A stretch of 64,000 nucleotides of DNA from assembly GCF_003334255.1 (NCBI RefSeq), contig NZ_QOWU01000021.1. One strand, written 5' to 3'. The stretch is from Escherichia coli. Its GTDB lineage: Bacteria > Pseudomonadota > Gammaproteobacteria > Enterobacterales > Enterobacteriaceae. Under the pieces are notes generated by a model, which made no database searches, had not been told where the DNA came from, and saw only the letters and a list, made by a program, of their open reading frames with translations. Within the stretch, counting starts at the first letter, position 1, and every line of letters starts with the position of its first letter. The position numbers and the translations under genes were made by a program. This document shows, one piece after another, positions 1 through 64,000 of the stretch.

Positions 1-10645: not shown

Positions 10646-10674
10646 ATCTCCCGGTTTTTTCGCCGGGAGATTTT
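10646..10674 (+). terminator. rho-independent terminator after ubiI
   Basis: atctcccgg-ttttttcg-ccgggagat stem-loop followed by TTTT. Confidence 0.7.
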
Positions 10675-10690
10675 CCTCATTTGAAATAAA

Positions 10691-10887
10691 CTAATTTCAC
10701 CTCCGTTTTCGCATTATATTTTCTAATGCCATTATTTTTTGATTTAGTGTTTTTTGACATTTTTTTAGCTCTTAATATTGTCTTATTCAAATTGACTTTC
10801 TCATCACATCATCTTTGTATAGAAACTGGTGTATTTTTTGGTTTTTTATTCTGTCGCGATTTTTGCATTTTTTAACCATAAGCTAAT
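10691..10887 (+). promoter_or_regulatory. gcvTHP control region: AT-rich leader with three CTAAT motifs (GcvA-type sites) upstream of gcvT
   Basis: ctaat at 10691-10695, 10723-10727 and 10883-10887; spacing resembles the known upstream (two adjacent) and promoter-proximal GcvA sites; exact promoter not resolved. Confidence 0.35.
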
Positions 10888-11050
10888 GTGATGATCAATT
10901 TTACCTTATGGTTAACAGTCTGTTTCGGTGGTAAGTTCAGGCAAAAGAGAACGATTGCGTTGGGGACCGGGAGTGGCTCCGATGCTGGGTTTCGTGGTGA
11001 TAATTTCACCATGAAAAAGTTGTCAGCCCCGCTTATTCAATGAGGACAAG

Positions 11051-12145
11051 ATGGCACAACAGACTCCTTTGTACGAACAACACACGCTTTGCGGCGCTCG
11101 CATGGTGGATTTCCACGGCTGGATGATGCCGCTGCATTACGGTTCGCAAATCGACGAACATCATGCGGTACGTACCGATGCCGGAATGTTTGATGTGTCA
11201 CATATGACCATCGTCGATCTTCGCGGCAGCCGCACCCGGGAGTTTCTGCGTTATCTGCTGGCGAACGATGTGGCGAAGCTCACCAAAAGCGGCAAAGCCC
11301 TTTACTCGGGGATGTTGAATGCCTCTGGCGGTGTGATAGATGACCTCATCGTCTACTACTTTACTGAAGATTTCTTCCGCCTCGTTGTTAACTCCGCCAC
11401 CCGCGAAAAAGACCTCTCCTGGATTACCCAACACGCTGAACCTTTCGGCATCGAAATTACCGTTCGTGATGACCTTTCCATGATTGCCGTGCAAGGGCCG
11501 AATGCGCAGGCAAAAGCTGCCACACTGTTTAATGACGCCCAGCGTCAGGCGGTGGAAGGGATGAAACCGTTCTTTGGCGTGCAGGCGGGCGATCTGTTTA
11601 TTGCCACCACTGGTTATACCGGTGAAGCGGGCTATGAAATTGCGCTGCCCAATGAAAAAGCGGCCGATTTCTGGCGTGCGCTGGTGGAAGCGGGTGTTAA
11701 GCCATGTGGCTTGGGCGCGCGTGACACGCTGCGTCTGGAAGCGGGCATGAATCTTTATGGTCAGGAGATGGACGAAACCATCTCTCCTTTAGCCGCCAAC
11801 ATGGGCTGGACCATCGCCTGGGAACCGGCAGATCGTGACTTTATCGGTCGTGAAGCCCTGGAAGTGCAGCGTGAGCATGGTACAGAAAAACTGGTTGGTC
11901 TGGTGATGACCGAAAAAGGCGTGCTGCGTAATGAACTGCCGGTACGCTTTACCGATGCGCAGGGCAACCAGCATGAAGGCATTATCACCAGCGGTACTTT
12001 CTCCCCGACGCTGGGTTACAGCATTGCGCTGGCGCGCGTGCCGGAAGGTATTGGCGAAACGGCGATTGTGCAAATTCGCAACCGTGAAATGCCGGTTAAA
12101 GTGACAAAACCTGTTTTTGTGCGTAACGGCAAAGCCGTCGCGTGA
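11051..12145 (+). CDS. gcvT: glycine cleavage system aminomethyltransferase (T protein)
   Basis: 364-aa [55 protein letters not shown]... Confidence 0.97.
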
Positions 12146-12168
12146 TTTACTTTTTTGGAGATTGATTG

Positions 12169-12558
12169 ATGAGCAACGTACCAGCAGAACTGAAATACAG
12201 CAAAGAACACGAATGGCTGCGTAAAGAAGCCGACGGCACTTACACCGTTGGTATTACCGAACATGCTCAGGAGCTGTTAGGCGATATGGTGTTTGTTGAC
12301 CTGCCGGAAGTGGGCGCAACGGTTAGCGCGGGCGATGACTGCGCGGTTGCCGAATCGGTAAAAGCGGCGTCAGACATTTATGCGCCAGTAAGCGGTGAAA
12401 TCGTGGCGGTAAACGACGCACTGAGCGATTCCCCGGAACTGGTGAACAGCGAACCGTATGCAGGCGGCTGGATCTTTAAAATCAAAGCCAGCGATGAAAG
12501 CGAACTGGAATCACTGCTGGATGCGACCGCATACGAAGCATTGTTAGAAGACGAGTAA
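12169..12558 (+). CDS. gcvH: glycine cleavage system H protein (lipoyl carrier)
   Basis: ORF 12166..12558 trimmed to ATG 12169 (129 aa); [34 protein letters not shown]...; lipoyl-lysine motif region. Confidence 0.97.
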
Positions 12559-12578
12559 CGGCTTTATTCCTCTTCTGC

Positions 12579-12626
12579 GGGAGAGGATCAGGGTGAGGAA
12601 AATTTATGCCTCACCCTCACTCTCTT
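12579..12626. repeat. GC-rich imperfect palindrome between gcvH and gcvP (gggagagg..gggtgagg / cctcaccc..ctctct)
   Basis: left arm 12579-12598, loop aaaatttatg, right arm 12609-12626; shares the gggtgagg/cctcaccc core with the element downstream of gcvP. Confidence 0.6.
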
Positions 12627-12676
12627 CGTAAGGAGAGAGGTTCACAATTCACTGCACGTTTCAGGAACCATCGCTC

Positions 12677-15550
12677 ATGACACAGACGTTAAGCCAGCTT
12701 GAAAACAGCGGCGCTTTTATTGAACGCCATATCGGACCGGACGCCGCGCAACAGCAAGAAATGCTGAATGCCGTTGGTGCACAATCGTTAAACGCGCTGA
12801 CCGGCCAGATTGTGCCGAAAGATATTCAACTTGCGACACCACCGCAGGTTGGCGCACCGGCGACCGAATACGCCGCACTGGCAGAACTCAAGGCTATTGC
12901 CAGTCGCAATAAACGCTTCACGTCTTACATCGGCATGGGTTACACCGCCGTGCAGCTACCGCCGGTTATCCTGCGTAACATGCTGGAAAATCCGGGCTGG
13001 TATACCGCGTACACTCCGTATCAACCTGAAGTCTCCCAGGGCCGCCTTGAAGCACTGCTCAACTTCCAGCAGGTAACGCTGGATTTGACTGGACTGGATA
13101 TGGCCTCTGCTTCTCTTCTGGACGAGGCCACCGCTGCCGCCGAAGCAATGGCGATGGCGAAACGCGTCAGCAAACTGAAAAATGCCAACCGCTTCTTCGT
13201 GGCTTCCGATGTGCATCCGCAAACGCTGGATGTGGTCCGTACTCGTGCCGAAACCTTTGGTTTTGAAGTGATTGTCGATGACGCGCAAAAAGTGCTCGAC
13301 CATCAGGACGTCTTCGGCGTGCTGTTACAGCAGGTAGGCACTACCGGTGAAATTCACGACTACACTGCGCTTATTAGCGAACTGAAATCACGCAAAATTG
13401 TGGTCAGCGTTGCCGCCGATATTATGGTGCTGGTGCTGTTAACTGCGCCGGGTAAACAGGGCGCGGATATTGTTTTTGGTTCGGCGCAACGCTTCGGCGT
13501 GCCGATGGGCTACGGTGGCCCACACGCGGCATTCTTTGCGGCGAAAGATGAATACAAACGCTCAATGCCGGGCCGTATTATCGGTGTATCGAAAGATGCA
13601 GCTGGCAATACCGCGCTGCGCATGGCGATGCAGACTCGCGAGCAACATATCCGCCGTGAGAAAGCGAACTCCAACATTTGTACTTCCCAGGTACTGCTGG
13701 CAAACATCGCCAGCCTGTATGCCGTTTATCACGGCCCGGTTGGCCTGAAACGTATCGCTAACCGCATTCACCGTCTGACCGATATCCTGGCGGCGGGCCT
13801 GCAACAAAAAGGTCTGAAACTGCGCCATGCGCACTATTTCGACACCTTGTGTGTGGAAGTGGCCGACAAAGCGGGCGTACTGACGCGTGCCGAAGCGGCT
13901 GAAATCAACCTGCGTAGCGATATTCTGAACGCGGTTGGGATCACCCTTGATGAAACAACCACGCGTGAAAACGTAATGCAGCTTTTCAACGTGCTGCTGG
14001 GCGATAACCACGGCCTGGACATCGACACGCTGGACAAAGACGTGGCTCACGACAGCCGCTCTATCCAGCCTGCGATGCTGCGCGACGACGAAATCCTCAC
14101 CCATCCGGTGTTTAATCGCTACCACAGCGAAACCGAAATGATGCGCTATATGCACTCGCTGGAGCGTAAAGATCTGGCGCTGAATCAGGCGATGATCCCG
14201 CTGGGTTCCTGCACCATGAAACTGAACGCCGCCGCCGAGATGATCCCAATCACCTGGCCGGAATTTGCCGAACTGCACCCGTTCTGCCCGCCGGAGCAGG
14301 CCGAAGGTTATCAGCAGATGATTGCGCAGCTGGCTGACTGGCTGGTGAAACTGACCGGTTACGACGCCGTTTGTATGCAGCCGAACTCTGGCGCACAGGG
14401 CGAATACGCGGGCCTGCTGGCGATTCGTCATTATCATGAAAGCCGCAACGAAGGGCATCGCGATATCTGCCTGATCCCGGCTTCTGCGCACGGAACTAAC
14501 CCCGCTTCTGCACATATGGCAGGAATGCAGGTGGTGGTTGTGGCGTGTGATAAAAACGGCAACATCGATCTGACTGATCTGCGCGCGAAAGCGGAACAGG
14601 CGGGCGATAACCTCTCCTGTATCATGGTGACTTATCCTTCTACCCACGGCGTGTATGAAGAAACGATCCGTGAAGTGTGTGAAGTCGTGCATCAGTTCGG
14701 CGGTCAGGTTTACCTTGATGGCGCGAACATGAACGCCCAGGTTGGCATCACCTCGCCGGGCTTTATTGGTGCGGACGTTTCACACCTTAACCTACATAAA
14801 ACTTTCTGCATTCCGCACGGCGGTGGTGGTCCGGGTATGGGACCGATCGGCGTGAAAGCGCATTTGGCACCGTTTGTACCGGGTCATAGCGTGGTGCAAA
14901 TCGAAGGCATGTTAACCCGTCAGGGCGCGGTTTCTGCGGCACCGTTCGGTAGCGCCTCTATCCTGCCAATCAGCTGGATGTACATCCGCATGATGGGCGC
15001 AGAAGGGCTGAAAAAAGCAAGCCAGGTGGCAATCCTCAACGCCAACTATATTGCCAGCCGCCTGCAGGATGCCTTCCCGGTGCTGTATACCGGTCGCGAC
15101 GGTCGCGTGGCGCACGAATGTATTCTCGATATTCGCCCGCTGAAAGAAGAAACCGGCATCAGCGAGCTGGATATTGCCAAGCGCCTGATCGACTACGGTT
15201 TCCACGCGCCGACGATGTCGTTCCCGGTGGCGGGTACGCTGATGGTTGAACCGACTGAATCTGAAAGCAAAGTGGAACTGGATCGCTTTATCGACGCGAT
15301 GCTGGCTATCCGCGCAGAAATTGACCAGGTGAAAGCCGGTGTCTGGCCGCTGGAAGATAACCCGCTGGTGAACGCGCCGCACATTCAGAGCGAACTGGTC
15401 GCCGAGTGGGCGCATCCGTACAGCCGTGAAGTTGCGGTATTCCCGGCAGGTGTGGCAGACAAATACTGGCCGACAGTGAAACGTCTGGATGATGTTTACG
15501 GCGACCGTAACCTGTTCTGCTCCTGCGTACCGATTAGCGAATACCAGTAA
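12677..15550 (+). CDS. gcvP: glycine dehydrogenase (decarboxylating), P protein
   Basis: 957-aa [41 protein letters not shown]...; PLP-dependent. Confidence 0.97.
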
Positions 15551-15572
15551 TTCACTGATTCGACTATTTTCT

Positions 15573-15596
15573 AAAGGCGCTTCGGCGCCTTTTTAG
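15573..15596 (+). terminator. rho-independent terminator of gcvTHP operon
   Basis: aaaggcgc-ttcg-gcgccttt followed by TTTT. Confidence 0.8.
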
Positions 15597-15629
15597 TCAG
15601 ATGACAAAGTACAAAAGTGCTCAGACAGT

Positions 15630-15730
15630 CCCCTCGCCCCTTTGGGGAGAGGGTTAGGGTGAGGGGAACAGGCCGGCACTGGCGCGAATATTTACCCTCA
15701 CCCCGGCCCTCTCCCTGAAAGGGCGAGGGG
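15630..15730. repeat. ~100-bp GC-rich inverted-repeat element (arms cccctcgcccctttggggagagggttagggtgagggg / ccctcaccccggccctctccctgaaagggcgagggg)
   Basis: Two ~36-bp arms that are near reverse complements of each other, separated by ~28 bp; intergenic between gcvP and ygfF; repeat family not assigned. Confidence 0.6.
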
Positions 15731-15816
15731 GAAAAGCGTGCCAACATTGAAGATTGAGCCAGTTTGTTAGCAATCTCAAAGATACGTCAACGAATTAATT
15801 TTTCTCGGAAAAACAA

Positions 15817-16560
15817 ATGGCTATAGCACTTGTGACTGGTGGCAGTCGCGGCATCGGGCGGGCAACTGCATTACTGTTGGCGCAAGAAGGGTATACGGTG
15901 GCGGTTAATTATCAGCAAAACCTCCACGCGGCGCAGGAAGTGATGAACTTAATAACGCAAGCCGGTGGCAAAGCATTCGTGCTCCAGGCGGATATCAGCG
16001 ACGAAAACCAGGTCGTTGCGATGTTTACAGCAATCGATCAGCACGATGAACCGCTAGCAGCGCTGGTCAATAACGCCGGGATCTTGTTTACCCAGTGCAC
16101 CGTTGAAAACCTTACCGCAGAGCGAATCAACCGAGTACTTTCCACCAACGTGACGGGATATTTTCTCTGCTGCCGCGAGGCGGTAAAACGCATGGCGCTT
16201 AAAAATGGTGGCAGTGGCGGCGCTATCGTCAATGTCTCTTCGGTGGCCTCACGGTTGGGTTCGCCAGGGGAATATGTTGATTACGCGGCATCGAAAGGGG
16301 CGATTGATACGTTAACCACCGGACTATCGCTGGAAGTCGCCGCGCAGGGGATCCGCGTTAACTGCGTGCGGCCAGGGTTTATTTATACCGAAATGCACGC
16401 CAGCGGCGGCGAGCCTGGACGCGTCGATCGCGTTAAGTCGAACATCCCCATGCAGCGTGGTGGACAGGCAGAAGAGGTCGCGCAGGCCATTGTCTGGCTA
16501 CTAAGTGATAAAGCCTCTTACGTCACGGGAAGTTTTATCGATTTGGCGGGCGGGAAATAA
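15817..16560 (+). CDS. ygfF: short-chain dehydrogenase/reductase (SDR) family oxidoreductase YgfF
   Basis: 247-aa ORF MAIALVTGGSRGIGRATALLLAQEGYTVAVNY...; TGxxxGxG NAD(P)-binding motif. Confidence 0.92.
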   Translation: MAIALVTGGSRGIGRATALLLAQEGYTVAVNYQQNLHAAQEVMNLITQAGGKAFVLQADISDENQVVAMFTAIDQHDEPLAALVNNAGILFTQCTVENLTAERINRVLSTNVTGYFLCCREAVKRMALKNGGSGGAIVNVSSVASRLGSPGEYVDYAASKGAIDTLTTGLSLEVAAQGIRVNCVRPGFIYTEMHASGGEPGRVDRVKSNIPMQRGGQAEEVAQAIVWLLSDKASYVTGSFIDLAGGK

Positions 16561-16578
16561 AACAGGGAAGTTGTCTGA

Positions 16579-16604
16579 CCGGATGCAACAAGTATTGCAT
16601 CCGG
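16579..16604. terminator. bidirectional hairpin between convergent ygfF and bglA
   Basis: ccggatgcaa-caagta-ttgcatccgg perfect 10-bp stem. Confidence 0.55.
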
Positions 16605-16616
16605 TACTTCATCGAC

Positions 16617-18077
<1,461 letters not shown>

Positions 18078-18094
18078 TTACAGGAAATAGTACC

Positions 18095-18406
18095 ATGCAG
18101 CCAAACGACATCACTTTTTTTCAACGTTTCCAGGATGACATTCTGGCTGGGCGTAAAACCATCACCATCCGCGACGAGTCTGAATCGCACTTCAAAACGG
18201 GTGATGTGCTTCGTGTCGGACGTTTTGAAGATGACGGTTATTTTTGCACGATTGAAGTCACCGCAACCTCAACCGTAACGCTGGATACGCTGACTGAAAA
18301 ACATGCAGAGCAGGAAAATATGACCCTGACTGAACTGAAAAAAGTCATTGCTGACATCTATCCCGGTCAGACACAATTTTATGTGATTGAATTTAAATGT
18401 CTTTAA
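18095..18406 (+). CDS. yqfB: ASCH-domain protein YqfB (N4-acetylcytidine amidohydrolase)
   Basis: 103-aa [44 protein letters not shown]... Confidence 0.9.
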
Positions 18407-18566
18407 ATTGAACTCACGCCTGTTAGTTGAAATTTCGCATTTAATTTCATGATTTTTAGGAGATTAGTCTCAAATCAGAATTTATTTTAGCTAACAGGTG
18501 TTCACTGGAACTATTCTCAGTTACGCTGGAGAGGTATACATGTGCGTGTACGTTTCTCCGGAGTAA

Positions 18567-19229
<663 letters not shown>

Positions 19230-19242
19230 TGGGTATGCCTTT

Positions 19243-19400
19243 GTAGGCCTGATAAGACGCGCCAGCGTCGCATCAGGCATCGGAGCACAACTGCCGGATT
19301 CGGCGTGAACGCCTTATCCGATCTACGGGCCTCGTCCCTGTTGTGATAAAGGCATCAAATCCCAGACATGATAAGACGCGCCAGCGTCGCATCAGGCGAT
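19243..19400. repeat. cluster of three REP (repetitive extragenic palindromic) elements between yqfA and ygfZ
   Basis: gtaggcctgataagacgcgccagcgtcgcatcaggca (19243-19279), gccggattcggcgtgaacgccttatccgatctac (19293-19326), gacatgataagacgcgccagcgtcgcatcaggcg (19366-19397). Confidence 0.85.
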
Positions 19401-19424
19401 AAATGCCTGATGCGATAAAGAGAT

Positions 19425-20405
19425 TTACTCTTCGAGCGAATACGGCAGCGGCTCGATATGCAATGTATTCGCATCGTCGCGTACGCGGAAGATGCTATCC
19501 GGTTCCATATCGTTATTCATGACGACCTGTACCACGACCTGACCATCTTCCAGTTTTACCGCAGCCAGTACCGTACCGGTACGACGCCAGTTCTCGCCCA
19601 TTTTCAGCTCTAAGTCTTCACCAGCTTCCGGCAGTCGGCTGGCGCTACCTGCCAGCAACCAGAGCGCACGTTTATTGGCACCACGGAATTTTGCTCGCGC
19701 CACCATCTCTTGTCCGGTATAACAGCCTTTCTTAAAGCTGATACCGCCCAGCGCCTGGAGATTGGTCGCCTGTGGGATAAACTGCCCGCTGTTGGCGGCA
19801 TCAATCACCGGGAAACCCGCTTCAATGTTTAATGCCAGCCACTGTTGGCTATTGTTCAGTTCCGCTTCACCGCGCAGTTTATCGGTCAGCATATTAGCAG
19901 TAGCTTCATCGGTTACGATCAGGAAACGTTCTGCCGGGTGTTCAAACCATAGCAAAGTGGTCGCGCCTTCTTTGACTACCTGTTTTTCTTTCGAAGGCAG
20001 TTCGCTAAAGAGATTTGCCAGCGCGGCGCGCGCCTGAAAACCGGCAACACCAAGCAGCACACGCTCGTCGTCTGGCGCGATGGTCACTTTAGAGAATACC
20101 GCATATTTTTTCAGTTCAGTCAGCTGCGGTTCACGCACGCTGCGCCGTTCAATCCATGCAAAGCCATCGCCGTCGCGGAACAGACGTAAATTGCTCCACA
20201 TTTTACCTTTGGCGTCGCAATGGGCGGCGAGCAGGTGCTGATCTTCTGCCATCTGGCTGACATCTGCTGTCACCTGACCCTGCATATATTTTTCGCTGTC
20301 CGCGCCAGTAATGGTGGCAAGCGCCCAGTCATCAAGCGTCATCAGCGTCAGCGGTAAACGGGCAGAAGCCGTAGGCTGACGGGGAGGAAAAGGTGTAAAA
20401 GCCAT
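19425..20405 (-). CDS. ygfZ: tRNA-modifying folate-binding protein YgfZ
   Basis: 326-aa [47 protein letters not shown]... Confidence 0.93.
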
Positions 20406-20635
20406 AATAGAGTCCTGAGTTGCTTAACGGCGTATTAATGACTAATGGTAAAAGAGCTATGAGGCAATGCAAGTGCTTTCACTACGCGATCTGTGCCTTC
20501 TGCGAGGCGACTTCCAAAAAAATGAAGCCATTGAATTGTTGTGAATTAATTTCGCGATCGCGATGGTGTTTACTGATATTCCCGTAAAAGAAGGCGAAAA
20601 ACACGTTACAATAGCCGGGTACTGGATTTTCGTGA

Positions 20636-21302
<667 letters not shown>

Positions 21303-21306
21303 AGAT

Positions 21307-21334
21307 GACGGCAAAGCATATGCGCTAAGCCGTC
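21307..21334. terminator. bidirectional hairpin between convergent ygfX and fldB
   Basis: gacggc-aaagcatatgcgctaa-gccgtc. Confidence 0.5.
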
Positions 21335-21341
21335 AGTGAGA

Positions 21342-21863
21342 TCAGGCGTAATGCTCTGCCATTTCGTTGAGGATTTGCTCGCACCAGCTCTGAATACGCT
21401 CGTCGCTAAGGTCATACTGGTTAGTTTCATCCAGCGCCAGACCCACGAACAGTTGCCCGTCAGCAATCACCGGTTTCGGGCTGGTAAATTCATATCCTTC
21501 CGTTGGCCAGTAGCCGACGAACTTCACGCCTTTGGTCGAGAGTTTGTCATGCAGCATACCGAGCGCATCGAGGAACCACTCGCCGTATCCCAGTTGATCG
21601 CCAAGCCCATACAGCGCAACAATTTTACCTTCAAGGTTCAGGTCGTCGAGCTGATCCCAGACGGCTTCCCAGTCTTCCTGGATTTCACCAAAATCCCAGG
21701 TCGGGATACCCAGAATGAGCACATCGTACTGCTCCATTAATTTCGGGGAGTCGTCCTTGAGGTTATGTAAGGTCACCAGTTCTGGGCCGATAATATCGCG
21801 GATTTTTTCTGCCGCCATTTCGGTGTAACAGGTGCTGGAACCGTAAAAAAGACCCATATTCAT
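21342..21863 (-). CDS. fldB: flavodoxin 2
   Basis: 173-aa [43 protein letters not shown]... Confidence 0.95.
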
Positions 21864-21974
21864 AACGTAAGCTTCTCGATTCTGCTGTGGCTTTTGCGGC
21901 TAGTGTATCAGAATCGCTTTAGTCACGGCACAATAAGGCATAATGGATCAAATGAGTGACCATAAGGGGCGCAA

Positions 21975-22871
21975 GTGAAACAGGATCTGGCACGCATCGA
22001 GCAGTTTCTTGATGCTCTGTGGCTGGAAAAAAATCTGGCTGAAAATACGTTGAACGCTTACCGTCGCGATCTGTCAATGATGGTGGAGTGGTTGCATCAC
22101 CGCGGGTTGACGCTGGCGACGGCGCAAAGTGACGATTTGCAGGCATTACTGGCAGAACGGCTGGAGGGCGGGTATAAAGCCACCAGCTCAGCGCGTTTGC
22201 TGAGTGCAGTGCGCCGATTGTTCCAGTATCTTTATCGCGAAAAGTTTCGTGAAGACGATCCCAGTGCGCATCTCGCTTCACCGAAATTGCCCCAGCGTTT
22301 GCCAAAAGATTTAAGCGAAGCGCAGGTCGAACGTTTATTACAGGCACCATTAATCGATCAGCCACTGGAGCTACGCGATAAAGCCATGCTTGAAGTGTTG
22401 TATGCTACCGGGCTGCGTGTCTCTGAACTGGTCGGACTGACAATGAGTGATATCAGCCTGCGTCAGGGCGTGGTACGGGTCATTGGTAAAGGCAACAAAG
22501 AGCGTCTGGTGCCGTTAGGTGAAGAGGCGGTTTACTGGCTGGAAACCTATCTGGAACATGGGCGTCCGTGGCTGCTGAATGGTGTGTCAATTGACGTGTT
22601 GTTTCCCAGCCAGCGTGCGCAGCAGATGACGCGACAGACCTTCTGGCACCGTATTAAACATTATGCTGTGCTGGCGGGTATCGACAGCGAAAAGCTGTCA
22701 CCGCATGTGTTGCGTCACGCTTTTGCCACTCATTTATTAAATCATGGTGCGGATTTACGCGTGGTGCAGATGCTACTGGGCCACAGCGATCTCTCCACCA
22801 CGCAAATTTATACGCATGTCGCTACCGAGCGTCTGCGGCAACTTCATCAACAGCATCACCCGCGGGCGTGA
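21975..22871 (+). CDS. xerD: site-specific tyrosine recombinase XerD (chromosome dimer resolution)
   Basis: 298-aa ORF from GTG: (M)KQDLARIEQFLDALWLEKNLAENTLNAYRRDL...; C-terminal R..HxxR..Y catalytic residues (LLGHSDLSTTQIYTH). Confidence 0.95.
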   Translation: MKQDLARIEQFLDALWLEKNLAENTLNAYRRDLSMMVEWLHHRGLTLATAQSDDLQALLAERLEGGYKATSSARLLSAVRRLFQYLYREKFREDDPSAHLASPKLPQRLPKDLSEAQVERLLQAPLIDQPLELRDKAMLEVLYATGLRVSELVGLTMSDISLRQGVVRVIGKGNKERLVPLGEEAVYWLETYLEHGRPWLLNGVSIDVLFPSQRAQQMTRQTFWHRIKHYAVLAGIDSEKLSPHVLRHAFATHLLNHGADLRVVQMLLGHSDLSTTQIYTHVATERLRQLHQQHHPRA

Positions 22872-22895
22872 TGTCTGAAAAGAACGGGAAGATTT

Positions 22896-23606
22896 ATGAA
22901 GAAAGGTTTTATGTTGTTTACTTTGTTAGCGGCGTTTTCAGGCTTTGCTCAGGCTGATGACGCGGCAATTCAACAAACGTTAGCCAAAATGGGCATCAAA
23001 AGCAGCGATATTCAGCCCGCGCCTGTAGCTGGCATGAAGACAGTTCTGACTAACAGCGGCGTGTTGTACATCACCGATGATGGTAAACATATCATTCAGG
23101 GGCCAATGTATGACGTTAGTGGCACGGCTCCGGTCAATGTCACCAATAAGATGCTGTTAAAGCAGTTGAATGCGCTTGAAAAAGAGATGATCGTTTATAA
23201 AGCGCCGCAGGAAAAACACGTCATCACCGTGTTTACTGATATTACCTGTGGTTACTGCCACAAACTGCATGAGCAAATGGCAGACTACAACGCGCTGGGG
23301 ATCACCGTGCGTTATCTTGCTTTCCCGCGCCAGGGGCTGGACAGCGATGCAGAGAAAGAAATGAAAGCTATCTGGTGTGCGAAAGATAAAAACAAAGCGT
23401 TTGATGATGTGATGGCAGGTAAAAGCGTCGCACCAGCCAGTTGCGACGTGGATATTGCCGACCATTACGCACTTGGCGTCCAGCTTGGCGTTAGCGGTAC
23501 TCCGGCAGTTGTGCTGAGCAATGGCACACTTGTTCCGGGTTACCAGCCGCCGAAAGAGATGAAAGAATTCCTCGACGAACACCAAAAAATGACCAGCGGT
23601 AAATAA
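22896..23606 (+). CDS. dsbC: periplasmic disulfide isomerase DsbC
   Basis: 236-aa ORF with signal peptide MKKGFMLFTLLAAFSGFAQA and CGYC active site. Confidence 0.95.
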   Translation: MKKGFMLFTLLAAFSGFAQADDAAIQQTLAKMGIKSSDIQPAPVAGMKTVLTNSGVLYITDDGKHIIQGPMYDVSGTAPVNVTNKMLLKQLNALEKEMIVYKAPQEKHVITVFTDITCGYCHKLHEQMADYNALGITVRYLAFPRQGLDSDAEKEMKAIWCAKDKNKAFDDVMAGKSVAPASCDVDIADHYALGVQLGVSGTPAVVLSNGTLVPGYQPPKEMKEFLDEHQKMTSGK

Positions 23607-23611
23607 TTCGC

Positions 23612-25345
23612 GTGAAACAACAGATACAACTTCGTCGCCGTGAAGTCGATGAAACGGCAGACTTGCCCGCTGAATTGCCTCCCTTGCTGCGCCGTTTATA
23701 CGCCAGCCGGGGAGTACGCAGTGCGCAAGAACTGGAACGCAGTGTTAAAGGTATGCTGCCCTGGCAGCAACTGAGCGGCGTCGAAAAGGCCGTTGAGATC
23801 CTTTACAACGCTTTTCGCGAAGGAACGCGGATTATTGTGGTCGGTGATTTCGACGCCGACGGCGCGACCAGCACGGCTCTAAGCGTGCTGGCGATGCGCT
23901 CGCTTGGTTGCAGCAATATCGACTACCTGGTACCAAACCGTTTCGAAGACGGTTACGGCTTAAGCCCGGAAGTGGTCGATCAGGCCCATGCCCGTGGCGC
24001 GCAGTTAATTGTCACGGTGGATAACGGTATTTCCTCCCATGCGGGGGTTGAGCACGCTCGCTCGTTGGGCATCCCGGTTATTGTTACCGATCACCATTTG
24101 CCAGGCGACACATTACCCGCAGCGGAAGCGATCATTAACCCTAACTTGCGCGACTGTAATTTCCCGTCGAAATCACTGGCAGGCGTGGGTGTGGCGTTTT
24201 ATCTGATGCTGGCGCTGCGCACCTTTTTGCGCGATCAGGGCTGGTTTGATGAGCGTAACATCGCAATTCCTAACCTGGCAGAACTGCTGGATCTGGTCGC
24301 GCTGGGGACAGTGGCGGACGTCGTGCCGCTGGACGCTAATAATCGCATTCTGACCTGGCAGGGGATGAGTCGCATCCGAGCCGGAAAGTGCCGTCCGGGG
24401 ATTAAAGCGCTGCTTGAAGTGGCAAACCGTGATGCACAAAAACTCGCCGCCAGCGATTTAGGTTTTGCGCTGGGGCCACGTCTCAATGCTGCCGGACGAC
24501 TGGACGATATGTCCGTCGGTGTGGCGCTGTTGTTGTGCGACAACATCGGCGAAGCGCGCGTGCTGGCAAATGAACTCGATGCGCTAAACCAGACGCGAAA
24601 AGAGATCGAACAAGGAATGCAAATTGAAGCCCTGACCCTGTGCGAGAAACTGGAGCGCAGCCGTGACACGCTACCCGGCGGGCTGGCAATGTATCACCCC
24701 GAATGGCATCAGGGCGTTGTCGGTATTCTGGCTTCGCGCATCAAAGAGCGTTTTCACCGTCCGGTTATCGCGTTTGCGCCAGCAGGTGACGGTACGCTGA
24801 AAGGTTCCGGTCGCTCCATTCAGGGGCTGCATATGCGTGATGCGCTGGAGCGATTAGACACACTCTACCCTGGCATGATGCTGAAGTTTGGCGGTCATGC
24901 GATGGCGGCGGGTTTGTCGCTGGAAGAGGATAAATTCAAACTCTTTCAACAACGGTTTGGCGAACTGGTTACTGAGTGGCTGGACCCTTCGCTATTGCAA
25001 GGCGAAGTGGTATCAGACGGTCCGTTAAGCCCGGCCGAAATGACCATGGAAGTGGCGCAGCTGCTGCGCGATGCTGGCCCGTGGGGGCAGATGTTCCCGG
25101 AGCCGCTGTTTGACGGTCATTTCCGTCTGCTGCAACAGCGGCTGGTGGGCGAACGTCATTTGAAGGTGATGGTCGAACCGGTCGGCGGCGGTCCACTGCT
25201 GGATGGTATTGCTTTTAATGTCGATACCGCCCTCTGGCCGGATAACGGCGTGCGCGAAGTGCAACTGGCTTATAAGCTCGATATCAACGAGTTTCGCGGC
25301 AACCGCAGCCTGCAAATTATCATCGACAATATCTGGCCAATTTAG
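23612..25345 (+). CDS. recJ: single-stranded-DNA-specific 5'-3' exonuclease RecJ
   Basis: 577-aa ORF from GTG; DHH phosphoesterase motifs (VVGDFDADGATS, DHH). Confidence 0.95.
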   Translation: MKQQIQLRRREVDETADLPAELPPLLRRLYASRGVRSAQELERSVKGMLPWQQLSGVEKAVEILYNAFREGTRIIVVGDFDADGATSTALSVLAMRSLGCSNIDYLVPNRFEDGYGLSPEVVDQAHARGAQLIVTVDNGISSHAGVEHARSLGIPVIVTDHHLPGDTLPAAEAIINPNLRDCNFPSKSLAGVGVAFYLMLALRTFLRDQGWFDERNIAIPNLAELLDLVALGTVADVVPLDANNRILTWQGMSRIRAGKCRPGIKALLEVANRDAQKLAASDLGFALGPRLNAAGRLDDMSVGVALLLCDNIGEARVLANELDALNQTRKEIEQGMQIEALTLCEKLERSRDTLPGGLAMYHPEWHQGVVGILASRIKERFHRPVIAFAPAGDGTLKGSGRSIQGLHMRDALERLDTLYPGMMLKFGGHAMAAGLSLEEDKFKLFQQRFGELVTEWLDPSLLQGEVVSDGPLSPAEMTMEVAQLLRDAGPWGQMFPEPLFDGHFRLLQQRLVGERHLKVMVEPVGGGPLLDGIAFNVDTALWPDNGVREVQLAYKLDINEFRGNRSLQIIIDNIWPI

Positions 25346-25435
25346 CGTCATCTTCTCTATAAAAAAGAGCGTGGATTGGGTACAATCCCGCTCTTATCAC
25401 CGCATTTTGACTAGCTCAATAAAAGAAATCAGACC

Positions 25436-26534
25436 ATGTTTGAAATTAATCCGGTAAATAATCGCATTCAGGACCTCACGGAACGCTCCGACGTTCTTAG
25501 GGGGTATCTTTGACTACGACGCCAAGAAAGAGCGTCTGGAAGAAGTAAACGCCGAGCTGGAACAGCCGGATGTCTGGAACGAACCCGAACGCGCACAGGC
25601 GCTGGGTAAAGAGCGTTCCTCCCTCGAAGCCGTTGTCGACACCCTCGACCAAATGAAACAGGGGCTGGAAGATGTTTCTGGTCTGCTGGAACTGGCTGTA
25701 GAAGCTGACGACGAAGAAACCTTTAACGAAGCCGTTGCTGAACTCGACGCCCTGGAAGAAAAACTGGCGCAGCTTGAGTTCCGCCGTATGTTCTCTGGCG
25801 AATATGACAGCGCCGACTGCTACCTCGATATTCAGGCGGGGTCTGGCGGTACGGAAGCACAGGACTGGGCGAGCATGCTTGAGCGTATGTATCTGCGCTG
25901 GGCAGAATCGCGTGGTTTCAAAACTGAAATCATCGAAGAGTCGGAAGGTGAAGTGGCGGGTATTAAATCCGTGACGATCAAAATCTCCGGCGATTACGCT
26001 TACGGCTGGCTGCGTACAGAAACCGGCGTTCACCGCCTGGTGCGTAAAAGCCCGTTTGACTCCGGCGGTCGTCGCCACACGTCGTTCAGCTCCGCGTTTG
26101 TTTATCCGGAAGTTGATGATGATATTGATATCGAAATCAACCCGGCGGATCTGCGCATTGACGTTTATCGCGCGTCCGGCGCGGGCGGTCAGCACGTTAA
26201 CCGTACCGAATCTGCGGTGCGTATTACCCACATCCCGACCGGGATCGTGACCCAGTGCCAGAACGACCGTTCCCAGCACAAGAACAAAGATCAGGCCATG
26301 AAGCAGATGAAAGCGAAGCTTTATGAACTGGAGATGCAGAAGAAAAATGCCGAGAAACAGGCGATGGAAGATAACAAATCCGACATCGGCTGGGGCAGCC
26401 AGATTCGTTCTTATGTCCTTGATGACTCCCGCATTAAAGATCTGCGCACCGGGGTAGAAACCCGCAACACGCAGGCCGTGCTGGACGGCAGCCTGGATCA
26501 ATTTATCGAAGCAAGTTTGAAAGCAGGGTTATGA
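25436..26534 (+). CDS. prfB: peptide chain release factor 2; expressed by programmed +1 ribosomal frameshift at CUU UGA C
   Basis: Frame 1: ATG 25436 [25 protein letters not shown] then in-frame TGA at 25511-25513 preceded by SD-like AGGGGG; +1 frame continues [32 protein letters not shown]... to 26534 (SPF/GGQ motif [11 protein letters not shown]). Confidence 0.95.
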
Positions 26535-26543
26535 GGAACCAAC

Positions 26544-28061
26544 ATGTCTGAACAACACGCACAGGGCGCTGACGCGGTAGTCGATCTTAACAATGAACTG
26601 AAAACGCGTCGTGAGAAGCTGGCGAACCTGCGCGAGCAGGGGATTGCCTTCCCGAACGATTTCCGTCGCGATCATACCTCTGACCAATTGCACGCAGAAT
26701 TCGACGGCAAAGAGAACGAAGAACTGGAAGCGCTGAACATCGAAGTCGCCGTTGCTGGCCGCATGATGACCCGTCGTATTATGGGTAAAGCGTCTTTCGT
26801 TACCCTGCAGGACGTTGGCGGTCGCATTCAGCTGTACGTTGCCCGTGACGATCTCCCGGAAGGCGTTTATAACGAGCAGTTCAAAAAATGGGACCTCGGC
26901 GACATCCTCGGCGCGAAAGGTAAGCTGTTCAAAACCAAAACCGGCGAACTGTCTATCCACTGCACCGAGTTGCGTCTGCTGACCAAAGCACTGCGTCCGC
27001 TGCCGGATAAATTCCACGGCTTGCAGGATCAGGAAGCGCGCTATCGTCAGCGTTATCTCGATCTCATCTCCAACGATGAATCCCGCAACACCTTTAAAGT
27101 GCGCTCGCAGATCCTCTCTGGTATTCGCCAGTTCATGGTGAACCGCGGCTTTATGGAAGTTGAAACGCCGATGATGCAGGTGATCCCTGGCGGTGCCGCT
27201 GCGCGTCCGTTTATCACCCACCATAACGCGCTGGATCTCGACATGTACCTGCGTATCGCGCCGGAACTGTACCTCAAGCGTCTGGTGGTTGGTGGCTTCG
27301 AGCGTGTATTCGAAATCAACCGTAACTTCCGTAACGAAGGTATTTCCGTACGTCATAACCCAGAGTTCACCATGATGGAACTCTACATGGCTTACGCAGA
27401 TTACAAAGATCTGATCGAGCTGACCGAATCGCTGTTCCGTACTCTGGCACAGGATATTCTCGGTAAGACGGAAGTGACCTACGGCGACGTGACGCTGGAC
27501 TTCGGTAAACCGTTCGAAAAACTGACCATGCGTGAAGCGATCAAGAAATATCGCCCGGAAACCGACATGGCGGATCTGGACAACTTCGACTCTGCGAAAG
27601 CAATTGCTGAATCTATCGGCATCCACGTTGAGAAGAGCTGGGGTCTGGGCCGTATCGTTACCGAGATCTTCGAAGAAGTGGCAGAAGCACATCTGATTCA
27701 GCCGACCTTCATTACTGAATATCCGGCAGAAGTTTCTCCGCTGGCGCGTCGTAACGACGTTAACCCGGAAATCACAGACCGCTTTGAGTTCTTCATTGGT
27801 GGTCGTGAAATCGGTAACGGCTTTAGCGAGCTGAATGACGCGGAAGATCAGGCGCAACGCTTCCTGGATCAGGTTGCCGCGAAAGACGCAGGTGACGACG
27901 AAGCGATGTTCTACGATGAAGATTACGTCACCGCACTGGAACATGGCTTACCGCCGACAGCAGGTCTGGGAATTGGTATCGACCGTATGGTAATGCTGTT
28001 CACCAACAGCCATACCATCCGCGACGTTATTCTGTTCCCGGCGATGCGTCCGGTAAAATAA
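26544..28061 (+). CDS. lysS: lysine--tRNA ligase (constitutive)
   Basis: 505-aa [43 protein letters not shown]...; class II aaRS motifs. Confidence 0.97.
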
Positions 28062-28079
28062 GCATTACGTTATGCTCAC

Positions 28080-28106
28080 AACCCCGGCAAATGTCGGGGT
28101 TTTTTT
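28080..28106 (+). terminator. rho-independent terminator of prfB-lysS; T-run overlaps idi stop codon
   Basis: aaccccggcaaatgtcggggtt followed by T6. Confidence 0.8.
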
Positions 28107-28653
28107 ATTTAAGCTGGGTAAATGCAGATAATCGTTTTCTGGCTTCGCGATTTGTCGCCTGCATCACCATCCACGGACTGAACGCCCACGGCGTGGCATC
28201 AATACCGTGTAATACATCTGCTAAATCACACCATTGATAATCCATCACTTCATCATCATTGATCTGTAACGCACTAGTGGTGCGTGCGGCAAATACCGGA
28301 CACACTTCATTTTCCACAATGCCACTCGGATCGGTGGCGCGGTAGCGAAAGTCAGGATAGATAGATTCAGGAGGCGTAATTTCCACGCCAAGCTCATAAC
28401 GGCAACGGCGGATCACTGCGTCTTCGTTGCTTTCTCCCAGTTGTGGGTGCCCACAAACCGAGTTAGTCCACACGCCAGGCCATGCTTTTTTGCTCAGTGC
28501 GCGGCGGGTAACTAATAATTGTCCTTTGGCATTAAACAGCCAACTGGAGAACGCGAGATGTAAGCGGGTGTCTGCCGTGTGTGCGGCATACTTTTCCAGC
28601 GTACCCGTGGGAACTCCCTGTGCATTCAATAAAATGACGTGTTCCGTTTGCAT
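28105..28653 (-). CDS. idi: isopentenyl-diphosphate delta-isomerase (Nudix fold)
   Basis: 182-aa [44 protein letters not shown]... Confidence 0.95.
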
Positions 28654-28902
28654 AATTTCTCACATGTAATTCTGATCACTCATCATTATAGATAATTGAA
28701 GAGTGAAATGATTAACCAAGTGAGCGTTTATCGACAACCGCCCGTTTTGAGCGGATGCCGACAGGTAAAAACCATTTAAAAAAGTAGCATCATATATTTG
28801 AAGCGACTTTCAATGGCCATTGCAACACAGTCAGAAATGACAGGAATAGAGAGAGTAAAAAGCAACAACAGACTGAATATAGCGCGCATTAAAAAATTCA
28901 TA

Positions 28903-30351
28903 TTATTCTCCATGCTCATTTTTCTTCAGCTTGCGCATCAGAAGCCACATACGTACTGTCCTGACTTTTAAATCTTTATCAGAGACGGATTCCTTCACCA
29001 GGTCAGCATGATGCTGATAGCCATTAAAGAAGACGTTCAGCACAACGGCGCTAAGGGTTGCGAGCATAATGCCGCTATGTAGCAGCGGTTGCAGTACGGC
29101 CGGTAACTTAGAAAAGAAATCGTGAGAGAGCGTCGGAGTCATGCCAACGCCGAGACTGATCGCCACAATATAGAGGTTGTAACGGTTGGTGGTGTAGTTA
29201 CAGCGCGACAGAATTCGAATCCCTGTCGCCAGTACCATGCCGAACATCACTAGACCAGCGCCGCCCAGCACAAATTGCGGAATGGAGGCTACCAGCACCG
29301 CCATTTTTGGCACCATGCCAAACAGGATTAATATAATTCCCGAAGAAATACACACCCAGCGGCTATGAACGCGCGTCACGCTAACCAGGCCAACGTTTTG
29401 AGAAAATGACGTGTGGGGGAAGCTGTTAAACGTGCCGCCTATCATTGTCCCTACGCCATCGACACGCAGCCCGCGAATAATATCGTGCGAAGAGAGTTTA
29501 CGACCGACTATTTCACCCAGTGCCAGGAACATCCCCATCGACTCGATAAACACGATGATTAACACGGCAGTCATGGTCAGAATGGAAACGGGATCGAAAA
29601 TCGGCATACCAAACGACATCGGCGTAACAATCGCAAACCATGAAGCATCATGTAGCCCGGATAAATTGACTTCATTCATCATCCACGAAAGTAAAAAGCC
29701 AAATACAATCCCCAGTAATACGGCGACGTTGGACATAAATCCTTTCGCATAGCGAGTAATGAGCAAGATAAAAATTAAGACGGCAAAGGAGATACCTAAA
29801 TAAACGGGATTACCATATTGCGGATTCCCTTTACCTCCGGCGGCCCAGTCAATACCCACCTGAATGATGCTAAGCCCGATAGAAGTAATAACCACACCGG
29901 TAACCAGTGGCGGGAATAAAGGCATCAAGCGACCGATAAGTGGCGCTAATAATGTGGTGATAAAACCCGCGGCGATAGTGGCACCAAATATCCCCAGCAG
30001 GCCGATATCCGGGTTCATCCCAATGGCTATCATTGGTGTTACAGCAGCAAAGGTCACCGACATAATCACCGGCAGGCGGATCCCCATAAAGCGGCCGATA
30101 CCGATACATTGCAATAATGTGACGATCCCGCAGCAAAAGAGATCCGAGCTAATGAGCATCGCAATAGCTTCTTTTGAGAGGCCCAGTCGGTCACCAATCA
30201 TAAGAGGAACAGCGACTGCACCTGCGTACATGACAAGGACGTGTTGCAGACCGAGTATGATCAGCTTTCCTGGTGATAATATGCGGTCAACCTCATCAGT
30301 TGGGCGGTCTTGCCCAGAAGATGAGGGAAGTTGGGAATCTATGGCGCTCAT
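28903..30351 (-). CDS. uacT: uric acid transporter UacT (YgfU), NCS2/NAT family
   Basis: ORF 28903..30480 trimmed to ATG 30351 (482 aa): MSAIDSQLPSSSGQDRPTDEVDRILSPGKLIILGLQHVLVMYAGAVAVPL... Confidence 0.9.
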   Translation of the reverse strand: MSAIDSQLPSSSGQDRPTDEVDRILSPGKLIILGLQHVLVMYAGAVAVPLMIGDRLGLSKEAIAMLISSDLFCCGIVTLLQCIGIGRFMGIRLPVIMSVTFAAVTPMIAIGMNPDIGLLGIFGATIAAGFITTLLAPLIGRLMPLFPPLVTGVVITSIGLSIIQVGIDWAAGGKGNPQYGNPVYLGISFAVLIFILLITRYAKGFMSNVAVLLGIVFGFLLSWMMNEVNLSGLHDASWFAIVTPMSFGMPIFDPVSILTMTAVLIIVFIESMGMFLALGEIVGRKLSSHDIIRGLRVDGVGTMIGGTFNSFPHTSFSQNVGLVSVTRVHSRWVCISSGIILILFGMVPKMAVLVASIPQFVLGGAGLVMFGMVLATGIRILSRCNYTTNRYNLYIVAISLGVGMTPTLSHDFFSKLPAVLQPLLHSGIMLATLSAVVLNVFFNGYQHHADLVKESVSDKDLKVRTVRMWLLMRKLKKNEHGE

Positions 30352-30786
30352 CAGTGTTTCTCCTTTCGCCCGCCAGAGTAAAAAGCAACCGTTTACGTTA
30401 ATGAAACTGTCTAAACACATGCTCGTGGAGTGCCAGTTTTTGCGAGGAAGGGGAGTTAGAGACAGGAATTGCGGAGGCAATCACATAATCGTGGTTAAAC
30501 CACGAAAATGAGAAGAGAACCTGACAATGGAATTATCTGTAATTTTCTCATATTGATATTTCATTAATCATTCTGGCATGTCGCACTCTCGCATTTAATC
30601 GTTTTTATCTGGATAGCGCTCTTTTGATCGGCAATGTTGAAATAATGAAAGCGGCATAGATTGAGGGGCAATAATTTGAACTCAGTCGCAAAATTATAAT
30701 TAAAACGGTCATGCTACCTAATATATGCCCGTTTATTGCATCGCGAAATTTGAGAAGACATAACTCATTAAATGAAAGGGATGCAA

Positions 30787-32706
30787 ATGAATAAGTTTAT
30801 TGCTGCTGAAGCTGCGGAATGTATAGGCTGTCATGCTTGTGAAATTGCCTGTGCGGTGGCACACAATCAAGAAAACTGGCCGCTGAGTCACAGTGACTTT
30901 CGACCGCGTATCCACGTTGTAGGGAAAGGCCAGGCTGCGAATCCGGTGGCCTGCCATCACTGCAACAATGCCCCTTGCGTTACGGCTTGTCCGGTTAATG
31001 CTCTGACTTTCCAGTCCGATAGCGTACAACTGGACGAGCAAAAATGTATTGGTTGTAAAAGATGCGCAATCGCTTGCCCCTTTGGCGTCGTTGAGATGGT
31101 CGATACGATTGCGCAGAAATGCGACCTTTGTAACCAGCGCAGTTCCGGCACGCAAGCCTGTATTGAAGTTTGCCCAACACAGGCGTTACGACTGATGGAC
31201 GATAAAGGGTTGCAGCAGATAAAGGTGGCCCGCCAGCGCAAAACGGCAGCAGGAAAAGCGTCATCAGACGCTCAGCCATCTCGCAGTGCAGCGTTGCTCC
31301 CCGTTAACTCGCGTAAAGGCGCAGATAAAATTTCAGCGAGTGAACGGAAAACCCACTTTGGCGAAATATATTGCGGGCTGGATCCACAACAAGCGACTTA
31401 TGAGAGTGACCGCTGTGTTTATTGTGCCGAAAAAGCTAACTGCAACTGGCATTGCCCGCTGCATAACGCTATTCCGGATTACATCCGTCTGGTACAGGAA
31501 GGAAAGATTATTGAAGCGGCAGAACTTTGCCACCAGACCAGTTCCTTACCAGAAATTTGCGGCAGGGTATGTCCACAGGACCGTCTTTGTGAAGGCGCAT
31601 GTACTTTGAAAGATCACTCGGGCGCAGTCTCTATCGGTAATCTGGAACGCTACATCACCGATACCGCGCTGGCGATGGGCTGGCGTCCCGATGTCAGCAA
31701 AGTTGTTCCCCGTAGCGAAAAAGTGGCGGTGATTGGCGCTGGGCCTGCAGGGTTAGGGTGTGCTGATATTCTGGCGCGCGCAGGAGTTCAGGTCGATGTC
31801 TTTGATCGCCATCCAGAAATTGGCGGTATGCTGACTTTTGGCATTCCTCCTTTCAAACTCGATAAAACGGTATTAAGCCAGCGGCGAGAGATATTCACCG
31901 CAATGGGAATCGACTTTCATCTTAACTGTGAAATTGGCCGCGATATTACCTTTAGCGATTTAACTTCTGAATATGATGCAGTTTTCATCGGCGTGGGGAC
32001 TTACGGGATGATGCGAGCAGATCTGCCGCATGAAGATGCGCCCGGTGTCATTCAGGCTCTACCGTTCCTGACTGCCCATACCCGCCAGCTCATGGGATTG
32101 CCGGAGTCTGAAGAGTATCCGCTGACGGACGTGGAAGGTAAGCGAGTCGTGGTATTGGGCGGTGGCGATACGACAATGGATTGTTTGCGGACTTCCATCC
32201 GCCTCAATGCCGCCAGCGTGACCTGCGCGTATCGTCGTGATGAAGTCAGTATGCCGGGCTCGCGCAAAGAGGTGGTTAATGCGCGCGAGGAAGGTGTCGA
32301 GTTTCAGTTCAATGTTCAACCGCAATATATCGCTTGTGACGAAGATGGGCGTTTAACTGCGGTGGGCCTGATTCGTACCGCCATGGGTGAGCCGGGGCCG
32401 GATGGTCGCCGTCGTCCTCGTCCGGTAGCGGGTTCAGAGTTTGAATTGCCCGCCGATGTTCTGATTATGGCCTTTGGTTTCCAGGCGCATGCCATGCCGT
32501 GGTTGCAGGGCAGCGGAATTAAACTCGATAAATGGGGCCTGATTCAAACCGGTGACGTCGGGTATTTACCTACCCAGACGCATCTGAAAAAAGTCTTTGC
32601 TGGTGGTGATGCAGTTCATGGCGCGGATCTGGTTGTCACTGCAATGGCCGCAGGAAGGCAGGCGGCGCGCGATATGTTAACTCTGTTTGATACGAAGGCA
32701 TCGTGA
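30787..32706 (+). CDS. ygfT: Fe-S plus FAD/NAD(P)-binding oxidoreductase YgfT (GltD-like), implicated in formate-dependent urate metabolism
   Basis: ORF 30772..32706; N-terminal 4Fe-4S ferredoxin cysteine clusters ([23 protein letters not shown]), then GAGPAG dinucleotide-binding motif; start at ATG 30787 chosen to give 639 aa. Confidence 0.9.
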
Positions 32707-33194
32707 TGAAATCGTTAATTATCGTTAATCCGGCTGACTGTATTGGCTGCCGTACTTGTGAAGTAGCCTGTGTGGTCGCTCACCCTTCAGAACAGGAGTT
32801 GAATGCCGATGTCTTTTTACCCCGGCTGAAGGTACAGCGACTGGACAGCATCAGTGCGCCGGTGATGTGCCATCAGTGTGAAAACGCCCCTTGTGTTGGC
32901 GCTTGCCCCGTGGGGGCGCTGACGATGGGCGAGCAGGTGGTGCAGACCAATTCTGCCCGTTGTATTGGCTGTCAGAGTTGCGTCAGTGCGTGCCCGTTTG
33001 GAATGATCACCATTCAGTCGTTGCCGGGGGATACCCGACAACAAATTGTGAAATGCGATCTCTGTGAACAGCGGGAAGAGGGGCCAGCCTGCGTTGAATC
33101 TTGCCCAACACAGGCGCTGCAGTTGCTTACTGAAAGAGAACTCAGGCGAGTCCGCCAGCAGCGTATTGTTGCCAGCGGTGAGAATCCTCTCTGA
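32706..33194 (+). CDS. ygfS: 4Fe-4S ferredoxin-type protein YgfS
   Basis: 162-aa [29 protein letters not shown]... with multiple CxxCxxCxxxCP motifs; start overlaps ygfT stop (TGATG). Confidence 0.9.
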
Positions 33195-33200
33195 AAGAAA

Positions 33201-33224
33201 TCTCCGCGCTGAAAGGCGCGGAGA
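33201..33224. terminator. bidirectional hairpin between convergent ygfS and ghxQ
   Basis: tctccgcgc-tgaaag-gcgcggaga. Confidence 0.6.
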
Positions 33225-33229
33225 ATCTA

Positions 33230-34597
33230 TTAGATTGCCCAACCACCCGCGTAAAATGCGACCAGTGCGGCAGTAATGATCACCGTACCAATATTCAGCT
33301 TTTGCCATTCGCGTGCAAAGACGCGGCCTACGACCAGTGTCACAAAGCCCAGCATAATACCGGTAACGATATTACAAGTCAGAACGATGAACACGGCACA
33401 CACCAGGCCAGCCATAGCGTCAATAAAATCATTGAAATCCAGCTTCGAGACGTTACTTAACATCAGCAAACCTACGTACATCAGAGCGGGTGCAGTGGCG
33501 TAACCAGGGATCAAAAATGACAGCGGTGATAAAAACAGAATTAACAGGAATAACGCCCCCACTACGGTTGCGGTTAAACCTGTTTTACCCCCGGCGGCGG
33601 TTCCTGCCGCTGATTCGATATAAACCGCTGCGGGCGCTGCGCCCACCAGGCCGGAGAATATTGAACTTACTGAGTCACTGGTCAGGGCTTTGCCGCCGTT
33701 GATGATCTGGTTGTCTTTATCCAACAAATTCGCCTGACCGGCGACGGCACGGATGGTGCCAGTAGCGTCGAACACTGCGGTCATCACCAATGCCAGTACA
33801 CTCGGAAGTACAGTTGGCTGGAGTGCACCCATAATATCGAGGCTGAAAATCAGAGACTTACCATCTTCGCCAGTCAGGCTTGGCATCGCCACCAGACCGT
33901 GGTATTTCACCGCTGGGTCAAAGATTAAGCCGATGATCGAAATTGCAATAATCACCAACAAGATCCCGCCGGGTACGCGACACTTCTCCAGGCCGAAGAT
34001 GACCGCCAGCCCCAGCAAGCTCATCATCACCGGGAAGGAGGTAAACGCACCGAGCGCCACTGGCAAGCCTTCAATCGGGTTTTTGATAACCATACCCACA
34101 CCGTTAGCAGCAATCAGCAGCAGAAACAGCCCGATACCGATACCTGTACCGTGAGCGATACCCATCGGCAAATTACGTAAGATCCAGGTACGCACACCGG
34201 TTACGGAAATGGCGGTGAAGATGACGCCCATCAGAAATACCGCGCCCAGTGCGACAGGAACGCTAATTTGTTGCCCGAGTACCAGACTGAATGCGGTAAA
34301 CGCCGTCAAGGAAATCGCGCAACCAATCGCCATTGGCAAATTAGCCCATAATCCCATCAGCAACGAGCCGAAGCCCGCGACCAGACAGGTGGCAACAAAC
34401 ACAGCTGCGGGAGGAAAACCTGCTTTGCCCAGCATTCCCGGAACGACGATAACGGAATAAACCATGGCCAGAAAGGTCGTTAAGCCAGCCAGTACTTCCT
34501 GACGAACGGTACTGCCACGAGCGGTAATTTTAAAATAATTATCCAGCGCGCCCTGTGGCTTTGGTGCGTCCGGTGTTTGTAGGATGTCTCCAGACAT
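33230..34597 (-). CDS. ghxQ: guanine/hypoxanthine permease GhxQ (YgfQ), NCS2 AzgA-like family
   Basis: 455-aa [56 protein letters not shown]... Confidence 0.9.
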
Positions 34598-34632
34598 AAT
34601 GATGTCCTCACGAGGATGTTAAAGTTTTATTA

Positions 34633-35952
34633 TTAGTTGCGTTCGTACACCAGACGACCATCAACGTAGGTGCGGTAGATCGAACGGTCATCGCCCAACG
34701 TCATCATCACGAACAATTTGTCGACTAAAGAAACAGAGTTGTCATAGCGCAGCTGCTGTAGCGGAGTGGCGGTGGGTTCCATCACCACGAAATCAGCCTC
34801 TTTGCCAGGTAAAAAGTTGCCAATCAAATCGTCAAGGCCCAGAGATTTCGCTCCGCCGAGCGTGGCCAGGTAAAACGCTTCATATGCCGAGAGGCGATAG
34901 CCTTGTAATTGCAATACTTTGTAGGCTTCGTTCAGCGTTTGCAGCATGTTGAAAGTGGTTCCGGCACCGATATCCGTTCCCATGCCCACTTTAACTTTCT
35001 TCTGCCATGCTTTTTTCAAGTTGAATAAGCCGCTGCCGAGGTAAAGGTTGGAGGTCGGACAGAAAGCAATGCTGGATTTGGTTTCGCTGAGACGATCCCA
35101 CTCTTTTTCTTCGAGATGGACGCAGTGAGCAAAGACACAGTTTTTACCGGTCAGGCCGTACTGATGGTAAACATCCAGATAACCATCATGGTCAGGATAA
35201 AGCGATTTCACCCAGGCAATTTCATCTTTGTTTTCACAGAGATGGGTATGTACCCACGTATCCGGATATTCTTCTTTCAGGCGTTGCGCCATCGCCATCT
35301 GTTCAGGAGATGAGGTCGGGGCGAAGCGTGGCGTAATCGCATATAGCAGACGACCATTTTTGTGCCAGCGTTCGATCAGTTCTTTGCTTTGGTGATAGCT
35401 GCTTTCGGCAGTGTCGAGCAGATAATCCGGTGCGTTGCGGTCCATCATCACCTTACCGGCAATCATACGCATATTGATATGACTGGCGGCTTCAAACAGC
35501 GCATCAACAGATTGCGGATGAACAGTGCCAAACACCAGCGCCGTGGTGGTTCCGTTACGTAAAAGCTGCTTGATGAAGAACGCCGACATTTCGCGGGCGT
35601 ACTCTAAATCCTCATAACGACGTTCAGTAGGGAAGGTGTGTTTATTCAACCACTCCAGCAATTGCTCACCATAGGCCCCCACCATTTCACTTTGCGGATA
35701 ATGGATATGTGTATCGACAAAGCCCGGTACTATCAGTTTGCCGCGATAGTCGCGCACGCGAATGGTGTCAGGAATTTGATGCTTTCCGTTTTCCCATTCG
35801 CCAAACCATTCCACTTTTCCCTGTTTAATGAGTAATAAACCATCCTCAATAAACCGCAGCGCAGAGGCAATCTCTTCCGGGTTATCGATCGTACGGGTGA
35901 CATCAATAAAACTGCCTCGTACCGCTTTTAACGTGTGTTCTCCTGACATCAT
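34633..35952 (-). CDS. guaD: guanine deaminase (amidohydrolase superfamily)
   Basis: ORF 34633..36072 trimmed to ATG 35952 (439 aa): MMSGEHTLKAVRGSFIDVTRTIDNPEEIAS...; HxH metal-binding motif (DTHIHYPQ). Confidence 0.92.
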   Translation of the reverse strand: MMSGEHTLKAVRGSFIDVTRTIDNPEEIASALRFIEDGLLLIKQGKVEWFGEWENGKHQIPDTIRVRDYRGKLIVPGFVDTHIHYPQSEMVGAYGEQLLEWLNKHTFPTERRYEDLEYAREMSAFFIKQLLRNGTTTALVFGTVHPQSVDALFEAASHINMRMIAGKVMMDRNAPDYLLDTAESSYHQSKELIERWHKNGRLLYAITPRFAPTSSPEQMAMAQRLKEEYPDTWVHTHLCENKDEIAWVKSLYPDHDGYLDVYHQYGLTGKNCVFAHCVHLEEKEWDRLSETKSSIAFCPTSNLYLGSGLFNLKKAWQKKVKVGMGTDIGAGTTFNMLQTLNEAYKVLQLQGYRLSAYEAFYLATLGGAKSLGLDDLIGNFLPGKEADFVVMEPTATPLQQLRYDNSVSLVDKLFVMMTLGDDRSIYRTYVDGRLVYERN

Positions 35953-35966
35953 TGACTCCTTTACTG

Positions 35967-46660: not shown

Positions 46661-47431
46661 GTGAAAAGTATAGTTGACCCATCGGCATTAGTCATTGATT
46701 TAGGTGCGCAGAAACGTCCCACTGTGATTTCTGTTGTTGGTGCTGGGGGGAAAACCAGCTTGCTTTTTTGGCTGGCAGAACTGCTCCAGGCTAGCGGCAG
46801 GCGTGTGTTAATCACGACGACGACACATATGTTTATGCCAACGTCTCACTGGCCCGTGGTTTTCTGTCGTGATCCCGCCATGCTTCCTCATGCGTCTCTT
46901 ACATCCCCCATTTCATTTTGTTTTCACAGCTGGAAAGCGAACCAGGGAAAAGTGCAGGGATTTACGCCAGAAGCGATTGATGCACTGGTGCAACGACCAG
47001 AGTGTGACGTAATTCTCATTGAAGCAGATGGCTCGCGTGGAATGCCGTTAAAAGCGCCTGATGAGCACGAACCTTGCATACCCAAAAGCAGTTGCTGCGT
47101 GATTGCTGTGATGGGAGGACATACTTTGGGCGCGAAAGTGAGCACAGAAAATGTCCATCGCTGGTCGCAGTTTGCTGATATTACCGGGTTAACACCTGAT
47201 GCAACCTTGCAACTGAGCGATCTCGTTGCGCTGGTTCGCCACCCTCAGGGGGCGTTTAAAAACGTACCGCAAGGTTGTCGGCGAGTCTGGTTCATTAACC
47301 GTTTTTCTCAATGTGAGAATGCGATTGCACAAAGCGAGCTCCTTCAACCGCTGCAACAACACGACGTAGAGGCAATCTGGCTGGGCGATATACAAGAACA
47401 TCCTGCAATCGCGCGCAGATTTGTGAATTAG
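46661..47431 (+). CDS. yqeC: selenium-dependent molybdenum hydroxylase accessory protein YqeC
   Basis: 256-aa ORF from GTG: (M)KSIVDPSALVIDLGAQKRPTVISVVGAGGKTSLLFWLAE... (P-loop-like GAGGKTS). Confidence 0.85.
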   Translation: MKSIVDPSALVIDLGAQKRPTVISVVGAGGKTSLLFWLAELLQASGRRVLITTTTHMFMPTSHWPVVFCRDPAMLPHASLTSPISFCFHSWKANQGKVQGFTPEAIDALVQRPECDVILIEADGSRGMPLKAPDEHEPCIPKSSCCVIAVMGGHTLGAKVSTENVHRWSQFADITGLTPDATLQLSDLVALVRHPQGAFKNVPQGCRRVWFINRFSQCENAIAQSELLQPLQQHDVEAIWLGDIQEHPAIARRFVN

Positions 47432-47478
47432 CGGCCCGGGTATTCCGGGTTACTGAAAGGATATCCATTGAGGTTGGT

Positions 47479-49104
47479 ATGAATATTTTCACAGAGGCTG
47501 CAAAACTCGAAGAGCAAAATTGTCCGTTTGCTATGGCGCAAATTGTTGATAGCCGAGGCTCGACTCCCCGCCATTCTGCACAAATGTTAGTGCGCGCCGA
47601 TGGTTCTATCGTCGGTACAATTGGTGGCGGAATGGTTGAGCGGAAGGTGATTGAAGAGTCGCTTCAGGCATTGCAGGAACGTAAGCCGCGATTATTCCAT
47701 GGACGTATGGCTCGTAACGGTGCGGATGCTGTCGGGTCAGATTGTGGAGGTGCAATGTCAGTATTTATCAGCGTCCATGGTATGCGTCCACGTCTGGTGT
47801 TGATTGGCGCGGGGCATGTCAACCGGGCGATAGCCCAGAGTGCGGCGCTATTAGGATTTGATATTGCCGTTGCTGATATTTATCGCGAAAGCCTCAATCC
47901 TGAACTATTCCCACCATCAACCACGCTTCTCCATGCTGAGTCGTTTGGTGCGGCAGTGGAAGCACTGGATATTCGCCCTGATAATTTTGTCCTGATTGCC
48001 ACGAATAATCAGGATCGTGAAGCCCTCGACAAACTCATTGAACAGCCCATTGCATGGTTGGGGTTGCTGGCAAGTCGTCGCAAGGTTCAGCTTTTCCTGC
48101 GTCAATTGCGTGAGAAAGGCGTGGCTGAAGAACATATTGCCCGTTTACATGCGCCCGTTGGTTACAACATAGGTGCGGAAACGCCGCAGGAGATCGCCAT
48201 CAGCGTGCTGGCAGAAATATTACAGGTGAAAAATAACGCGCCGGGTGGGCTGATGATGAAACCTTCTCATCCTTCCGGACACCAGCTGGTGGTGATTCGC
48301 GGTGCGGGAGATATCGCCAGTGGTGTGGCGCTACGTCTGTATCATGCGGGTTTTAAAGTGATCATGCTGGAAGTGGAAAAACCGACAGTGATTCGTTGTA
48401 CCGTGGCGTTTGCCCAGGCCGTGTTCGATGGCGAAATGACGGTCGAAGGCGTCACTGCTCGCCTGGCAACCAGCTCTGCGGAAGCGATGAAACTTACCGA
48501 ACGCGGATTCATTCCTGTGATGGTAGATCCCGCCTGTTCATTGCTTGATGAACTGAAACCGCTTTGCGTGGTGGACGCTATTCTGGCGAAACAGAATTTG
48601 GGAACGCGGGCAGATATGGCACCAGTAACAATCGCGCTTGGGCCGGGCTTTACTGCTGGGAAGGATTGTCATGCGGTAATTGAAACAAATCGCGGGCACT
48701 GGCTCGGTCAGGTGATTTACTCTGGTTGTGCGCAGGAGAATACCGGTGTTCCTGGCAATATTATGGGGCATACCACCCGACGGGTGATCCGTGCTCCTGC
48801 TGCAGGCATTATGCGATCCAACGTGAAATTAGGCGATCTGGTGAAAGAGGGCGATGTGATTGCCTGGATTGGTGAGCATGAAATTAAAGCACCGTTGACG
48901 GGGATGGTGCGTGGCTTGTTGAACGACGGCCTGGCAGTGGTTGGTGGTTTTAAAATTGGTGATATCGATCCTCGTGGTGAAACCGCTGATTTCACCAGCG
49001 TTTCTGATAAAGCCCGGGCGATTGGCGGCGGCGTACTTGAGGCGTTAATGATGTTGATGCATCAGGGCGTGAAAGCGACAAAAGAAGTGCTGGAAGTGGC
49101 TTAA
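47479..49104 (+). CDS. yqeB: XdhC/CoxI-family maturation protein YqeB
   Basis: 541-aa ORF MNIFTEAAKLEEQNCPFAMAQIVDSRGSTPRHSAQMLV... Confidence 0.88.
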   Translation: MNIFTEAAKLEEQNCPFAMAQIVDSRGSTPRHSAQMLVRADGSIVGTIGGGMVERKVIEESLQALQERKPRLFHGRMARNGADAVGSDCGGAMSVFISVHGMRPRLVLIGAGHVNRAIAQSAALLGFDIAVADIYRESLNPELFPPSTTLLHAESFGAAVEALDIRPDNFVLIATNNQDREALDKLIEQPIAWLGLLASRRKVQLFLRQLREKGVAEEHIARLHAPVGYNIGAETPQEIAISVLAEILQVKNNAPGGLMMKPSHPSGHQLVVIRGAGDIASGVALRLYHAGFKVIMLEVEKPTVIRCTVAFAQAVFDGEMTVEGVTARLATSSAEAMKLTERGFIPVMVDPACSLLDELKPLCVVDAILAKQNLGTRADMAPVTIALGPGFTAGKDCHAVIETNRGHWLGQVIYSGCAQENTGVPGNIMGHTTRRVIRAPAAGIMRSNVKLGDLVKEGDVIAWIGEHEIKAPLTGMVRGLLNDGLAVVGGFKIGDIDPRGETADFTSVSDKARAIGGGVLEALMMLMHQGVKATKEVLEVA

Positions 49105-49111
49105 ATGAAAA

Positions 49112-49319
49112 TGGCCGGATGGTATTACCCACCCGGCCTGAGACTGATGACAAACGCCAAATTGCCTGATGCGCTACGCTTATCAGGCCTACAAGTGCAT
49201 TGCAATCTATTGAATTTGCGATGTTTTGTAGGACGGATAAGGCGCTCGCGCCGCATCCGGCATCAACAAAGCGCACTTACTTGACAATCTTTGGCCGGAT
49301 GGTATTACCCACCCGGCCT
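49112..49319. repeat. two REP elements bracketed by a perfect 28-bp direct repeat (tggccggatggtattacccacccggcct)
   Basis: direct repeat copies at 49112-49139 and 49292-49319; REPs gcctgatgcgctacgcttatcaggcctac (49164-49192) and gtaggacggataaggcgctcgcgccgcatccggca (49228-49262). Confidence 0.8.
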
Positions 49320-49324
49320 TTAAA

Positions 49325-50257
49325 TTACTGACAAATCACCGTTCCTGTTTTGCCTTCAATCCCTTCTTTCGCTTTGCTCAATACGGTAATCAGTGCTTCA
49401 CGACCTGCGCGAGAGCGAGCAAACGAGGCGGCAGCTTCCACTTTAGGCAGCATAGAACCTTTCGCAAAATGACCTTCTTCGATAAAGCGTTCAGCATCAC
49501 TTAATGACAGGCGATCGAGCCACTGTTCATTCTCTTTACCGAAGTTAATGGCCACTTTTTCTACCGCAGTCAGAATGATCAGCATATCGGCATCAATCAT
49601 TTCTGCTAAACGGGCGCTGGCCCAGTCTTTATCGATAACCGCGCTGGCACCACGCAGATGGTTACCTTCACGAATAACAGGGATACCACCACCGCCAACG
49701 GTGATCACCACCTGACCTGCATCTACCAGAGCTTTAACCGTTTCTTTTTCAATGATATCAACCGGTTTTGGCGAGGCAACAACACGGCGATAGCCGCGAC
49801 CAGCATCTTCTTTCAGAGTGTAACCCTGTTTTGTCAGTTGCTCTGCTTCTTGCTCGGTAAAGAACGAACCGATCGGCTTGGTCGGGTTGAGGAATGCCGG
49901 ATCGTTAGCGTCGACTTCGACCTGAGTAACCAGCGTTGCTACAGGTTTATTAATGCCCCGAGAAAGCAGTTCTTCTCTTAAAGCGTTTTGTAGATCGTAA
50001 CCAATATAACCCTGGCTTAATGCAACACAGACAGACATCGGCAGCATTGGCGAGTGCGCTTCAGTTTTTGCGGCAGCTTCAAAGGCCTGGTTAATCATGC
50101 CCACCTGCGGCCCGTTACCATGAGTGACGATAACTTCATGTCCCTGGGCAATTAAATCAACAATTGCCTGAGAAGTAATTTTTACCGCTTTCATTTGCCC
50201 GGCCAGGTCATCGCCCAGCGCATTCCCGCCCAGGGCGAGAACAATTTTCTTACTCAT
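49325..50257 (-). CDS. yqeA: carbamate kinase-like protein YqeA
   Basis: 310-aa ORF MSKKIVLALGGNALGDDLAGQMKAVKITSQAIVDLIAQGHEVIVTHGNGPQVG... Confidence 0.9.
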   Translation of the reverse strand: MSKKIVLALGGNALGDDLAGQMKAVKITSQAIVDLIAQGHEVIVTHGNGPQVGMINQAFEAAAKTEAHSPMLPMSVCVALSQGYIGYDLQNALREELLSRGINKPVATLVTQVEVDANDPAFLNPTKPIGSFFTEQEAEQLTKQGYTLKEDAGRGYRRVVASPKPVDIIEKETVKALVDAGQVVITVGGGGIPVIREGNHLRGASAVIDKDWASARLAEMIDADMLIILTAVEKVAINFGKENEQWLDRLSLSDAERFIEEGHFAKGSMLPKVEAAASFARSRAGREALITVLSKAKEGIEGKTGTVICQ

Positions 50258-50304
50258 TTTTCCTCACTCATCATTCTTGATTGTGTATAGATCCCTGGCA
50301 GTGG

Positions 50305-51690
50305 TTAGAGCACGGGAGGGACAAACGGTTTGCGTCGCAGGAAACGACCTCGCCCGGCTTTGCCTGTAAAGGTGCCGTCACAGAAAATCGTTTCACCACG
50401 GGATAAGGTTCTGACAATCGCGCCCTGACAGGTAAAACCCTCCCATGGCGAGTAGTCGGCGTTGTCGTGGAGATGGCGATGCTGAATTTGTTGGCTCTGA
50501 CGTGGGTCGATAATCACCACGTCGCCGTCGGAACCGGGCGCTAATAATCCTTTTTGCGGCCACAGGCCAAACAACCTGGCGGGCATTGCGCTGGTTAATT
50601 CAACAAAGCGTTCCGGTGTTATACGTCCCGTCATCACGCCACTGGAAAACAGTAACTGCATGCGGTTTTCCACACCGGGTAAGCCATTTGGGCAGCGACT
50701 GAAATCGCCTTTAGAAATTTGCAGGCGTTGAGCCATCGAGAAGGTGCAGTGATCGGTTGCCACCACGTCAATCGCACCATCGCTGATGCCACACCACAGT
50801 TTGTCCTGCTCGCGTACGTTACGCAGCGGTGGGCTAAGAATGAACTTCATGCCATCTTCTGTATCGTAACTGCGTTCGTCCAACAGGAGATATTGTGGGC
50901 AGGTTTCAACCCAGACTGGCTGGTGATTCGCACGGGCAAGACGCAGATAATCCAGACCTAAGCCGTTAGACAGGTGCACGATATAGAGCGGGGCGTTACC
51001 GGCAATTTGTGCCAGGTTAATCATGCGGGCGATGGCTTCCGCTTCGCATTCCAGAGGGCGACTCAAGGCATGATAGCGCGGCGCGGTTAACCCTGCGGCG
51101 ATAAATTCCGCCCGCTTGCTGGCGATAGCCGCATCATTTTCCGGGTGCACGGTGGTCAGCGCGCCGGATTCATGCAAGCGGCGTAATGCCTGCAAAACCT
51201 CGTCATCGTTGAGTTTGTATTGATAGGTTAAATAGAGTTTAAAACTGCTCAGTCCTTCCTCGACCATCATCGGGATTTCGTCGAGGATTGCGTGATTAAT
51301 GTGCTGGATCACACCGTGAAAGCTGTAATCGATGACCGCTTTATGGGCGGCATAACCACGATAAACCTCCAGTTGATGGCGTAACCGACAGCCGTTTGGG
51401 CCAAATCCCATATGGTCAATAATGGTTGTTGTACCGCCACACGCAGCTGCGCGGGTACCGGTAAAAAAATCATCACAACTGCGCGCGATGCCGACATCAA
51501 TATTGAAATGCGTATGGACATCCACGCCGCCAGGGAAAACGTAACAGCCAGTGGCATCAATTTCTTCATACGGGAGCTGCGGCGAAATATTGTTGCCCAA
51601 CTGGCGAACAATCCCGCTTTCAATCAGCAAATCCTGTTTGGCTTGTCCATCTGCGTTAACGACAGTGCCGTTTTTGATCAATACGCGCAT
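50305..51690 (-). CDS. hyuA: D-phenylhydantoinase / dihydropyrimidinase-like cyclic amidohydrolase HyuA (YgeZ)
   Basis: ORF 50305..51702 trimmed to ATG 51690 (461 aa): MRVLIKNGTVVNADGQAKQDLLIESGIV...; HxH motif (DVHTHF). Confidence 0.9.
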   Translation of the reverse strand: MRVLIKNGTVVNADGQAKQDLLIESGIVRQLGNNISPQLPYEEIDATGCYVFPGGVDVHTHFNIDVGIARSCDDFFTGTRAAACGGTTTIIDHMGFGPNGCRLRHQLEVYRGYAAHKAVIDYSFHGVIQHINHAILDEIPMMVEEGLSSFKLYLTYQYKLNDDEVLQALRRLHESGALTTVHPENDAAIASKRAEFIAAGLTAPRYHALSRPLECEAEAIARMINLAQIAGNAPLYIVHLSNGLGLDYLRLARANHQPVWVETCPQYLLLDERSYDTEDGMKFILSPPLRNVREQDKLWCGISDGAIDVVATDHCTFSMAQRLQISKGDFSRCPNGLPGVENRMQLLFSSGVMTGRITPERFVELTSAMPARLFGLWPQKGLLAPGSDGDVVIIDPRQSQQIQHRHLHDNADYSPWEGFTCQGAIVRTLSRGETIFCDGTFTGKAGRGRFLRRKPFVPPVL

Positions 51691-51705
51691 AGCAAACTCC
51701 AAAAA

Positions 51706-51725
51706 CCCTCCGGCGAACCGGAGGG
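51706..51725 (-). terminator. candidate intrinsic terminator/attenuator between ygeY and hyuA
   Basis: ccctccgg-cgaa-ccggaggg stem-loop followed on minus strand by TTTTT. Confidence 0.5.
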
Positions 51726-51742
51726 GAATAAGTGAAGAGTAA

Positions 51743-52954
51743 TTACTCTGTTGCCAGCCAGCTTAACGGGATTGCAGCGTACATCGCGGCACAGGTCACC
51801 AGGTGAGATTTCCAGGTTTTTTCGTTAGGTGCATGCGCTTCAGGTTCTTTACCCGGGCCAAAGCCGATCACCGGAATGCCGTGACGGCCCATGATAGATA
51901 CGCCGTTAGTTGAGAAGGTCCACTTATCAACAACCGGCGCTTTGCCAAACAGCCCTTCGTAGGCATTCACCAGTGCTTTAACGGTGAAGTGATCTTCTTC
52001 CACTTTCCAGGTCGGGAAGTAGCATTCGGTTGGGTAAACCAGGCCAGTCCAGGACGGACGGTCGTAGTTGTACATAGAAACAACCGCGTTAGCTTTCTGT
52101 ACTGCAGGCAGGGCGCGGATTTCGTCCAGCGCGCCTTCCCAGGTTTCGCCCCAGGTCAGACGACGGTCGATTGAAACTGCGCAGCTGTCTGCTACAGCGC
52201 AACGGCTTGGGGATGTGAAGAAGATTTCAGAAACGGTGAGGGTGCCTTTGCCGAGGAATTCGTCATAACCCAGACGTTGGGAGAGTTCTTGTAATTCGCC
52301 AAGAATCGGACCCATTTTGAAAATGGCGTTATCACCGCGTTCTGGTGCAGAACCGTGGCAGCTAACACCCTGAACATCAATACGAATTTCCATACGACCG
52401 CGCTGACCACGGTATACCTGGCAGTCGGTTGGTTCGGTACTGACCACAAATTCCGGGCGAATGCCGGATTGTTCAATAATGTACTGCCAGCACAGACCGT
52501 CGCAGTCTTCTTCCTGCACCGTACCGGTAACCAGCAGGGTATATTCATCTTCCAGACCGAGGTCTTTAATGATTTTACCGGCATAAACCATAGAGGCCAT
52601 GCCACCTTCCTGGTCGGAAGTACCGCGACCACCAATCAGTTCATCAGTTTCCATGCCTTCGTACGGATCGAAGTCCCAGTTTTTGATGTTGCCAATGCCG
52701 ACGGTATCGATATGAGCGTCCATTGCCACCAGACGCGGGCCGTGGCCGATATAACCGAGAACGTTGCCCATCGGGTCGATTTCAACTTTATCGAAGCCGA
52801 CTTTTTCCATCTCTTCTTTAATACGATGTACTACGCGTTTCTCGTCGCAGCTTTCACTGGGAATAGCAACCATGTCGCGCAGGAAGCGAGTCATATCCGC
52901 CTGGTAATCTTTTGCTTTTTCAAGAATCAGTTTGAATGGAATATTCTTAGCCAT
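51743..52954 (-). CDS. ygeY: M20-family peptidase/deacylase-like protein YgeY
   Basis: 403-aa [43 protein letters not shown]... Confidence 0.9.
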
Positions 52955-53011
52955 TATTTTTCTCCAGATTTTTTACTCCCCGTTTTGCAGGGAGCAGTTC
53001 CAATAGGGTGA

Positions 53012-54208
53012 TTAAGGTGCTACAGCGTGTTTGCCTTCCCAGACAACTTCGCGGTAGTGCTTCACGTCGGTGTCGCCTTCAGTGCTGATAACCAGCACCA
53101 CGGCATCTTTGTTCAGCGCCAGTTTTTCCATCAGGCTTTGACGTTGCGGGTGATAATGAACCGCTGCGAGAACGCCCAAACCGACAGCGCCGGATTCACC
53201 GGAGATGATGCGCGGGTCGTTGCCGTACGGATTACCCAGCACGCGCATACCTAATGCGGCAACGCTGTCCTGGCAGGAGATGAATTGGGTGGCGCAGTTA
53301 CGTAGGATTTCCCAGCCCAGCGGGTTAGGTTCGCCACAGGCCAGGCCTGCCATGATGGTGGCCATATCACCGCCAACGTTGACGATGTCGCCTTTGACGC
53401 TGGAGCGATAAATACAGTCAGCTTTGTCAGGTTCAACAATAATGCTGTGCAGATTTTGCGGGCTATAGACGTCGACCAGATAACCCAGCACACCACCGGC
53501 CATTGCTCCGACACCGGCTTGCAGCAGAACGTGCGTCGGGGTTACGCCCATTTCACGCATTTGCTCGACGGCTTCATCTGCCAGGGTTGCGTAGCCTTGC
53601 ATGATCCAGGTTGGGATTTTGGTGTAACCTTCCCATGCCGTGTCCTGTACCACTTCCCAGCCGTGCTGCTGCGCGTGTTGCATGGTCAGGCGAACGGTAT
53701 CGTCATAGTTCATATCCGTGACGATGCACTCGGCACCGAGGTTCAGAATGGCGTCAACGCGTTCCTGAGCAGAACCTTTCGGCATGTAAATCACCGCATT
53801 CTGTCCGAGTTGCTGTGCTGCCCACGCCACACCGCGCCCGTGGTTGCCGTCGGTGGTGGTCGCGAAAGTCATTTTTTCGCCGATGGCATTTTTCAGGTGC
53901 TCAAATGACAGCGTTTCGATATCAAGATGATATTTTTCACACAATAATTGAGCGATGGCGTACGCACCGCCAAGCATTTTGAAGGCGTTCAGACCGAATC
54001 GTTTTGATTCGTCTTTGACGAGAATTTTCTTCACACCAAAAAGGTTTGCGAGATCGTCCAGCGCACAAAGCGGTGTTGGGCGATAACCAGCTATTTTCTG
54101 GTGGAACTGGCGCGCCAGTTTGGCCTGGCTTTGCGAAAAGAGCGGTGATGTTTCGCCGTTGAAAAATTTGTTATCGGCGATATCAATCTTCAATGAGAAA
54201 ACGGACAT
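53012..54208 (-). CDS. dpaL: 2,3-diaminopropionate ammonia-lyase (PLP-dependent), YgeX
   Basis: 398-aa ORF MSVFSLKIDIADNKFFNGETSPLFSQSQAKLARQFHQKIAGYRPTPLCAL... Confidence 0.9.
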   Translation of the reverse strand: MSVFSLKIDIADNKFFNGETSPLFSQSQAKLARQFHQKIAGYRPTPLCALDDLANLFGVKKILVKDESKRFGLNAFKMLGGAYAIAQLLCEKYHLDIETLSFEHLKNAIGEKMTFATTTDGNHGRGVAWAAQQLGQNAVIYMPKGSAQERVDAILNLGAECIVTDMNYDDTVRLTMQHAQQHGWEVVQDTAWEGYTKIPTWIMQGYATLADEAVEQMREMGVTPTHVLLQAGVGAMAGGVLGYLVDVYSPQNLHSIIVEPDKADCIYRSSVKGDIVNVGGDMATIMAGLACGEPNPLGWEILRNCATQFISCQDSVAALGMRVLGNPYGNDPRIISGESGAVGLGVLAAVHYHPQRQSLMEKLALNKDAVVLVISTEGDTDVKHYREVVWEGKHAVAP

Positions 54209-54265
54209 ATCCTATCCTTTTGGCCTCTGGAAATAGAGGGCCGACCAGCTGATCGGCCCGAGGGG

Positions 54266-55456
54266 TTATTTCACGCGTTCTTGCGCTTCTTTCAGCAGTT
54301 GCTCGAGCAGTGCACCTGGTTTGGCGTATTTACGGGACAGGATCATCGCGGCGATGATATAAGGCTTCCAGCTGGCTTCTTTGTAGGTAGCGATACGGTA
54401 TTTTTCGAATACGCCTTCAGTCACTTCACCTTCTTTACAGGATACGCCGCTGATATCAGCTGGCAGGCAGTGCATGTACAGGGCTTCGCCATCACGGGTC
54501 AGTTCCATCATCTCTTCAGTACAATGCCAGTCTTTGTGTTGCGCGTTCTGTGCCAGACACTGTTTTTCCAGTGCTTTTAAGCCTTCGTGATCGTTCGCAC
54601 GCAGCAATTCAGTACGCTCTTCCATCACTTTGTAAGGTGCCCATGACTTCGGATAAACGATGTCTGCGTCTTTGAAGGCTTCTTCCATGCTGGTGACCTG
54701 ACGGAAGCTACCACCGGAGGCTTTAGCATTGTTTTTCGCCACTTCAACCACATCCGGGATCAGGTCGTAGCCTTCCGGATGGGCCAGGGTGACATCCATA
54801 CCGAAGCGAGTCATCAGACCGATGATGCCTTGTGGTACAGAGAGCGGTTTGCCATAGCTTGGAGAGTAGGCCCAGGTCATGGCGATTTTTTTACCTTTCA
54901 GGTTTTCCAGTGAACCAAAGTGTTCACGTAACCACGCGAGGTCAGCCATTGACTGAGTCGGGTGGTCAATATCGCATTGCAGGTTCACTAAAGCCGGACG
55001 CTGTGGCAGTACACCCTGCTTGTAACCGTCATCAAGTGCAGCGCCAACTTCACGCATATAGGCGTTGCCTGCGCCCAGATACATATCGTCGCGAATACCA
55101 ATAGCGTCGGCGCAGAAGGAGATCATATTGGCGGTTTCACGCACGGTTTCGCCGTGAGCGATTTGTGATTTGCCTTCGTCGAGATCTTGTTGTGCAAGGC
55201 CGAGCAGGTTAAGCGCGGAAGCATAAGAGAAGCGGGTACGGGTGGAGTTGTCGCGGAATACGGAAATACCTAATCCACTATTAAAGACTTTGGTTGAGAT
55301 GTTTTCAGCACGCAGTGCTTTTAATGCTGCGGCAACGTCCAGTACTTGTTTCAGTTCATCTGGCGTCTGTTCCCACGTTAACAAAAAATCTTTCTCGTGA
55401 AGGTGAGAGGTCAGCGAATTGATATCCTTAATCAGCTCATTAACAGTTTTCATCAT
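54266..55456 (-). CDS. ygeW: carbamoyltransferase-like protein YgeW (ATCase/OTCase fold)
   Basis: 396-aa ORF MMKTVNELIKDINSLTSHLHEKDFLLTWEQTPDELKQV...; STRTR carbamoyl-phosphate-binding motif. Confidence 0.9.
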   Translation of the reverse strand: MMKTVNELIKDINSLTSHLHEKDFLLTWEQTPDELKQVLDVAAALKALRAENISTKVFNSGLGISVFRDNSTRTRFSYASALNLLGLAQQDLDEGKSQIAHGETVRETANMISFCADAIGIRDDMYLGAGNAYMREVGAALDDGYKQGVLPQRPALVNLQCDIDHPTQSMADLAWLREHFGSLENLKGKKIAMTWAYSPSYGKPLSVPQGIIGLMTRFGMDVTLAHPEGYDLIPDVVEVAKNNAKASGGSFRQVTSMEEAFKDADIVYPKSWAPYKVMEERTELLRANDHEGLKALEKQCLAQNAQHKDWHCTEEMMELTRDGEALYMHCLPADISGVSCKEGEVTEGVFEKYRIATYKEASWKPYIIAAMILSRKYAKPGALLEQLLKEAQERVK

Positions 55457-55546
55457 AAAGTCCCGGTAGTGGAATGACAGGCAAAGTGGTTTATTTCACT
55501 GTGACTTGCCAAAGTGATTGGTGTTTTCACAGCTATACCTGGGACT

Positions 55547-55563
55547 AACAATAAGTGTGCCAG
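55547..55563 (-). promoter_or_regulatory. candidate sigma-54 promoter upstream of ygeW: TGGCACA-N4-TTGTT
   Basis: minus-strand TGGCAC (plus gtgcca 55557-55562), 5-nt spacer, TTGT (plus 55548-55551); -12 has GT instead of GC; about 90 bp upstream of ygeW ATG. Confidence 0.25.
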
Positions 55564-55931
55564 AATTATCCGCGCGGCTGCAAAAGACTAATTTGACGGA
55601 TAATGTGTGGGGTTGATCACAAATTGATGCCAGCTTCTGGTTGTTTGTAAAATACGAAAACGTTTGGCTTTTTTTATCGCGTTATTTATTTGCTGCTAAG
55701 TATCAGAAATAAGATAAAGGGGCAGGCTATCTCTCTTCAGTTTGATAAACTCACCGCCGTAATTCTCATATTGATATAGAAATGTGATATCTCTTCCATA
55801 ATTTCATTAGAAAATGATAAAAATCTTATGTTTTTATCAAAGCCAATTTCGCCTGAGTTAATATCATCATGATCTGTGAACCATCAACGTCTTCAATGAT
55901 CGACTTTTAAGTAAGTCTGGAAGGTAAAGCT

Positions 55932-64000: not shown

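Follow-up and report, generated by a model that had tools for sequence, protein, structure and literature searches.

The gcvTHP control region of Escherichia coli is a classic, dissected promoter whose regulation is textbook knowledge. According to the published model, the LysR-type regulator GcvA would bind adjacent upstream sites (about -271 to -214) and a promoter-proximal site (about -69 to -34). Lrp would coat and bend the T-rich DNA between these sites and thereby bring the upstream GcvA near RNA polymerase at a weak extended -10 promoter. When glycine is present, GcvA at sites 3 and 2 would activate transcription. Without glycine, or with purines, GcvA and GcvR would repress it; site 1 would also be needed for this, and a repression loop is probably involved. 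PurR at the start site may contribute a modest extra repression, and CRP bound far upstream would counteract repression.

The literature describes GcvA as an activator of gcvTHP and GcvR as a protein which binds GcvA and thereby brings about repression that is relieved by glycine. Upstream of gcvTHP, GcvA was found to protect two stretches, one of 35 and one of 57 bp (Wilson et al. 1995, as summarized in PMC5002191). According to this summary, both footprints share a conserved 5'-CTAAT-3', which site-directed mutagenesis showed to be important, and an inverted repeat ATTA-N7-TAAT is reported in GcvA sites. The title of a paper cited there states that site 1 is required for repression and dispensable for activation. 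The GcvA consensus has been given as T-N11-A containing CTAAT (PMC3658693).

A second GcvA target is the gcvA/gcvB control region. Two CTAAT motifs are found there on one strand, separated by 22 bp and immediately next to the promoters, as in the canonical LysR layout. Promoters of that layout (OxyR, IlvY, CysB, CatM) possess a recognition site near -65 and an activation site near -35. At looping promoters, such as IHF-assisted sigma-54 promoters, Lrp at ilvP_G and the AraC and GalR loops, the distance between remote and proximal elements is fixed while the T-rich middle is free, and the same holds for gcvT. The gcvT control region analyzed here was noticed in a sequence-only reading of a window, i.e. 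a whole stretch of 64,000 nucleotides of E. coli DNA, because of three CTAAT motifs.

Materials and Methods

Control regions were retrieved via GcvT using one genome per species. This yielded 65 Enterobacteriaceae sequences, window included, in which all three conserved blocks could be anchored; fractions of 65 refer to this set. The gcvA/gcvB control region was fetched for comparison, and GcvB was confirmed by Rfam at 199 bits. Locus, motifs, register, conservation, geometry and promoter position were computed here; what is said on DNA binding by GcvA, on looping and on how glycine, GcvR and Lrp act was adopted from the literature or deduced.

Results and Discussion

The Locus and Its Three CTAAT Motifs

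The RefSeq annotation shows the gene order ubiH, ubiI, the small minus-strand gene yqfI, gcvT, gcvH and gcvP. The region between ubiI and gcvT is that of E. coli K-12. A 901-bp query was 100% identical to MG1655 and was present in 5426 of 5426 complete E. coli genomes; one of these genomes carries the locus on a record labelled as a plasmid, probably an oddity of assembly or labelling. Identity to MG1655 and annotation show that what the sequence-only reading had called a gcvT control region is that of gcvTHP in E. coli K-12. The yqfI coordinates in PMC6001520 give the conversion to the MG1655 genome (U00096.3), whose coordinate equals 3,061,718 minus the window coordinate. The ubiI stop codon (10603) and the gcvT ATG (11051) enclose exactly 447 bp with a G+C content of 35.8%, so both the length and the AT-rich character (64% A+T) had been given correctly. 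Exact copies of CTAAT were found where they had been noted, at 10691, 10723 and 10883, all on the plus strand, which is the strand of gcvT. The plus strand of the 447-bp intergenic spacer contained no copy of ATTAG.

In 20,000 dinucleotide-preserving shuffles of this spacer the mean number of CTAAT motifs on the plus strand was 0.40. The three observed copies thus represent an approximately 8-fold excess, with P = 0.006 for at least three copies on the plus strand and P = 0.048 for at least three on either strand. Across the 64 kb the pentamer is rarer than expected (48 copies versus 90), and no other cluster of three within 200 bp exists in the window. The shuffle probabilities, the window-wide scarcity and this singular cluster together argue for clustering beyond chance, with conservation as independent confirmation.

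Table 1: Coordinates of the features of the gcvT control region. Site numbers follow the assignment made in the text; the outer limits of site 3 are those we take for its footprint.
Feature	Position	Strand	Details
CRP-like box TTTGATACCCATCACA	10626-10641	+	9/10 half-site positions of TGTGA-N6-TCACA
GcvA site 3	10675-10704	+	CTAAT core 10691-10695, T10687/A10699; limits presumably -271 to -242 with +1 = 10946
yqfI, 27-aa small protein MSKNTKSKNNGIRKYNAKTEVKLVYFK	10677-10760	-	RefSeq annotation; antisense across GcvA sites 3 and 2
GcvA site 2	10704-10732	+	dyad GCATTA-N7-TAATGC 10711-10729; CTAAT 10723-10727, T10719/A10731
T-rich spacer, fixed length, free sequence	10730-10874		145-146 bp in 65/65
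GcvA site 1	10877-10912	+	CTAAT core 10883-10887 in T(10879)-N11-A(10891)
CTTATGGTTAA	10905-10915	+	-35 region and right arm of the 11-bp inverted repeat (sequence)
Extended -10 element TGGTAAGTT of the gcvT promoter	10929-10937	+	TG 10929-10930, TAAGTT 10932-10937
gcvTHP transcription start	10943-10946	+	454 start and RegulonDB distance
PurR-box-like operator AAGAGAACGATTGCGT	10945-10960	+	strongly conserved as AACGTTTGCGT across genera

All three motifs share the register T-N3-CTAAT-N3-A, namely TAAACTAATTTCA at site 3, TTTTCTAATGCCA at site 2 and TAAGCTAATGTGA at site 1, and each therefore contains the T-N11-A pair listed in Table 1. The surroundings of the cores differ. The conserved block of site 3, CTCATTTGAAATAAACTAATTTCA (10676-10699), holds its CTAAT inside the dyad TGAAAT-N6-ATTTCA (10682-10699). 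Site 2 is the only one with a perfect ATTA-N7-TAAT (10713-10727), extended there to GCATTA/TAATGC; at site 3 this register offers T-N11-A alone with a left half of TTGAA, and at site 1 it is absent. In this respect site 2 is like the gcvA/gcvB control region, where the motif takes the form ATTAA-N5-CTAAT, both being cases of ATTA(A/G)-N5-CTAAT and hence of ATTA-N7-TAAT. Site 1 is bracketed by a perfect 11-bp inverted repeat consisting of TTAACCATAAG (10872-10882) and CTTATGGTTAA. The core of this repeat, CATAAG/CTTATGG, is conserved across Enterobacteriaceae; in most other genera its left part instead forms GGTCAT-N11-ATGACC around CTAAT. A matrix-based prediction of GcvA sites includes the reverse complement of 10881-10910 (PMC2760140, supplementary file 6).

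The promoter and the start site, which had been left unplaced by the sequence-only reading, can now be placed. The start-site list of Mendoza-Vargas et al. 2009 (PMC2760140, Table S1) contains a -10 element 'cggtGGTAAGTTcagg' with an extended -10 TG, annotated as 'Known sigma 70 ... gcvTp'. The same list places the beginning of a 454 read at 108 nt upstream of the gcvT start codon, i.e. at 10943, 3 nt away from the RegulonDB start. A comparison with ompA left the sign of the column '3 nt from known promoter' both ways, which gives a range of 10940-10946 for +1. Position 10940 would be just 3 nt after the -10 hexamer. The better choice is 10946, since it fits the coordinates we take for CRP, PurR and GcvA. 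The CTAAT motifs then start at -255, -223 and -63, and start-site mapping, the check proposed along with the motifs, gives approximately these values from the published 454 start.

The GcvA footprints presumably extend from -271 to -242 (site 3), from -242 to -214 (site 2) and from -69 to -34 (site 1). These limits delineate stretches of exactly 57 and 35 bp, the sizes documented. With +1 at 10943-10946 the limits of -271/-214 and -69/-34, if correctly assumed, enclose all three CTAAT motifs; with +1 at 10940 the site 2 CTAAT would overrun the presumed limit of site 2 by 1 nt, its final base. The conserved blocks measure 54 bp (10676-10729) and 37 bp (10877-10913) versus the 57 and 35 bp of the footprints. 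The suggested arrangement of two upstream sites and one promoter-proximal GcvA site is thus borne out by motif positions, by block sizes matching the footprints and by a literature that names CTAAT. Consequently, the three pentamers are very probably the recognition cores of GcvA sites 3, 2 and 1 of the gcvTHP control region, which is the system of Wilson, Urbanowski & Stauffer 1995, Stauffer & Stauffer 1998 and Wonderling et al. 2000. Their correct recognition from sequence alone may serve as a positive control for the reading of operator architecture.

Conservation and Alternative Explanations

The CTAAT of site 3 was found in 65/65 Enterobacteriaceae and in all 13 genomes of Erwiniaceae, Yersiniaceae and Hafnia, that of site 1 in 63 of the 65 Enterobacteriaceae; at both sites the flanking T and A are conserved as well. 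Site 2 has an exact CTAAT in 24/65 sequences. The remainder show TTAAT, CTCAT, GTAAT and similar pentamers, mostly with one mismatch. In 48/65 sequences site 2 has ATTAG as its left half, giving the repeat ATTAG-N5-CTAAT, which is the form described for gcvA/gcvB. When 285 five-base windows were ranked by conservation, site 3 came 2nd, site 1 7th and site 2 46th, at a regional mean identity of 0.56. Strong conservation is concentrated within 10676-10729 and 10877-10913 and in the -10 element and the PurR box, and every column of the site 1 block CATAAGCTAATG reached at least 85% identity in the Enterobacteriaceae alignment. A 61-nt window spanning sites 3 and 2 had a match in 5426/5426 E. coli genomes, and a 61-nt window spanning site 1 was identical in 5235/5426; all three CTAAT motifs were invariant in the divergent lineages aligned.

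Could the three CTAAT motifs simply be functionless chance copies, given that both the pentamer and the intergenic DNA are rich in A+T? With its 5 bp the motif is short, the intergenic spacer is 64% A+T and the either-strand shuffle probability is only 0.048. The same-strand value of 0.006, however, speaks for more than coincidence, and so do the fixed spacings described below and the mutational effects documented in PMC5002191. Above all, across 65 genomes site 3 is invariant and site 1 nearly so, whereas the DNA between them stays at the shuffled baseline. The conservation data refute the chance explanation, which retains practically no probability. In principle, the upstream block could be conserved because it codes for YqfI on the opposite strand and not because a regulator binds there: yqfI covers both upstream motifs, and its product was detected experimentally by chromosomal SPA tagging (PMC6001520). 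But the 27-aa ORF with its start codon is intact in Escherichia only, yet the DNA blocks are conserved far beyond this genus; elsewhere the frame is without a start, interrupted by stops or without a stop codon. Even within E. coli the annotation of one strain shows a shorter ORF here, and conservation drops steeply at 10730, well inside the ORF. As the frame is broken outside Escherichia, we rejected yqfI as the cause of the conservation and regard such a coding constraint as extremely improbable.

It is also very unlikely that the blocks are bound mainly by some other factor, be it Lrp or another regulator that recognizes TGAAAT-N6-ATTTCA in site 3 or, in site 1, CATAAG-N23-CTTATG, with CTAAT being incidental. 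The conserved blocks are indeed larger than CTAAT, and each has a dyad of its own (TGAAAT/ATTTCA at 10682-10699 and the 11-bp inverted repeat spanning 10872-10915). Nevertheless, the footprints and the effects of CTAAT mutations are credited to purified GcvA in PMC5002191 and PMC3658693, and the same CTAAT element occurs at gcvA/gcvB. Nor does a scan for Lrp sites rise above chance, although it carries little information: a SELEX-type consensus with 3 mismatches gave 77 matches versus 75 expected in the window and only one weak match in the spacer.

Spacing of the GcvA Sites and Distribution in Enterobacterales

The motifs are held at fixed distances. Site 3 and site 1 are separated by 192 or 193 bp in 65/65 sequences, and in 65/65 the site 1 CTAAT is followed by the -10 hexamer at exactly 49 bp. 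The spacings of 32, 160 and 192 bp would place the three sites on roughly one helical face. Unlike these distances, the length of the 5' UTR varies among genera from 45 to 160 nt. The DNA of the T-rich spacer, which we take to be the region of Lrp binding and bending at -229 to -92, is free in sequence. At 0.61, its identity to E. coli does not exceed the baseline of shuffled copies (0.65 +/- 0.02), and a 61-nt piece of it found a megablast match in only 1287/5426 E. coli genomes. In the E. coli lineages aligned, the spacer differs by substitutions, with no indels. If Lrp helps to form a loop between upstream and proximal GcvA, a spacer of exact length and free sequence is to be expected, and this one fits the published GcvA/Lrp looping model. 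From the looping promoters mentioned above gcvT differs in being a sigma-70 promoter, in using Lrp as the architectural protein and in having one regulator that both activates and represses.

The T-N11-A of site 1, centred at approximately -61, and CTTATGGTTAA at about -41 to -31 resemble the canonical LysR-type pair of recognition and activation sites. In contrast to that pair, site 1 serves repression and not activation, as the title cited in PMC5002191 states, and it is the distant sites 3 and 2 that activate. The gcvT region also differs from gcvA/gcvB in the remoteness of its activating sites, which are located more than 200 bp upstream and depend on an architectural protein.

Outside the Enterobacteriaceae, the genomes of Erwiniaceae, Yersiniaceae and Hafnia keep sites 3 and 2, CTTATGGTTAA, the -10 element and the PurR box at the same spacing. 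CTTATGGTTAA is conserved in all Enterobacterales families sampled and lies 214 or 215 bp from the site 3 CTAAT in 72/73 genomes. The CTAAT-bearing left half of site 1, CATAAGCTAATGTGATG (aligned to 10872-10892), is absent in Erwinia, Pantoea, Winslowiella, Rahnella, Serratia, Rouxiella and Hafnia. Its absence outside Enterobacteriaceae fits the notion that site 1 is dispensable for activation, and this distribution suggests that site-1-dependent repression may be specific to Enterobacteriaceae. The promoter of yqfI would have to be located within the Lrp-covered spacer, which means that both GcvA and Lrp could influence yqfI. We therefore put forward, as a tentative proposal that could well turn out wrong, that selection keeps a base-pair-exact ruler between site 3 and the promoter, that repression by GcvA/GcvR at site 1 is a family-level addition to an older, order-wide activation, and that yqfI, having arisen antisense inside sites 3 and 2, may be coupled in its expression to GcvA occupancy. 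We know of no genetics that addresses the ruler, the family-level addition or the yqfI coupling. The comparative picture, in which the cores of sites 3 and 1 are invariant, site 2 is degenerate, the spacer is exact in length but free in sequence, and the site 1 block is lost outside Enterobacteriaceae, fits the Lrp-assisted looping model and yields modest, testable predictions.

Promoter and Neighbouring Elements

If the promoter spacer is 17 bp long, the -35 hexamer would be TGGTTA at 10909-10914. The consensus promoter scan missed the real extended -10 promoter. Its own pick, TTGACA-16-TATTGT (10754-10781, plus strand, 10/12 positions), which is located inside the T-rich spacer, was rejected as being without start-site support in the one table used for start sites; the TTGACA is conserved in Escherichia and Citrobacter only. 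The near-consensus minus-strand hexamer pair ATGTCA-18-AATAAT (10760-10731, in yqfI) was likewise discarded, as it is without start-site support in one table (PMC2760140).

The right half of the CRP-like box, TCACAC, is conserved across genera. With +1 at 10946 the centre of the box (10633.5) is at -312.5, and a CRP site 'centred at -313' was reportedly described by Wonderling & Stauffer in 1999. The box at 10626-10641 thus agrees with what we take to be that site. It follows the ubiI stop codon and precedes the terminator hairpin of ubiI, CTCCCGG-N8-CCGGGAG (10646-10667), and hence lies inside the ubiI 3' UTR; a terminator scan did not call this obvious hairpin. The PurR-box-like operator fits the presumed PurR footprint of -3 to +17 if +1 is 10946.

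A permissive cmscan of 10550-11150 returned no glycine riboswitch and two sub-threshold matches to unrelated Rfam families. The lack of a riboswitch match argues for a transcriptional, protein-based control of gcvT. Table S1 of PMC2760140 contains a second, single-read 454 start 81 nt before gcvT (approximately 10970) with the '-35-like' sequence GTGGTGATA; this read may stem from RNA processing or from a minor start. The leader (11020-11050 of the window) ends in a conserved CCCCGCTTATTCAAYGAGGA just 5' of the start codon, and this conservation exceeds what a Shine-Dalgarno sequence alone would need.

Follow-up and report, generated by a model that had tools for sequence, protein, structure and literature searches.

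Intercistronic REP/BIME sequences reportedly stabilise upstream mRNA and give differential operon expression, as Newbury, Higgins and co-workers are said to have found in 1987 for malE-malF and hisJ-hisQ. ERIC/IRU is likewise an enterobacterial intergenic palindromic repeat. The BoxC family, also called PIT elements or TMECO triplex motifs, has been known since the 1990s and follows the consensus CCCTCNCCC N3-6 GGGNGAGGG N3 GGGNGAGGG. Holder et al. 2015 listed 23 TMECO copies, found their loci more variable between strains than control loci and not associated with transposons, phages or plasmids, and summarised reporter tests in which PIT/BoxC elements had neither promoter nor terminator activity. 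At the level of the operon, the closest described case is that of Dickeya dadantii, in which an internal terminator after gcvH, with an estimated ~71% termination, yields a gcvTH transcript as well as read-through into gcvP and was described as consistent with work on E. coli (Forquet et al. 2022, PMC9239193); beyond that remark, our search of the literature on an E. coli gcvH-gcvP hairpin or terminator found nothing specific.

We analysed a 64-kb stretch of E. coli DNA (the window; all coordinates are positions in it) that contains the gcvTHP operon. The initial annotation had described related palindromes on both sides of gcvP, and inverted-repeat analysis located them there: one in the gcvH-gcvP spacer, the other after the gcvP terminator (Table 1). 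Both belong to the known BoxC family; we consider the full explanation developed below, which gives both elements a BoxC origin and the spacer a role in RNA, likely, and hold it with good confidence.

The E. coli spacer resembles a REP/BIME arrangement in that a stable repeat-derived hairpin stands between a cistron whose product is required in larger quantity and the one that follows, and in that an abundant RNA 3' end lies just past the hairpin; it differs in its sequence family, and mRNA stabilisation by BoxC is a candidate effect. Neither region (12559-12676 or 15596-15816) contains a REP core (GCCGGATGCGGCG-like) at ≤3 mismatches, as the initial annotation had held, and REP-like matches occur elsewhere in the window, e.g. 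at 19266-19397 and 49249. The ERIC/IRU repeat is found in the same spacer of other genera, but is unrelated in sequence to the E. coli elements and absent at both gcv sites of the window. The Dickeya dadantii terminator occupies the same operon position; the spacers of D. undicola and D. oryzae, the two Dickeya species sampled, have a canonical GC hairpin followed by a T run, whereas the E. coli spacer hairpin derives from a repeat and has no good U tract after it.

Table 1 Features at and around the two palindromes (positions in the 64-kb window)
Feature	Position	Strand	Description
RNA hairpin 1	12568-12587	+	8 bp, loop UGCG; MFE and centroid fold
Spacer left arm, probable decayed BoxC	12569-12598	+	CCTCTTC-TGCG-GGAGAGGA-TCA-GGGTGAGGA
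Central RNA hairpin	12590-12617	+	9 bp, 10-nt loop; fold
Spacer right arm, probable, more decayed BoxC	12609-12640	-	profile match
RNA hairpin 3	12620-12639	+	8 bp, loop GUAA; fold; within right arm
Dominant gcvTH RNA 3' end	12621	+	Term-seq, MG1655 3,049,097 minus strand
Conserved gcvP leader	12649-12676	+	Shine-Dalgarno AGGA (12663-12666); outside repeat
gcvP intrinsic terminator	15573-15595	+	8-bp GC hairpin, T run, 3' end at 15595; inverted repeat, fold, Term-seq
Composite repeat unit, approximate extent	15596-15780		pair and conserved flanks; paralogue comparison
Canonical BoxC, TMECO #11	15631-15666	+	type A, one mismatch, TTA second loop
Loop between the two BoxC copies	15667-15693		conserved among paralogous pairs
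Canonical BoxC, TMECO #10	15694-15729	-	type B, one mismatch, CCG second loop

The BoxC pair downstream of gcvP

The inverted repeat 3' of gcvP (arms 15630-15668 and 15692-15730, 39 nt, 82% complementary, 23-nt gap) is intergenic, lying between the annotated genes gcvP and ygfF. Comparison with catalogued E. coli intergenic repeats, which the initial annotation had proposed as a check, identified it exactly: the plus-strand and minus-strand arms are string matches to TMECO #11 and TMECO #10, respectively, in Table 1 of Holder et al. 2015, and the genome coordinates agree. The arms match the published consensus regex at 15631-15665 (+) and 15695-15729 (-), and score 43.4 bits (E=2e-12) and 35.2 bits (E=8e-10), respectively, against a TMECO profile in nhmmer. 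The pair joins one type A and one type B copy in inverted orientation, and is among the five such pairs published for MG1655 (Holder et al. 2015); its predicted RNA fold is very stable (-76.6 kcal/mol, z = -7.9 vs shuffles).

The idea that the palindromes form a distinct small repeat family holds with respect to dispersal: searching with the downstream element returned a median of 17 and a maximum of 31 BoxC-matching places per genome (5409 of 5426 E. coli genomes), with copy numbers ranging from 1 to 31, 21 in a K-12 record, and only 57 of 83,843 places on plasmids. The family is not an uncatalogued one, however, because the published table already has the downstream arms as #10 and #11; to that extent the recognition of an apparently new repeat is a clean-up. 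Some strains carry additional BoxC loci outside the published K-12 list, e.g. at yijF-gldA. Paralogue comparison also shows that the repeat unit is larger than the palindrome: the loop between the two copies is common to the yijF-gldA pair and to the K-12 pairs fepB-entC and alx-sstT; identity to the paralogous yijF-gldA copy in strain CFSAN018748 is ~88% over ~15613-15780, with weaker similarity reaching back to ~15592; and flanks resembling those of the gcvP pair are also present at fepB-entC. Two minus-strand ORFs of 58 aa and 41 aa over the downstream pair are taken as spurious because they lie inside repeat sequence. In a search of 10000-18000 at E≤1, Rfam returned sub-threshold generic long hairpins (eukaryotic miRNA precursors, HCV stem-loop, whalefall-1; best scores ≤33.5 bits vs gathering scores ≥71), which we rejected as meaningless.

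The initial annotation had also raised the possibility that these structures act on gcvP mRNA. For the downstream pair this proposal fails on position: the Term-seq 3' end of the gcvP terminator, at MG1655 3,046,123 on the minus strand (mapped onto the window via NC_000913.3 gcvP, 3,046,168-3,049,041), lies 35 nt before the pair begins, and among the ends listed around gcvP none falls inside the pair. The full downstream locus is carried by 3027-3052 of 5426 E. coli genomes (~56%), and the pair is dispensable, as it is missing from about 44% of them. Pair-less strains diverge from 15595/15596 onward; in E. coli 536, the one pair-less genome inspected, both the pair and ygfF are absent, and the difference is a ~1-kb replacement that includes ygfF, with no clean element-sized indel. 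It is virtually certain that the downstream element is a BoxC inverted pair located outside the gcvTHP transcript, and we regard it as a selfish or neutral, structure-prone repeat without demonstrated local function.

The gcvH-gcvP spacer and the mapped RNA 3' end

The spacer palindrome (12568-12640) lies wholly between gcvH and gcvP, and its inverted repeat has 29-nt arms at 12570-12598 and 12609-12637 (72% complementary, 10-nt gap). In an nhmmer search with a profile built from the 23 published TMECOs, the left arm is the third-best match in the window (E=0.012, 12.3 bits, model positions 13-34), behind the two canonical copies, and the right arm is the fourth-best (E=6.9, model positions 2-33), the latter not significant on its own. 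The left arm fits 19 of 21 positions of the pattern GGGAGAGGGNNNGGGTGAGGG (2 mismatches); at ≤3 mismatches this pattern occurs at three places in the window (12579(+), 15645(+) and 15695(-)), as against a mean of 0.02 in shuffles, none of 100 of which reached three. The two elements share this motif, and the relationship claimed between them is borne out.

The spacer arms share with BoxC/PIT/TMECO elements the block order (C-stem, G-stem, 3-nt loop, G-stem), the intergenic location and the topology of a canonical pair, with G-rich ends facing inward on opposite strands. They depart from the family in several respects: they read CCTCTTC for CCCTCNCCC, and GGAGAGGA and GGGTGAGGA for GGGNGAGGG; they are absent from the published list of 23; and the spacer is fixed in E. 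coli, whereas BoxC loci are reported to be variable. The copy count suggested by the initial annotation, which revealed a dispersed family for the downstream element, gave the opposite result here: BLAST at E≤0.01 found no spacer paralogues (median of one place per genome in 5426 E. coli genomes), and the spacer is therefore not an active member of a dispersed family. Since the strict published regex has no match in the spacer and the profile similarity is only partial, we file the spacer as a decayed relic; and since its loops read TCA and TGA, its BoxC type is not assignable. The partial profile match, the common pair topology and the canonical pairs found at the equivalent site in related genera together make it very likely that the spacer is a decayed inverted BoxC pair, now fixed in E. 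coli. It is present in all 5426 E. coli genomes, with ≥95% identity in all but one; all five polymorphic positions among six sampled E. coli alleles fall in hairpin loops; and one strain carries a 52-nt inverted duplication within the palindrome.

The spacer RNA is predicted to fold into three hairpins (-40.5 kcal/mol, z = -5.65 vs shuffles). Hairpin 1 is formed by the C-stem and first G-stem of the left arm, and its stem does not vary among the E. coli alleles sampled. The central hairpin is built from the two inward-facing GGGTGAGG / CCTCACCC blocks; its stem is invariant and its loop polymorphic among the same alleles, and the stem is retained in a divergent Escherichia locus (L002). In hairpin 3, the single E. 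coli polymorphism seen falls in the loop. The dominant RNA 3' end at 12621 lies 4 nt past the central stem. In Supplementary file 1 of Adams et al. 2021, a Term-seq file that spans three growth conditions, this end (3,049,097(-)) is entered three times and scores 412,219 and 171,112 in two of the three entries, while the gcvP terminator end scores 36,065 (Adams et al. 2021); the difference is ~11-fold, in scores that are not strict molar ratios. The SMRT-Cappable-seq supplements available as text hold no gcv entries.

Given a dominant end 4 nt past the stem with ~11 times the score of the gcvP terminator end, the spacer most probably fixes where a gcvTH transcript ends and reduces the amount of gcvP mRNA. 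The proposal that the palindromes affect mRNA structure, which fails for the downstream pair, thus survives for the spacer. Because most transcripts appear to end at this point, the central hairpin may either terminate transcription partially or block 3'-to-5' exonucleases after a downstream cut; either route would leave stable gcvTH RNA and less gcvP mRNA. We regard this sequence of events, from the three-hairpin fold to the reduced gcvP mRNA, as fairly probable; the 3' end itself is shown by published Term-seq data, and the causal step from hairpin to that end is inferred. The 12621 end could also be a decay intermediate without effect on gcvP output. Counting against the model, the central hairpin joins a GC-rich 9-bp stem to a loop of 10 nt and a tail poor in U (UCACUCUCUU), unlike a canonical intrinsic terminator, and PIT/BoxC elements had no terminator activity in the reporter tests cited above. 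A promoter/terminator consensus scan gave no call for the gcvP terminator or for any spacer hairpin, and found no promoter-like sites in 12000-16200.

Other explanations of the two palindromes

The likeness of the spacer to BoxC could be due to chance because both are made of GGGNGAGG / CCTCNCCC blocks, in which case the spacer would contain independent hairpins, for example a degenerate terminator. The failure of the published consensus, the fact that only one arm gets to E=0.012, the single-copy status by BLAST and the frequency of post-gcvH hairpins in genera without a BoxC match in the spacer are all compatible with such an origin. Against it, both spacer arms are the next-best profile matches in the 128 kb searched, adjacent to each other, on opposite strands and in the usual pair topology; the motif count far exceeds that of shuffles; and canonical BoxC pairs stand at an equal offset from the gcvH stop in other species and align with the E. 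coli spacer. We consider an unrelated spacer quite improbable. The spacer structures might instead control translation of gcvP, through occlusion of the ribosome-binding site or translational coupling, rather than transcript ends. The hairpins do lie within the 118-nt gcvP leader, in which the final 28 nt upstream of the ATG vary little or not at all between genera, and the MFE fold places part of the Shine-Dalgarno sequence in a weak local hairpin; but the strong hairpins stop at 12639, 24 nt before the Shine-Dalgarno sequence, and are not paired with it in the MFE or centroid fold, the conserved leader is outside the repeat, and the published data show an RNA end and no translation effect. 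Control of gcvP translation, another suggestion of the initial annotation, found no evidence in our analysis and is highly improbable.

Two further explanations concern the family as a whole. The arms may act at the DNA level, as intrastrand purine-motif triplexes in transiently single-stranded DNA that stall replication or repair and cause local instability, with no role in RNA. Type A mm and type B mm oligonucleotides, the types carried by the downstream gcvP arms, form very stable triplexes in vitro that melt at 70-74 C (Holder et al. 2015), and the strain variability of TMECO loci, the polymorphism of the gcvP-ygfF locus, whose sequence breaks exactly at the repeat-unit boundary, and the inverted duplication in the spacer of one strain all fit local instability. 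However, DMS footprinting gave no sign of a triplex in vivo, nor was one found in double-stranded DNA (Holder et al. 2015); the spacer arms are off consensus, and reading them by eye gives 2 mismatched triplets as well as T-G mismatches within the Watson-Crick stem; the left spacer arm alone folds as DNA no better than shuffles (z = -0.33, in a Watson-Crick-only model); and the spacer is stable across E. coli. A purely DNA-level role is therefore unlikely in our judgement. Alternatively, BoxC pairs with their flanks could be MITE-like non-autonomous transposable units, and both gcv elements insertion scars without host function. A repeat unit of ~150-190 bp with a loop and flanks common to paralogous pairs, the wide range of copy number, the strain-dependent presence of one locus together with extra loci such as yijF-gldA, and a spacer that hosts REP, ERIC or BoxC depending on the genus are what such units would produce; yet we identified no target-site duplication, palindrome-independent terminal inverted repeat or partner transposase, the family has no reported association with mobile elements and few plasmid-borne copies, and the strain-536 difference is a replacement that takes in ygfF. 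Transposition of this kind is somewhat unlikely to account for both elements.

The same spacer in other genera

We compared 79 gcvH-gcvP spacers among the loci listed, a set that does not include Salmonella, E. albertii or E. fergusonii. Classes were assigned by regex and by eye and form a rough tally, in which Photorhabdus terminators were missed and ERIC was over-called in a few loci. Canonical BoxC pairs are present in the spacer of at least four species (E. cloacae, E. wuhouensis, E. asburiae and Pseudocitrobacter); they start ~9 nt past the gcvH stop, as does the E. coli spacer pair, and align with it column by column, the E. coli right arm with the BoxC copy that Enterobacter spacers carry on the minus strand. 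In P. gergoviae, isolate RIT691 and MAG L009, the plus-strand BoxC copy alone reaches threshold. The Escherichia and Enterobacter pairs may be either inherited or independently inserted. Among the loci listed, the spacer holds REP in Citrobacter, Lelliottia and some Enterobacter species and, by this approximate classification, ERIC in some genomes of Citrobacter, Kluyvera, Klebsiella oxytoca and Atlantibacter. Farther afield, in D. undicola, D. oryzae and other distant genera, a canonical GC hairpin precedes a T run at this place, and the Erwinia spacer, at 23 nt, has no hairpin. The sequence upstream of the gcvP leader turns over, while 12649-12676 is invariant or nearly so across 12 Enterobacteriaceae spacers.

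These comparisons raise the tentative possibility, which we would put at somewhat less than even, that the gcvH-gcvP spacer is a "hairpin slot" that selection maintains to make gcvTH RNA longer-lived or more abundant than gcvP RNA. Such a slot would have been refilled over evolution, with an intrinsic terminator in Dickeya, Serratia, Providencia and Shewanella and with REP, ERIC or BoxC in Enterobacteriaceae; in E. coli, a captured BoxC pair would have been reshaped by C-to-T decay of its outer stems into a three-hairpin 3'-end module; and, in general, BoxC elements would be REP-like 3'-end protectors at the RNA level. If true, this would provide a function for a repeat family that has gone without an assigned role for ~30 years and for which reported terminator reporter tests were negative.

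The BoxC family and the listing of the copy after gcvP are prior knowledge. What goes beyond them is a decayed intra-operon BoxC pair that was overlooked by consensus-based catalogues and that lies at the site of the operon's strongest mapped 3' end, offering a testable explanation for the E. coli gcvTH transcript separate from gcvP. If confirmed, this pair and the offset discussed next would aid annotation and shed light on the recruitment of selfish palindromic repeats, without overturning current views. A recurrent 4-nt offset between BoxC-derived stem and 3' end points to a possible role in RNA for these repeats, which have so far drawn attention chiefly as DNA triplex motifs: in Term-seq data the same 4-nt offset is found at glnH-glnP, where the K-12 spacer holds a BoxC element with a mapped end, in the lldD 3' UTR and at TMECO #20, and 3-4 nt separate stem and end at a fifth BoxC site.

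Family identity of the palindromes flanking gcvP

The palindromes that the initial annotation described on both sides of gcvP, in the glycine-cleavage operon encoded by the plus strand of the window, are real: the predicted stability of their RNA folds lies far above shuffled controls (z = −5.6 to −7.9), and the full elements folded as DNA give z = −3.8 to −6.4. Both are built from the same motifs, as proposed; GGGAGAGGGNNNGGGTGAGGG, with at most three mismatches allowed, has three matches in the window (vs. 0.02 in shuffles), all of them within these two elements. A scan of both regions found no REP core, in agreement with the view that they are not REP sequences. REP core matches with 0–2 mismatches at window 19266-19397 and 49249-49262 suggest, by sequence, that true REP/BIME elements lie in other parts of the window. 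Both palindrome regions are 100% identical to K-12 records, and because gcvP occupies 3,046,168-3,049,041 on the minus strand of NC_000913.3, coordinates were converted as window = 12677 + (3,049,041 − genome coordinate).

Features of the gcv locus, related BoxC copies and Term-seq 3′ ends near BoxC stems
Feature	Position	Strand	Remark
gcvT	11051-12145	+	annotated gene
gcvH	12169-12558	+	annotated gene
gcvP	12677-15550	+	annotated gene
ygfF	15817-16560		next gene 3′ of gcv operon
Spacer arms	12570-12598; 12609-12637		29 nt each, 72% complementary, 10 nt apart
Downstream arms	15630-15668; 15692-15730		39 nt each, 82% complementary, 23 nt apart
Spacer profile match	12577-12598	+	E=0.012
Spacer profile match	12640-12610	-	E=6.9
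TMECO #11, type A, one mismatch	15631-15666	+	letter-for-letter identity (string comparison by script)
TMECO #10, type B, one mismatch	15694-15729	-	letter-for-letter identity (string comparison by script)
Predicted RNA hairpins of spacer	12568-12587; 12590-12617 (central); 12620-12639
gcvH-gcvP spacers of other species	L001-L080, about 5388-5600 in each
BoxC copies downstream of gcvP, other genera	L010:6642-6676; L014:9206-9240; L017:9261-9365; L019:9209-9240
glnH-glnP intercistronic spacer	Term-seq end 847,200	-	4 nt past first hairpin of BoxC
lldD 3′ UTR, TMECO #17	Term-seq end 3,781,065	+	4 nt past BoxC stem
TMECO #20	Term-seq end 3,959,467	-	4 nt past BoxC stem
Fifth site	Term-seq end 4,231,270	-	offset 3-4 nt

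Blastn of 15620-15740, which spans the downstream element, against 5426 complete E. coli genomes gave matches in 5409, nearly all chromosomal, with a median of 17 and a maximum of 31 places per genome; the downstream element is therefore a dispersed repeat. The spacer element between gcvH and gcvP, by contrast, is single-copy by BLAST in these 5426 genomes. BoxC, a palindromic E. coli repeat described in the 1990s, was found again under the name “potential intrastrand triplex” (PIT) elements and subsequently renamed TMECO, with the consensus CCCTCNCCC N3-6 GGGNGAGGG N3 GGGNGAGGG and 23 MG1655 copies in Table 1 of Holder et al. 2015. The downstream pair is one of the five inverted pairs of type A and type B published there, and the published coordinates (3,046,087-3,046,052 and 3,045,989-3,046,024) convert exactly to the window positions of TMECO #11 and #10. 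Given this exact match, the downstream element counts as previously catalogued. The idea of a distinct small repeat family thus holds as to family status, although that family, BoxC/PIT/TMECO, has long been known and its downstream copy had been tabulated.

The gcvH-gcvP spacer in E. coli and other species

From sequence comparison, we conclude that the spacer element represents a decayed inverted BoxC pair fixed in E. coli; each of the 5426 genomes has it, and in all except one the identity is ≥95%. This assignment is based on three observations: in a profile of the 23 published copies run over the whole window, the spacer ranks right behind the two canonical copies; the G-stem/loop/G-stem block of the spacer matches the canonical motif except at 2 of its 21 positions; and canonical pairs occupy the same site elsewhere. 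The G-rich ends of its arms face inward, an arrangement shared by four of the five K-12 pairs in the published table. As a strict TMECO regular expression found no match in the spacer, we regard the element as a relic and not as a canonical member of the family.

Other species were compared at 80 listed loci retrieved with GcvH, a set that leaves out Salmonella and other named Escherichia species. Among these, canonical BoxC pairs lie in the same spacer in Enterobacter cloacae, E. wuhouensis, E. asburiae and one Pseudocitrobacter genome, beginning ~9 nt past the gcvH stop and oriented as in E. coli, and the BoxC-bearing spacers align column by column with that of E. coli. Pluralibacter gergoviae and two other genomes have a plus-strand copy alone above threshold, other genomes among the loci listed carry a bare CCCTCTCCC...GGGAGAGGG hairpin, and the pair is decayed in a similar way in L002, a divergent Escherichia lineage. 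For these loci, BoxC in the E. coli and Enterobacter spacers may reflect either inheritance or independent insertion. Across Enterobacteriaceae, the stretch right after gcvH holds REP/BIME (several Citrobacter, Lelliottia and Enterobacter), ERIC (others) or BoxC (Enterobacter cloacae group) by genus, in a regex-based, approximate tally; two Erwinia species have a 23-nt spacer without a hairpin. The 28 nt preceding the gcvP start codon (12649-12676, TCACTGCACGTTTCAGGAACCATCGCTC), which contain the Shine-Dalgarno sequence, are invariant or nearly so in 12 enterobacterial genomes, and the spacer upstream of them is replaced between genomes. The spacer is a hot spot for palindromic repeats of different kinds. 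In the spacer of one E. coli strain, VTB96775v (L093:72-249), a 52-nt insertion corresponding to window 12590 looks as if the central hairpin and hairpin 3 had been duplicated in inverted orientation, suggesting a rearrangement mediated by the palindrome.

Transcript boundary and polymorphism of the downstream pair

MG1655 Term-seq data place the gcvP RNA 3′ end at 3,046,123(−) (Adams et al. 2021, Supplementary file 1), i.e. window 15595, the base following the T run of an 8-bp GC terminator hairpin. Since the downstream pair starts 35 nt past this end, and none of the RNA ends in the part of the listing examined lies inside it, the pair is outside the gcvTHP transcript; the suggested action of this palindrome on gcvP mRNA is therefore without support. 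Two mechanical minus-strand ORFs of 58 and 41 aa (15571-15747 and 15654-15779) cross the pair and are probably spurious, as they are made of repeat sequence.

The full gcvP-ygfF BoxC locus is present in 3027–3052 of the 5426 genomes, about 44% of complete E. coli genomes being without it. E. coli 536, one such genome that we inspected, lacks both the pair and ygfF, and gcvP is followed directly by bglA across a different 165-nt spacer (L081:3101-3267 vs. window 15596-16616); similarity stops exactly after the gcvP terminator T run and restarts within the end of bglA. The repeat unit exceeds the palindrome: a yijF-gldA copy in another strain has ~88% identity to window 15613-15780, with weaker similarity back to about 15592, and the loop of the pair is common to the K-12 pairs at fepB-entC and alx-sstT, the flanks also at fepB-entC. 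In Lelliottia, Enterobacter wuhouensis, Pseudocitrobacter and Enterobacter sp. ENT03, BoxC occurs ~820–940 nt past the gcvP end, one gene farther than in E. coli.

TMECO-type oligonucleotides form very stable triplexes in vitro, triplex was not detected in vivo or in duplex DNA, and strain-to-strain variability is higher at TMECO loci than at control loci (Holder et al. 2015). A role in DNA triplex formation or instability is plausible for the canonical downstream pair, given its polymorphic locus and the published in vitro triplex; for the spacer such a role is a poor fit, given its decay and its extreme stability in the population. A MITE-like mobile origin of BoxC pairs is compatible with the conserved flanks and varying copy number; target-site duplications and a partner transposase were not found. 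That the spacer resembles BoxC by chance is unlikely in view of its profile ranks, its topology and the orthologous canonical pairs.

RNA ends at the spacer and at other BoxC loci

The operon's dominant RNA end maps within the spacer. The Term-seq 3′ end at 3,049,097(−) is listed three times in the file of three growth conditions, with scores of 412,219 and 171,112 vs. 36,065 at the gcvP terminator end (Adams et al. 2021, Supplementary file 1); it is labelled “orphan” solely because it lies 63 nt beyond the gcvH stop. It maps to window 12621, 4 nt past the end of the stem of the central hairpin in a predicted fold of three hairpins rather than a single long one (−40.5 kcal/mol in total, 49% of the ensemble). 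A Dickeya dadantii transcriptome (PMC9239193) reports an internal terminator past gcvH with ~71% termination, said to agree with E. coli studies. The spacer opens with a GC hairpin and then a T run in Dickeya, Serratia, Providencia, Yersinia, Photorhabdus, Shewanella and others; Pantoea also has such a terminator-like arrangement.

The central hairpin of E. coli is not followed by a proper U tract, and the terminator scan did not pick it up; two mechanisms therefore remain for the 12621 end. The hairpin could direct inefficient hairpin-dependent termination, or a downstream cut or Rho-dependent stop could be followed by exonuclease trimming back to it; either would be expected to yield stable gcvTH RNA and less gcvP RNA. 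On this model, the spacer probably works through a three-hairpin RNA that sets the gcvTH RNA end. Control of gcvP translation by the hairpins, as also proposed, finds no support, as in the predicted fold they stop 24 nt before the Shine-Dalgarno sequence and form no base pairs with that sequence. Across the six E. coli alleles sampled, the 118-nt spacer varies at five positions, every one of them in the loop of a hairpin and not in a stem (by our own count, a chance of ~0.002 for five sites spread randomly to fall on the 22 unpaired of 72 palindrome positions), which fits constraint on the stems or, alternatively, loop hypermutability.

A 3′ end 4 nt past a BoxC-derived stem recurs at three further sites among the ends listed in the same Term-seq file, and a fifth site has a similar offset. 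The glnH-glnP spacer (L088, NC_000913.3 847,119-847,258) carries a full-length single BoxC (31.5 bits, transcribed strand) outside the published 23 TMECOs. Comparable intercistronic REP elements are known in malE-malF and hisJ-hisQ, and resemble this pattern of stem and RNA end. At the sites noted, the pattern sits uneasily with the report that PIT elements have no promoter or terminator activity (per Holder et al. 2015), and fits a role as exonuclease barrier. The BoxC/PIT/TMECO family and its downstream copy were known before; a decayed, fixed BoxC pair at the dominant RNA end of the operon is a modest, testable addition and not a new kind of element. Two further strong Term-seq 3′ ends, unrelated to the repeats, lie 65 nt within gcvT (3,050,602(−), about window 11116) and in the gcvT 5′ leader (3,050,723(−), about window 10995).

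Follow-up and report, generated by a model that had tools for sequence, protein, structure and literature searches.

The two-frame prfB gene of an Escherichia coli chromosome as a probable programmed +1 frameshift site of release factor 2

How a gene whose reading frame is closed by a stop at its twenty-sixth codon, and which continues in another frame, can give rise to one complete protein is the question raised by prfB in the 64-kb stretch of DNA analysed here (hereafter the window), which corresponds to the E. coli chromosome at recJ-prfB-lysS. An earlier note on the same DNA had read this arrangement as a recoding site of release factor 2 (RF2), and our analyses support that reading: with a probability of about 0.98, the site is the programmed +1 ribosomal frameshift of E. 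coli prfB, through which RF2 would set its own level. We favour this interpretation because an exact cassette with all its defining features correctly placed, a gene divided over two frames, a joined product recognisable as RF2, and conservation both within E. coli and across phyla are found together, and no sequence evidence opposing it was found. Both +1 shifting in prfB and its autoregulation by the level of RF2 have been established experimentally in E. coli, as summarised by Prince, Lin and Feaga (mBio 2025, PMC12421855).

The cassette AGGGGGTATCTTTGAC occupies positions 25499-25514 of the + strand, on which all its elements lie. A pattern search recovered it only once in the window even when two mismatches were allowed, and with the same two mismatches permitted the 16-base sequence had no match in 100 dinucleotide-preserving shuffles. 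Its 5' part, AGGGGG (25499-25504), constitutes an internal, purine-rich Shine-Dalgarno (SD)-like element located three bases 5' of the shift codon and six bases 5' of the stop. The three bases that separate it from the shift codon are the Tyr24 codon TAT (25505-25507), a spacing identical to that of the canonical motif (PMC12421855). The shift codon itself, CTT (Leu25, 25508-25510), lies directly 5' of the stop and forms with the first base of the latter the slippery run CTTT (25508-25511), whose last base, T25511, is skipped in the RefSeq join. The premature in-frame TGA (25511-25513) is codon 26, being preceded by the ATG at 25436 and 25 sense codons, and is the first stop in frame 0, the next one occurring at 25607. 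It is followed by a C (25514), which provides the weak UGA-C context and at the same time completes GAC (Asp26), the first codon of the +1 frame. When tested one by one, the features that define prfB recoding sites at the sequence level (AGGGGG, CTT, TGA and C25514) were all found in place. The elements AGGGGG TAT CTT TGA C, the slippery CUU and the position of the UGA at codon 26 had been described in the earlier note and proved correct to the base, both by direct reading and by pattern search; the interval given there, 25505-25514, covers TAT CTT TGA C and leaves AGGGGG just outside.

The gene is composed of a frame-0 segment of codons 1-25, ending at the Leu25 CUU (25436-25510, + strand), and a +1-frame segment of codons 26-365 and the stop (25512-26534, + strand). 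The first was delimited by translation, is the first piece of the RefSeq two-piece coding sequence and encodes residues that match positions 1-25 of solved RF2 chains; the second, supported by translation, by the NCBIfam profile TIGR00020 and by a PDB match, contains the SPF (205-207) and GGQ (250-252) motifs as well as Ala246. Joining the two segments with T25511 skipped produces a protein of 365 amino acids, the 1099-base span minus one base amounting to 366 codons with the stop included. This product scored 525.9 bits against TIGR00020 (prfB, peptide chain release factor 2; curated cut-off 370), in a match that begins at residue 12 and spans the junction, while the models for RF1 gave about 305 bits, below their own cut-offs (at least 400). 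Comparison with E. coli RF2 chains in the PDB gave E = 8e-241, and residues 1-365 aligned to residues 1-365 of the solved chain 1gqe_A with one substitution and without gaps over Leu25-Asp26; these are depositor sequences, possibly of constructs lacking the frameshift, and so they speak for the identity of the mature protein rather than for shifting of this mRNA. The predicted product of the host gene is thus class-I release factor 2.

Alternatively, the ribosome might not shift at all, and the locus might instead code for two products, a 25-residue leader (25436-25513) and a shorter RF2 translated in the +1 frame through termination-reinitiation or from an internal start. Two observations agree with this possibility: the accepted model likewise has the 25-residue peptide as the product of termination, and the mechanical list of open reading frames (ORFs) contains, besides the ORF of 25 codons, one of 293 amino acids in a different frame beginning at the ATG at 25653, which are the two ORF pieces that the earlier note had seen. 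However, the +1 frame is closed by a TAA at 25455 and then open over 25458-26534, and between that stop and 25653 it includes no ATG, GTG or TTG, the ATG at 25653 being the first possible start, so that residues 26-72 have no start of their own and an internal start would delete residues 1-72 altogether. In the joined translation these residues agree with solved full-length RF2 and run through the junction without a break, which the TIGR00020 match crosses as well, and the N-terminal peptide encoded in frame 0 is also RF2-like in other phyla (...LRGYL, ...FRGSL). We therefore regard two separate products as highly improbable.

Conservation of the site was assessed at two scales. Within the species, a 1.4-kb query around it matched all 5,426 complete E. 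coli genomes screened, many of them at 100% identity, under recJ, prfB and lysS. A 60-base segment with the site at its centre was likewise present once per genome in 5,426 of 5,426, and was identical in 4,411. Three non-identical matches were listed, and the two single-mismatch variants examined among them carry a synonymous change (TAC to TAT) at 25517, which leaves the cassette untouched. A single genome of the 5,426 has its sole prfB copy on a sequence designated a plasmid and not the chromosome, probably reflecting a quirk of replicon labelling or assembly.

Across species, contigs from one genome per species (298 Gb) were scanned for AGGGGGTNNCTTTGAC, translating frame 0 upstream of each hit and the +1 frame downstream. 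The scan yielded at least 120 loci and, as 14 of the 16 bases of the cassette served for the selection, it tells where the cassette occurs and not how conserved it is relative to the flanking codons. In 102 of the 120 sampled loci, the protein encoded downstream in the +1 frame aligned strongly with residues 26-365 of E. coli RF2, preceded by a short RF2-like N-terminus in frame 0 ending in ...LRGYL, ...FRGSL or ...LRGFL. Where such split genes had an obvious start, the N-terminus comprised approximately 20-27 codons and the stop fell at about codon 21-28. Four further loci are interrupted by the end of the contig and have the same RF2-like N-terminus, and the remaining 14 are unrelated to RF2, being most simply explained as chance matches of a pattern of 14 bases in 298 Gb. 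Hosts of the split RF2 genes included Gammaproteobacteria, Betaproteobacteria, Rickettsiales, Bacillota, Bacteroidota, Chlorobiota and Omnitrophota. As regards the degree of conservation, a published survey of more than 12,000 genomes found AGGGGG, the three-base gap, CTTT, TGA (this last in more than 99% of cases) and the next C to be almost universally conserved (PMC12421855).

The distribution of the site bears directly on a second explanation of the frame break, namely a true frameshift mutation or an error of sequencing or assembly that would make prfB a pseudogene in this strain. The bare split of the gene over two frames is all that speaks for it. Against it, the same arrangement is shared by every one of the 5,426 complete E. 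coli genomes and by 102 of the 120 sampled loci from distant phyla, and the break does not lie just anywhere but coincides with a precise signal of 16 bases. Furthermore, RF2 is essential in E. coli and is the only release factor that reads UGA. A pseudogene or a sequencing error was consequently rejected on the grounds of universal conservation, and its probability is negligible. The concern for annotation is a different matter: a naive ORF caller divides prfB into a 25-codon ORF and a truncated ORF of 293 amino acids, with the risk that an essential gene is called a pseudogene. The warning of the earlier note in this respect is sound in principle, although current NCBI annotation already handles the site, joining the two pieces and labelling the frameshift.

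Restoration of the frame in the RNA, through transcriptional slippage or editing on a T run and not on the ribosome, is equally negligible. Nothing except the short run in CTTT suggests it; this run has only three T bases, and known bacterial transcriptional slippage needs much longer homopolymers. An SD-like element kept at a constant distance and a stop specific to RF2 would be purposeless in such a process, and they nonetheless co-occur with the site across phyla, both among the sampled loci and in the published survey.

Under the programmed ribosomal frameshift, a ribosome that has initiated at the ATG at 25436 would arrive at the UGA of codon 26 with its P-site tRNA-Leu paired to CUU. As UGA is recognised by RF2 alone, this codon would act as the sensor of the feedback loop. 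The C that follows it would make RF2-dependent termination slow (PMC12421855). With RF2 plentiful, termination would take place at the UGA and the 25-residue peptide would be released. With RF2 scarce, the ribosome would pause and AGGGGG would pair with the anti-SD end of the 16S rRNA, at a spacing too short for the normal geometry of initiation, which would promote re-pairing of the tRNA-Leu (PMC12421855). The P-site tRNA-Leu would then move from CUU to UUU, so that no codon would begin at T25511, GAC (Asp26) would enter the A site and translation would proceed in the +1 frame to yield full-length RF2 of 365 amino acids, closing the negative feedback loop.

The predicted pairing with the 3' end of the 16S rRNA was examined along prfB. 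The strongest anti-SD 10-mer within the gene begins at 25500 (-11.7 kcal/mol), in keeping with this mechanism, and a second one at 25943 is almost equal (-11.4 kcal/mol), so pairing strength alone cannot single out the frameshift site, which is distinguished by its position relative to CTT-TGA. We also considered a known RNA family or an unusual mRNA structure at the site, and rejected both: Rfam returned no match in 25340-25700 at a permissive threshold and none inside prfB when the whole window was scanned at the gathering threshold, and the predicted folding of 25470-25590 (z = -0.80) was not better than that of shuffled sequences, indicating no unusual local RNA structure. The absence of a special fold at the site fits a mechanism that does not need mRNA structure. 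A scan of 25100-26700 for promoters and terminators was uninformative, detecting one promoter-like match within coding sequence and, in the recJ-prfB spacer, one minus-strand hairpin resembling a terminator, in both cases with counts no higher than the shuffle expectation.

An alignment with annotated prfB had been proposed in the earlier note as a check. In strain M217, a 1401-base stretch identical to that of the window contains prfB between recJ and lysS, annotated in RefSeq as a two-piece coding sequence with the label "programmed frameshift". The window and M217 are colinear, with at least 99.9% identity, from position 1 to position 62742.

Downstream of prfB, lysS (lysine--tRNA ligase; 26544-28061, + strand) begins nine bases past the prfB stop, according to both the ORF list and the RefSeq annotation of the identical region, and its SD sequence, GAGGAA, overlaps the TGA of prfB (region 26532-26546). 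The lysS gene forms the genomic context of the site and does not belong to the recoding signal. The tight spacing suggests that prfB and lysS are co-transcribed, and ribosome traffic through prfB, being dependent on the frameshift, might affect the translation of lysS. Long ORFs were also detected on the minus strand, one of 334 amino acids opposite prfB (25497-26501) and one of 471 amino acids opposite lysS (26529-27944). The former ends at a TTA (25497-25499), exactly at the frameshift site. The triplets TTA, CTA and TCA, reverse complements of the stop codons, account for one of 341 sense codons in the +1-frame coding part of prfB; upstream of the site, where this register is non-coding, three of them fall within 70 bases. 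These antisense ORFs are most simply interpreted as shadow ORFs arising from codon bias, which incidentally mark the switch of frame.

Several other features of the window were recorded. The match to M217 (99.9%) stops at the last base of a tRNA-Gly(CCC) gene (62669-62742, + strand); beyond it, in 62743-64000, the window carries sequence that other genomes have annotated as ygeQ and an IS4-like transposase of the IS421 family, where M217 has a site-specific integrase. This boundary at a tRNA gene is the junction of a variable island. Three Rfam families were matched on the minus strand: 6S RNA (ssrS; RF00013, 139.8 bits) at 5552-5735, located upstream of fau/ygfA, the place it has in E. coli annotations; a SIB RNA antitoxin (RF00113, 133.8 bits) at 4753-4903, overlapping the position at which the type I toxin gene ibsC is annotated in M217; and naRNA4, a nucleoid-associated non-coding RNA (RF02564, 75 bits), at 19246-19323 between trhA and ygfZ. 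A large purine- and selenium-related cluster extends over 30787-61412, including ygfT/ygfS, guaD, xanQ, xdhD, ygfM, ssnA, ygfK, mocA, yqeB/yqeC, ygeW/X/Y, hyuA, arcC and xdhABC; it matches annotated E. coli and shows nothing unusual.

Comparison with known systems places the gene among well-characterized examples. The prfB gene of E. coli K-12 MG1655 (b2891) shares the recJ-prfB-lysS context and is identical over its first 90 bases, including AGGGGGTATCTTTGAC, with a single difference in 1099 bases at gene nucleotide 737 (window position 26172), which is A in K-12 and G here. Codon 246 is consequently GCG (Ala246), in contrast to Thr246 of K-12, and the recoding signal is unchanged. Ala246 has been reported as the allele of E. 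coli B and of nearly all other bacteria, Thr246 being specific to K-12, and the "B-type" RF2 carrying Ala246 as the more active form (PMC5373646). The occurrence of Ala246 instead of the K-12-specific Thr246 indicates that the window does not derive from a K-12 strain at the prfB locus. An independent role for the 25-residue peptide released by termination, or a frameshift equilibrium under Ala246 measurably different from that of K-12, appears very unlikely; neither idea is suggested by any result of this sequence analysis, and published work comparing the RF2 proteins of K-12 and B has largely anticipated the second.

With respect to the bacterial prfB motif defined by Prince, Lin and Feaga (PMC12421855), each element is matched here, i.e. 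AGGGGG, the three-base gap, CTTT, TGA and C, and the loci sampled across species agree with it. The variants described in the same work, in which the slippery run is TTTTTGA or the stop is TAA, are absent from this site. The prfB frameshift site of this chromosome is therefore a real, ordinary, textbook example, already known and annotated in public genomes, with nothing novel about it. It is also a good positive control for scans that look for recoding signals in raw sequence. In E. coli dnaX, a -1 frameshift occurs on a heptanucleotide and involves a downstream stem-loop and an internal SD-like stimulator. The prfB site resembles dnaX in being a case of ribosomal recoding with an internal SD-like element, but differs from it in the +1 direction of the shift, in lacking any predicted special RNA fold or Rfam match, and in having a slow stop codon as the driver.

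What the first reader, a model, noticed from the sequence alone, without database searches (positions are those of the whole stretch)
49112..49319. REP pair flanked by a perfect 28-bp direct repeat between yqeB and yqeA
tggccggatggtattacccacccggcct occurs twice (49112-49139 and 49292-49319). Each copy can itself form a hairpin, and together they bracket two REP elements. The arrangement looks like a REP/BIME insertion accompanied by duplication of a pre-existing hairpin, or a composite repeat unit.
Basis: seen in the sequence. Interest (0 to 1): 0.42.

Follow-up and report, generated by a model that had tools for sequence, protein, structure and literature searches.

The report
BIME-1 insertion that duplicated a terminator hairpin
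A 152-bp mobile REP pair (a BIME-1 element) sits between yqeB and yqeA flanked by two copies of the site's own 28-bp terminator hairpin; the same kind of target duplication recurs across this repeat family and gives a concrete clue to how these elements insert.

Summary
The 28-mer is exact at 49112-49139 and 49292-49319. It occurs nowhere else in E. coli: at most 2 copies per genome in 5,167 genomes.

Between the copies lies a complete 152-bp BIME-1 unit: end motif, Y REP, linker with an IHF-like site, Z REP, inverted end motif.

About 1,648 E. coli genomes carry this filled allele. About 3,519 carry an allele exactly 180 bp shorter with one hairpin. Three outgroup lineages also have one hairpin, so hairpin-unit-hairpin is derived.

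The pattern is family-wide:
- 14 of 32 independent copies in Escherichia and Pseudocitrobacter are flanked by junction-abutting duplicates of a locus-specific stem-loop (16-30 bp), against 0 of 992 mismatched control pairs.
- Empty alleles at narP-ccmH and rutG-ymdF also hold one hairpin.
- A non-hairpin site downstream of dppA shows a 5-bp duplication.

These are variable-length target-site duplications. The IS200/IS605-type model for REP mobility predicts none.

My inferred mechanism is staggered cuts at the two feet of an extruded palindrome. The direct repeats around a palindromic insert then allow precise loss.

The element is known. I did not find the duplication signature in the literature I could read; key 1990s papers were unavailable.

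The parts
47479..49104 (+). yqeB coding sequence (context; convergent with yqeA)
   Evidence: ORF; annotated yqeB in identical RefSeq records.
49112..49139 (+). Left copy of the 28-bp palindromic hairpin (target-site duplication, copy 1). Read on the - strand with the following ATTTTCATTT it is the only terminator-like site here, so it is the yqeA terminator, now distal to the insert.
   Evidence: Exact repeat; fold -22.6 kcal/mol on the - strand; terminator scan hit 49138->49113 on the - strand.
49140..49291 (+). Complete 152-bp BIME-1 unit, a long imperfect palindrome. This is the inserted element.
   Evidence: Absent together with one 28-mer in empty alleles (exactly 180 bp). The same unit with the same ends is found at narP-ccmH, entD-fepA, rutG-ymdF, dppA and about 60 other places. 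Conservation falls sharply outside GAGACTG...AATCTG. The whole region folds as one hairpin as DNA, -46.2 kcal/mol, z -5.3.
49140..49162 (+). Left terminal motif GAGACTGATGACAAACGCCAAAT, an imperfect terminal inverted repeat with the right end. Probably one of the external A/B motifs of the BIME literature (from memory, not checked).
   Evidence: Family consensus GAGACTGATGACAAACGC at about 90% or more per column, although part of it was the search pattern. Inverted match to the right end.
49163..49192 (+). Y-type REP / palindromic unit, TGCCTGATGCGCTACGCTTATCAGGCCTAC
   Evidence: Sequence and coordinates; hairpin -13.2 kcal/mol; inverted repeat I2 with the Z REP foot.
49193..49227 (.). Long linker (L motif) with an IHF-like site at 49203-49215 on the - strand, ATTCAATAGATTG (1 mismatch to WATCAANNNNTTR)
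   Evidence: The core GCAATCTATTGAATTTGC is about 90% conserved in the family. The BIME-1 linker is described as carrying an IHF site in PMC3333891.
49228..49262 (-). Z-type REP in inverted orientation, GTAGGACGGATAAGGCGCTCGCGCCGCATCCGGCA
   Evidence: hairpin -14.4 kcal/mol.
49263..49291 (+). Right terminal motif TCAACAAAGCGCACTTACTTGACAATCTT. This copy has diverged from the family consensus ...GCGCACTTTGTCAACAATCTG.
49292..49319 (+). Right copy of the 28-bp hairpin (target-site duplication, copy 2). It keeps the native 3' context TTTAAATTA, which leads into the yqeA stop codon.
49325..50257 (-). yqeA (carbamate kinase-like) coding sequence (context)
   Evidence: ORF; annotated arcC/carbamate kinase; PF00696 homologues.

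Best explanation
The region is a BIME-1 element, also called RIP/RIB type or a REPIN: two inverted REPs around an IHF-site linker, with about 15-nt imperfect terminal inverted repeats, 152 bp in all. It inserted at the single palindromic terminator hairpin shared by the convergent genes yqeB and yqeA. The two 28-mers are the target-site duplication made by that insertion.

Shown here:
- One hairpin is the ancestral state and hairpin-unit-hairpin is derived.
- The duplication abuts the unit's ends.
- The same architecture recurs at many independent copies of the family, each with its own hairpin.
- A non-hairpin site has a 5-bp duplication.

Inferred (about 45% for this specific step): integration uses two staggered single-strand cuts. 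When the target palindrome is extruded as a hairpin or cruciform, the cuts fall at its two feet. Repair synthesis then copies the whole palindrome onto both sides. The enzyme is unknown. The REP-associated tyrosine transposase is the obvious candidate, but nothing here supports it directly.

Consequences:
- The T-tract for rightward transcription stays with the right copy.
- The T-tract for leftward transcription stays with the left copy. Termination signals survive, and the BIME becomes part of the 3' UTR, clearly so for yqeA.
- Perfect direct repeats at the base of a long palindrome are a classic substrate for replication slippage. The insert can therefore be lost precisely, restoring the one-hairpin site. 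This explains the clean presence/absence polymorphism.
For: Polymorphism at this locus:
- Empty alleles are exactly 180 bp (152+28) shorter and carry one 28-mer.
- Census: 5,167 genomes carry the 28-mer at 6,815 places, at most 2 per genome. That gives about 1,648 filled and 3,519 empty genomes, consistent.

Polarity:
- Pseudocitrobacter corydidari, Trabulsiella odontotermitis and an unnamed relative with 91%-identical YqeA each have one hairpin in a 37-53 bp spacer and no BIME.

Family-wide pattern:
- Of 32 independent non-array copies from Escherichia and Pseudocitrobacter, 14 have junction-anchored direct repeats of 16-30 bp. All are stem-loops of -10 to -19 kcal/mol, and their ends lie within 0-2 nt of the stem base. 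None of 992 mismatched left/right flank pairs does this.
- A stable hairpin abuts at least one end in 26 of 32 copies.

Independent empty alleles:
- narP-ccmH: 176 bp shorter, one hairpin.
- rutG-ymdF: 174 bp shorter than the filled K-12 allele, one hairpin.
- Downstream of dppA: 157 bp shorter, a single CATAC where the filled allele has it on both sides.

Other support:
- At rutG-ymdF the unit lies in opposite orientations in K-12 and in strain SCPM-O-B-8794, with the same hairpin duplicated. This is expected for a symmetric target.
- Unit boundaries are sharp and carry inverted terminal motifs.
- Strain 2018-05-5CC has flanks identical to K-12, including the T at the position equivalent to 49347, yet lacks the 180 bp. 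That fits secondary precise loss.
- Only the left copy on the - strand, with its T-run, scores as a terminator.
Against: - No enzyme or reaction was observed. The cut geometry is inferred from products only.
- The accepted model for REP/BIME mobility, an IS200/IS605-like Y1 transposase acting on single strands, makes no target duplication (PMC3333891, PMC2817692). Either that model does not apply to BIME-1 or another process made the repeats.
- The C|T cleavage preference reported for TnpA-REP is not consistently present at the hairpin feet: the yqe bottom strand has C|A and rut has G|T (my reading).
- 15 of 32 independent copies show no recognisable flank duplication. That could be decay, or it could be a different route of insertion.
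- E. whittamii carries the same insertion at the same site, so the event is old or was exchanged by recombination. Even so, the two K-12 copies are 28/28 identical, which needs low divergence, gene conversion or selection.
- In several old copies the stems match but the loops differ. This is unexplained.
- The sample was ascertained with an exact 22-base pattern at the left end, and only Escherichia and Pseudocitrobacter were recovered.
Confidence: 0.8

Rival explanations
1. Replication template switching rather than transposase cutting. A fork stalls at the terminator hairpin. The nascent strand, having copied the hairpin, switches to a BIME-1 at another locus through microhomology and copies it from base to base of its own long hairpin. 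It then returns to the original template upstream of the hairpin, giving hairpin-unit-hairpin.
For: - Duplication length varies (5-30 bp) and is tied to hairpins.
- Bases just outside the unit are semi-conserved: T before GAGACTG and A after AATCTG. This could be microhomology or carry-over from the donor.
- Arrays in Escherichia sp. MOD1-EC7003 contain hairpins that look foreign to the locus.
- Nobody has observed BIME transposition intermediates (bioRxiv 10.1101/2024.07.17.603846).
Against: - The unit's ends are the same to the nucleotide at dozens of loci and in both orientations. That is typical of enzyme-defined ends and unusual for microhomology-guided switching.
- Duplication ends sit within 0-2 nt of the stem base at all 14 loci.
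- The terminal inverted repeats are conserved.
Confidence: 0.15
2. Hairpin-unit-hairpin is the ancestral composite repeat unit, with the hairpins as part of the element. The one-hairpin alleles are only deletions, so the 28-mers say nothing about insertion.
For: - The insertion is shared with E. whittamii, and the narP-ccmH insertion is shared with the divergent E69 lineage (L050). Many E. coli empty alleles may therefore be secondary losses.
- One clear secondary loss exists, strain 2018-05-5CC.
- Bachellier et al. 1997 described whole BIME-1 'excisions'. This wording is from my memory of the abstract. (PMC1187871) reports only that they found BIME-1 present or absent among isolates.
Against: - The hairpins are locus-specific and differ at every locus, whereas the 152-bp unit is constant.
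- The yqe 28-mer exists nowhere else in any E. coli genome.
- Outgroup genera have a single hairpin of related type at the orthologous site.
- A 5-bp non-hairpin duplication is present once in empty dppA alleles.
Confidence: 0.04
3. Canonical single-strand insertion of the IS200/IS605 type by the REP-associated transposase, with no duplication, next to the hairpin. A separate later event then duplicated the hairpin.
For: This is the prevailing model for REP/BIME mobility (PMC3333891, PMC2817692, PMC3116915).
Against: It needs the same second event, with exact abutment on the far side of the unit, at 14 or more independent loci and in both orientations. No intermediate state was found as an allele at any of the four polymorphic loci. 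Such an allele would be a complete unit with an intact hairpin on one side only and the same target sequence unduplicated.
Confidence: 0.04
4. Chance similarity of two unrelated terminator hairpins, one per convergent gene.
For: Convergent gene pairs often have GC-rich hairpins.
Against: The copies are 28/28 identical, including the asymmetric loop and the A-C mismatch. 0 of 100 shuffles matched, and 0 of 992 mismatched flank pairs reached the family threshold. Empty alleles have one copy.
Confidence: 0

Closest known systems
BIME-1 (also described as RIP or RIB elements) of E. coli
   Same: One Y and one Z REP in inverted orientation, separated by a long conserved linker with an IHF-type site. 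Single copy, extragenic, at the 3' ends of transcription units, about 140-150 bp. Present or absent among isolates (PMC3333891; PMC1187871). This copy is a member.
   Different: Nothing differs about the element itself. The papers I could read do not mention that a duplicate of the target's own terminator palindrome flanks the unit. Whether the 1991-1999 Pasteur papers noted it could not be checked.
REPIN-RAYT system (REP doublets mobilised by a single-copy IS200-like Y1 transposase)
   Same: A REP doublet that folds into one long hairpin, is vertically inherited, duplicates at low rate and shows precise excisions (PMC3116915; bioRxiv 10.1101/2021.07.10.451892).
   Different: The IS200/IS605 paradigm has no terminal inverted repeats and makes no target duplication. 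These units have inverted terminal motifs and 5-30 bp flanking duplications.
Bacterial MITEs such as the Correia/NEMIS elements of Neisseria
   Same: About 100-200 bp, non-coding, with terminal inverted repeats, able to fold into a long hairpin, flanked by target duplications. Correia elements also carry an IHF site (PMC3184786).
   Different: MITEs have a short duplication of fixed length, such as TA, set by a known DDE transposase family. Here the length varies from 5 to 30 bp and follows the size of the target palindrome. No parent insertion sequence with these ends is known.
Precise excision of Tn10/Tn5 by replication slippage between target duplications flanking inverted repeats (established knowledge, from memory)
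   Same: Direct repeats at the base of a long inverted repeat, with loss of the insert plus one repeat copy restoring the original site. This matches the 180-bp loss seen here.
   Different: Here the direct repeats are 16-30 bp and are themselves palindromic. No measurement of rate or genetic requirements was possible.
IS186 insertion into GC-rich palindromic sites with duplications of variable length (from memory, not checked here)
   Same: A GC-rich hairpin-like target and a duplication whose length depends on the target.
   Different: IS186 is an autonomous IS4-family element with unrelated ends, and its duplications are about 6-12 bp. This is a lead only.

Membership tests
BIME-1 | One Y-type and one Z-type palindromic unit in inverted orientation | tested here: met
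   Y at 49163-49192 and Z at 49228-49262, inverted. The Z1 versus Z2 subtype was not formally distinguished.
BIME-1 | Long conserved linker (L) carrying an IHF-binding consensus | tested here: met
   35-bp linker. ATTCAATAGATTG at 49203-49215 (-) has 1 mismatch to WATCAANNNNTTR, and its core is about 90% conserved in the family. Binding itself was not tested.
BIME-1 | Single unit, not a tandem array, in extragenic DNA | tested here: met
   One unit between the stop codons of yqeB and yqeA.
BIME-1 | Whole-element presence/absence polymorphism among E. coli isolates | tested here: met
   About 1,648 filled versus 3,519 empty genomes. The property is described in PMC1187871.
REPIN (RAYT-mobilised, IS200/IS605-like) | REP doublet able to form one long hairpin | tested here: met
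   DNA fold -46.2 kcal/mol, z -5.3, for 49105-49326.
REPIN (RAYT-mobilised, IS200/IS605-like) | Cognate RAYT gene in the same genome | not tested
   Not looked for in the window. Reported for E. coli K-12 in PMC3333891.
REPIN (RAYT-mobilised, IS200/IS605-like) | Insertion without target-site duplication and without terminal inverted repeats | tested here: not met
   A 28-bp duplication here, 16-30 bp at 14 of 32 loci, 5 bp at dppA, and inverted terminal motifs.
MITE | Terminal inverted repeats | tested here: met
   Family consensus GAGACTGATGACAAA against CAGATTGTTGACAAA, the reverse complement of the right end: 12 of 15. The window copy's right end has diverged further.
MITE | Target-site duplication of characteristic fixed length | tested here: not met
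   A duplication is present, but its length varies from 5 to 30 bp and follows the target palindrome.
MITE | A related autonomous insertion sequence with the same ends | not testable with these tools
   No ISfinder-type library was available. None was seen in the fetched loci.
Intrinsic (Rho-independent) terminator (the 28-mer) | GC-rich stem-loop followed by a T/U run | tested here: met
   On the - strand the left copy has a 10-pair stem followed by ATTTTCATTT, -22.6 kcal/mol. On the + strand the stem has an A-C mismatch (-16.7 kcal/mol) and the right copy's tail TTTAAATT is weak, so that direction is inconclusive. Termination was not measured.

The most novel reading that the evidence does not exclude
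BIME-1 elements do not move by the duplication-free single-strand route assumed for REPINs. They integrate into double-stranded DNA by a short staggered cut. They are drawn to extruded terminator palindromes, and the cut then spans the base of the cruciform and duplicates the entire terminator. This would make intrinsic terminators safe-harbour targets. Each insertion would regenerate the target on both sides, seeding tandem arrays, and would leave termination intact. The long direct repeats would provide a built-in route to precise loss.
Probability: 0.35. Interest if true: 0.75.

Novelty: new variant of a known kind. Interest (0 to 1): 0.58.

Why it matters
How REP/BIME elements spread has been open since their discovery in the early 1980s. 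The current model rests on analogy with IS200/IS605 and on in vitro cleavage by the REP-associated transposase, and no insertion event has been reconstructed.

Natural filled and empty allele pairs at four loci, plus a family-wide flank analysis, now give a concrete product signature: precise unit ends, either orientation, and a target duplication that equals the terminator palindrome.

That signature constrains the chemistry to two staggered cuts on a duplex or cruciform target. It explains why BIME-1 units sit at the 3' ends of genes without destroying termination. It also explains their clean gain/loss polymorphism. It can be tested directly with a terminator-trap assay in strains with and without the transposase.

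If the 1990s literature already recorded the flanking repeats, what is new here is the quantification and the link to mechanism.

Tried and rejected
- **28-mer as a dispersed repeat:** rejected. It occurs at most twice per genome, only at this locus.
- **Flanking copies inverted rather than direct:** rejected. The asymmetric loop TATTAC and the A-C mismatch are in the same orientation in both copies, and the same holds for L030 and L022.
- **Left-junction query to count filled alleles:** confounded. The native downstream flank (TTACTGACAAA) resembles the unit's left end, so empty alleles aligned to query position 70. One search solved the count.
- **zapB locus (L029):** uninformative. The right flank is not conserved in other genomes.
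- **Reported C|T cleavage preference of TnpA-REP at the hairpin feet:** not consistently present, so the sequence gives no support for that enzyme.
- **Rfam:** only near- or sub-threshold hits to REP-derived sRNA families, ES036 at 36.3 bits (gathering score 37.6) and naRNA4 at 27 bits.
- **Older papers:** Bachellier 1997, Gilson 1991 and Boccard & Prentki 1993 are not held.
- **Nine full-text searches:** none found a description of hairpin or terminator duplication flanking REP/BIME elements.
- **E. whittamii right hairpin:** not visible in the first locus fetched (L044, cut at its end). Recovered through the exact YqeB protein.

Full report
**1. The observation**

The 28-mer TGGCCGGATGGTATTACCCACCCGGCCT occurs exactly at 49112-49139 and 49292-49319. 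There are no other matches in the window even with three mismatches, and none in 100 shuffles. The spacing is 180 bp.

The window is E. coli DNA, 100% identical over this region to K-12 DH10B and BL21(DE3). yqeB ends at 49104 on the + strand. yqeA, annotated as an arcC-like carbamate kinase, ends at 49325 on the - strand.

Each 28-mer is a stem-loop:
- On the + strand it folds at -16.7 kcal/mol with an A-C mismatch.
- On the - strand the mismatch becomes a G-U pair and the fold reaches -22.6 kcal/mol.

**2. What lies between the repeats**

The 152 bp at 49140-49291 have five parts:
- A terminal motif, GAGACTGATGACAAACGCCAAAT.
- A Y-type REP at 49163-49192.
- A 35-bp linker with an IHF-like site, ATTCAATAGATTG, at 49203-49215 on the - strand.
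- A Z-type REP in inverted orientation at 49228-49262.
- A second terminal motif that is an imperfect inverted copy of the first.

This is the BIME-1 architecture as described in PMC3333891 and PMC1187871.

The entire 152 bp is the repeated unit, not just the REPs. Copies at narP-ccmH and entD-fepA align from the first base to the last. In an alignment of 65 copies, conservation drops from about 90% to about 50% immediately outside GAGACTG...AATCTG.

As single-stranded DNA the whole intergenic region folds into one long hairpin, -46.2 kcal/mol, z -5.3.

**3. Filled and empty alleles**

A search of 5,426 complete E. coli genomes found many genomes in which the locus is exactly 180 bp shorter. 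Alignment of representatives shows a single 28-mer and no BIME. These were ECONIH4, SF-468, WP7-S18-ESBL-09 and 2018-05-5CC; O157 strains show the same 571-bp span.

A direct census of the 28-mer gave 5,167 genomes with a match and 6,815 places, never more than 2 per genome. That makes about 1,648 genomes with the filled allele and about 3,519 with the empty one, in agreement.

**4. Polarity**

I used YqeA homologues and the contigs that encode them. The orthologous spacer is 37-53 bp with one GC-rich hairpin and no BIME in three lineages:
- Pseudocitrobacter corydidari
- Trabulsiella odontotermitis
- an unnamed relative with 91%-identical YqeA

One hairpin is thus ancestral and hairpin-unit-hairpin is derived.

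The event is not recent. E. whittamii has the same unit at the same site and in the same orientation, with a closely similar linker. In that species the right half has been lost by a deletion between GGCCGGAT in the Z REP and GGCCGGAT in the right hairpin.

Within E. coli some empty alleles are therefore probably secondary losses. Strain 2018-05-5CC has flanks identical to K-12, including the T at the position equivalent to 49347 that other sampled empty alleles lack, yet it has no insert.

**5. The duplication is a family signature**

I scanned one genome per species (100,044 species) for the unit's left end. This returned 66 loci from Escherichia and Pseudocitrobacter, plus two spurious hits.

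In printouts of the flanks, most copies have a locus-specific GC-rich stem-loop directly against both ends. I collapsed orthologues and set aside array-internal junctions, leaving 32 independent loci:
- 14 have a junction-anchored direct repeat scoring at least 12. These are 16-30 bp and every one is a stem-loop of -10 to -19 kcal/mol. The left copy ends 0-1 nt from the unit, and the right copy starts 0-3 nt after AATCT.
- None of 992 mismatched left/right flank pairs does the same.
- Three more loci have short anchored repeats of 5-8 bp, against a null rate of 1.3%.

The ends of the long repeats coincide with the base of the stem to within 0-2 nt, so the repeat is the palindrome itself. A stable hairpin abuts the left end in 21 loci, the right end in 21, and both ends in 16.

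**6. Independent allele pairs**

| Locus | Filled vs empty | State of the empty allele |
|---|---|---|
| narP-ccmH | empty is 176 bp shorter | only the right-hand hairpin |
| rutG-ymdF | empty is 174 bp shorter than filled K-12 | one hairpin |
| downstream of dppA (no hairpin at the insertion point) | empty is 157 bp shorter (152+5) | one CATAC; the filled allele has it on both sides |

At rutG-ymdF both K-12 and strain SCPM-O-B-8794 are filled with the hairpin on both sides. The unit lies in opposite orientations: alignment score 97 for the reverse complement against 38 for the forward strand.

Taken together, these are target-site duplications whose length depends on the target: a few bases at ordinary sequence, and the whole palindrome at a terminator.

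**7. Mechanism**

*Shown:* precise unit ends, either orientation, a duplication of target sequence abutting both ends, a strong association with terminator-like palindromes, and clean loss that restores the target.

*Inferred:* integration requires cuts on both strands of the target, offset by the length of the duplication.
- A palindrome presents the same structure on both strands. An activity that cuts at a fixed place relative to a hairpin foot, or that makes a short stagger across the four-way junction of an extruded cruciform, would produce cuts at the two feet. After repair synthesis the full palindrome would sit on each side of the insert.
- I put about 45% on this specific geometry and about 15% on a replication template-switch alternative.

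*The enzyme is open.* The REP-associated Y1 transposase binds and cleaves REP/BIME DNA in vitro (PMC3333891). However, the IS200/IS605 pathway it is modelled on makes no duplication, and its reported C|T cleavage preference is not consistently found at these hairpin feet.

*Loss:* 16-30 bp direct repeats at the base of a 152-bp palindrome are the substrate known, from Tn10/Tn5 precise excision (from memory), to undergo slippage deletion. This fits the whole-BIME-1 presence/absence reported for E. coli isolates (PMC1187871).

**8. Local consequences**

The terminator scan calls only the left 28-mer read on the - strand, followed by ATTTTCATTT. In the empty allele this hairpin and T-run directly follow yqeA.

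In the filled allele, yqeA transcription would meet three things in turn:
- first the right copy, which has no T-run on that strand;
- then the BIME;
- then the left copy with the T-run.

The native 3' context for rightward transcription stays with the right copy. The insertion therefore preserves the termination signals and places the BIME in the 3' UTR. None of this was measured.

**9. Comparison with what is known**

The element is a member of BIME-1, and its presence/absence polymorphism is known. It fits the structural definition of a REPIN, but it fails the no-duplication and no-terminal-repeat expectations of the IS200/IS605 model. It resembles a MITE in having terminal inverted repeats, duplications and an IHF site, as Correia elements do (PMC3184786). 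It differs in that the duplication length is variable and set by structure.

Nine full-text searches and about a dozen papers read gave no description of terminator or hairpin duplication flanking REP/BIME elements. Touzain et al. note only that about 10% of small variable segments are flanked by direct repeats (PMC2884548). The 1991-1999 BIME papers most likely to mention it are not held, so prior description cannot be excluded.

**10. Verdict**

The element is ordinary and already catalogued. The flanking repeat is the most perfect example found here of a family-wide insertion signature, one that bears directly on the unresolved mechanism of REP/BIME spread.

Limits:
- Products only; no enzyme was identified.
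- The sample was ascertained with an exact left-end pattern.
- About half of the copies show no recognisable duplication.
- The older literature is unread.

Noticed in passing
L061 7577-8285, L075 104-974, L062 4358-5052, L064 735-1104, L071 9758-9951 (Escherichia sp. MOD1-EC7003): Tandem arrays of unit plus hairpin with a period of 167-173 bp. Some arrays contain several different hairpins. The same hairpin GAGGCCGGGTTCGGCCT separates units at several loci and is also the duplicated target at L058. Units seem able to carry one flanking hairpin to new sites, or duplicated hairpins are re-used as targets.
   Followed up: partly
L085 255-470 (K-12 rutG-ymdF) versus L030 1500-1830 (strain SCPM-O-B-8794): The same target hairpin is occupied by the unit in opposite orientations in two lineages, with the hairpin duplicated in both. 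This is either two independent insertions into one hot spot or an in-place inversion between the palindromic flanks.
   Followed up: partly
L087 3127-3283 (E. whittamii yqeB-yqeA spacer): The orthologous insertion has lost its right half by a deletion between GGCCGGAT in the Z REP and GGCCGGAT in the right hairpin. The surviving right hairpin has a different loop (GTGTCGA versus TATTAC).
   Followed up: yes
L007 405-615 (narP-ccmH); also L048, L042, L036 and L015/L028/L051: In older insertions the two hairpin copies keep identical or compensated stems but have quite different loops, for example ATTTAT versus CATCAC at narP-ccmH. Neutral divergence alone would not confine the changes to the loop. 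This is unexplained.
   Followed up: partly
L078 2434-2536 (unnamed relative, Logan SRR1773638, YqeA 95% identical): At the orthologous yqeB-yqeA site there is a different, shorter REP pair. It appears to sit between the two arms of a hairpin (TCGCCGGCGG ... CGCCAGCGGCGA) rather than between two whole copies.
   Followed up: no
L046 (Bacillus coahuilensis m4-4, 184-bp contig) and L077 (Patescibacteria MAG): L046 is an Escherichia-type BIME-1 locus, orthologous to L015/L028/L051, inside a Bacillus assembly, so it is probably contamination. L077 matches the search pattern but has no REP structure and is a chance hit.
   Followed up: no
window 49185-49227 (-) and 49231-49267 (+): Rfam hits to ES036 (CssrF) sRNA at 36.3 bits, just under the gathering score of 37.6, and to naRNA4 at 27 bits. 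Both fall on the BIME linker and REP, which suggests these sRNA families are REP/BIME-derived sequence.
   Followed up: no
L005 (ST69), L004 (WP7-S18-ESBL-09), L003 (SF-468), yqe hairpin: Allelic variants of the hairpin. ST69 has a 1-bp deletion in the left copy only. WP7-S18 has a 1-bp insertion in the loop of its single copy. The B2 strain SF-468 has C->T, which makes the + strand stem perfect.
   Followed up: partly
window 49320-49340 versus 49140-49157: The native flank after the hairpin (TTAAATTACTGACAAATCACC, the end of yqeA) resembles the unit's left end (GAGACTGATGACAAACGCC). The resemblance was enough for megablast to extend empty alleles across the junction at 93% identity. It is probably chance. 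A role for microhomology was not tested.
   Followed up: no
E. coli narK 3' UTR (literature, PMC7038943): The NarS paper reports a 170-nt insertion near the narK stop codon in E. coli relative to Salmonella. The size fits one unit plus a duplicated hairpin. The sequence was not examined.
   Followed up: no

Follow-up and report, generated by a model that had tools for sequence, protein, structure and literature searches.

The sigma-54 promoter of the ygeWXY operon in Escherichia coli and a conserved candidate YgeV enhancer in the ygeV/ygeW spacer

The window analysed here, a stretch of 64,000 nt from Escherichia coli, was 99.956% identical to K-12 MG1655 (NC_000913.3, about 2,997,802–3,032,000), in the reverse orientation. 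It carried ygeW, the first gene of ygeW-ygeX-ygeY(-hyuA-yqeA), and, divergently oriented, the sigma-54 activator gene ygeV (isrR). Between the ygeW ATG (55456, minus strand) and the ygeV ATG (55932, plus strand) lay a spacer of 475 bp with a GC content of 37%, compared with 51% for the window. The region was present in about 5,170 of 5,426 complete E. coli genomes. The features of the spacer, together with those of the related promoters in the window, are listed in Table 1.

Table 1. Promoter elements, candidate regulatory sites and genes in the window. Distances in the ygeV/ygeW spacer are relative to the predicted ygeW transcription start.
Feature	Coordinates	Strand	Remarks
ygeW	54266..55456	-	Leads the operon ygeW-ygeX-ygeY(-hyuA-yqeA), to which the promoter belongs
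Predicted ygeW transcription start	55536	-	19 nt 3′ of the motif centre; 80-nt leader to the ATG; inferred
Sigma-54 promoter core CTGGCACACTTATTGTT	55547..55563	-	Identical to ChIP-seq site OS30; conserved
CRP-like site TGTGATCAACCCCACA	55606..55621	-	9/10 specified bases of TGTGA-N6-TCACA; centre −77.5
PurR-box-like AGCCAAACGTTTTCGT	55654..55669	-	Centre −125.5, between UAS and CRP site
UAS2, weaker second copy TTATCAAACTGAAGA	55734..55748	-	Centre −205, 29 bp from UAS1
UAS1, candidate YgeV site ATATCAATATGAGAA	55763..55777	-	TATCA-N3-TGAkA; centre −234; most conserved block of the spacer
Third palindrome-like block TATCATCATGATC	55862..55874	+	−332 from the ygeW start; one-mismatch match
ygeV (isrR), divergent sigma-54 activator gene	55932..57542	+	536 aa here; the intact frame ends at 57717 (592 aa)
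ygfT sigma-54 promoter	30724..30740	+	Palindrome 30545-30559 (−199)
ygfK sigma-54 promoter	45731..45747	-	Perfect palindrome TTATCATAATGATAA, 45915-45929 (−202)
ygfK CRP site, perfect TGTGAGTTCATTCACA	45810-45825		−97.5
xdhA sigma-54 promoter	61475..61491	-	Palindromes 61609-61623 (−152) and 61588-61602 (−131)

The promoter core read tc-TGGCAC-actta-TTGT-tag on the minus strand, with TGGCAC at 55562..55557 and TTGT at 55551..55548. The 17-mer CTGGCACACTTATTGTT had the canonical TGGCAC-N5-TTGN spacing, and the GG at −24 was contained in TGGCAC (55557–55562, minus strand). The GC expected at −12 (TTGCW) was absent: the element read TTGT, with the G kept and the C replaced by T, at the correct distance from the GG. 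An earlier note on this DNA had described a perfect −24 TGGCAC, the right spacing and TTGT for TTGC on the minus strand, in a 475-bp AT-rich divergent spacer between ygeW and ygeV, and the sequence agreed with it on each of these points. When the start was counted independently from the −12 position, position 55536 was obtained as well.

Eight occurrences of the pattern TGGCACN5TTGC with at most one mismatch were counted in the window, where 7.2 were expected; 45 of 100 shuffled sequences had eight or more. This simple consensus count was uninformative as a test of significance and was dropped. A PSSM was trained on 35 other published intergenic E. coli sigma-54 ChIP-seq sites, with the four in-window sites excluded. 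It gave the ygeW site a score of 15.85, the top of 127,968 window positions, and its sister sites at ygfK, xdhA and ygfT scored 11.97, 11.57 and 7.85, respectively. Markov-random 64-kb sequences held on average 0.6 matches as good as the ygeW site, and 2 to 5 such matches when pspA, the sole training site with a T at −12, was removed. The ygeW motif is not significant by sequence statistics alone. Its significance derives from its position and orientation before ygeW beside an activator gene, from published sigma-54 binding and from deep conservation.

The runner-up in the PSSM scan, CTGTCGCGATTTTTGCA (15.42; 10851–10867, plus strand), was located about 190 bp before a 364-aa ORF at 11051, which may be gcvT, judging from its gene neighbourhood. 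The region is intergenic and is annotated as "protein YqfI" in other genomes. This match lacked the invariant −24 GG and was not seen among the ChIP-seq table entries examined, and it is probably not a real sigma-54 site.

The same 17-mer was listed as OS30, oriented towards b2870 (ygeW), in Table 1 of Bonocora et al. (2015, PLoS Genet; PMC4591121). According to that table, the ChIP-seq peak was centred at 3004190 (U00096.2), had a FAT score of 3 and belonged to the high-stringency set; the start was predicted 19 bp 3′ of the motif centre, leaving 80 bp to the gene. This start corresponds to window position 55536, and the entry carried no EcoCyc flag. No difference was found between OS30 and the element in the window in 17-mer, orientation or predicted start. 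In addition, a gSELEX peak of the sigma-54 holoenzyme, at 53–55% of the maximum, was reported in the ygeV/ygeW spacer (Shimada et al., 2021; PMC8743547). The sigma-54-type element facing ygeW that the earlier note had proposed is thus documented in the literature by both ChIP-seq and gSELEX. The element is the already published sigma-54 promoter of ygeWXY and is not new; the conserved enhancer, the CRP site and the −12 pattern described below extend published knowledge modestly. A limited literature search found no mapped ygeW start, no rpoN- or ygeV-dependence of ygeW and no YgeV footprint.

The earlier note had also called the element weaker. This holds for its occupancy in vivo, since the FAT score was 3 at ygeW compared with 11 at xdhA and 26 at ygfK (Table 1 of PMC4591121), but not for its sequence score, which was the best in the window. 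The confirmed pspA promoter TTGGCACGCAAATTGTA likewise has TTGT at −12, with a FAT score of 21 in the same table, so TTGT at −12 is not disqualifying. Taken with the binding data and the conservation, the element very probably serves ygeWXY, an operon for the catabolism of purines and uric acid, as its sigma-54 (RpoN) promoter.

Conservation of the core was followed within and beyond the species. In three of the most divergent E. coli copies sampled, the 17-mer was unchanged and had SNPs on either side. Outside E. coli, 80 ygeW loci were retrieved, 43 gammaproteobacterial and 37 others; a YgeV homologue lay within 4 kb of ygeW in 37 loci and was full-length and divergent in 34. In essentially all gammaproteobacterial loci, the best site upstream of ygeW was a sigma-54 motif 74–118 nt before the ATG, and in one Photobacterium the motif was found 237 nt before it. 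Three Aeromonas loci kept the motif despite having no ygeV in the flank. Among the 37 other loci, which had no ygeV neighbour and came mostly from Riflebacteria, Bacteroidota and similar groups, just two scored above 9 (10.3 and 12.0). The earlier note had named lack of conservation as a reason to give up the element, and the opposite was observed: about 40 gammaproteobacterial species, as distant as Aeromonas, Photobacterium and Shewanella, had kept the motif before ygeW. Moreover, TGGCA and TATTG were invariant in an 18-genus alignment of the spacer whose mean identity was 42%. The idea that the motif is a functionless chance match agrees with the consensus and PSSM counts in the window, which lay within chance expectation; set against this invariance, the retention in distant genera, and sigma-54 binding published both in vivo and in vitro, it is scarcely credible.

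The conserved cores read yTGGCAyrnTTATTGTT in Enterobacterales, TTGGCACGCTTATTGAT in Aeromonas, ...TATTGGA in Photobacterium and ...GTTGAT in Erwinia. The −12 element was TTGT, TTGA or TTGG across species, and TTGC/ATGC occurred only in two Shewanella (canonical TTGCT or ATGCT). We speculated that the missing C could be a selected setting and not decay, although we consider this rather unlikely. Under such a setting, the weakened contact would lower closed-complex occupancy (FAT 3), so that firing would need both YgeV and a CRP bend at −77.5, with CRP as an architectural co-activator replacing IHF. A weakened −12 contact would be in keeping with the weak ChIP signal at what is, by sequence score, the window's best site. 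If this were true, the −12 position would be a core-promoter base that sets a sigma-54 AND-gate for gut urate/purine catabolism.

The earlier note had expected an activator site further upstream and suggested a search for conserved inverted repeats within 100–200 bp. Conserved repeats were present, slightly beyond that range, with centres at −234 and −205. In the 18-genus alignment they formed a second conserved island about 200 bp upstream of the core, ATCACATTT..TATCAATATGAtAAT...TTTATCAA, in which the UAS2 half-site TTTATCA was invariant. The 15-mer of UAS1 recurred identically upstream of ygfT. The idealised palindrome TTATCANNNTGATAA with up to two mismatches was found nine times in the window against 2.15 expected, and none of 100 shuffled sequences reached nine. 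Five of the nine matches lay 150–235 bp upstream of the cluster's four published sigma-54 promoters: at −234 and −205 of ygeW, −202 of ygfK (a perfect copy), −199 of ygfT and −152 of xdhA. A sixth site, at −131 of xdhA, had the core CTCATATTGATA in common with them. When 13-mers of the four upstream regions were compared without bias, the best was TATCAATATGAGA, matching at 36 of 39 positions; the maximum over 60 shuffles was 32. Each of the cluster's four sigma-54 promoters had a TTATCA-N3-TGATAA palindrome 130–235 bp upstream.

The palindrome was also widespread among other species. Of the 43 gammaproteobacterial loci, 39 carried TATCA-N3-TGATA with at most one mismatch upstream of ygeW, compared with a single one of the 37 other loci; after shuffling, 1.09 of 43 did. 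In Enterobacteriaceae it mostly stood at −234 or −235, and a second palindrome, 27–30 bp (mostly 29 bp) downstream of the first, recurred in somewhat more than a third of the species. The locus combined a candidate cognate enhancer-binding protein, encoded by the divergent ygeV, with conserved palindromes at −234 and −205. From this co-occurrence and the analogy with clostridial DioR, we considered it probable that the palindromes constitute the YgeV enhancer.

Further copies were seen elsewhere. Two lay inside genes and away from sigma-54 sites (9778–9790 and 53920–53932); the second, within the ygeX coding region, was a perfect TATCAAGATGATA with no obvious sigma-54 site near it, and may have arisen by chance or act as a YgeV site within the gene. 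Another, TTCTCAATGTGAGAA, was situated inside yqeC (47305–47319), about 223 bp downstream of the intragenic sigma-54 promoter TGAGCACGAACCTTGCA (47062–47078, plus strand), which has been validated experimentally and drives yqeB. This copy may be due to chance, or may act from downstream as the enhancer of what would be the regulon's fifth promoter. The third palindrome-like block of the spacer belonged to a block ATGATGATATTAAC (55857–55874) about 65 bp before the ygeV ATG, reading TAATAT on the plus strand. Only the half-site TGATA was conserved there, with G70, A71, T72 and A73 of the 18-genus alignment invariant or nearly so. It may represent an extra or autoregulatory YgeV half-site, or the −10 region of a ygeV promoter.

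A different regulator, such as a Fur-like protein or a global binder of AT-rich DNA, might instead occupy the palindromes, with the YgeV site elsewhere. The AT-rich motif has some likeness to the GATAAT repeats of the Fur box, and the two good intragenic copies away from sigma-54 sites also point in this direction. Such a regulator would not explain why the palindrome accompanied the ygeW promoter in nearly all gammaproteobacterial loci and in a single one of the others, why 34 of the 43 gammaproteobacterial loci adjoined a full-length YgeV homologue, or why a copy stood at enhancer distance from each of the cluster's four sigma-54 promoters. In addition, Table S3 of Nie, Dong and Yang (2019, BMC Genomics; PMC6615313) gave the same palindrome, derived independently, as the predicted UAS of clostridial DioR for the same genes. 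Binding by a regulator other than YgeV was accordingly regarded as improbable, and YgeV is taken below as the candidate ligand of these sites.

A third conserved island of the 18-genus alignment was the CRP-like TGTGATCAACCCCACA. Most loci from Enterobacterales and Aeromonas had a similar site between −76.5 and −78.5, so this candidate CRP site was conserved in both sequence and position. The CRP site of ygfK lay 20 bp further upstream than that of ygeW (−97.5 vs. −77.5), or about two helical turns. IHF often occupies such positions at sigma-54 promoters, and the IHF consensus WATCAANNNNTTR was absent from the spacer. CRP is also known to repress some sigma-54 promoters. A recent engineering study noted a "native Crp-binding site" in the ygeV/ygeW spacer and reported that urate degradation was glucose-repressed, the repression being lost once constitutive promoters replaced the spacer (PMC12507026). 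Because the site is conserved, the pathway responds to glucose in that study and the spacer lacks an IHF consensus, CRP would likely serve here as the bending factor and as the catabolite input.

One more block, between the UAS and the CRP site, was conserved in Escherichia, Citrobacter, Atlantibacter and Trabulsiella only. This block, AGCCAAACGTTTTCGT, resembles the PurR operator. ygeW has been placed in a computationally extended PurR regulon (PMC4576408).

A scan of the spacer for sigma-70 promoters gave none that was convincing for ygeW; one candidate overlapped the ATG, and the counts were at chance level. This bears on the proposal that sigma-54 is bound but silent or modulatory, as at the numerous sites of this kind in Bonocora et al. 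(PMC4591121), and that ygeW is transcribed by a CRP-activated sigma-70 polymerase. The low ChIP occupancy (FAT 3), the nearby conserved CRP site, the glucose repression of the pathway (PMC12507026) and a GATAAT hexamer abutting the −24 element in E. coli are all compatible with it, and many sigma-54 sites have no known transcript. However, apart from the candidate overlapping the ATG, no sigma-70 promoter directed to ygeW emerged from the scan, and the GATAAT hexamer was not kept in other genera, where the −24 and −12 bases were invariant. The distance between motif and ATG and the UAS-CRP-promoter spacing were also kept across genera, and ygeWXY shared its expression pattern with the cluster's other sigma-54 operons in the iModulon described below. 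Transcription of ygeW by sigma-70 polymerase therefore appeared improbable, and the sigma-54 promoter was retained as the preferred reading.

The "YgeV iModulon" of Lamoureux et al. (2023; PMC10602906) contains ygeWXY, xdhABC, ygfK, ssnA, xdhD and ygfT, and the authors give Reitzer and Schneider (2001) as the source of the xdhABC and ygeWXY sigma-54 promoters. From their common palindrome-plus-sigma-54 design, we infer that ygeW, xdhA, ygfK and ygfT form one YgeV regulon. The leader of ygeW was considered as well. A block GCCnGTCATTCaC-TACCAGGA (55457–55480, minus strand), just before the ygeW ATG, was conserved in Enterobacteriaceae beyond the Shine-Dalgarno sequence. An Rfam scan of 55300–56000 (E ≤ 1) returned no family, and consensus folding of the 80–100-nt leader from 16 species yielded no common structure, so no riboswitch or attenuator is claimed.

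The YgeV protein had the Pfam architecture PAS (162–205), Sigma54_activat (AAA+, 272–439), AAA lid (445–528) and HTH_8 (548–587), and its translation contained the GAFTGA motif. A GAF match was not significant (E = 0.03), and no receiver domain was found in the Pfam search. No NCBIfam model reached its cut-off for YgeV; the best was the clostridial PrdR model, below cut-off. The gene was renamed isrR by Kumar et al. (2022), where the binding site was not defined.

In the window, ygeV carried a 7-bp tandem duplication relative to MG1655 (CAGAGGT twice, 57523–57536). It shifts the frame after residue 533 and leads to a stop at 536 aa, with loss of the whole HTH_8. Among the RefSeq complete E. 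coli genomes, 5,272 contained this stretch and not one of them had the duplication; all 5,272 aligned at 90–95% identity or lower, equivalent to a 7-nt gap. The RefSeq name "sigma-54 interaction domain-containing protein" had raised the idea that truncated ygeV is common in E. coli, and this was ruled out by the same count. A second frameshift was observed in the amidase-activator gene actS/ygeR (plus strand), where a run of nine C at about 62037–62045, compared with eight in MG1655, split the ORF into 61810–62064 and 62240–62590. This homopolymer change suggests a sequencing error or a mutated laboratory strain, and since it looks like a sequencing error, it bears on how far the ygeV duplication can be trusted. 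If the duplication is real, YgeV probably cannot bind the enhancer in this strain, and the four promoters would be poorly inducible, although truncated activators can still act weakly from solution.

The following sequence of events was proposed for the intact system. Sigma-54 polymerase, whose binding is known from the literature, would contact the −24 TGGCAC and the −12 TTGT and form a closed complex unable to open by itself. Ligand-activated YgeV would then most likely bind the palindromes at −234 and −205, oligomerise, loop to the promoter and open the complex with ATP. CRP-cAMP at −77.5 could help the DNA to loop or bend and add catabolite control. Transcription would start near the predicted position 55536 and proceed through ygeW-ygeX-ygeY and beyond.

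In gut bacteria, the operon behind this promoter stands at the entrance to anaerobic uric-acid/purine degradation. The influence of this pathway on urate in the host is under study, and the pathway is being built into probiotics, for which precisely this spacer is exchanged (PMC12507026). Its native control logic appears to combine sigma-54, YgeV at TTATCA-N3-TGATAA, and CRP. Such a logic would indicate the bases to preserve or delete, the signals that control the pathway and the strains likely to be silent, for example the strain of the window with its truncated YgeV. The element itself adds nothing to sigma-54 biology.

The layout at ygeW can be compared with well-known sigma-54 systems. In the NtrC/glnAp2 type, a pair of activator sites stands more than 100 bp upstream, and a DNA-bending protein acts between them and the −24/−12 core; prpBCDE, with sigma-54, PrpR and CRP, offers an example of CRP acting positively on a sigma-54 operon. 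The ygeW region resembles both in its arrangement and differs from them in that its UAS are unusually far upstream (−205 and −234) and that it has no IHF consensus. The likeness to pspA lies in the consensus −24 TGGCAC and the non-canonical −12 TTGT, whereas pspA has another activator (PspF, with no sensor domain), another physiology and a FAT score of 21 compared with 3. With respect to OS30, Bonocora et al. (2015; PMC4591121) did not describe activator sites, a CRP site or cross-genus conservation, and by their entry EcoCyc did not then contain this site.

The closest parallel was the DioR system of Clostridia. The tables of Nie, Dong and Yang describe DioR as having a GAF-PAS sensor, a GAFTGA motif and an HTH_8, and give as its predicted regulon dpaL(ygeX)-pyrC-argE, ygeW-ygfK-ssnA-ygeY, xdhABC and yqeC-ygfJ-yqeB, with predicted UAS such as ATTTATCATAATGATAAGG and TATTATCATTTTGATAATA (PMC6615313). 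The gene set ygeW, ygfK, ssnA, ygeY, dpaL/ygeX, xdhABC and yqeB/C is common to both systems. By domains, the architectures of DioR and YgeV are alike (GAF-PAS, GAFTGA AAA+, HTH_8), with the reservation that the GAF of YgeV was not significant. YgeV thus shares with DioR-type regulators both its domain architecture and a UAS palindrome upstream of the sigma-54 promoters of its cluster. In the listed clostridial cases, as in E. coli, the UAS TTATCA-N3-TGATAA stands about 150–250 bp upstream of the sigma-54 element, both sets being computational. The clostridial −12 is the canonical TTGCT, in contrast to the TTGT, TTGA or TTGG of gammaproteobacterial ygeW. CRP is not known from Clostridia. No CRP site is given for the clostridial promoters in the tables of that study (PMC6615313). 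The E. coli ygfK enhancer ATTATCATAATGATAAGG (45915–45929) matched 17 of 18 bases of the predicted C. botulinum ygeW enhancer TTTATCATAATGATAAGG (upstream of CBO2885). This sequence likeness hints that the activator, its sites and its genes moved or persisted together between Firmicutes and Gammaproteobacteria.
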